64,000 nt of DNA from Octopus sinensis (lineage: Eukaryota), in contig NW_021832227.1 in the NCBI RefSeq assembly GCF_006345805.1, positions 372,001-436,000 of the forward strand, written 5' to 3'. The translations under genes and the position numbers were made by a program. Position 1 is the stretch's first letter; the number at the start of each line of letters is the position of its first letter. A model generated the notes under the pieces. That model saw nothing but the letters and a program-made list of their open reading frames with translations. It made no database searches and was not told the DNA's origin. Shown here piece by piece: positions 1 to 64,000 of the stretch.

Positions 1-171
1 CCAGCCTCTTTTAGAAACCTTCGCATCTTTTCTATGTGTTCTACAGCGAATTGTCTAAGAGGTCGGGGATCCCGAACATGGACTTTTTCCTGAGGTCTCC
101 ACCGTTTTCTTTCACAATTTCTTCTAGTCCCTTTGGTTGAATTTTGTTCCCCGTGACATTCGCTAGGAGGT

Positions 172-760
172 TTACAATCTCCATTTGAATATTGTCGATT
201 TTTTGACATTTTTATATGCTAGATTGCTTCCCCATACTGTACATCCGTAACCAATTGTCGGTTTAATATATTGGGAATACAGAGACTCTAATCCGCAAGT
301 TCCTTTGGCGTCTTCTAAGTTTCCTAGAAATGCTTTAAGAACGTTTAGTTTCTTATTGCATTTCGTCAACACATTTTCCGTATGGGGAGTAAAGGTTAGA
401 AAGGTGTCAAAGGTGATCCCGAGTATCTTTAGAGTTTTATTTTGATAAATTGATTTCCCTTCCATGGTCACATTTATCGACAAATAACCCCAGTCTTTTG
501 TTAGTTGTGAAAAAATTAGCTCAGACTTTCCGGGCTTGCTTTCAACAGATTGGGATTGAGGCATATACACAGGTTGTTTATATTTTTCTGTAATCTTCTT
601 GTAGCTTCGCTGACACATATATCCCTCGATGCAACGATTATATCATCCGCATATGATATTAAAGTGTCATTCTTGTTTTCAGGAAGAGGCATATCGTTCA
701 ACATTAGGTTGAATAATATGGGGGATAGAAGGAACTTTGTGGCACTCCATTCGGTAGTAA
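172..760 (-). mobile_element. Degenerate non-LTR retrotransposon RT fragment (I-group/Vingi-like)
   Basis: Frameshifted ORFs with ISYADDII, KILGITFD and KKLNVLKA, matching the element at 27830-29716. Confidence 0.8.
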
Positions 761-3057
761 CCTCGATGCAGATCTTCGATTGCTCCTGTAGACTTTATAA
801 AATGCAAAAAAAGGCATTTGGTAAATTCTCATTGAGTCTCACAAAAACATCAAAATTCATTGAGTTTAAGGAAAATAATAATAATTTTTTGTAGATAATC
901 TGATCGAATCGCAACAAACACACATTAACAATTATTCCATAAATGATGATTGGGCTTACATTATAAAATATGATATTTCATTAAACAAACTATTTATGCC
1001 GTGGCTTGGAGAATTGTTTTACGGAGGCTCTATGCGAGTTAAATCACCATCAAAAGCTAGAAGTTGTGTCGATCAAATCATAATGGATCAAAACCGAAGT
1101 GTCTTTTTCAATGCTAACCACAATTATAGTGATCAACAAGTGTTCTTCAGGACCATCCTGATTGTAGGCACAGAGATTCTTTTAGCCTTTAGTCAAGTTT
1201 TGCTCCATAAGCCAATTTCAATGCTAAACGTATTGTTTTTGTTAACTTTTCGATTAGGTAGTCACTCTCATCCGTACCGAACCAGCCCTTGTAGCCATGT
1301 GTGATGACTGGCTGTATACACGTTCTGTACACGCAGATGTACGTATCCGGACCCAGATGAAACCTGGTTAAACTTTTAAGGATCTTTACACTTTTCTTTC
1401 TCTGATTTATTACGTTCTCAAAATACGAGAAACCACAGTTGAAAATTATTCCAAGCTAGTCGAAATTAAAGCTCTTGGAGAGATTCATAGCATAACGACT
1501 TAGCATCAAAGCACAAAGGCTTCCTCTTCGCATCCATAAAATGGTGCTTTTTTAGGTGCTAAGGTCAAACCCTTTTCTACTGTCAACTTATTTAGCGTAA
1601 AAAGGTATTACTCAAATTAAGACTGGGAAATCCTTTTTAATGTATCCATGACCAATCTTTCATCAGCATATATACAATATGGTCCAAAAATATTACACCC
1701 CTTATTTTTTTGTCGAAAAAATCTTATATCTGTTAGAATAATACATTTATTTAATTATTGTATGACAAGTTTGTCAGTATAACGGGCGGCGACGAAATGT
1801 TCCCAAGAACGAGCTTAGAAAGAAGTAAACTCACGATCCTCGCGGAGCGCGCCTTATAAGCTCTACATATCCTGATAGAGAGTTTCTATAGCAAACAAAA
1901 ATTTTCTTCCAGACAAATTGCTCTCCAGACATCGATAGATTTTCATTTTGAATGAGAATTATTAAGAAATCATAAAATAATTTAAAGAATTTTTTATTGA
2001 TACTAAACCACAATATTAGTAAATAAACTAATTAAAGTCAGAAAGACCAAATAGTGCGAATAGCGTTAAAGATTCCCACATCGTAATAGTTGAAGTTGAG
2101 AAGAATCATCAATGTGAATGAAGAACAAAAAATGAGCAACATCTGAGCAATTTTATCAATCAACTGGCCTCTGTAATTGAGATAATCCTTCAGTACAATT
2201 GAAACATTCCTACAATTGAATATTAATTAAAACCAATGGGCATGTAACCAAACCACACTGGTTAGAATAAATTCTACATACGGTCCACCCACAAAAAACG
2301 ACAAAGGGATGAGCGGGTAGATTGACAGAGAAACGTATCGTTCAATCAACCAGTGCTTAGAGTGGCTGAGATATCCATGAGTTTCTTGAAGAGAATAACC
2401 CACAAAAATGAGACACCATTATAATCGTTGCCCCTCTTGAGTGCCTGACGAGCTATCACGTTATTTACTGAAGAAGTGTGCAATGTGCGGGCCAAAGCAG
2501 ATGATGTAAGATCTAATATCCCTATTATTAAAATATACTTATGTTAGATGATAATATCTTTGAGGATAAATTTCTAAACACACAAGAAAGTACCATTATG
2601 AAATATTTATTAACACAAGCCAACAGAGCCGACTATTTATTAAAAAATAAAATTAACTTTTTTCTTAAAACTATATATAAACTACGACTCTGGGTAATTT
2701 CAATTTAGTTATCTTCTCTTTTTTTTAGTGGCTCTTTTGATAAAAAAAGAAAAGAAGAAAATTGAAAAGATATTTAGTTAAGTTAGTGCTGTCAACACAC
2801 AATTCAAAAACGCCAATCATTCTCAAAAAATAAAATAATCAATAACTTCAAAGCAAACATAAACTAATTATTGTTAATTATCTTCCATGAATTTAAATAA
2901 TTCTGTATTCTCGACAGATTTTTTTGATTTAGTAATCCAGAACCAGGGAATCAACATTACTTATTTAGAGGATCTCGCTGGCTGTTTTACGAGGGAATTA
3001 TCTCTCATTTGTGCGAGCAGGTTCTAGCTGATGTTTCTTTTTTTCCTTTTTATTTGA

Positions 3058-3730
3058 TTAAAACTGTTTATGTTTAAAAAAGTAATCCTGAACTCCGTGC
3101 CATTTCTGATTGCAAATATTTACAAAGCCCGTGATGTATAAAAATTTCTTCTGATTTGTTGAATATCTCTCTGCAACTTTTTTTAGAAGGTTCATGGCTA
3201 ATTCATATTTTGAATATACGTCTACTACAGACAATAACCAAGAAAAATTATCATTTTGATTCTCAAATCTACAATAATGACTAATAAATTTTAAAATTTT
3301 TAAAAACAATCAAATCGACTTGAAACCTTTCATTAGGTAAATTTACGACAACATGGCTCAAATTGTCACACTGTTTCAGTGGCACAGAAACTTGAATATA
3401 TATACCACTCACTTACGACTAAACGAATGATGTTTGTCTTAATTACAAAAAATCTCCTTCTGAAGAATGCATTATGTCCATAATGGTTTATTTCATGCAT
3501 TTCTTGAGCAATGATTTTCATTTCTTCTGTGCTTGTTAAAGCTATAAAAAGCTTTTGAAGTCGATTAGTATTTTGCAAATATAGCTTTCTGCAATTAAGA
3601 ATGAAATTTTAACTTTCTTTTTTAGTCGAAACTTTCCAACTTTCAAAATATTCACGTCTTTCTTACCAAGAATGGATTTCACTAAGTTGTGCTTTGCATC
3701 ATCTTTAACAAAGACACTGGCATTGTCCAT
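3058..3730 (-). mobile_element. Decayed Ginger-like (rve integrase) transposase remnant
   Basis: Fragments show an HHCC-like HEINHYGH...VVSEW and the integrase core start WLLSVVDVYSKY; collinear with the integrase at 52539-54209. Confidence 0.7.
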
Positions 3731-4336
3731 TAGGGTAACATAATTATTTTAACGTTGATTATCATTTTATGGCGACCTATGACAGCTGTCAGTGTTATTA
3801 CTCGCAGGAGAAAATTGAGTTCTTTAAGGACAATGAAAAATTTTACAAAGCCGTCCATCAAATCATAGGCAAGTTGCCAAGACAAGTCCTGACCTTACGA
3901 GACAAGAATGTTTTAGTTAATCGAAGTAGGACCAGAAGGTTTTTACTTGTTTTTTTCTCTTGTGTGTGGATCTTTTATAAACAAACCGATCCCGCAATGG
4001 AGGGCCACTGATGACGAGGTCACTTGCCAAACCGAAACCACCAGAAAGATACTAATGAACTGATACACTAATACTCTTGTAAAACTTGCAAACATAAGCT
4101 TGTAAAAGACAGGAATACAAAGAGCTTAGGCACTAATAATTTTGTCTTGACGAAATCAATTGAGGATCCGTCCGGGATTCTCTACACGAAAACAGGAGGA
4201 GGATTTCGAGGCAAGTTGAAGGCAGTTTAGTCACAAAAAATTAATTAGATAGATTCATTAATAACTTAGTCTACTTTTAAATATATTATTTAAAATTATT
4301 ATTTTTTGAACGTTTTTTTTAATTATTAAATGATTT

Positions 4337-4804
4337 ATGGCTGATTATAATGTTTGTAAAGTTGTTGTTGTGGGTTATGCTTCAAATGACAAAGCAGAAT
4401 TTATTCAAAAAATTACAAAAAGCACACATAAAGACTACAAACATCCAATTGGTTGTAACGTGGATATAATAATACATAATTCAAAGTCTGGAAGCCGACA
4501 AGAGTCGATAATCGAAATATGGAACGTATCATGTTCAAACGAGGATATTGATCATTTGGAATTATTCACAAAAGAAGTCAACGGAGTCATTTTAGTCTGC
4601 AATTCTATTCAAAAAGAAATGCACCTCTACACTCGAATAACAGATAATAACAGAAATGCAAGTATTCCTCTCTTGGTTGTATCCTCTGGAAATTTATCTG
4701 TCCTCTACTGTGGCAATTTTCCAATGACAGATTCTCCTTCTGCGCTTCTTTCAGAGTTTTTTGACAGAGTTTCTGAATGTATGTTAAACTCTTTCTATCA
4801 ATAG
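4337..4804 (+). CDS. RABL3: RABL3-like small GTPase with degenerate nucleotide-binding motifs, intronless
   Basis: KVVVVG, IGCNVDIIIH, IIEIWNVS and VNGVILV align with RABL3 KVLVLG, VGCSVDVRVH, YIELWDVG and VNGII (recalled sequence). Confidence 0.6.
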   Translation: MADYNVCKVVVVGYASNDKAEFIQKITKSTHKDYKHPIGCNVDIIIHNSKSGSRQESIIEIWNVSCSNEDIDHLELFTKEVNGVILVCNSIQKEMHLYTRITDNNRNASIPLLVVSSGNLSVLYCGNFPMTDSPSALLSEFFDRVSECMLNSFYQ

Positions 4805-5358
4805 TTTTTGATACTTTTTACAATTTTGATAAATTTCTTATTTTTGTTGTAAAGTACTTATTTCGGTTGGATGAATACTAAATAGTTTTATTTGAAAATT
4901 GTCAACGTAAATGAATTTTAAACAATTAATCTTACTTACCACATGTCATATGTTTTAGACTTGTGGTCAACAAGAATTAAACACCACAAAAAATGAATTC
5001 ATTTCTAAAAAGTTGATGAATCAAATTCAAAACATTTTTGAGTTAGTTGATGACTTTTTTTGAAGAATGTCGAGTAATATTGAAAAATAGAATAACTCAA
5101 TTAGAAATAATTTGTTTATTCTTTTATAGATAAAGACTAATTTTCTTAAAATTGATTTTATAAGAAAACCTAAAGAAAAATCGAATTTCGATACAATTCG
5201 ATTAATAAAATAAAAAAATAGTTTTATTAATATACATGTCGGTCCAATTTCTTTAAAAAATATTTATTTAAAAAATTAATATATTTCTAAAATAAAATAA
5301 GTATAAAATTCTAAATCAATTAGTAAACTTTATCACATCTGTTATCGGCTTGTGAAGA

Positions 5359-20875
<15,517 letters not shown>

Positions 20876-21399
20876 CATATTCTCTTTTATCATTAATCGC
20901 ATTTATTTGTTTTTGAATATTATTATTAGGGTAAAGTTAATGATTTTAATTCATTTCATAAGCTAAAACCCTTCTATTTGTCTCATTATAACAGAATATT
21001 TTAAATTCTTTTATTTTTGATAAAGATCCAGTTTTTGAACAGGTCAATGTGATTATTCCTTCTATTATTAAACGTTTATTCATTTTCTCTCCCTTTGCAG
21101 ACCTCCAAGAAGGTGCAGTCTACCGCCTATTAGAAAAGTGTTGGATCGGCGAGCATGAAAGCTTTCAATAATGATTAATGTGACCATTTTTTGTCAACCA
21201 AAAAACTTTTAAAGCTTTTTAAGTTTTTGATTTTTTCTTTCTTTTCATACTATTGTATATTTTTTTAGTTTGCATGTATACCGTGAGTCGAACAAAGAAC
21301 AATTTTGCAAGTTTTTCTTTTATCGAAAAAGTCTATTAATCAAGAAATTTACGTAATTTTATAGAATTTTAATTTGAAAAACATTTGTTAACTTGCTTC

Positions 21400-21691
21400 A
21401 CATTTAACTTCGAGTGCTCTGGAGGCTAAATCTGCTGCTAAGAAGGCTGAAGATTTATTCTCCCTGTCGAAGGAGTTTTTCGTGGTGCCGATAGCGGTGG
21501 AGACGTCGGGTGCTCTTGGTCCAAAGACGGAAAAGTTCCTTAGCAAGCTCGGAGCCAAAATCTCAATGGGCACTCACGATCCTCGGGAGGTCTACTGGCT
21601 ATTGCAGCGGTTCTCGATCGCTATTATCCGGGGAAACAGTTTGGCAATCCGCCAGGCTGTATATCGTAAACATAATAATGAATATTTTTGA
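21400..21691 (+). mobile_element. 3' fragment of CRE-clade non-LTR retrotransposon (RLE domain)
   Basis: PIAVETSGALG...WLLQRFSIAIIRGN matches the C-terminus of ORF 58194-61091. Confidence 0.8.
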
Positions 21692-21828
21692 TTAATTAAA
21701 TTATTTGTTAACTTTGAAAATACAATAATTTTTCTATTAATCTGTAAAATTGTTAATTTATTGTTGAATTAATTTATTTATCAACTTTTTATAAAATAGG
21801 TTTATGTTTACTCAAAACACTACAAAAT

Positions 21829-22599
21829 ATGCTTGTTGATGTTACAGAATATTTACTTCCACTTGGAATCTTTATTGTATCCTTATTTTTCTATCTAATT
21901 CCTTTCGTCACTAAAATAATTCATTCAAAATCAAAATTTTGTTCAAATTTATCTAATGAGTGCTTTGTAGATGGAATTTTATGCACATTAACACTAACTA
22001 TATTCATTCCGGCTTCTAATATGTCATATAAAAACGCATTGAACTGCTTTTCATTTAAAGATAAATTTTCTTTGGATGCTTCAGTATTCATTGTGCTCAT
22101 ATTTTTTATTATTCTTCTTATTGAATCCATATTTTTGAAAAGCCGTAAGAAAAATAATGGAAATTCAAACGACTTTTTTGTCTCCTTTTTAGCTATCACT
22201 ATCCACTCTTTCTTTGATGGAATTACTATGGGCCTTCAAAAACATACTGAAAATTTGATTCCTGTTTTTTTCGGTATCATTTTTCACCGAATTTTTGTTT
22301 CAATGGCAACCGGAGCCAGAGCATCTGCTAATTGTTTTACCATTAAAATCCAGGCAATTTTGGCTTTAATTTTTTCTACTTCTTTTTTGGCGGGAGTTAT
22401 GTTGGGATTTTGTAATTTTCAGAGACAGTATGTATGCTACGGAAGAATTTTTGAAACTGTTGTTAATTCCTTAGGTTCTGGTTTTCTTTTATACGCCATC
22501 TTTGTACAGAAAATGGGACAATATGCTGGAACTCCAAAATATTGCTTTTGGGCTTTCATGGGAGCCTTGTCAATGATTTTTATTCAATGCTTATTTTAA
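21829..22599 (+). CDS. ZIP (SLC39) family zinc/metal transporter, intronless
   Basis: Multi-TM 256-aa ORF with ZIP signature AITIHSFFDGITMG, TM5 GIIFHR and GFLLY. Confidence 0.85.
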   Translation: MLVDVTEYLLPLGIFIVSLFFYLIPFVTKIIHSKSKFCSNLSNECFVDGILCTLTLTIFIPASNMSYKNALNCFSFKDKFSLDASVFIVLIFFIILLIESIFLKSRKKNNGNSNDFFVSFLAITIHSFFDGITMGLQKHTENLIPVFFGIIFHRIFVSMATGARASANCFTIKIQAILALIFSTSFLAGVMLGFCNFQRQYVCYGRIFETVVNSLGSGFLLYAIFVQKMGQYAGTPKYCFWAFMGALSMIFIQCLF

Positions 22600-23275
22600 T
22601 TTTTTAATTGGTATACAACCTATATTTAGTATATATTGAGTACATTAGAAAGTAACATCTGTCATATAATTAAATTTCCTGTCTATTACAATAATAAGGG
22701 TCTGCATCACTTAAATAATATTAATACAGACAAATACTTATAATTTATGAAAGTAACTCCTTAGAAGATCTGGTCGAGACTATGTTTTGGTATTATTTAT
22801 TTAGAAATTAGTTATAGTTTGTAGATATATCAAGATCATAGTGACCTTGAAATTATTTTCGTTAGAAATTATTTTTGGCAAGGTCTGCGATGTTGAATAA
22901 TAAATATCTTTTTAAAGATTAATTTTGAAAATATTGATTAATAAATTTGTGACTAGACAATCTTATAATCTATAAGCTCGAACTTTTGAAATCTGTATAT
23001 TAAAAACAATTGATTCTGTATATCTTAGGTTTCTTTAATTGAATGTGATCTAAAATATCATGTTTAGAAAATTAATTTTATATTTCATTAATCATATTAA
23101 ATTGATTTCTATAATTCATTCACTTTTGATCTGGTGTAAATTTAATGTCAAAAAGACATAAAATTGGAACTAATTAAGACACGCAGGAGAACGGATTGAC
23201 AGATAATTGCTCCGGGGAATGGAAAAAAGAATCTTTTCAAAAAGCCAGCTCGTCTCGTTGCGGTTAAATGTTCTA

Positions 23276-24127
23276 TACCCTTCCAAGTTCAATATGGGAA
23301 TTTCCAAATTCAATATGGGATTTTCAAGTTCAAGGATTTTCAAGTCGGTTATTGAATTCATTTATTAATTTAAAATCGCCTTACATTATAAAATGTACGT
23401 TAATAAAAAGAAAGAATTAGCTGAAAAAAGAAAAAATTTGTTGACTGTTTACGAAAATGATGGGGATTGGAATCAAGTTGCATGTTCTCTCGGAATAAAA
23501 AAAACAACTGCATACAGGTGGATAAAAGAAGGCTTTAAGGATGATTCAAGAGGTGGTTTTCGATATTCAAAAATTTCAAATACCGTACTTGAAGAAAATG
23601 AATTCACAGAAAACAAAATACTTCGACTTGCACCTTACAGTCCAATGTTAAATCCAATCGAACAAATATGGTCTAAAATGAAAGCTTTTGTAAAAAGAAA
23701 AATGGCTGAAAATCTTGGGAATATCTTAGATAGAAATGAACCTGACTTGTCAAAAACAGAATTTCGGAAACAGAGATTCGAGGATTTAATTAAACAATCT
23801 ATGGACGAAGTTACTCCAAAGATTTGTGCTAAGTTAATAGCCAGAATCCAAGGACTATTGCCTTCTTTATTAAATTACAAGGACGTAACATTTTAATTTT
23901 TCCGTTTGATATAAATGAGTCATGATTTTTTTTCAAATATTTTAAAATTAACTTGGAAATCCCATATTGAATTTGGAAAATCCCACTTTGAACATGGAAA
24001 TCCCATATTGAATTTGGAAAATCCCACTTTGAACATGGAAATCCCATATTGAATTTGGAAAATCCCACTTTGAACTTGGAAATCTCATATTGAATTTGGA
24101 AATTCCCATATTGAACTTGGAAAGGTA
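23276..24127 (+). mobile_element. Internally deleted IS630/Tc1-mariner element
   Basis: ~45-bp TIRs (tacccttccaagttcaatatgggaatttccaaattcaatatg and reverse complement), TA flanks, ORF 23393-23896 fusing an HTH to LAPYSPMLNPIEQIW. Confidence 0.85.
23950..24120. repeat. Subterminal tandem array of alternating 19/20-nt units (39-bp period) in the Tc1-like element
   Basis: aaatcccatattgaatttgga and aaatcccactttgaacatgg alternate, about 8-9 units. Confidence 0.9.
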
Positions 24128-24739
24128 TAGAGCAGATAGTGTTAATTAATATCTTAGACATTATAAGGCGTTTTAGTCATTTCAGAGTATCATGATTGGA
24201 TATAAAAATAATTAAATATCACTTGACAATTTAAGATATCTTTTAATATGAAGTAGGCCAAGTTATATTTACCATACTTGGCCATCTTATTAGACAGGAA
24301 AAAAATAGTGTACGTCATGTTTATGAAAATCACAGTTTTTGCATTTCAAAGTTCCATTCTAAATCACGTTTGAAGAATTAAGTTGGTAGCACATGGTTGA
24401 CGCCACATGATAATTAAGGTTCATGAACAGATAAAATTCGCAGGCTTAAGTTTTGTAACTTTACAGTTGTGATTTACAAAAATTACTATATTTAAAAGAA
24501 ATGTTAGAGGATTGACTTACAGTTGTCCTGGTAATCCTTTGGAACGGTCAGTTCATCTTGCAACGGACAAAAGTTTAGGAAGAGATAAAGACTCAGAGAG
24601 GAAAGCATATTTTTGAAGCCAGAAGTTTATTTAAAATAAATAAAATGTTTACTATCAAGGAATGAATAATTAAAAAACTAACATTAATACAATCATTTAT
24701 TAGCATGATAATTGAAAGTATTTTAGGGAATGAATAATT

Positions 24740-24830
24740 AAAAAGTAACTATTTAGAAATAAAACGTCAGAGCTAAGTTTAGACAATCATGTAACATCAT
24801 TAAGTATTTTCATCATACAGAAAATAGTTT
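24740..24830 (-). repeat. Dispersed diverged monomer of the 135-bp C/D-box-like repeat
   Basis: aacgtcagagctaagtttagacaatcatgtaacatcattaagtattttcatcat matches the array unit at 40835-42051. Confidence 0.85.
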
Positions 24831-25161
24831 TATAGATTATCTTATGATCAAAAAAGAGAAATTATAAATTATTTTATTGATAACTCTTCTCTGAGTTTAA
24901 GTCGTGTTTGAAAAATTTTTTCGTCGCGTTTTAACAAATCAATTTCTAGACGTGCAACTAACGATCTTAAATTATGTAGTTCCTGAAATTGGTGCAGGAG
25001 TCATGTCGTTGCTCTATAAACCATGTTGTGTATGAAGCTGGATTTATTTCCGTTTATTAGCCATCCTGCCAATCTGGCGACGTCCACATCAGTGCTTTTC
25101 AGGCACATTGAATCTCCTTCAGTTCCTTGTATGTCAATCTCATCGCTTTAGCAATTTTGTA

Positions 25162-26598
25162 CAGTAAAACCTCTGGTGCTCGCCACCTCTGTTACTCGTC
25201 ACTTCTATTGCTCGCCACATATTTTCCAAAAAATTAAAAATTTCTAGTAAATTTTGATAAATATTCTATTGCTCGCCATTTTCTAAATCTCGCCATTAAT
25301 TTTTTAAAATATTTTTTTTGGTTAAACTATTTTTTATATAAAATATTTCAACCATGCTAAATTCAACATGCGTAAGAGCACAAGATTCTCTTTTAATGAA
25401 AAACGTCGGATTATTGCGTACATGGAGGAGAACAAAAATCTCACGATGGACCGTATAGCTTACATTTTTTCTTCTGTTTTGAAGAAAAAAATATCTCGAA
25501 GGGCTGTAAACGATTTTAGACTTGGAAAAGAGAAAATAATGTCTACTGATCCTATTTTCTCCAATAAGAAGGGATTATCTAACTTAACTTATTCTGTTAT
25601 TGACACCGAACTATTAACTTGGATGGAATACATTGAGCTGCATTTGATCAGAAACAAGAAATTGATCTCTGCAAAGATTCAACAATATAATGCTGAAAAC
25701 ATTTATAACGCTGATGAACTGGGATTTTTTTACAAATCTATCCAGTCAAAAATTGTTTGTCAGAAGGTTCGATATGGACATAAAATCCTTAAAGAACGGT
25801 TTAATTTTTATTTATTTTTTAGATTTTCTTTGTTGCTATGCTCAAATATGACTGGGACAGACAAAAATTCCACTTATGATTGGAAAGTTCCAGAAACCTC
25901 GCTGCTTTAAAAAATTTTAAAGTCGAAAATTTTGTCGATTACTGTCATTCATCAAAAGCATGGACGACAAGTAAAATTTTTAACGAATGGCTTTTAACAT
26001 GGGATAGGCATCTAAAAAAACGAAAAATTCTTTTAGTTGTGAATCGATGCCAATCCCATAAACTTTACGCTGATTTAGAGTCAATTGAAGTTCTTTACCT
26101 ACCTTCGAAGACTACAACAATTCTACAACCAATGGATCAAGGAATCATTAGATCCTTCAAAGGACATTTTAATAAATTTAAATTGAGTTTATGTTAGAAA
26201 AAATTGAAAATGGAGAAAATCCACTGGAAGCTCATACATAATTAATTTTAAAAGACGGTCTTCTTTTTGCATATTTTGCCTGGAAAAAAGTAACGACCAA
26301 AACAAGTACAAATTGTTTCGGACATTCAAAATAGATCGAATGTGAAAATCAACTCGAAAGACCAACTGTTGAAATTGATAATTTTTAGTTAATTATTTCT
26401 TTTTAATTTCTTTTGATTCTCTTTGTTTCTTTGCTTAAATATGACTTGGAAGGGTCACTTAGGAAAGTATCGAAAACCGAGATGTTTTTAAAATTTCAAA
26501 GTCAAAAAATTTATTGATTATTTCCATTGCTCGCCAAATTCTATTGCTCGCCATTTTTTCTTCGGTCCCGAAAATGGCGAGCACCAGAGGTTTTACTG
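25162..26598 (+). mobile_element. pogo/Tigger-like DNA transposon, defective, with a 24-nt intron at 25799-25822
   Basis: Perfect 24-bp TIRs cagtaaaacctctggtgctcgcca, TA TSD, subterminal ttctattgctcgcca repeats, motifs IYNADELGFF, KAWTT and LQPMDQGII. Confidence 0.92.
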
Positions 26599-27477
26599 TA
26601 CTTTAAAGAAACAAAATTAACGAAGATAAAAAATAGTTGATTTTATATTTATAAAAAAAATTTCGAACCTACAAAAAATTGACGCTACGACATTAGACAA
26701 AAATAATCATTGAAATCTAAAAAAATCGCAAGTAAAATTAAATGGGTCTCATGAGGGTTCTTCGTGCACATAAAAATCAACGAACGAACCTGTCTAACAA
26801 AAGAGCGAGTAGATGGTTGACAATTACGAAAATTTTCATGACTATGGGCTGGAGGATAAAGTCTTCGCTGAGATTTAGAAGAACAAATCGTGGGTAAAGC
26901 AACATCCGCAGGTGAACGTAAACCGATTCTTCTAAATCGGACCTACAAAATTGCTTGCTTCCAGGATATATCGTGAAGTGAATGTTGCATAGCGTAGAAC
27001 ATACAAAAGTCTAAACAGAAATCTGTAATCAGGCATTTTGAAATGACAAGAAATTATAAGCACGTTTAGAAATTTATTTAATTTAAAAAAAACTTCAACT
27101 CGCAAAAAATCTGGAACACAAAGTGGTCACCTGTTGCTTAAAAAAGATACAAATAACAGAACATGGACTCTCTTAGATGGCAGATTACACGCTTGTTATT
27201 CTTCCAATGATCTGTCGTCACTACGAGATTTAATAATCAACCGAAATTTAGACAAAAACGTATCCAGGGTGTGTCAGTCTCGAAAAAGATGCATTGCTTC
27301 AAATTAAAGAGGGAACAAGACACAAAGATGTAATATGTACGCGGAAATAACAGGGGGCATTAAACGCCTATGTAAAAGGATACTAAATCTACCACTAGGA
27401 AAATTTGATTACCTAATGATTTTGCGTTACTGCAATAAAAAAATAACAAACTTCGTAACATCAATATATCGCATTAA

Positions 27478-29760
27478 ACTTAGTTAGTTAATTAGTTAGT
27501 TAGTTATGTTACCCCGGCTTCACTAACACGTAGGAAGCCGGCTGCAATCAGGTAGCGAGACGCGAAGATCGGGCGCTCTCCAGAGATCCCGAATCCCAAT
27601 AGGCGGAGACAAGTGAGGCGGTCCAGGACAGGGGAAGAGGTCTTCGGGGGTGAAGGAACGGTATGTTTCGAAAATCAGTGGATGATGACCTGAGCGAATC
27701 TGAGCAAGCTGGACACGGAGATATCTGCCGAGTGATTGCTATGAGGAGTGGACCGGCGGGGGGGGGAGGAGTTGAGAAGTTTGTTGTTTTTGAGCATCCT
27801 GATAGCACGAGTGGAGATGTGGTCATGGATTAGTTTATTCGCAGTTTTCCCATTGTTGGTTGAGAGTATTTTTGATAGACATCTACATTGATCGGCCAGA
27901 GTAGAGATGATGATGTGTCTTTTGTTTTCTGGAATAGAAATTTTGTGACTTGGATGTGAAGAGTCTGTATTTCCTGTAGGAATTGGAGTCCTCTCATCGT
28001 CAAATGGTCATCGACCGGAAAGATACAGGACTCCCAATGGAGATGATCGATGGGAGTGGATGCAAGGCAGCCAGTTATTGTGCGTAGCCCTGAGTTTTGG
28101 ATTCTTTGGAGTTTTTGGAGGTTTGAATGAGACAAGTTCCATGACCATGCTGGACTAGCATAGTTCATTGATGTTCTAACAAATTGTTTGTAAACCAAAG
28201 TGAGGCATTCTTTGGCTTGGCCGTAAGTTTGTCCAGATAAGGCACGTAGTGTATTCAGTTTTCGTTTGGCTTTTGTGGAAATGAGCTCCACGTGTTGCGT
28301 GAAAGATAGGCATTGATCGAATACAACTCCAAGAATTTTCGGGTTTTTTATGACAGGAATTATTTCGCCGGCCACATCGAGGACTGGGTTTAGGTTGAAT
28401 TGTCTTTTATCAGATGTAAAAACAGTGATGGACGATTTGGACGCAGAAGGAGTCATATGGTTAGATCCTAGCCATTTGGTCAGAGAGTCTAGATGAGTTT
28501 GAAGTGAGTTTGTTGCAGCTTCGATGGAATTGTTTCTTGAAGCAATCACTATGTCGTCTGCGTACGAGAGGAGTAGTGTTTCCGAATTAGTAGGCATATC
28601 ACTGAGGTGTAGATTGAAGAGGGCTGGAGAGAGACAGGAGCCCTGAGGGACCCCATTAGGTAAGTACCGGAATCGGGAGTTTTTTGACCCGAATTTTGTC
28701 TGAGCCAGTCTACCAGATAAGAAGCTACACAGCCAGATTTTCAGATGATGGGGAATAGGAGAAGAGTGAATTTTTGAGCTCAGGACATGTCGTGAAGTTC
28801 GGTCAAAAGCCTTACTGATATCAATTGAGGCCAGGATAGTTCGATGGGGAGGGGAGTAGTTATTAAATCCGTCTGCGATGCATCTTGTTAGATAAGATAG
28901 GTGTGTAGTTGTTGAGTGCTGCGGACGGAAGCCATGCTGTGACTTTGATAGAGTGAGGAAAGGGTAGATTGAATTCAGGACAAATTTTTCGAGGATTTTT
29001 GATAGGACAGAGATGAGTGAGATTGGCCTGAACGAGGCGGGGTCGCAGGGGTCTTTGTTGGGCTTCAGAATTGGAATGATAACAGATTTTTTCCAGACCA
29101 TGGGTATTAGTCCTGAGTTTAGCGAAGTTTTGAAGATATCTGTCAGAGCATTTAACCCATTTTGGCCAAGGTTTTTCAAATGGTATATGGAAAGACCATC
29201 CGGTCCACAGGCGTGAGAATTCTTAGCGTTCTCGATAAGTTGACTTATTTCAGAAGTTGATATTGTGATTTCTGGAGAGGGGAAGTTTTTGTTAAGTTTG
29301 AGTTTTCGGCATCGGTTATCTTTGTCCATCCCCATGTGACTGATTTTTGCATAGTGATTCATGATGGTGTTTGCCTGTTCTCTGAACGATTTCGTTTGTC
29401 TTTTATTGTTTAGACCAGAGGCGTGTGAATCTGTATTGGCTGATTGTGATTGATGGATTCCTTTAAGAACTCTCCAGAAATGCGAGAGCTTGGTTCTGTG
29501 ATCAAGAGACGAGATGAATTCGGACCATTTATTTTTCTTATGCTTTGAGATCATCTGGTTGATTTTCTCGTTGAGGACTGACAGTTCATGCATGTTAGTG
29601 TGGTTGGTCTTTTTCAATAAGCTTCTTTTTTGAATGAGTTCTACTATTTCTCGGTTAAACAATGGTTTTGCATGTTTGTGGAATCCTTTAGGCACGTGTC
29701 TCTTGTCGGCCGCCAATAGTTTCGAAGTGAAGAATTGGATAGCGGAGTCCAGTGAGCTAT
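27478..29760 (-). mobile_element. 5'-truncated I-group (Vingi/Ingi-like) LINE with RT ORF, 3' stem-loop and (AACT)n tail
   Basis: 628-aa ORF with FRPISL, IDISKAFD, PQGSCLSP, SYADD and KILGVVFD; 3' hairpin ccggcttc..gaagccgg then a taac-repeat tail. Confidence 0.88.
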
Positions 29761-29982
29761 GGGCTGCTGTTGAGTTTTTCTGAAACTTGATTCAATTATG
29801 CTAAAGAATGTAGCTAAATATAAAAAATACAAGTAATGTAAATTTTTCTATAGTTTTGTAAGATAGATAAAATTAATAAGTATCATATTTAAATTTATAG
29901 GAATTATTACTGCGCATAAAAATAAACAACCATGTTTTTAATTGTTAGAATAATTCTTGCCCACCGAAAATCATGTCGCATT

Positions 29983-30170
29983 GTCGCTTCTCGGCCTTTT
30001 GGCTAAGATCAAAGTGTAGTATCTGTTCTTTCCAGCTTTATATCTGGGACGCCCTTACACGGGGCAAGATATAATGCTTATTTTTGTGCCTTGGTATGTG
30101 TTGCGAAGCTTGCTTCCTCCATACCACGCGTCCTCCCGGTATTGCAGTACTTCTGGGTTGGGCGCATTCC
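29983..30170 (+). ncRNA. U2: U2 spliceosomal snRNA
   Basis: gtcgcttctcggccttttggctaagatcaaagtgtagtatctgttctt 5' domain with branch-recognition GTAGTA, stem IIa ttccag/ctggga, IIc complement agatataa, Sm site atttttg and loop IV attgcagt. Confidence 0.97.
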
Positions 30171-30425
30171 CTCTTGGGAGTTTTTATTCTATCAACGTGG
30201 TTAGCAAATCTCTAGTTTTTATTTATCATTTCTTTACTTTCTAAGCACTAAGACACACGTTATATGATGCCATTGACGTCTACGTTCTAGGGATCTTAGC
30301 GGGTGTAACTTAAAAATCACGACAGTCCTTCGCGAGGTCTCTGTGCTGAGTCCCACACTTTTTAATGTCTTTATGGCTTCCGCGCCCATACCAGTCAATA
30401 CTCGTACTGAAATGGTGATCTATGC

Positions 30426-32338
30426 CAGGGGTCGGCAAAAGCAGGCTCGCGAGCCTTTGAAGGCTCTTTAACTCTTACGGTAGGCTCTTTCAATTTTTAA
30501 CTATTTTTTATGTTGTTAATAACAAAAAATCTTTGCACGTTTAACATTAATTTTTTGTGGTACATCGATATATGCCTAGCACGGGGGTGTCAAAGATACG
30601 GCCCCCGGGCCAGAGCTGGCCCGCGGACGATCTCAAATGGCCCGCGGTAAAAGTTTAAAAGTGTATTTAAAATCTAAAATTATTATTTAACACCAAATAA
30701 AAATACAAGAATCTAGATTCTAGAATATAAATAAAAATAAAAAAATTATTGCTCATGAATACAATAATTTGATGGGAAAAATTAGAAAAGAGAAGTACGA
30801 TGCACTACTTGCATGTTTGCGGAATCAGCAATCTTCTTTTTCCAAATTTCGAGATGATAGTGAGCCAGCTGTTAAAGCTAGCTACGTTATTTCTCGGGAA
30901 ATAGCGTTAGCATCAAAACCTTATACTGATGGTGATTTTATAAAAACATGTATTATGAAAGCTACTGAAATCATATGTCTATTAATCGGCCTGATTTCAC
31001 AAGCATTAGCCTTACAAGAAATACTGTAGAAAATAGGATTTCAGATCTTTCCACTGATTTGCACAATCAACTCAAGACGAAAATTAGTTCATTCATTACT
31101 TTTTCCATTGCTATTGACGAGAGCACTGACATTATGGATGTGGTTCAGTTAGCTATATTCATTCGTGGTGTGGACGAGAATTTGGCGTTGTGGCTCAATT
31201 CAGAGAGAAGGTACAGGCTGTAAAGGGCGCGGAAGAAATGAGTTTGACACCCCTGGCCTAGCAAGAAAAAAATTAATAAAAAATCGATAATGCGCGATAG
31301 CAATAGATGAATCATGTGATATAAATGACATTGCACAAGTATCATTGTTCATGTCATACTTAGGTGTCTCTGTTTGTTCGTTATGTGTCTCGAGGTTTCC
31401 TGAGGCAAGAACTTTTGGCATTATTGCCTCTAAAGGGTCAAACCCGTGGTGAAGATCTTGTTGGCGCAGTCGTAGAATATTTTGAAACGAATTATATTCC
31501 CCTTAATAAAATCGTTTCAATTTCAACTGACGGTGCTGAAAGCATGCTGGGATCGAGAAAGGGATTTATAACTTTAATTAAAAGAAGAATTGATCATGAA
31601 GTGATTACTCTACATTGTATTATCCACCAAGAGGCACTATCTGCGCAAACGTTTAAGGATTTTAGAAAAGAAAAAGCAACACTATCGTTCGTTATAAATC
31701 CTCTACGTGCTAAAGTCAGCAATTTAAATTTATTGCCATTTGAAATCAACGCAGCTGAGTTCGAAATGCAGCTATTGGACTTGACATGTAAGGAATTATG
31801 GGCATCAAAATTTATTCGCCTTTCAGAATTACTTGAAACCTTGGAACAGAAACATTGTCTGGTAAAATTAAGAATGATATTAATGTTATACAAAAGAAAC
31901 TGGAAGATGTGATTCTCGAAACTTGGAATTCTCTTCCAGATTCTTATTATGAATTAAAAAAATTTGCATACGGAATTTTGACAATATTCGGGTCCACTTA
32001 TATGTGTGAACAAAGTTTTCTCATATGAATTATATAAAATTGAAATTAAGGAACAAAATTACAGATTCGAATTTGGAATCTAACCTCAGATTAAAATTAA
32101 CGACTTACGACCCAGACATTAACCAACTCTCCAAAGAAATGAGGAATCACATTTCTCATTAATGCGTCTAATTAATTTAATTTTTTAAAATGAATTTTTA
32201 ATTATTTTTTAAATTAATGTTTATTTAATTTTATGAATTTAAATTTTTGACAAGTGGTAAAAGGTGGCTCTTCAATTTTTCGAAATTTCCAAAAATGTTC
32301 AAAATTGGCTCTTCTCCAAAAGTATTTGCCGACCCCTG
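30426..32338 (+). mobile_element. hAT (Buster group, GTF2IRD2/SPIN-like) defective transposon with a 25-nt intron at 31339-31363
   Basis: TIRs caggggtcggcaaa/tttgccgacccctg, 8-bp TSD atctatgc, motifs AIDES, ISTDGA, LHCIIHQEAL and FGSTYMCEQ. Confidence 0.93.
30582..31255 (+). mobile_element. Nested internally deleted hAT (Buster group)
   Basis: TIRs cgggggtgtcaaa/tttgacacccctg, 8-bp TSD gcctagca, FSIAIDESTDI..QLAIFIRG. Confidence 0.9.
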
Positions 32339-33029
32339 ATCTATGCAGACGACATCATCCTCTGGGATCTCTCAATGAAACCTGAGTGTGCGTGTCGTAG
32401 ACTACGTGTCGTGTCGCTGTGGATGGACTCGTAAACTAGTGTGAGAGTAGGGGTCTAAAGATGCGTGCGGACAAGTGAAGTGTCCTCGAAGTCTGTAAAA
32501 GGACGAGAAGTTATACAAATTACGTCCCTAGGTTATTGCTGAACGGGTCAGCAATTGCTGCAGTTGACCGGATTATTTATTTAGGCGTGCTCTTAAAGCC
32601 GTCCGGTAAGTTGGATCATCACATTCCACGTACAAAAATGCGTGCAATGCAGCGACTAGGCGTGTTGCGTGCTTTCCGCCTGCGGAGAGGTGCCTGGCTA
32701 CGCGTGTTTAACGCCATGGTGTGACCCGTGTTGACCTATAGCGTACATGCCTGGCACTTCTGCGAGGACAGGGAAAAGAACGTTGACACGCTCAAGAAAG
32801 TCAGAAGCCCATCGTTTAGGATTGGCGAGAGGAGCTCTCGTACGCCTAGGAATTATCTCTCAAAGGCTTCCCTGAGATCCTAGAGAAGATAATGACTGGG
32901 TGGTAGGTAAGGTGGCAAGTCTTAACTTGTAACTAGAAGAGCCAGCTCGCCTCGCTAAGCGCCAGAAACGAGTACATATTTCGACCTCTTCCTCTCCTCC
33001 GCAAGCGTATCCTGAAGAACATGCTGTCC

Positions 33030-33480
33030 AAGGCAATAGCCTCTCGGAAAAAAAAATCCACACAGGTCACGTTCCAAACGAATGACCCACCTCCCATGAA
33101 AGGGAACGTAATCATCCGTCGAGACGTTTCCCGTCGTTCCGAAGGAGTCCAACATATTCCAGTGTATACAGGAATCCAGCGGAATCCAAAACCCTCTTCA
33201 TGACATTATTGAGAAATGCATGTCGCGGGAAACGGTCAGCACTCTTCTTGCATGACAACGCGTGTAACCCGCTTTTTGAGATTATCGATCCACACCGACA
33301 ACGGTGGGGTTGGCATATATCCAATCCCAGTCGTAAACACACGCCGATACGAACGGCTTCGTCCTCCAGGAGCAGACCATTAGACGCCAGTGGGAGAGCA
33401 TTTTACGTTCCACTAAATGAGAACATCTGATGGCATCCCAACTCTTCTGTATGGAAGAAATCTCTGGGAGTTCAAGTCCG
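33030..33480 (-). mobile_element. CRE-clade retrotransposon 3' remnant
   Basis: LRLGLDICQPHRCRCG..GLHALSC..PRHAFLN..KRLDG, homologous to ORF 58194-61091. Confidence 0.85.
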
Positions 33481-34225
33481 AGCATCCTGGACAACCCGCA
33501 CATTGACGTATCGTCGTCATCAAAGTGGCTGAAATTATAAGAATAACTCTCCAATCAGGAAGGTTATTTTCATATTTGCAAAATAGAAACTTTTAATGGT
33601 CAAAGGAAACAATGTAACCACTGTAAAAGTAAGGCAATGACCGTTAACCATTTATCCACAAAGTATAGGAGTATGCTTTACCATGATTACACATGGAGGC
33701 ATAACGAAATGGTGAGGTCTCTCCATTCTCTGCTCTGCAATAAGTATGGCTTGAGGCGGTCCAGAAAGTTGCGAACTTATCAAGTTTAATCGGTTTATGA
33801 GAACTCGAAGGTTTACTTCAAGATGGATACTCTTATACGCACCTTGAGTTTTGTCCAGCACAACAAACCCCATATTGTGTCCCAGGACAAAAACATCGGA
33901 AGGATTGTTATCGTAGACGTGTGCATCACGTGCCTAGCCCGTTTGCAGACACTAAAAGTGAAGAAAAAGAGAAAGTATAACCTCCTTGCAAACGAGCTAT
34001 GGCTGATGCACCGTAGCAAAATCCATATTATTCTGTGTGATGACATGGGATGAACGGGTCACCAAATACCATAAGCGGTACTTAAGACAGATGGGTGTAG
34101 ATAAGGTTTATATGCAGTCAACTGTTCTTAAGAGGACTCTGCAGAGTGTCTCGTTTGATGCTCGCCGATCCAGCCCTTTCCTGATACTGGAATTAGTTAA
34201 AAAATTACTTAGTTAATTAGTTCCT
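33481..34225 (+). mobile_element. Degenerate 3' copy of the R4/Dong-like element at 35995-37775
   Basis: High nucleotide similarity (ggacaacccgcacattgacgtatcgtcgtcatc...) and the same 3' UTR ttacttagttaattagtt. Confidence 0.85.
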
Positions 34226-35994
34226 TAAATTAATTTGGAGTAGCTGCCATTTTAAGCTATTATTACGTCTCTTTAAATTGCATTTTGATTTTACCTTGCC
34301 TGGAATTTCAATGTGAATATGCTTAAAAGTTTAAGAATGTTAGTATTAGAATTTATTCAAAAGTTATTCTAAGTTTTGTTGGAAAATGTCTTCATAATCA
34401 CGTTAGCTCAATGATCCTCGTCTCCTGGAATTTTTTTCCTCTTGGGAGAGCTTTCCACCAACGCACCATCAGCACTTTCATTCTCCGAACACAAGATTTT
34501 CCCGTTTGCTTCATCCGAGGGGTCCTCGCAAGATTGATTTGCCACTTCAGCCAACTGACTGGTTGCCGTAATGAATTCCTCTTGAGACGTATGGATTCCA
34601 TGCCTATGTTCCACCACAATTGCCTCCAATGTCTTCTTCATGACAAGTCCCTGAATGTACGTTCTTGTCGGGCCTTCAACGGATAACTTCTCCATATAGG
34701 CTTTGTAACACGTTGAAACCACCCCGTCCCACGTCAGCACAATCGGAATAATTCGGACTGGTGCCCCTTAAAGCATCTTTAGTTCTCCAGCCAGCAAATC
34801 GTACTTATGCAGTTTCTCAACTTTGGTTTGTTTGAGTCTCTCCTGCGATGTAATCCCCACCTCAATTATGGTGATCTCATTCTTCAATCTGTCATAGATA
34901 AAGATATCTGGCTTATTGAACTGAACTTGCGTATCAGTCAATATTGGCGTATCTACTCTTATCTCAACATTTCGAGTCGATAAACTAGATTGTACTGAGT
35001 GAGACTTTAGTTTCCCAGTTTTCTTTATTCCAAACTGTCTGCATACGTGCAAATGGATGCATCTCACAACCTCATTGTGCCTTCTCACATAGTCACTGTT
35101 TAGCATTCTGTTGCACCGTGTAGCCTTGTGGTCTACTGTCTTCTTAGCTTTTTTGCAATGATCACACAGCGCACCACGCGCAGAAGAAAAAAACAAATTT
35201 CTATCTTGCAAGAGGCAATACAAAGCTTCACTTCTTGGTGTATTGTTCCCTTTGTACAGCCACTCGCTAGACATTTTGAGGTCGGAGTTAGAGTCTTCTT
35301 TAAACCTGAACAGGACTGAATGGAGTAACTTGTTCTTTATTTTGTTGGACAAATATTGTACATGAGCCTCTCTCAGGGATTTGTCAGTGATAGATTGTTT
35401 ATCAGTCAATCCGTATTTAGAGGAAAGAAATCCTGCGATTGTCGCCATATGCGGTTTTTCTTTTTAATAACCCGCAGGATCCCCGACCTCCTGAGACAGA
35501 TAGCCGACTTCTTCTCAAAGGTTTCCAGAAAATGAAGCAGCATTAGTTCACTTTTAAAAGCAATTGATGTCAACCCCCTTCCCATGCACTTTCTTGAGAG
35601 GTATAGCCGCTCTTTATTGGCTGGCTTCAGGTGTATTTTCAGTGTTGTAAGTAATCTTCGTATTTGGAGATCAATATCGTCAAATTCGAAAGGTTCAGTA
35701 TTGATTAGCCCAATGTAGTAAATTACTACATTCGTAACAAAACTCTTTGTTGTGCAAATAAATCTGTTAACCAATGTCCGGTTATACAAAGAAAAGGTTT
35801 ATTTGCTGTGGTAGCCGTCCAAATATCAATTGTCAGGGACAAAAATTTGATAGAATCGATATCATTTGTAATCGTTGCTTTAACATTTTTGAAAATTTCA
35901 GGAATAATATTTTCCGAAAAATATTTTCTGGAGGGAATACAATAATTTGGAATAATATGATTTAGTAATCGAATGAAACCAATATCACCAACAA

Positions 35995-37775
35995 TTCAAT
36001 TATTATTAAAAAAGAAACTAATTAACTAAGTAATTTTGCTAACTAAGTCCAGAGCCTTCAAAGTGAGCAGAAGGTGGCACTCCACGCACCTCCTCCCCTT
36101 CTTCCTCCTCTTCTCTGGCACTGTAGACCTTCGAGAAGGTGCAGTCCAGCGCCTCTTGCTGACTAAACGTCAGGAAAGGGCTGGATCGGCGAGCATCAAA
36201 CGAGACACTTTCCAGAGTCCTCTTAAGAACAGTTGACTGTATATAAGCCTGTAGAGACTTATCTACATCCAACTGTCTTAAGTACCGCTTGTGGTATTTG
36301 GTGACCAGTCCATCCCATGTCATCACACACGGGATGACATGGACTTTGCACTGGTGCATCAGTCCTAGCTCGTTTGCAAGGAGGTCATACTTCCTCCTTT
36401 TCTCCACTTCCACTATCTGCAAACGGTCTAGGCACGTGATGCCCACCTCCACGATAACAATCTCCCCGGTGTCCTTATCGTGGACCACAATGTCGGGTCT
36501 GTTGTGCTGGACAACAATCGAGGTGCGTATGGGGGTATCCACCTTAATGCACACCCGCGAGTTCTTACACACCGATTGAACTCGATGGGTTCGCAACTTT
36601 CTGGACCGCCTCAAGCCATACTTATTGCAGAGCAGAAGATGGAGGGACCTCACCACCTCGTTATGCCTCCATGTGTAATCATGGTAAAGCATACTCCCGC
36701 ACTTCGTGGCTAAATGGTCAACGGTCATTGCCTTACTCTTACAGTGGTTACACTGTTTCCGTTGACCATTAAAAAAGTTTCTATCCTGCAAATATGAGAA
36801 CAACCCTTCTGATCGGGGAGAGTTATTCCCATATTTCAGCCACGTAGATGACGACGATACGTCAATGTGCGGGTTGTCCAGGCTGCTAAAGAGAGTCTTG
36901 TGAAGGACTTTTAAGTTGATCTTTTTAATTAAAGACTCCTTTTGAAGTTTAATCAACTCCTTCACATTAACTTGGGTAGCACCTAGACCATACTTAGCCG
37001 ACACATAGCCTTTTATGGTCCCTAGGTGTGTACCACGCGCTTTTTCAGCAGCAAGGATGGCAGCCTTCCTTTGGGATATACTCGACCCACTCCACAAGGT
37101 GTCGTGCATCTTAGTAAGAATTCGCTCACTTAAGTGTACGATGTTACTCAGTCCACGTCCTAGCTGCCCGCGAGACAAGTACAATCTCTCCTTATTGCTT
37201 GCCAACACGTGGACATGATTCTCTCGGAGTACTCTTCGGACAATAAGGTCCATTTCATCGTACTCACTCGGCTCGAATTCGATCAGGCCAACGTAGTAGT
37301 TTAGCAATGAGATGGCGTACTCGTTCAAGGCATAAAATAAGTTCCGTGCATTAAGCCGAGTCTTACATAACATTGCCGCCCTACTACGCACACCCTCCAC
37401 TACACACTTTCTCGTTTCGGGTGTGATTAATGAGGCTGGACTCTCAACCACACCAAGATACTTATATCCTTGGTGTTCCTCCAAGACTTTGACTAGGTCA
37501 CCGCACACAGGGGTGTTAGTCGCCGACTTGTCGTAGTTGAGCTCCAACCCCACGGCCTTCATGAAACCTTTCAGGACTTTGCCCATCAAGTGGAGGATCT
37601 CTGAAGACCGAGCGAACAGCTTAATGTCGTCTATGAACATGAGATGGTTGGTGCTAAAACACCCTCCTTCATGTTCGATCGACATTTGTTCGAATTGGGC
37701 AGTGAGGACTCTACTCCGGTTCTAGGCAGAGGACGAACAGCAGCGGAGACATGCTGTCGCCCTGTAATATGCCCC
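35995..37775 (-). mobile_element. 5'-truncated R4/Dong-like retrotransposon with 17-bp TSD
   Basis: 548-aa ORF (FIDDIK, YKYLG, CCHC, RHN, RPDI, EVGIT); begins at GILQGDSMSP; TSD accaatatcaccaacaa at 35978-35994 and 37776-37792. Confidence 0.92.
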
Positions 37776-38097
37776 ACCAATATCACCAACAAATGAATAG
37801 GGTAATAAATTAACTGCAATCATTTCTCCAATTAATTTATGAATTATTTTTGATTTATGATCGTCAATATTCCACATATTTTTCTTTTCTATAACTTGAG
37901 TAAGTGTTAACTGCTTCAATTGAGCAAAAGGTCGTTTTTTCTGTAACACATTTGTTCTTCAGCTAATTGTTCACTATGATAAACCCTAAGATGATTTATC
38001 ATATTAGATGTTGTAAATGTCTTTCGCGTTCGTCCTCCTCTTGATATTAAAATATCGCATAATTTACATACGCAAAAAAACGAATTATCGTCTAAGA

Positions 38098-39081
38098 CAG
38101 AGGTTTCCAAGCTTTTTTTTACGCGCCTCCTTAGAGAAAAAGTACAATCTTGCGCCTCCCTTTATATTCCATAATATAATACAATTATTATTTTATCAAA
38201 AACAATTTTTTAAAACAAAAAGTTAATGAGATAATTTTTTTTCCATCTTGGCGCAAAGTTTTTCAAATCTTGGTGTCATCGCAGAGAGTGCTACTCTTAG
38301 CTCATTAGTCACTACTAAACGAGTTCGATATTTAGATTTAATTGCAGCTAGTGCAGAAAATCCAGTTTCGCATAAATATGAAGTAGCAAATGGCAACAAA
38401 ACTTTCATTGCTTTATTCGACAAAATTTCATATTCCGTTCTTACATTCAACCAAAAAGAAATTAGCGGTTCTCTCTCAAATTTTTGTTTCAATAATGTAT
38501 CGCATGACAATTCTATCAATTTTTCTTTTTCAAAAGTTGTCAATGCAAATTGATTATCTTCTTCATCAATAAATGGATTCTGTATCCATTCGAACATTTT
38601 ACAGTCGAGATCTTTAAAATAGTGAGCAAAATGCTTCAACAAACAATCCAAATGTTCAGCAAATATGTCTTTGTTTGCTTCAATGTTCACTATGGCGCAA
38701 AAGGTGTTTAAAAGTGGAAACATGTCATAGATATTTTTTTGTATATTTGATTTCCATAATACCAATTTTTTCATAAATGCTTTTATTTTGTCCTTTTGAG
38801 AGAATAAATGTAGTTGTGGTCCCTGCATTGATTTATTCAATATACTCAATTTCCCAAAAATGTCAACTAAATAGGCAAATTTGACAATAAAGTCATCATC
38901 CCTGAACAACTTTGCATCTTCAATATCATTTTCATCAAGAGATCCCTGAACAACTCATCCCTGAACAACTTTTACATAGATATAATTTTCTAAAAAATGT
39001 TTCTGAAATACTTTTCGCGCCTCCCTTGACACGAGTCAACGCCTCCCTAGGGAGGCGCGCCTCCCCATTTGGAAACCTCTG
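38098..39081 (-). mobile_element. hAT Buster/Charlie-type deletion derivative
   Basis: TIRs cagaggtttccaa/ttggaaacctctg, TSD gtctaaga, dimerisation domain LLPFATSYLCETGFS. Confidence 0.93.
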
Positions 39082-40834
39082 GTCTAAGACATCAAAAAAT
39101 TTCCATACAACGCTCGACATGTTAAAAAAAATATTTAATTACATTTTTAATAAAATAAATTACATATAAATATATTTTTATGTATAATATAATGGCCGAT
39201 TAATCGGTATCGGTGAAATTGGCCGATAATCGGTAATCGGCAAAATCCAAAAATGGTTATCGGTGCATCACTACTAGTAATTATATAAAGACAGGGCATA
39301 CTCGTTGATTGCTTTGAAGAGGTTCGCTGAGTTTAGTTTTGTCTTTGCTAATCCAATAACTCTTTTTTTAACATTCTCGAAGATTGTCTCCAACACTTTT
39401 TGTTTTTGTACATTGCTTCCCCGGTCTTCAAGCACTCCTAGGTATCGATAGCCTTCGATTCCATCCAGAGTTCTGCAGCTCTCCAATGATTCTAGATTAG
39501 TCGCAGACTTCTGAGAGTTCATTTCAAGCCCCGCAACTTCAAAGTACTCAACAATAGTATCCATCATTTTAATGACAGTTTCTTCTTTGTGTGCAAGAAT
39601 CTTTAAGTCGTCAACAAAAAATAGGTGGTTCGTAGAGTATGCCAGCATACTGGGGTCTTGCTGATCTATCCACAGCTTGGGAAATTTGGAATTAAGTATT
39701 CTGCTCAGTGGATCCATTACCAGTACGAACAATTGCGGGGATAAGGCGTCTCCTTGTAGAATTCCACAATTCAATTTAACAGCCCCAATTCTCTTTTTCC
39801 CGAAATGAAGGCAAACTGTCCACCTCTCCACCAGACTTTTTATAAAGTTGGTTATCCATAAAGGAATTCCCGAGCAGTCCAACACATGAAACAGGAATTC
39901 GTGATCCACCGAATCGAAGGCTTTCTTAACATCCACCCATGATGCACAGAGATTATTGCCATATTCTCGATTTATGCACTGATTGATAAGGGTTTGTTCC
40001 TTAGCACCCTGACATGTCTCCTCGTCCCCAATTGATTTTCAGAGACCAAGCCGAACGCATCCACATAGTCAGAGAGTTTGATGTTTACACATTTTGTCAC
40101 AAGTTTATAGAGAGCAGGCATGCACGTTATTGGGCGCAAATCACGGGGATTTTCACAAACTTCTTTCTTCGGAATCATGTAAGTGACGCCCGTATAGAAC
40201 CAGTCTTCAGGGATGTGTTCCTTATTAACTATTCTGTTCACTTCCCGACACAGGTATCCATGTAGTGAGTCAAATCTTTTGATGAAGAAATTATACACTC
40301 CATCGCATCCACATGTCTTCCAGTCGTTGGACCACTTAATGGTCTGTTTAATGAATTCCTCAGTTAACTCCGAGGGTGCACTCTCGATACCGGTGACCCT
40401 CCTGTCACGAACCCAGCTGGCTTAGGAGGGTTCTTCTTGGACCAGACCTGCTTCCAGAAGGACAAGCAATCATTGTCACTGAACTCAAACTCAGCGAGCA
40501 TCTTATCTCCTGATACTTGCCTATAAAATCTTTTCCGATTCAACTCGAAGCACCAGTCTATCCTTTCGAAATTCGGTCCTGGATTTATGCATCAATATCT
40601 TCTTTTCTTTTATTCGAATCATATCTTGTAAAAATGCAAAAAAATATAGAGAAAAGATTATCAAAAAACAATGATTAATTACTATATTTAAAGTCTTGTT
40701 TTTTTAAATAAATGTTTCAGATGTTTATTTAAATGTTCAGAATCATTCAAATAAGTAGTTAAAAATTATAGAAAATTTTTTACAAGATAGGATATTGATT
40801 ATTTCTCTTACTCGCCAATTTTGGCTTGACTGTA

Positions 40835-42051
40835 TTTAAAAATAAAACGTCAGAGCTGAGTTTAGACAATCAAGTAACATCATAAAGAATTCTCATCATT
40901 CGAAAAATAGCTTAAGCCATTCGAAATAATCAAAAGTATGTTAGGTAAAAGAATAATTACAAGTAACTATTTAGAAATAAAACGTCAGAGCTGAGTTTAG
41001 ACAATCAAGTAACATCATTGAGCATTCTCATCATTCGAAAAATAGCTTAAGCCATTCGAAATAATCAAAAGTATGTTAGGTAAAAGAATAATTACAAGTA
41101 ACTATTTAAAAATAAAACGTCAGAGCTGAGTTTAGACAATCAGTAACATCATTAAGCATTCTCATCATTCGAAAAATAGCTTAAGCCATTCGAAATAATC
41201 AAAAGTATGTTAGGTAAAAGAATAATTACAAGTAACTATTTAAAAATAAAGCGTCAGAGCTGAGTTTAGACAATCAAGTAACATCATTAAGCATTCTCAT
41301 CATTCGAAAAATAGCTTAAGCCATTCGAAATAATCAAAAGTATGTTAGGTAAAAGAATAATTACAAGTAACTATTTAAAAATAAAACGTCAGAGCTGAGT
41401 TTAGACAATCAAGTAACATCATTAAGCATTCTCATCATTCGAAAAATAGCTTAAGCCATTCGAAATAATCAAAACTATGTTAGGTAAAAGAATAATTACA
41501 AGTAACTATTTAAAAATAAAGCGTCAGAGCTGAGTTTAGACAATCAAGTAACATCATTAAGCATTCTCATCATTCGAAAAATAGCTTAAGCCATTCGAAA
41601 TAATCAAAAGTATGTTAGGTAAAAGAATAATTACAAGTAACTATTTAAAAATAAAACGTCAGAGCTGAGTTTAGACAATCAAGTAACATCATTGAGCATT
41701 CTCATCATTCGAAAAATAGCTTAAGCCATTCGAAATAATCAAAAGTATGTTAGGTAAAAGAATAATACAAGTAACTATTTAAAAATAAAACGTCAGAGCT
41801 GAGTTTAGACAATCAAGTAACATCATTAAGAATTCTCATCATCGAAAAACAGTTTAAGCCATTTAAGATAATTTAAAGTATGTTAGGGAAATGAATGATT
41901 AAAAATAACGTCAGAGCTGAGTTTAGACAATCAAGTCACATCATTAAGAATTCTCATCATCGAAAAACAGTTTAAGCCATTTAAGATAATTAAAAGTATG
42001 CTAGGGAAATGAATGATTAAAAATAACGTCAGAGCTGAGTTTAGACAATCA
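40835..42051. repeat. Tandem array: 7 units of 134-135 bp, 2 of 118 bp and one partial
   Basis: cagagctgag recurs at 40851, 40986, 41121, 41255, 41390, 41525, 41660, 41794, 41912 and 42030. Confidence 0.97.
40848..40902 (-). ncRNA. Candidate minimal box C/D guide RNA (first of 9 complete tandem copies) antisense to the 28S rRNA PTC
   Basis: Minus strand reads CG-AAU-GAUGA...GUCUAAACUCAGCU-CUGA-CG; the guide is complementary to conserved LSU AGCUGGGUUUAGAC with one G-U pair. Confidence 0.5.
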
Positions 42052-42504
42052 TTTCATATCATGACATATCACTCATCTTTCGTTAAACTAAAATATGCAG
42101 GTGAAATGTATTTCATTTAATTAGTAATATCAAATTAAATAACGCACACAACAAAGAGAACAACAAGATAACGCGTGATTTATGCTTTTTATTTATAGAT
42201 ATATTGTAATTTATTATTTTACATTAATTTATATAAAATTTTAACAAACTAATTAATGCAAGTCAAAAAATTACCCCTGCCTATTCCAGTTGATAATCTC
42301 TCAATGTTTTCACTTGTTTATCGTTATTTTCTGCATTTTTTTCAAATGGAAAAGTAGTTATTTCAAGCGATCTCCTTCGTCATCTGTCAGGATCCTAATA
42401 AGTCATAAGTTGCAGTGGAGATTTTCTGTTTTTAAAGACCAGCTGATTTTACCCGATATTCTTATTTGCTCGTTTGTAATTTTAATACTTTATTAATAAA
42501 AAGA

Positions 42505-42870
42505 AGATGCAGTCCAGCGCCTCTCGGTGACTAAACGTCAGGAAAAGACTGGATCGGCGAGCATCAAATGAGATACTCTCCAGAGTCTTCTTAACTACAG
42601 TTGACTGTATATAAGCCTGTAAAGACTTATCTACACCCAGCTGTCTTAAGTACCCCTTGTGGTATTTAGTGACTAGTCCATGTCATCACACGCGGAATGA
42701 CATGAACCTAACACTGGTGCATCAGCCCTAACTCGTTTGCAAGGAGGTCATACTTTATCTTTTTCTCCACTTCCACTGTCTGCAAACGATCTAAAAACGT
42801 GATGCCCACTTCAGCGATAACTATCTCCCCGGTGACCTTATAGTGGACCACAACATCAGGTCTTTGCTCG
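42505..42870 (-). mobile_element. 3' fragment of R4/Dong-like element
   Basis: RPDVVVH..EVGIT..KYDLLANELGL, near-identical to 36135-36510. Confidence 0.85.
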
Positions 42871-43038
42871 TTTATAATGTATGCGATAGTAGTAATCCAG
42901 ATTAAGATCGAATTGTGGTTGAATGATAGATCGTAGATGATCTGCCCAAATAATTTTAGCGACAAATGGATCTGAAGAGGTTTTTAAGTTTTATCGACGA
43001 TGGGCACTTTCTATTTTGTTAATATCGATCGTTTAGAA

Positions 43039-43560
43039 CAGCGGTTCTCAAATGCGGCCCCCGGGGCCCACGATTTTTTTTGCGGCCCCTCTAGAGTAAC
43101 TAACTTTTTTAATTTTTTAATAATGTTTAAATTTAATTATTCATTCTTAAGGTTAAACATATCCATAATTGGTGATTTCATTAATCAATTTGAAGCACGT
43201 TTTGGGGTACATTTATATAAATTTAATTTTTAGAATTTTAAAGAATTCCTTCCTTTAATGAAAATATTCACAACTCCATTCAGCGTGGAAATTAAGGATG
43301 CGCCTGCAAAGTTTCAACTAGAACTCATTAATTTACAACATGATATAGAACTGGCGGCCATTATTAATTTTTACGAATTAATTCCTCAAGACAAATTCAA
43401 AAATATAACACACAATGCATATATGAATCTACATATTTATGCGAATCAATATTTAGTAAAATGGAAAATATAAAAATATATAAAATATTTTTTGTGCGGC
43501 CCGCGAAGCTAATCTTAATTATCGATTTGGCCCTTGAGCTAAAAAGGTTGAGAACCCCTG
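43039..43560 (+). mobile_element. Non-autonomous hAT (Buster group)
   Basis: TIRs cagcggttctcaa/ttgagaacccctg, TSD gtttagaa, remnant FQLELINLQ. Confidence 0.88.
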
Positions 43561-45056
43561 GTTTAGAATAACAAGATCCTCCTTATTTTGATTGGCCCTT
43601 GAATCAGATTGCTGATAGTCAGACAACTACTTTTTTCCCTGACGTGTGATTTGAGCCAACTAAAAAACATTTATAGGTCGACGAATCGGAGAAGAAGACC
43701 AAGTGATTAACAAGATTTTCAACCTTCAGATTGTACAAATTTGGCAAAAAATCGCTGCTTTCGTTCCATCCGTAATTAAAAAATATACATTCTTAATAAT
43801 TATTGATTAAATATAAATAATAGTTAAAATAATTGATATATTAAGTTGAAAATGCTTTTTTCTATGTGATACATGATAAATATTTCAAATAAACAGATAT
43901 CTGTATAATTTTTAACTCAAATAAATAAATAGAACAAAAAGTTATGTCTACCTCCTAACCAAACGATTCCCATACTTCAATCAATGATACAAGATAAAAT
44001 TCAAGGAGTTATGTACTGTGTAAACTGGAGACATTTTATAGCATTATCGATAAGAATAGAAGTCTATTGTGCCATGCTGGAGATGAAAAATTCAACAATT
44101 CTTTTTTTGTTTATACTGTTTTGGATATATGGAATATTGAATGTAAAATGGAATGGATTGTAAATAATGAATCGCCAGATATGATTATCGCTAACTGCTC
44201 TGTAAAAAATTAATTAGATTTATCACAGGAAACAAATTTTTCAATGACGAGTCTTTGGGATGTTTTTATTGTTATCTGCGGAAAAAAGTCGCCTCCTGGT
44301 TTATTAATGTTAAAAGTAAATATATTTGAATTAATTAAAGCTGACCAACTTAAAAAATCGTCTATCGAAATTTGGATATTTTGAAGATTAAATTGATTAT
44401 TTGTTTAAAACAGCAAATAATTCTATAAAGTTTTTATTTTCACTTTTTCTCGCGTACTTAGCTTAATATTTGTATAATTTTGTTACACGAATTAGTAAGT
44501 CTTTTATTACATTTAAATCAAGAATAATATTCTGAGCTAAACTTTTTTAAGGATAAAATAGTAAAAAATTGTTCTAGGTTTTATAATTTTGCTGTGTTTT
44601 GTATCTTGGTTCATCCTCATTCATTGTCGTCTACTTGTAGTTTAATGAACCTTCAAAAAAGGCAAGCGTGTACGCAATTTGTGAGTTTTGTTACATCCTG
44701 TCTCCTAAGTATCCTGTGCGCCTTGATCGGCATAATTTTTAAAAAAAAACACATCTTACCCTTTTATTGCATTTGCCAGAAAGTGGAACCTGCACAATTT
44801 TAGATCCCTCTATTACAGAACCAAGGCAAAGTTACCCTAGAAAACTTCATATTTGATCTCTAAGAATTATATCACTTGTTCAATTTCTCGCTCTGAAATT
44901 GTCAAAAATGTGTCAATTGCCAGCCAAGTGGCTTTTGAATATAAATAATTGATCGGTTTATTGCCGATCTTGTGGATTTAAGCGCGTATAAATTGAAAAA
45001 CAATGGATTTTGGTCATTGTTGACTCTCACCAAATTTGGTGTGGTCAGGCTACGTA

Positions 45057-46291
45057 CAGTGACTCCTCTGAAATTGGCCATTTTTGGTTCCACGTGTTTT
45101 TGTGGTCAATTCGAGAAATGGCCAATTTGAGAAATAAAATCAATCTTTTGTGTAAATTAAATTTTGAATAAGAACAACTTTTATCCAGAAAATTTTAAGT
45201 AATTAAGCATTATTAATGTTCTTAAAGTAGAATTGGATGCCCATCTGCTTTTTTTGAGTTTTAATGACATTTTCCTTATAGCACCTTATGGATGTAATCA
45301 ATTGAACTTCATGTTCGTTCTCAATGTTTTTTAGGAGGTCGTTTTCAATTTTAGTTAACTTAACCACAATGTCTTCTTTGTCAATTGAATCATTGGATTC
45401 TACTTCATTGAATTCTACTTCAGCTTCTACTTCTTCTTCATTTTTTATATTTTCAATATTCTCAACGTCTTGAAATGTATCATTTTCAGAATATTCAAAA
45501 TTAAGAAATTCTTCGACTTCTAAGGGATCAAAAATGTCAGTTTTTCTACTGCAATATCTTGAACTTCAACTACATGATTCTTTTTGAATGGGTTGCTTGA
45601 TATTTCTATGAATTTTTCGATAAATAAGTCGACATCTACTGGATCATTAGTTCTCATTTCTCCATGTAACTTGGTCATTCGAAAACCATGCCTCTTTTTG
45701 AATTTATGAAGGTATCCATTTGAGTTTTTAAAATTATCCAGTTTTAATTCAGCTGCGAATAAATTAGCCTTATTTGAAATTAAAGCATCATTAAGAAAGC
45801 CACCTTAATCATAAATTAGTACAAATTACCTTTAGACTCAATCGAATCCATCCATTCAACTAACATAGCATCAAGGTGTGGGAACTTAAGTCTATGCGCA
45901 TTTTTTGAAGATAGATTTTGTTTTTTACACACTTTGAGAAAAAAATCTTTTTTTCAAAATAATATTATTAATTGTTTTTCTGGAAATCTTCTTTTTAAAC
46001 AAATGGGAAAATCTATCAGCCAAATACTGACATGAAACATCTTCATTTTGATTTTTATAAGTTAAAATCTGTATTTTTTGATAAAAAGTGAAACGAGTAT
46101 AATTACCACGAGAATTGTTCGAAGACATAAAATAACAGGAATTTTATTAATTTGCAAATTATATAAAATATATTTTAAAATTTATGGTCAATTTGAGAAT
46201 TGGCCACTTTCAATGGAAATTCGAATTTTTCTTAAGATAATTTTATAAGTGTGGTCAATTTCAGAGGTGGCCAATTTCAGAGGAGTCACTG
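45057..46291 (-). mobile_element. pogo/Tigger-like deletion derivative with a 26-nt intron at 45804-45829
   Basis: 24-bp TIRs cagtgactcctctgaaattggcca, TA TSD, CENP-B-type HTH FKNSNGYLHKFKKRHG..LHGE. Confidence 0.9.
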
Positions 46292-47419
46292 TATTATTGT
46301 CAGGGAGCGTGGAATTTTCAATGTTTCTTTAACTGAGCCCAATTCTCTGCCAATTTTGTTTAAAAGAATTTGAATTTTTTGCTAAGTAAGTGGATAAACT
46401 ACGCGTTTGTTGCTTCAGTGACTCCTTTCCACTGCTAAAATCAAAGAATATTCTAGAAAGCAGGAACAAAACCTGCTATTGATTGGTCACAAACCTCGTT
46501 TTGATTGAATGGTCGGATTTCCGTTGTTTTTGAACTCGACATAGTTTCCTTTTTGACAGATTTTTTGTTAAATGTGAAGATATCTTTTTTATCCCGAATC
46601 CGGTCCGACGCAGTCGTGAATATCGAGTGCATTCCCAGGTTTTCTAAATCTGGGGTTCAAGCGAACAAGCATGCTTATTCTCTAATTTGAGTTGCCCAAA
46701 TATGTCTGCCTCATAAAATTCCGACCTCACGGATTGTTGTTCTGCATGTTAAATTAGTGGTTTCTGCTTGTCCTACTCCGACAATCAAATGGAGTAGTAC
46801 TTTTCACCACCTTTTGGTGAAACCTCTGAACTTTTCGGTGCTATTTTTAGTCCTCGACTCCATAATCAGTCAGCCATTATAAAATATAATTAGAGTTTTT
46901 AATTTCGCTTCACAATTTTAAAATGACTCGTCACTTGACGCCAATTCATCCTGTAGTTTGGATTCCTGTCCTACTCAGGTTTTATTTTAGTTCAAATCTT
47001 GATAAAATTAAAAATGGCATTCGACAAATAACACATAACTGCACCGCAGAACTAACGCTGTCCTGGAGTACACACTCGCTAAGAAGGGAGTGCAATGGCA
47101 TTTCCACGTATGGAGGACGCTTTTTCCCCAGGTTTTGCTGGACGGTACCACCTGTAGCCCACTCGGAAGACATTCCACGCTTCGGCCAAGCTGACTCGGA
47201 TGCTATTAGCAGCTTAGCGGACTTTGTCGGTGAAGACGGTAACTCGGATGTTATGTTTGATTTTAACTGGAGCTCTTTTTTGTGCTTTTTACGCTAAGTT
47301 TAAGTGGAATTTTGAAATCACAATAATGAAAAAACCTTTGAAAAAACCTTTTTTTAAAGTCTTAAAGTAAGTAATCTATTTTATTTTAAAAACAGAGACA
47401 GTGACATAAATTTTTGACG

Positions 47420-47600
47420 TCCGATACAACGAGACGGCTGCTCTAGGCTCTCGAACTCTCCTGAGGGAACGTCTATTTGCTGTCTGGAGACAAGCTAGGC
47501 GGTTACCGGTCCCGATTGATAATTAGGTCGGTCACTTGAGATCGTCTCCGGTAAGACCGGATAGATTTCTCAATGTGAAGAAGTTCAGGGATGTACTATA
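47420..47600 (+). ncRNA. Unassigned structured RNA candidate (long interrupted hairpin)
   Basis: Nested pairings gaact/agttc, tgaggga/tttctca, tctatttg/cggataga, ctggagac/gtctccgg and ccgatt/ggtcgg in a GC-richer island without a long ORF. Confidence 0.4.
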
Positions 47601-47751
47601 AATTATTTTGAATAAATTTATATTGTATTAATACAACAGCTTATTAAAAAACTGACATTCTGGACCATATTCCCTGTTAAAATACTACACACTCTGTGAT
47701 AAAAAAACATTTCAAAACAAATTTAACGAAAAGTTAAGAAAAGTAGGAAAA

Positions 47752-48779
47752 CTAGAGTACTAATCCGCCATCGAGAAAGTCATCAATCATAATGTCCCAA
47801 TCTTCAACCCACTCATCTCCCTCCAAGACTTCATAACACTTAAGTATATGGTCTTCAGTATAACCCCCAATGGCATACAACCGTTCCTTTACATTCAACA
47901 ACGTAAGCTAAAACTATTACAACTTGGCATCAACATTTGATCTCGGATTCTGTAATGATGGACCACTTCGCCACGAATCGGTCTCAATAGTGTATATATA
48001 AACGTCACTGACGTCCCCAGGATAATATTCCACAATTCCGTGTCCCCCCACCATGTAAATCTCGCCAGACAGGACTGCACAGGCGGTGCTACTCAGAGGT
48101 TTAGGGGAATCTGCGATTGGAATCCACAGGTTGGTCTCAATCTCATATTTGGCACAGCCTTTGGATACAAAGGAAGGGGTAAACTTGATACAAATCCGCG
48201 GGCAGTCATTCCCCCAAAAATGTAGATAAATTTATCATAAAGTACGGATGAAAAGTCTGACCGACCTTCTGGAATGGGAGATAAACTTTCCCAAATCCAC
48301 TGCCCGTCGTCAAAACACCTTAAAAATGTCCAGAAAACTTCAAACTTGTATAGGTTTGAAATTGGGGGAGCATTTTCGTGTGTTCTTCCCCCCATGACGT
48401 ACAGATTTGTTTCGGTTGAACACATTTGGAACTTTGCCAGTGGCTGAGGGAGCACTCCACAATCATAGCGAACTGTGTTTGTATCACAATCAAATCTACA
48501 GATGACCAGAGTGGCAAAAACAAATGAATCAAATCTTTACTTTGTTCAGAAATACAGCAAGTATTTGTAGTGGGAAGGACACCACCGGCAATTACAACTC
48601 GGTTTCCAAGACGGGCAACTTTAAAAAAACGAACAGCTTCTGTCAGTTCGCACACAAGCTTGCTTTCTTTTGTCTCAAGGTCGTAAATAATAATCTGCTT
48701 ATCATCATTCCCGACTGGAGAGTGATAATAAACTTAAACTTAAGAGTAGTTTCGAGTTTGTGGAGAAGGAAGAATTCAT
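47752..48779 (-). CDS. Kelch-repeat beta-propeller protein (no BTB seen), with microintrons
   Basis: Blades RVVIAGG, NLYVMGG, FIYIFGG, EIYMVGG and RLYAIGG; ATG at 48779 followed by a 25-nt GT-AG intron; TAG at 47752. Confidence 0.8.
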
Positions 48780-49987
48780 TCTGTTAACTATTTTATTGAA
48801 AATCTATAATTGTTAATATTAATAATAATTTGTGGGAAATGATACAATAAGTTGTATTGACCGCATTTAATTTGATTTATTTTCAAAATTAAAGATTATA
48901 GTAAAGTATCCTGGGTTGTGCCGTAGTTAACATAGACCGCGTAGGACTCTTTCCCATATGAAAACAATTGGAACAATTTTCATTTTTGCGTGATTAAAAA
49001 TATTCAGTTCTTTCGAAATTTGATTATGTTTTCTCAATTTTTTTCAATTTCACTTGTAAATTATCTGCAGGGGTTACTATAACTTCTAGAAGAAATATAT
49101 TCCTCTTTTTTTGAACAAAAATAGATCCCTCTTATTTTAACACATTTGTAACCACTGATTAAACAGAATGAGTCTTAAGTCTTTTTTTACTCCAAATTTG
49201 TGACAAAAATGAAAATGAAGGCACTTTCCAATCTCATTATATCTCCTGACATATTCTTTGTAGAGCATCTTTCCACATTTTGCCATACAATGTTCGTCAT
49301 TTTTCCTCCATTTTTTGCAAAAACTACATATTGCATTTGCCTCTGAAAAGAACAGATTTGACTGAGTTCAGTTGGAATTGGTTAACTTCTAAATTCTCGA
49401 AATCAATTCGGTAGAGATTCTGTTCAACATTTGTATCATTTTGACAATAACCTTTTTCATCCTCGAGATGAGGATATTTGCTAGAGACCAAACACAACAG
49501 ATGATATCACATATATGCATTGTTGTGTTTAACTCCCACTTTCTACTAAGTAATCTGATGTCCTCAACACTTTGTTCCGGAATTACAGAGTTTTCAAAAA
49601 GTCGTATTAAGAAGTGATGCACATAGTCCTGACCCGTGTTTGTTCTTTAACGCCATGATATCTTTTTCTCTTCTCTATTTGATTCCTGGACTGTTAATTA
49701 GTCATTCTCGGACAGCAAATTTTAATCCTGAACAGCATGGAGTTGTATATTACAGTCCCGTCCAAATGTTAGAGGCACCCTATTTTTTCCCTAAAAAAGG
49801 CACTTATTTGTCATTTTTCGAAAGATTTTAAAGAATAAATTAAGTTTTTAAAGGAAATTAAACATTTCCAAAGTTTTTATAAATATTCGACCGATAGTAT
49901 TCTCAAACTTGAAAACAAAAAATAATTGGTCGCTCATATGTTAGAGGCACTTATGTAAAAAGCAATAATTCTATAATTTATTATTAT

Positions 49988-50428
49988 TAATTCTAATGGC
50001 TGAAGAGTATGCTCTGGATACTGGAATTCAGCCGTCGTGGGTTCGAATCCAGAAGAGGCTACTTTGGAGTCGGGGTTAATCTCGTCGAAGTTCCTTTGCC
50101 CGTGAGGTGACGAGTACATCTGGCACGACACAGTATGTCAAAAGGGATCTCCTTCCTATCCGGCCTTAGAAAGGCGTTACGTGTTCCACCAAATTCACTT
50201 GGAGATTTCGACTGGATTTGGAAACGCCGAGGGGGCACCTAATGCTCACCGAAAAAGGACCAATAGCTCTCCTACCCCCTGGGACATCGTCGTCGCAGGA
50301 CGATGCACTTTGCATAGGATTGAACCTTTCCGGAGGATCTCCGTCGAAGTGCGTCGGGATCACACGCTAATTAGTTCGGTCTTAACTGTGGTCTGGTGTT
50401 TAATAAATAAATAAATAAATAAAATAAA
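49988..50428 (+). mobile_element. tRNA-derived SINE-like insertion
   Basis: A-box-like tggctgaagagt, B box ggttcgaatcc, GC-rich hairpin-rich body and (TAAA)n tail; no clear TSD. Confidence 0.65.
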
Positions 50429-51561
50429 AAATTCAAATGCCTCGTGTATCAGCTTATAACAGGTTTCTCGTCATCGAAAAATTAAAATGTGGCGAATCTC
50501 AGGTGAAAATATCCAAAGATTTGGGAATCTCTCGTTGGCCATTCAAAAAATTAAAAAGCGATTTTTACACGGATATTTATATAACGATATGCCAAAAAAG
50601 GGAAGGAACAAAAAATTAACCAAAAATGATGAACGCTATCTTATCAGAATGTCAAAATTACACCCAAAAATGACCGCCAACGATCTTCTTATATGCTGTA
50701 ACTTTTCCGGAAAAGTGAGTCTTTCGACAATTAAACGAATTTTGAGACGCAACAATTTATTCGGACGCATTCCAGTGAAAAAACCAAAATTGACTGCATC
50801 TCAGGTTGATAAAAGATATACATGGTGTCTTACTAAAATTCCGTGGAATCAAGACGACTGGAATTTAGTGATATTTTCTGATGAATGCCGGATTCAGTTA
50901 AATCAGATGTCTAGGCAATACATAAGAAGACCCCCTGGATCAAAATTACAGAAAGAATATTCAATTGAAACTGTGAAATTCCCTTTATCAATTACGATCT
51001 GGGGAGCAATTAAAAGCAATGGGCAAAGATCAATTGTCCTTTGCCGAAAAACAGTCGACTCCGCCGAATATCAACGCGTTATAAAAGAAGGATTTGAAAA
51101 TTTTTATGAAGAAAATTATTTTCTTCAGCAAGATGGAGCAACATGTCATACATCAAAATCCACTAGAGCGTTTATGGCCGAAAACAACATAAAACTCATG
51201 GAAAAATGGCCAAGTCAATCTCCTGACTTAAATATAATTGAAAATCTATGGGCAATTTTAAAAAAAGAAGTTAAAAAATGTGGAGCATCAACGATTCAAG
51301 AATTATGGAATGAAACAAGGAAGGCCTGGGAAAACATTGATACAGGTGTGGTTATTATGTCGCGTCCCATGGTGGTTACGCATCCCATGCTGGCTACATG
51401 TCACCTGTCAATCGATCATTTTTACGAGGTCATTGGCTGTCAGATGTCATAATTAATGTGGTTTAATCATTCGTTACTTGTGTGGGCATATTTAATATTT
51501 TTAGCGTTATTATTCAATTTTCAACATGTCCTCTTTAAAATGTATTCCCCTGTATATGTAA

Positions 51562-52552
51562 TGTGACCGGTTGAATACGAGCCCAGGTTGAATACGAGCC
51601 GTTAAACGAGCCGTTAAACGAGCCGTTAAAGTGGCGTAAGTGGCGTTATACGAGCCGTGAATGCCGTTAATTCATATTAGGGTTAGGGTCAGGGTTAGGG
51701 TCAGGTTTAGGGTTAAAGTCAGGGTTAGGGTCAGGTTTAGGGTCAGGTTTAGGGTCAGGTTTAGGGTCAGGTTTAGGGTCAGGGTTAGGGTCAGGTTTAG
51801 GGTCAGGGTTAGGGTCAGGGTTAGGGTCAGGTTTAGGGTTAGGGTCAGGTTTAGGGTTAGGGTCAGGTTTAGGGTCAGGTTTAGGGTCAGGTTTAGGGTC
51901 AGGTTTAGGGTTAGGGTCAGGTTTAGGGTTAGGGTCAGGTTTAGGGTTAGGGTCAGGTTTAGGGTTAGGGTCAGGTTAGGGTCAGGTTTAGGGTCAGGGT
52001 TAGGGTCAGGGTTAGGGTCAGGTTTAGGGTCAGGGTTAGGGTCAGGTTTAGGGTTAGGGTCAGGTTTAGGGTTAGGGTCAGGTTTAGGGTTAGGGTCAGG
52101 TTTAGGGTTAGGGTCAGGTTTAGGGTTAGGGTCAGGTTTAGGGTTAGGTACGTTATTAATGCCGTTAAATCATAATTTTTTAATGGAAAAAAACTATTTT
52201 GAATATAATTTATGTTGTCACTTGCCAACGTTAGGGTTTGTGTTAAGGTAAGAGTTAAGGTTGTTACAAAGTTGCCAAAAAATTAGATGTAAATTATAAT
52301 TTGCTAATGTTGCAATTTTTATTATCGAAAATAAAAATAATTCACATTATAATTTGCTATTGTTGTAAATAATTTTACTATTTTACAGCAAGCATGGTTC
52401 AAATATAAAACATCATTTTTTCAAAAATTTAAAGTTCGTTCATTAGTTCGGAACGTTTGTCTTTATATTAATTGGCCTCTTGAATCGGTCTATTAATTAT
52501 CGATTTTTTTAGCGGCTCGTATTCAACCCTATCTCATTATGAACCGGTCACA
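51562..52552. mobile_element. Non-autonomous TGT..ACA element with internal telomere-like array
   Basis: TIRs tgtgaccggtt/aaccggtcaca, TSD tgtaa, repeated acgagcc subterminal motif. Confidence 0.88.
51677..52148 (+). repeat. Telomere-like hexamer array (TTAGGG, TCAGGT, TCAGGG; 12- and 18-nt higher order)
   Basis: Directly visible, about 470 bp. Confidence 0.97.
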
Positions 52553-53134
52553 TGTAATAATAGGTTTTGTAAAAAATATCTCAGAATATCATACTATAGT
52601 CAATATTTTAAATGGCCAACCTGTACAGACATCTTCAAGACAAATAAAATATAAATTAACTAAAAAATCCACTAAATTTATTGTCATTGATGACTGCTTA
52701 TACCTCAAAGACGAAAGATTTCAAAAGCACAAACTAGTTATTTGCATGGATAATGAGAGTGAGATGCAAACTATTGCAGATTCTATTCACCGGAATAGCC
52801 ATTCTGGAATTCGTAAACTGCAACAGGAATGTTTACACTCCTATTTTACAATAAAGCGTAAAATTATCGAAAGAGTCGTCAAAGAGTGCTCAATATGCAA
52901 GTTTTCCATTCCACTTAAAGTATAAAATAAAAAACTTATATAGCAGGTTTCAGATTCTAAGTACCATGTGATTGCCAAAAGACCAAATGAACGATTCCAA
53001 GCAGACCTTATAGACGTTAAAAAATTTAACGATTCGAACGATGGCTACAAATGGATATTTACCGTCATTGATCTTTACAGTAAGTATGCCATTGTAAAGG
53101 AGTTAAAAATAAATCTGCAATAAGTATATTTATG

Positions 53135-53721
53135 GGTACTTTTGTCGAAGTGGTCGCAGTTTTTTAGAAGATAATTAAAATTAATTAATTTTTTTAGTGA
53201 AAAATAGATTATTTAATTTATAACCCTCTATCAATAATTTAAATGGTTATTAAAATTATTTAAAAATTTATTTAACCAATTTAGTCATTTTTAGTACGCG
53301 ACATCCAAATTCCAGGACTGTAGAAGGAATTTATGTCTTTTACAATCTGTGCAAACATTCCTTATAGTTCTGTATTTGTTTTCGCCACATAAATTCTGAA
53401 AAAATAACTAACTAAAAAACCTGCGAAATAAGATCCCAGATGATGTCTTACAGCTCCTCTTTGAGCTTTATTCTTGCATTTTGCACTTCCCCACATTCGT
53501 TCTACTGTCTGGGTGTGCACTCCCGTCGTTGGATCCATGCACTGCATCCTCCTTACTTATTGGGAGCTTAGAAAAAAATTAGAAAATAAATTAGTAAAAA
53601 ATTTAATATATTTTAAATTATTGATAGAGCGACTTAAATAAAATATAATATATTCCACCTCAAAAATTATTAGATTTTTTAAAAGGCCTAAAAAAACTGC
53701 GACCACTTCGACAAAAGTACC
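53135..53721 (-). mobile_element. Merlin (ISXO2/IS1016-like) deletion derivative
   Basis: TIRs ggtacttttgtcgaagtggtcgcagttttt, 8-bp TSD tatttatg, DPTTGVHTQTVERMW. Confidence 0.92.
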
Positions 53722-54593
53722 TATTTATGTTTTATATTGGAATTTAAATATTTGTGAGGCTTTCGAAGAAATTTGTTCAGAAATCGGCTTTTGCGAGATT
53801 CTACAAACAGATAATGGAACTGAGTTTAGGAATAAATATCTCGATTCTTTTTGCACGAAAAACAAAATCCAACATATTTACGGAAGACCAAATCATCCTC
53901 AATCACAAGTAATGACACAATATTTATCTGTTTCATGGTATCGTGGAAAGATTTAATCAAACTTTAACACGAAATCTTTCAAAGCTGATGAGTGAAGAAT
54001 CAACTAAAAACTGGATCCAAATTATTAAACGAAGCACTTTTACATATAACACGACTATTCATTCTTCTATAAATGAAACACCATTTAAAAAACTAAGAGG
54101 AGTTTCTGGTATAAACACCGTCATTCATAAAAGTTTTTTTAATTTTTTTAATTTCAAAGAAAGTGAGTGTTCGGATGATTTTTATCATATATATCATCAG
54201 AGGATATGAATGTAGAAAATATTTTAGATGTTTCAGGTAAATTTTGAATAACATATGCTAGACAACTTGGATGCTAGTGATTTTATATTGAATTTTTCTC
54301 CACCTAATTTAAATTCACCATATTTTAAACGCATGAATAAAAAAATGAATGTTCATCAATCGAAATACGATTTTTCAATTGGGAGCGGAGTATTTTTAGT
54401 GAATAATTTTTAGGTTAGAGTTCTAAAGGATTTTGGGACAAATAATTCCCTAAGGCTAAACCGATTTTAAATCCCCATATGGAGAAACTGCTGAAGTTGT
54501 TCAAATTTTGTCAAACAATCGACTAGAGGTCTATTTTATTATTATTTTATTTAACAGATTAAAACAAGTTCAGGGAAGTCTAAATAGTTAATA

Positions 54594-55198
54594 TGTCGCG
54601 AGCGCAGCGCGCGACCGAGCGCTAGACGCGACTTTAACACCTAACAAGCCTATCATCAACAAATATTTATTAAATTATTTAAAATTTTAACATGATTTAA
54701 AATTAAAATTGAAATAACTTAAGTTTTCCATTGAATCCCATAAAATAATTTATAAGTAGACCTTAATAGAAAAAGTTAAAATCAATGAATACTGAACGCT
54801 AATTTGGTTTAGATTGTGAGGGGGGTAATAATTTGACAGATCTCATTGCTATTTTTTCGTTTTAATCTCTAAAATTAGGTCTTCTAATCAAAAATGAACT
54901 GTGCAGACGGCTTGCTCCTTCAGAAGATTCTTGTTTTGACATTTTTATAAATTATGAAGCATTTAGATTTTTTCTCATTATTCTAAAATATCAATTATAA
55001 ATTTTAAAATATTATTTTTATTTATGAATCGGTTTTAAAGCTCATTCTTCTTTGGCATCGATTTTAATTTTTGTTATCGAATATATTTAATCCCAAATAC
55101 AAGCCTGGGTATTTGTCAATTTATAGATTTTTTGATTGATCGGATCTAGAAATTGAGTGGTCGCTCGCTGCGCTCGGTCGCGCGCTGCGCTCGCGACA
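54594..55198. mobile_element. MITE-like TGTCGCG..CGCGACA element, copy 1
   Basis: TIR tgtcgcgagcgcagcgcgcgaccgagcgc, TSD taata. Confidence 0.9.
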
Positions 55199-55329
55199 TA
55201 ATATGAATCAAGTTAAAAAAACGTAGACGCTTTATTTTAATAAATTTTTATTGTTGAAACGATTATTGATTAGAAATCATTGCAATTAAATTTTTTTTTT
55301 GATCAAATTAAGTATATGTTAAAAAAATC

Positions 55330-55670
55330 GATTGAATAATTAGTATGACCCTAGGATAGCGTGTGAATTTCCGCGGACAATTGCACACGAAATCCTCTGG
55401 AAGAGCCACGACGTCTCCCGCGGATCACCTGTTTTTTTGGTGATTAGACCACCCAATCTTCGAATGAACGAAAAACTCTCTGTTCCAAAGACTCCGGAAG
55501 TCTCCACAGCGATCGGCTGGAAAAGATATTTGTCTGCCAGGAAAGAGTATTTCTTTTTCTTCAACTCTTCAGAACGTTTTGCAGCAGAGCCAGGAGAGGA
55601 TGCCGAACTTCCGAATGAAGAAGGTCCAAACGTGTCAGGGCAGGTAAAATCCCAAACAACAGGCATTATT
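55330..55670 (-). mobile_element. CRE-clade 3' fragment inserted beside the Ginger right TIR
   Basis: VWDFTCPDT..KKKY..PIAVETSG..WLFQRISCAIVRGN. Confidence 0.85.
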
Positions 55671-56079
55671 ATTTATTGACAGGTGACATGTAACCACCAT
55701 GGGATGGGTAGCTCGTGTGTGACGCGACATATTAAGCTTTTTAAGTCAATTCTAAGAAGAATATCTTCGGTAGTCATAAATAATGGAGGATGACTAAATA
55801 TTAAATTTTTGGATAATTTGTCTTTCGTTATTGAAGTGTGCTTCTAACATATGAACGATGTATTATTTTGAGTTTCTTAGTAAATACACATTATAAACTA
55901 AATGTGCTCAAAAATTTTAGGTTAAGATTTTTTATTCAATAGTTTGTTATTAACAAAAAACTTTTTTCAAAAAATGACAAATAAGTGCCTTTTTTAGGGA
56001 AAAAATAGGGTGCCTCTTACATTTGGACGGGACTGTAGTTTTCTAAAAATTTTTGAATGAAATCTGATATATTTATTAC

Positions 56080-56270
56080 CTACTTGAACATTGTCAACAA
56101 AGAAATGATTTAAAAAACCATAAAATTGTCCTCTTGCTTGACAGCGCAAGTTGTTACAAGAATAATAATTTTTTTCTAACATTGAGCTATTTTTTCTTCA
56201 AAAAGTGCAACATCATTAATTCATCCCTTAGACATGAGATTTATTAAATCGTTCAAATCCTTGAAAAGAA
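56080..56270 (+). mobile_element. Decayed pogo DDE remnant
   Basis: KIVLLLDSASC..IELFFL..TSLIHPLD..IKSFK across frameshifts. Confidence 0.55.
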
Positions 56271-57173
56271 CATTTTCAATTTTTTCTTGAAGCTTTGAAA
56301 GATTATTATAATTTTAGAATAATATTAGGAATGTAAATGAAAAAATTTGCAACCGGAAAAAAATTAACAGACTATCGTCAAATAAATTTGTTTTTAACAT
56401 GATTCTGAAAAATCTAAAACAAATTATTTATATATAAATTTAATAAAAAGCAAATTTAAATTTTCAAACTGTGGATAAATCTAAAAAAATGTCAAACTTC
56501 TATTTTTAGGGAAACCTTCGTTTTGGGGGCATTTTTTAAATTTTGTATTAATCTTTTCAATCTAAAGAAAATTGAATTTCTTTGTCACCAGCATTACTTC
56601 ATAATGAAAAGTATGGTCATAAAAGAGTCATTTCCAGCAAAATAAGTTTAAAAGTTTATTTAAAATCTTATTCATTTATTATTTATCAAAAATTAAAATA
56701 CATATAATTCCGTATAATTTTCAACAGATATCTGTGATAGATCAAGAGTTTTCAACTTTTTTAGTTCAAGGGCCAAATCGATAATTAAGAGTATCTTTCG
56801 AGCCACATAAAAAATATTTTATTTAATTAAAGAAAAGTGGCTTTATTACGTAATAAGAAAATTAATGTGAGACTTGATTTGGCTTGGCATCTACTATTTT
56901 ATCAAAACGAAAAGTACAGTTCAAAGACGATGTACGTAGAAGTTGAATTAGGTATTCATTAGTCAATCGATTTCGATACTTACTTTTACATCAACATTCT
57001 GATCTTTCAGACATTTGAATTTTATGGTATGCAAAAGTTTGTATTCAATCGTATCATCAACCAACTCGTCTGAGCAGTTTTGATAATTCCGCACAAATAC
57101 TTTCTTTGTTTTCAATATTATATTTAAAAACTAGAAATTCTGCGACGAGGAAAAAAATAAAATTCTAATAATA

Positions 57174-57780
57174 TGTCGCGAGCGCAGCGAGCGACCGAGC
57201 GCAGCGAGCGACCACTCAATTTCTAGATCCGATCAATCAAAAAATCTATAAATTGACAAATACCTAGGCTTGTATTTGGGATTAAATATATTCGATAACA
57301 AAAATTAAAATCGATGCCAAAGCAGAATGAGCTTTAAAACCGATTTCATAAATAAAAATAATATTTTAAAATTTATAATTGATATTTTAGAATAATGAGA
57401 AAAAATCTAAATGCTTCATAATTTATTAAAATGTCAAAACAAGAATCTTCTGAAGGAGCACGCCTGTCAGCACAGTTCATTTTTGATTAGAAGACCTAAT
57501 TTTAGAGATTAAAACGAAAAAATAACAATGAGATCTGTCAAATTATTACCCCCCCTCACAACCTAAACCAAATTAGCGTTCAGTATTCATTGATTTTACT
57601 TTTTCTATTAAGGTCTACTTATAAATTATTTTATGGGATTCAATGGAAAACTTAAGTTATTTCAATTTTAATTTTAAATCATGTTAAAATTTTAAGTAAT
57701 TTAATAAATATATTGTTGATGATAGGTTGTTAGCTGTCAAAGTCGCGTCTAGCGCTCGGTCGCGCGCTGCGCTCGCGACA
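57174..57780. mobile_element. MITE-like TGTCGCG..CGCGACA element, copy 2 (inverted relative to copy 1)
   Basis: Near-identical reverse complement of 54594-55198; TSD taata. Confidence 0.9.
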
Positions 57781-57846
57781 TAATATAACAAAAATAATGA
57801 ATTTCGATGATCATTTCATTTCGCCTTCGGATTATTCTTTATTGAT

Positions 57847-58039
57847 TGGATCCAAAGCCCTCAAACTTCTCTCAAAGATTAGTTTAATCATCTCGAGAAG
57901 AAGCTACGACAGTCGTGAAACAAGCTGACTTTTTCAGCGGATATCGTTCGCGATATTACGTGGAAATTGCCTGTCCATCCGCTCGGTGACTCATCTAATT
58001 TAGTTAGCTTCTCTAATAAATAATCAATAACTAAAAAAA
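57847..58039 (+). mobile_element. Truncated 3' copy of the adjacent CRE element
   Basis: Matches 60935-61094 with scattered substitutions. Confidence 0.88.
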
Positions 58040-58051
58040 TTCTTTATTGAT

Positions 58052-61000
58052 ATTGTATTAATACAACAGTGGCCTCAATTTTTGCACGTTGTTGGTGTGG
58101 TGCACTTTTTCTTTTCATTTGTTATTCAATAATCCATGGTTGTAATTGTCATCTATCTAATAATTATTCTCTGTCTATTCTTTTTCTGATCCTATGTCTC
58201 CCTGCAGCAAGTGCGAACTTACGTGCCCTCGGAAAAAGGGAAGGTATTGTTCTTCGTGCCAATTCTACTTCCACCTCTCCTGTGTCGGCTTATCGAAGAT
58301 CAGCTCGGCAAGCATCGCAAACTGGAAATGTTTTCGCTGTTCTTCTACTCCTCTGTACATCGAGGCCCCGACTCTTCCCAAAATACCTAAGGACCGGTCT
58401 TGTTCCAAAGCTCGCGAATTCCTCGTACTTTTGTCTCGTTTCCGGAAATCGAAGTCTATCCCGTCACACATTCCTAAATCGGCCAGGATCCAAGTGGCTA
58501 ACTCCTTAGCTCTGGCTATTGAGCGGGCTCTGGCTTCGAATTCTTGGAGCGATTGGCTCAAGTTTCTCTCATTTGTCCCTGTCTGTCTGGGCAGCCCTTT
58601 AAACGCCACTTTTCGTGGTGACCGCTTGTCCGTCTCGCAGCAAATTAAAACAAACTGCGAGTTTTTCAACAATTCAGAATTTGATATGAGCTATTTTTCC
58701 CTTGATGCTGCTGAAAGGCTCCCTCGTCCAATTCGGAGCACTCAGGACATTTCTCGAATGGTTCGCAGCAAGCTTATGCAAGGCGACGTTCGGAGTGCAG
58801 TACGTGTTATTTCCTCGAACACCACAATTGCCCCCCCTTCTGACAAAATCCTCGACCAATTGCGCTCTAAACACCCCGGCGCCCCGGATGATCTATCTGA
58901 AATCCCAGATCTGGTGACTGATTCTATATATCCCGTCTCTTCGACGGAAGTAACTGCCGCCCTCAGCTCTTTCCCATTCGGTAGCAGTGGGGGTATCGAT
59001 GGCTTGAAACCGATTCATATAAAAGATCTGATTTCCCCTGTGACTGCAGAGGGTGGAAGACGCTTATTGTTGGCCATCACTTCCCTCTGCTCAAGAATCA
59101 TCTCTGGTACGATCCCTCCTTTCGCTAGGGACGTACTCTTTTCCGCAAATCTGACTGCTCTTAACAAAAGTGATGGTGGTGTACGGCCTATCGCTGTGGG
59201 CAACATCTTCAGACGCCTTGCTGCTAAAATTATTTGTCAATCAGTGGTTCCGGAAGCAAGTGCTAAGCTTATGCCAATTCAAGTGGGCGTGAAAGGAGCC
59301 TGCGAAGCAGCCGCCCATGGCATACGGCAGCTGTCTTCTGCAAAATGTACTGAAATCCCATTCCTCCTTAAAATTGATGTCAAAAACGCGTTCAACTCGA
59401 TTCGGCGCGATCATATCCTTGAAACTGTCCGATGTCGTTTCCCTGCCTTATATCCGATCGTCCATCTGTCTTACGCCTCCCCCAGCTGTCTCTTGTTTGC
59501 CGACAATGTTATTATGTCCGAAACTGGTATTCAACAAGGCGATCCTCTTGGGCCCCTTTTATTCTCACTCCGTGTTGATCACATTGCCCGCCAATTGTCC
59601 TCCGAGGTAAACATTTGGTACCTCGATGATGTTACTCTCGGCGGGACTTTGGAGACCGTCAGGAATGATATAGGAAAAATTATTTCTGGTTTTGCCTCCA
59701 TTGGGCTCGCTTTGAATAGATCCAAATCCGAGCTGATATGCTTGTCTGCGAGCCCTTCGGAATTCAAACTTATTTTTTCCACCTTATCTCACCATATTGA
59801 AGGCCTGGGCATCACCCAGCTTGATGACCTCATCATTCTGGGTTCCCCAATCAATAGCAAGGCTACTAAGAAGGCTTTATGTGACACGCTCGAAGAATTG
59901 GAAACTCTAATCTCCCGCATTTCCAAACTTGAATCCCATTTGGGTCTTTTCTTGCTCAAGAACTATCTCTTTATACCGAAGCTAACTTATCTCATGCGCT
60001 CATCGTCCTGCTTTCTCGAACAAAATCACTTGTCTTGTCTCGACAACATGGTCTCCAAAGCTCTTGAGCTTCTCGTAAATATCAAATTCAAACCTTCAGA
60101 CATGCGACGGGTTAATTTACCTATTCGTTACGTGGGCATCGGCATTCGCTCTTGTGTTGATTTATCCCTCCCATGTTACCTTTCCTCGTTGTCTGCCTCT
60201 GCTAGTTCCTTCAACTCTGTTCTCTTCCCCTCCCCTGAACAGCCCGAGTTGTTGGAATATACGGCGGGTGTCAACATGTGGATTTCTTGTGGGCTTAAAA
60301 TCCCGGACGCCCCCTCAGTTCAAAAGAACTGGGATGATATATATTGCTCCCATGTACTCGAAGACATCCGCCTACGTGCTGACCAATTTCAGTTGGCAAG
60401 CATCAATTGTGCCTGTCAACCCCACTCGGGCGATTGGCTTGACGCTTTGCCGATTTCCTCGACTGGAATGTTGCTGGACGACGAATCTGTCCGCATCGGA
60501 ATCTGTTTACGGCTTGGCATAGAGATTTGCCAGCCGCACCATTGCAGATGTGGACAACTCATTGACAGGAGAGGTTTACACCCTCTCTCTTGTCGCCTCA
60601 GTGCCGGCAGGATCCCCAGGCACGCCTCATTGAATGACGTCGTGAAGCGCGCGCTTGACGCCGCTGGATTTCCCTCGATGCTGGAACCGATAGGACTAGA
60701 CCGTGGAGATGGAAAACGCCCTGACGGGTCGACCTTATTCCTGTTCAGGAAGGGAATGGCACTCGTGTGGGATGTTACCTGCGTAGACTCATTTTCTCCA
60801 TCATCGCTGGTTGACTCCGCTTCTCGTCCTGGATCTGCATCTGCCCTTGCCGAATCTAGGAAAACTGCAAAATATGCCTCTTTGACCGATTCCTGCTGCT
60901 TCATTCCCCTGGCTTTTGAGACCAGTGGGATAATTGGACCCAAAGCCCTCAAACTCCTCTCAGAGATTGGTTCAATCATCTCGAGGAGGAGTCATGACAG

Positions 61001-61122
61001 TCGCGAAACGAGCTGGCTTTTTCAGCGGATATCGTTCGCGATATTACGTGGAAATTGCCTGTCCATCCGCTCGGCGACTCATCTAAATTAGTTAATTTCT
61101 CTTCTCTATTTTTCTTGTATTT
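58052..61122 (+). mobile_element. Near full-length CRE-clade non-LTR retrotransposon (ORF 58194-61091: PHD finger, RT, CCHC, RLE)
   Basis: N-terminal CxxC..CxxC..FHLSCVG..WKCFRC; GGVRPIAVG, DVKNAFNS, QQGDPLGP, WYLDD; C-RCG..H..SC, RHASLN, KRPDG, WDVT; flanked by ttctttattgat. Confidence 0.92.
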
Positions 61123-61359
61123 TTCTTTATTGATTGAATGTCAGGTTACATTTTGCACTGTGGAACGATAAACGATGTAAAAAATTATTTTAAATTTTCA
61201 TAAGAGTAGTTTATGTATAAAAATAAAGTTGTAAATAATATTACTTAGGTCAAATTTTTAGTCAATTTTTAAAATTTTAAGGTCAATTAAATTGACGTTT
61301 AAAGGGCAATTTTTATTTCAAGTCAATAAAAATGTCGCCCTAATTATTATATCTAAAAT

Positions 61360-62100
61360 GATTTTTTGCTAGATACCTCCACGCTCTTCTTGAGGTTTCG
61401 AATTTTCTGAGGTTTCAGCATTTTCTAATTGTATTCCAGCATTTTTTAGGTCATCGTGTATAAATAGTGGCTGGGTTGTGCGTAGTTTGGTTTGAGAGCG
61501 GCCGCCGTTTAAGAAGTACAACTTCATTATTTTCTTTGCAAAAAAAGGAGTAGAATCTATTTTCAGAATATTTCCCAGTAGTTCCCATCAAGCGTTCTTT
61601 GTAGTAGTCCTCAAGCATTCAGATTTACAGTTACAGTATAGGTTCTTGTTGATCACCTTCGGATAGCGTAGTAGAGATTTTAGTTGTCATCTGTGAAATA
61701 TATTCAGGTCTTTAGTGCATTTATCATTCGAGCCCCACGTTCCGAGTTTTATTGCAGTATAGGTAGAACAAATACAGTGTATAGAATACTTTCACAAGTG
61801 TTGAAAGTGTGTATATTTGAACATCTTGCTAATTGTCAAATAATGATTCAAATTTATTATTCTTCATTTCTCATCTGCCATTTGGAATTCTCTTTTAGCA
61901 GCTATTTTCCAAATACACAATGAGCATGATTGAGCATTTTCCTGATCTCTTCAATGTTTTCTAAAACAAAGTCCTCATCATCCGCAAAGATCAGTTCAGG
62001 TATTCGACTCAGCCCAGGTAGATAACAAATAGTATTTGCGATAAGGAATTGCCTTGTTGAATTTGCAGGAGCTGCCTGAATCAGCCCAGACTTCTATTTT
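61360..62100 (-). mobile_element. Highly decayed RTE-like LINE remnant
   Basis: LIFADDEDF, LNIFHRxQL..YPKVINKNLY..RTT..AWR with many stops. Confidence 0.55.
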
Positions 62101-62350
62101 GGTGTTTGCAAATAGGACACGTATCATCATCAGACAGCTCTTGCACCAAGTAAACTTAGTATCTTTATTCTGCCATTAAAAAACGGTAATTTAATAGAAA
62201 AATAAAATATTTACCTACAAAACAATAAATGTGGTATTGGTGAAGTTATGCTAGATATCATGATATGACAGGCCACGAAGGCACTTGAACAAGTTAGTGG
62301 TTATCTGTCATAGTAGACGGATTATCGACTTTAAAAATCAAGACAAAAAG

Positions 62351-63244
62351 TTAAATAGTTCTATTTTTGACGGCTTTTCTCTGTCGCAATCTGAACAAAA
62401 AGGACAACGCAAAAGAGGCAGTGAAGGAAATCAACTACAAATAGTTTGCACTTTGAGAACTGTTATGAAGACAGAAATTATGACAGTACTCACAATATTG
62501 TGATTTTTAAATTTCTGCATCAATTTGGTATAGCAGCCCTAAAAATGAGTGGGGTACAGCATGTGCCTCCTTGTAAATGGCAGACATAACCCGACAATTC
62601 GCCTTCTCCGAACAACACGTGTTAGGGTAGCGTCGATTTTTCACAAAAAATGGGCTATGACTCCAATCCAGGAAAGAGTCGACTCCGCAGCAATCAAACT
62701 AAGGTTTGGCTTATTAATATACCTTGGCGGTTGTTTTCACAAACTCTAGTGATCCATAAATGTTTTCCCCAAAATTATAGACTTGGTCGATAAAGTGATG
62801 TTTGACAAGAAGTGCAATCTGCAGTCTATAAAAATAGGGGACACCTTGACTTTCCAAGTTATCACATAAATGTAAAGACTTATTTCAGTCAAAAGAGAAA
62901 ACAGAAGGCATCCGAACCCCTAAAATATTGATTTCAGATTAAAATACAATAAATAGTTCAATGTAACCTTTTCTGAATGATATTTTGACAAAAATAAGTG
63001 CCCGGCTGCTTTAAAGACGCTTTCCAGTATTATGAAGTAGGGAATTAAAAATATTCGATGTCTCCGGTTAGTCAAGACCCCTTCAAGAATTTTGATGACG
63101 GAGGCTGCAAAAAACACTTCCAGAATGCCGAGGATCTGGCAAATGTGATGAAAACCATACGATTAGTATTAAACTCAGGACAAGAATGAGATATCGGATT
63201 GTCGACATTTGAGTCATTGTTAAATATTTCGTCAAGGAAGCCAT
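62351..63244 (-). CDS. Tetraspanin with microintrons (one GC-AG at 62539-62566)
   Basis: Spliced product has TM1 IRYLILVLSLILI-ILGI, EC2 FDCCGVDSFLDW..YPNTCC..C..KEGC, a hydrophobic TM4 and a basic tail. Confidence 0.85.
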
Positions 63245-64000
63245 TGCTTGACAAGTCACTCGATTCTAATAAATCACGAATTTATAAATTAATTCCCCTT
63301 GATTAAATTCGAGTGGCCCGTATAGAATAATTAATCATTCGAAAAGTCTTATATAGCAGAATGGTCAGAAATATCAATTAAATATTTACCTTTTTATTGG
63401 TATTAAAAAATGAAAAAGTAAGTCCAAACTAACATTTCTATCCCGAATCATCGTCAACTTGATCATTTTTTATAGAGCCAAAGTTGCCACAACGTATTCA
63501 TCAATGCCAGCTTAGTTTATAGTCCTGCATGCGCAACACTCAAAGAAACAATACCTACAGTTAGTTTTTTCCATTTTCCTCAATCGAATGCGAGTGATCT
63601 CAATTCTTCCAGGTCGTTCCCCGTCTTTAGATTTTTTCTCCCGCTATTTAGGTCTTTGTTTAAGTCAGTCGGAGTGTTGATCTAGGTCGTCCGCGGAAGG
63701 GTTAGTCGCAATTGTAGTTTTGGCATGTTTTATTTTAACAGAATTCAAATGCTATAAGAAACAAATGAACAGCAGACAAACGTGGTGAGCACATACAAAA
63801 CATCTGTAGGGTTTCATTTGGACAAACATTGAGTTGGGTTATATAGGGTCTCTCAACATTGTTAAGACTTCCTCCTTTTCTAAACACGGCATAACCGGAC
63901 ATTTCACCCACCTTTTCACCTTGCTGGCATCAATTACCTAACCATAAGTTACGCGACGTCGATTAGTCGCACAGGGTCGGCATAATGGGCTACTTGGTTA

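Follow-up and report, generated by a model that had tools for sequence, protein, structure and literature searches.

A tandem array of compact box C/D snoRNA-like units, probably from a co-sequenced short-intron parasite, with a predicted target in the peptidyl-transferase region of 28S rRNA

Is a short tandem repeat on the minus strand of an Octopus sinensis contig merely a satellite, or does it encode a small RNA that acts on the ribosome? The repeat lies in a stretch of 64,000 nucleotides, hereafter the window, and the original prediction read it as a series of box C/D guide RNA units antisense to the peptidyl-transferase centre. Judged from sequence, that reading of a predicted function has gained support from the anatomy of the units, from their pairing with the cognate rRNA and from constraint among the copies. 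We favor, as the probable explanation, a compact box C/D snoRNA gene belonging to a co-sequenced parasite with short introns, predicted to guide 2'-O-methylation at the equivalent of yeast 25S G2950.

The array is indeed a tandem one on the minus strand, with 10 copies of guide plus box D and unit bodies that span 40850-42079 (Table 1). TRF describes it as a 135-bp unit repeated 9.0 times at 40833-42027 and an overlapping 118-bp unit repeated 2.4 times at 41779-42062. From one copy to the next, with box D ends running from 42029 down to 40850, the periods are 118, 118, 134, 135, 135, 135, 134, 135 and 135 bp. An array had been placed at 40835-42051 and is present there, but it extends to 42085 and is one unit longer; similarly, the uniform 135-bp unit first described captures seven periods of 134-135 bp but not the two 118-bp periods at the 5' end.

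Table 1. Features of the array and of its solitary paralog, in window coordinates.
Feature	Coordinates	Strand	Remarks
Whole array, 10 C/D-like units head to tail	40845-42085	-	two 118-bp, seven 134-135-bp periods
5'-most unit, distinct type, other spacers	42024-42085	-	body 42029-42079; stem 42081-42085 with 42024-42028; box C AAGAUGA, D', C', guide and box D as in other units
Unit 2 body (118-bp type)	41911-41960	-	
Unit 3 body (118-bp type upstream spacer)	41793-41842	-	
Unit 4 body	41659-41708	-	
Unit 5 body	41524-41573	-	
Unit 6 body, reference unit	41389-41438	-	
Unit 7 body	41254-41303	-	
Unit 8 body, 49 nt	41120-41168	-	1 base missing at C' start
Unit 9 body	40985-41034	-	
Unit 10 body (3'-most)	40850-40899	-	
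Box C AUGAUGA, reference unit	41432-41438	-	invariant in 14/14 non-first units
Box D' AUGA, reference unit	41419-41422	-	invariant in 17/17 copies
Box C' UUGAUUG, reference unit	41406-41412	-	last G is 14th guide pair; 3/7 columns vary, 17 copies
D guide, antisense to 28S peptidyl-transferase region	41393-41405	-	41397 is D+5, predicted to face G2950 equivalent
Box D CUGA, reference unit	41389-41392	-	invariant in 17/17 copies
Near-palindrome abutting box C	41438-41464	-	7/10 units; not supported as processing signal
Solitary paralog, 16 kb away	24767-24816	-	C-to-U at D+5 base

Each body comprises, over 49-51 nt, box C, 9-10 nt, AUGA, 6 nt, (A/U)UGAUUG, 13 nt and CUGA. The antisense element reported directly before box D stands there with the same letters throughout: GUCUAAACUCAGCU, followed by CUGA, is identical in 10/10 units of the array. 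Box C reads AUGAUGA in nine of the 10 window units and AAGAUGA in the other, and box D is CUGA in all 10. An internal D' box (AUGA) and C' box (A/UUGAUUG), 6 nt apart and overlooked at first, are present in every unit type; the A of D' and the U at the sixth place of C' can pair, in the position held by C-G in the consensus. The D'/C' reading applies general motif rules for C/D RNAs. Box motif rules of this kind are laid out in a section of PMC7994747.

The ends of the units are less regular. A CG-AAU-GAUGA...CUGA-CG register had been proposed for all of them and is found in 7/10, where it provides a terminal stem of 2 bp (CG/CG); two units of the 118 type are 1 base short before box C, leaving the stem out of register, and the 5'-most unit instead combines AAGAUGA with a terminal stem of 5 bp. 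The predicted fold of this last unit, in which the stem encloses the C/D motif, has a z of -2.4 and is more stable than 195/200 shuffles; the unit with the best stem is also the one with a U-to-A change at box C position 2. Predicted folds of the units with a 2-bp stem pair box C with the upstream hairpin. That hairpin, formed by the near-palindrome abutting box C, is present in 7/10 units and absent from the rest, and we reject its proposed role as a processing signal: with z values of -0.8 and -1.4 it is no more stable than shuffles, and it would pair box C itself. Overall, the array appears, with reasonable likelihood, to resemble a C/D methylation guide in all the sequence features tested except a firm terminal stem.

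To which genome such a guide would belong can be approached through rRNA. An exact 15-nt rRNA word has 61 matches in the 2.7-Gb assembly, and their flanks reveal two kinds of 28S: type 1, mostly on chromosomes, and type 2, on unplaced contigs. Rfam calls the type-2 loci eukaryotic LSU and SSU rRNA, and matches to type-2 28S occur on 13 unplaced contigs at 86-100%, against 76-83% for long chromosomal matches. Of the type-2 rDNA loci (42 kb), 4/8 share repeats with the window, three of them at 91-96% and the fourth at 66%; of the control loci (86 kb), 0/24 do. Candidate introns of about 23-30 nt, picked by eye from reading frames, interrupt both the dynein gene of the window and a fibrillarin gene (PF01269, above cut-off) on contig C1794, where type-2 rDNA is found as well. 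Because the window repeats are common only to type-2 loci and the introns measure 23-30 nt, the window likely derives from a co-sequenced short-intron parasite rather than from the main organism of the assembly, and tests against host rRNA would therefore mislead. Among animals, according to one section of PMC13644364, introns this short have been reported solely in myxobolid myxozoans and dicyemids; excerpts of PMC6543705 and PMC6736024 give a median intron of 27 bp for Dicyema sp. and a G+C of 36.7% for D. japonicum, a figure that the 36% of the window fits. From these two properties, intron size and G+C, we infer a dicyemid-like parasite. A clade check by literature and motif search yielded no diagnostic 18S primer, and one with the ZIP zinc transporter (Pfam) encoded at window 21757-22599 (+) gave 0 matches, and no sequence relative, among 788 candidates. 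A second eukaryote is likely present in the assembly at large, on C8698, C10908, C1794, C6303, C12762 and others, with its own rDNA type, short introns and shared repeats.

With type-2 28S, the rRNA linked to this contig and likely the organism's own, the guide pairs 14/14 by Watson-Crick rules, and the matching base is present at every one of the 7 readable type-2 loci, on 3 contigs. The other readable 28S copies carry, in 17/18 cases, the base that gives a G-U; hence the 14-nt pairing originally described stands, but its single G-U arises only against host 28S. Duplex energies are -22.8 (type 2) and -21.9 kcal/mol (host), and with so small a gain, what counts is that the guide fits the cognate variant rather than how stable the duplex is. 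The D+5 rule predicts as target the G equivalent to yeast 25S G2950 (E. coli G2581, by offset from U2552/U2921), in line with the earlier expectation of a site beside Am2946 and Cm2948 but distinct from both. For this stretch, Table S4 of PMC11014333, which covers fly, human, yeast, Arabidopsis, Xenopus and Dictyostelium and whose numbering agrees with G2950, lists Am2946, Cm2948, Um2953 (Arabidopsis only) and Cm2959, with nothing at 2950; Table 1 of PMC8817022 agrees in having no 2950 site. A literature search for snoRNA work on G2950, G2581 or Gm4497 found none. Beyond this six-species map, the site may be methylated in Euglena, with its heavily modified ribosome, in trypanosomes or in archaea.

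A second guide was considered and rejected. In several units, the segment between C and D' and its neighbors can form 9-12 pairs, G-U included, with the 5' end of type-2 28S, but this pairing runs into D' and does not keep one register across the unit types. The segment varies freely and likely guides nothing.

How does the array compare with guide RNAs already described? Rfam, to which the original prediction had looked for a check, yields no family that reaches its gathering score (gathering and E-value thresholds). The best repeated likeness is snR69 (RF00475), at 16.9-20.4 bits in 7 units, aligned over the guide, against a cut-off of 50; snR71 scores 16.7 bits against 60. Yeast snR69 (Cm2948) and snR71/human SNORD29 (Am2946), clan CL00051, are likewise C/D guides antisense to that 28S stretch. 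In the array, however, box D is placed further along the target than in those RNAs, by 2 nt relative to snR69 and by 4 nt relative to snR71, so that D+5 falls on G2950 instead. The array guide precedes D rather than D', and the array unit has 50 nt where the snR69 and snR71 families have 94-97 model positions. The array is not a member of any of the three.

A closer parallel comes from archaea. A scan of prokaryotes returned 70 matches, 14 of which are one conserved C/D sRNA, mostly of Methanomassiliicoccales (13 by the strict pattern, 1 variant). Like the array, it has the same 10-nt guide core before CUGA, the same register and predicted target base, and the full C-D'-C'-D layout, with 47-51 nt from box C to box D. 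Unlike in the array, that guide precedes D' while a second guide precedes D, each match holds one copy, and there is no likeness outside boxes and guide; the resemblance is likely one of convergence. Sections of PMC7994747 and PMC4644070 put archaeal C/D sRNAs at 50-70 nt, and the latter describes helices 90-93 as a hotspot of predicted archaeal methylation, as well as convergent guides. The dual-guide sRNA of Methanomassiliicoccales, 47-48 nt long and conserved at 14 loci, is an observation in its own right; our literature search found no report of it. In metagenomes, the 17-nt guide plus box D had 85 matches, four with a loose box C-like word upstream, and no convincing snoRNA among them.

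Multi-copy snoRNA arrays include SNORD115/116 and the clusters of trypanosomes and Euglena, although SNORD115/116 have, to our knowledge, no rRNA guide. These arrays, and a SNORD31-type cluster of the host, resemble ours in that one C/D gene has been amplified locally into near-identical copies. The host cluster, on chromosome C6 (4140757-4150263), holds 8 near-identical SNORD31/snR67-type C/D copies of about 65 nt, 0.6-2.4 kb apart. Our array differs from the known clusters in its period of only 118-135 bp, its head-to-tail arrangement and a genome whose ordinary introns are too short for a snoRNA. In essence, multi-copy arrays and 50-nt guides are each already known, and the novelty lies in the tight head-to-tail array, the unmapped target in the catalytic centre and the short-intron host. 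If the RNA is made, it would illustrate one way in which a short-intron parasite expresses guides, at near-archaeal size, and it would predict that the catalytic centre bears a ribose methylation missing from the six-species map. The idea that guides can arise from antisense rRNA could also be tested on the array; should the array be silent, it is a curiosity.

Other guides of the parasite were sought with four guide-pattern searches of the assembly for conserved sites, which found no guide RNA on a parasite contig. The Am2946/Cm2948 pattern gave 17 matches, all on chromosomes; that for Cm2959 gave 1, without box C; that for Gm2619 gave 15, including the 8 of the host cluster and 1 on an unplaced contig, in host-like DNA without box C; and that for Gm2815 gave 5 unplaced matches with no box C within 60 nt upstream. 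Recovery of the 8-copy SNORD31-type cluster indicates that the method works. As the patterns are strict and the parasite assembly is perhaps partial, these results are no proof of guide loss. In the literature on snoRNA in dicyemids, myxozoans and orthonectids, the word snoRNA is absent among the matches listed.

Further copies allow constraint to be gauged. A block of approximately 5 kb that takes in array copies has a duplicate on this contig, 36 kb downstream and 98.7% identical (window 41507-46437 versus L048:4049-9001). We compared 10 copies from the array, 5 from the duplicated block and the solitary copy at 24767-24816, with 17 copies entering the constraint test; the 10 identical array copies on C10908, a second haplotype-like contig, were left out. 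Uniform divergence across boxes, guide and spacer, which would have told against a guide RNA, is not what the copies display: over 17 copies, 6/35 columns vary in boxes and guide versus 11/16 in internal spacers (p 0.0005), a contrast that weakens to 5/35 versus 6/15 (p 0.054) without the two units of the 5'-most type, and the p values are a guide only, since alignment columns are not independent events. Within the guide, 0/13 columns vary over 15 array copies. The solitary copy has changes in its guide, one of them at D+5, and its allele on C10908 is further changed in C', guide and stem; on account of the D+5 change and this more damaged allele, it is likely decaying. An RNA-model scan of 30 sequences (338,779 bases) recovered the 17 known copies and 3 rDNA guide-site matches, and nothing new.

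Where the units came from may be reflected in their 3' half, which aligns with antisense type-2 28S at 23/24 bases, with one 2-nt insertion. In a post hoc test, a redrawn tail reached that alignment score in 84/20000 trials, which favors the birth from antisense rRNA suggested at first. On the other side, the box consensus dictates the C' portion of the match, the sequence following box D forms the terminal stem of the 5'-most unit, and in the host an ordinary gene of SNORD31 type likewise aligns to rRNA past its guide. Birth from antisense rDNA, for which scattered type-2 rDNA fragments supply material and which is compatible with a present function, is in our estimate a tentative proposal, somewhat unlikely as it stands. 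A more elaborate version, which we consider unlikely, would have the guide RNA observed in the course of being born: an antisense piece of parasite 28S, 26 nt long, acquired box D by a 2-nt insertion and C' by point changes, then gained C and D', and was amplified as an intron-free polycistron that places a lineage-specific methyl group in the peptidyl-transferase centre, giving snoRNAs without intron hosts to an animal with 25-nt introns.

The same alignment can be turned against a functional reading. The array might be a silent minisatellite, seeded by an antisense 28S fragment or a dead snoRNA, whose boxes are relics or accidents and which yields no RNA. The near-complete match to antisense type-2 28S, the presence of such fragments on the 13 unplaced contigs, the transposon-rich setting, the decaying solitary copy and the borderline constraint among closely related units alone would all suit it. 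Yet C and D' lie outside the rDNA-like block, and their sequence and their spacing both persist across two types of unit with spacers that disagree at most positions; the guide is invariant in 15/15 array copies; we regard silence as fairly improbable. Chance resemblance in an AT-rich repeat, or a coding-exon repeat with mini-introns, is far less probable still. AT-rich, ATGA-rich sequence gives degenerate boxes easily, a genome-wide scan tests many repeats, and both strands of the unit contain GT..AG stretches of 21-32 nt. When one unit was dinucleotide-shuffled 20000 times, a 15-nt match of any kind to type-2 rRNA turned up in 34 shuffles; in 2, a 14-nt match stood before CUGA, and 1 contained box C as well. 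In addition, 294,756 bases of other parasite-assigned contig DNA contained 0 candidates with box C, a guide of at least 10 nt and box D. A 13-nt match of the spacer to 18S in non-guide orientation (E 0.024) illustrates that short rRNA matches do arise by chance, and since a scan of many windows will meet 1-in-20000 events, further evidence matters. The match of the guide to the cognate rRNA variant also speaks against chance. A coding repeat was rejected, the longest stop-free spliced reading being 40-42 codons over 1256 bases even with mini-introns allowed.

It is also conceivable, though improbable and slightly less likely than a silent repeat, that RNA from the array does bind pre-28S but serves chiefly to chaperone the folding of helices 90-93, or directs methylation to a shifted base, with high copy number serving dosage. 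The predicted site is missing from the map of six eukaryotes, the pairing could be lengthened by the tail that follows box D and by part of C', one Drosophila snoRNA family has been assigned to both Am3478 and Cm3480, and the pattern search of the assembly found no parasite guide for the conserved Am2946/Cm2948. Against this stand the canonical box D directly after a perfect duplex, the archaeal sRNA in the same register, and the fact that D+5 cannot reach 2946 or 2948. We retain the methylation guide for the G2950 equivalent as the preferred reading.

For that methylation guide, expression is the step that calls for a model. No host gene or promoter was found for the array, and both flanks consist of transposon fragments: a non-LTR retroelement (RVT_1) lies about 200 bases beyond the 3' end, and on the 5' side, at a distance of about 250 bases, there are pieces of retroelements and MITE-like sequence. 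The 135-bp units carry an acceptor-like AG after box D and a GT 6 nt later, but the search for a host gene recovered neither an exon nor a protein match; a host that is non-coding and has micro-exons is conceivable. Animal C/D snoRNAs are mostly excised from introns, and introns of about 25 nt cannot hold one. For microsporidia, a passage in PMC6349667 calls intronic snoRNAs unlikely because introns are short, and in archaea, according to a section of PMC7994747, the boxes alone suffice for maturation from any transcript. Short introns and box-only maturation lead us to favor, by inference, read-through transcription with trimming to a protein-protected core. A minus-strand precursor would run through the array; Snu13, Nop56/58 and fibrillarin would bind the C/D and C'/D' motifs and shield about 55-60 nt; and nucleases would trim the AU-rich spacers. 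The D guide would then pair with pre-28S, and fibrillarin would methylate the base facing D+5. Local slippage or unequal crossover, together with one segmental duplication, probably produced the copies in this transposon-rich DNA, and not all of them need be active.

Several minor features of this DNA deserve mention. The dynein heavy chain gene, at window 5794-20618 (+), is interrupted by numerous candidate introns of about 23-30 nt, whose donor sites are weak and one of which seems to be GC-AG; despite the shortness of introns in this genome, a full-length U2 snRNA (153.9 bits) is encoded at 29983-30172 (+). Truncated pieces of type-2 rDNA are dispersed through the assembly; one of them (L044) fuses the 5' part of 18S straight to the 3' part of 28S, and in another (L066) ITS1 is followed immediately by what we take to be a histone H3-like fragment. 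A 41-bp tandem repeat with a 21-bp sub-unit sits at 23950-24123, at the end of a Tc1-like element, and recurs in opposite sense at 23269-23341. Finally, an interstitial array at 51677-52148 mixes TTAGGG and TCAGGG telomere-like units.
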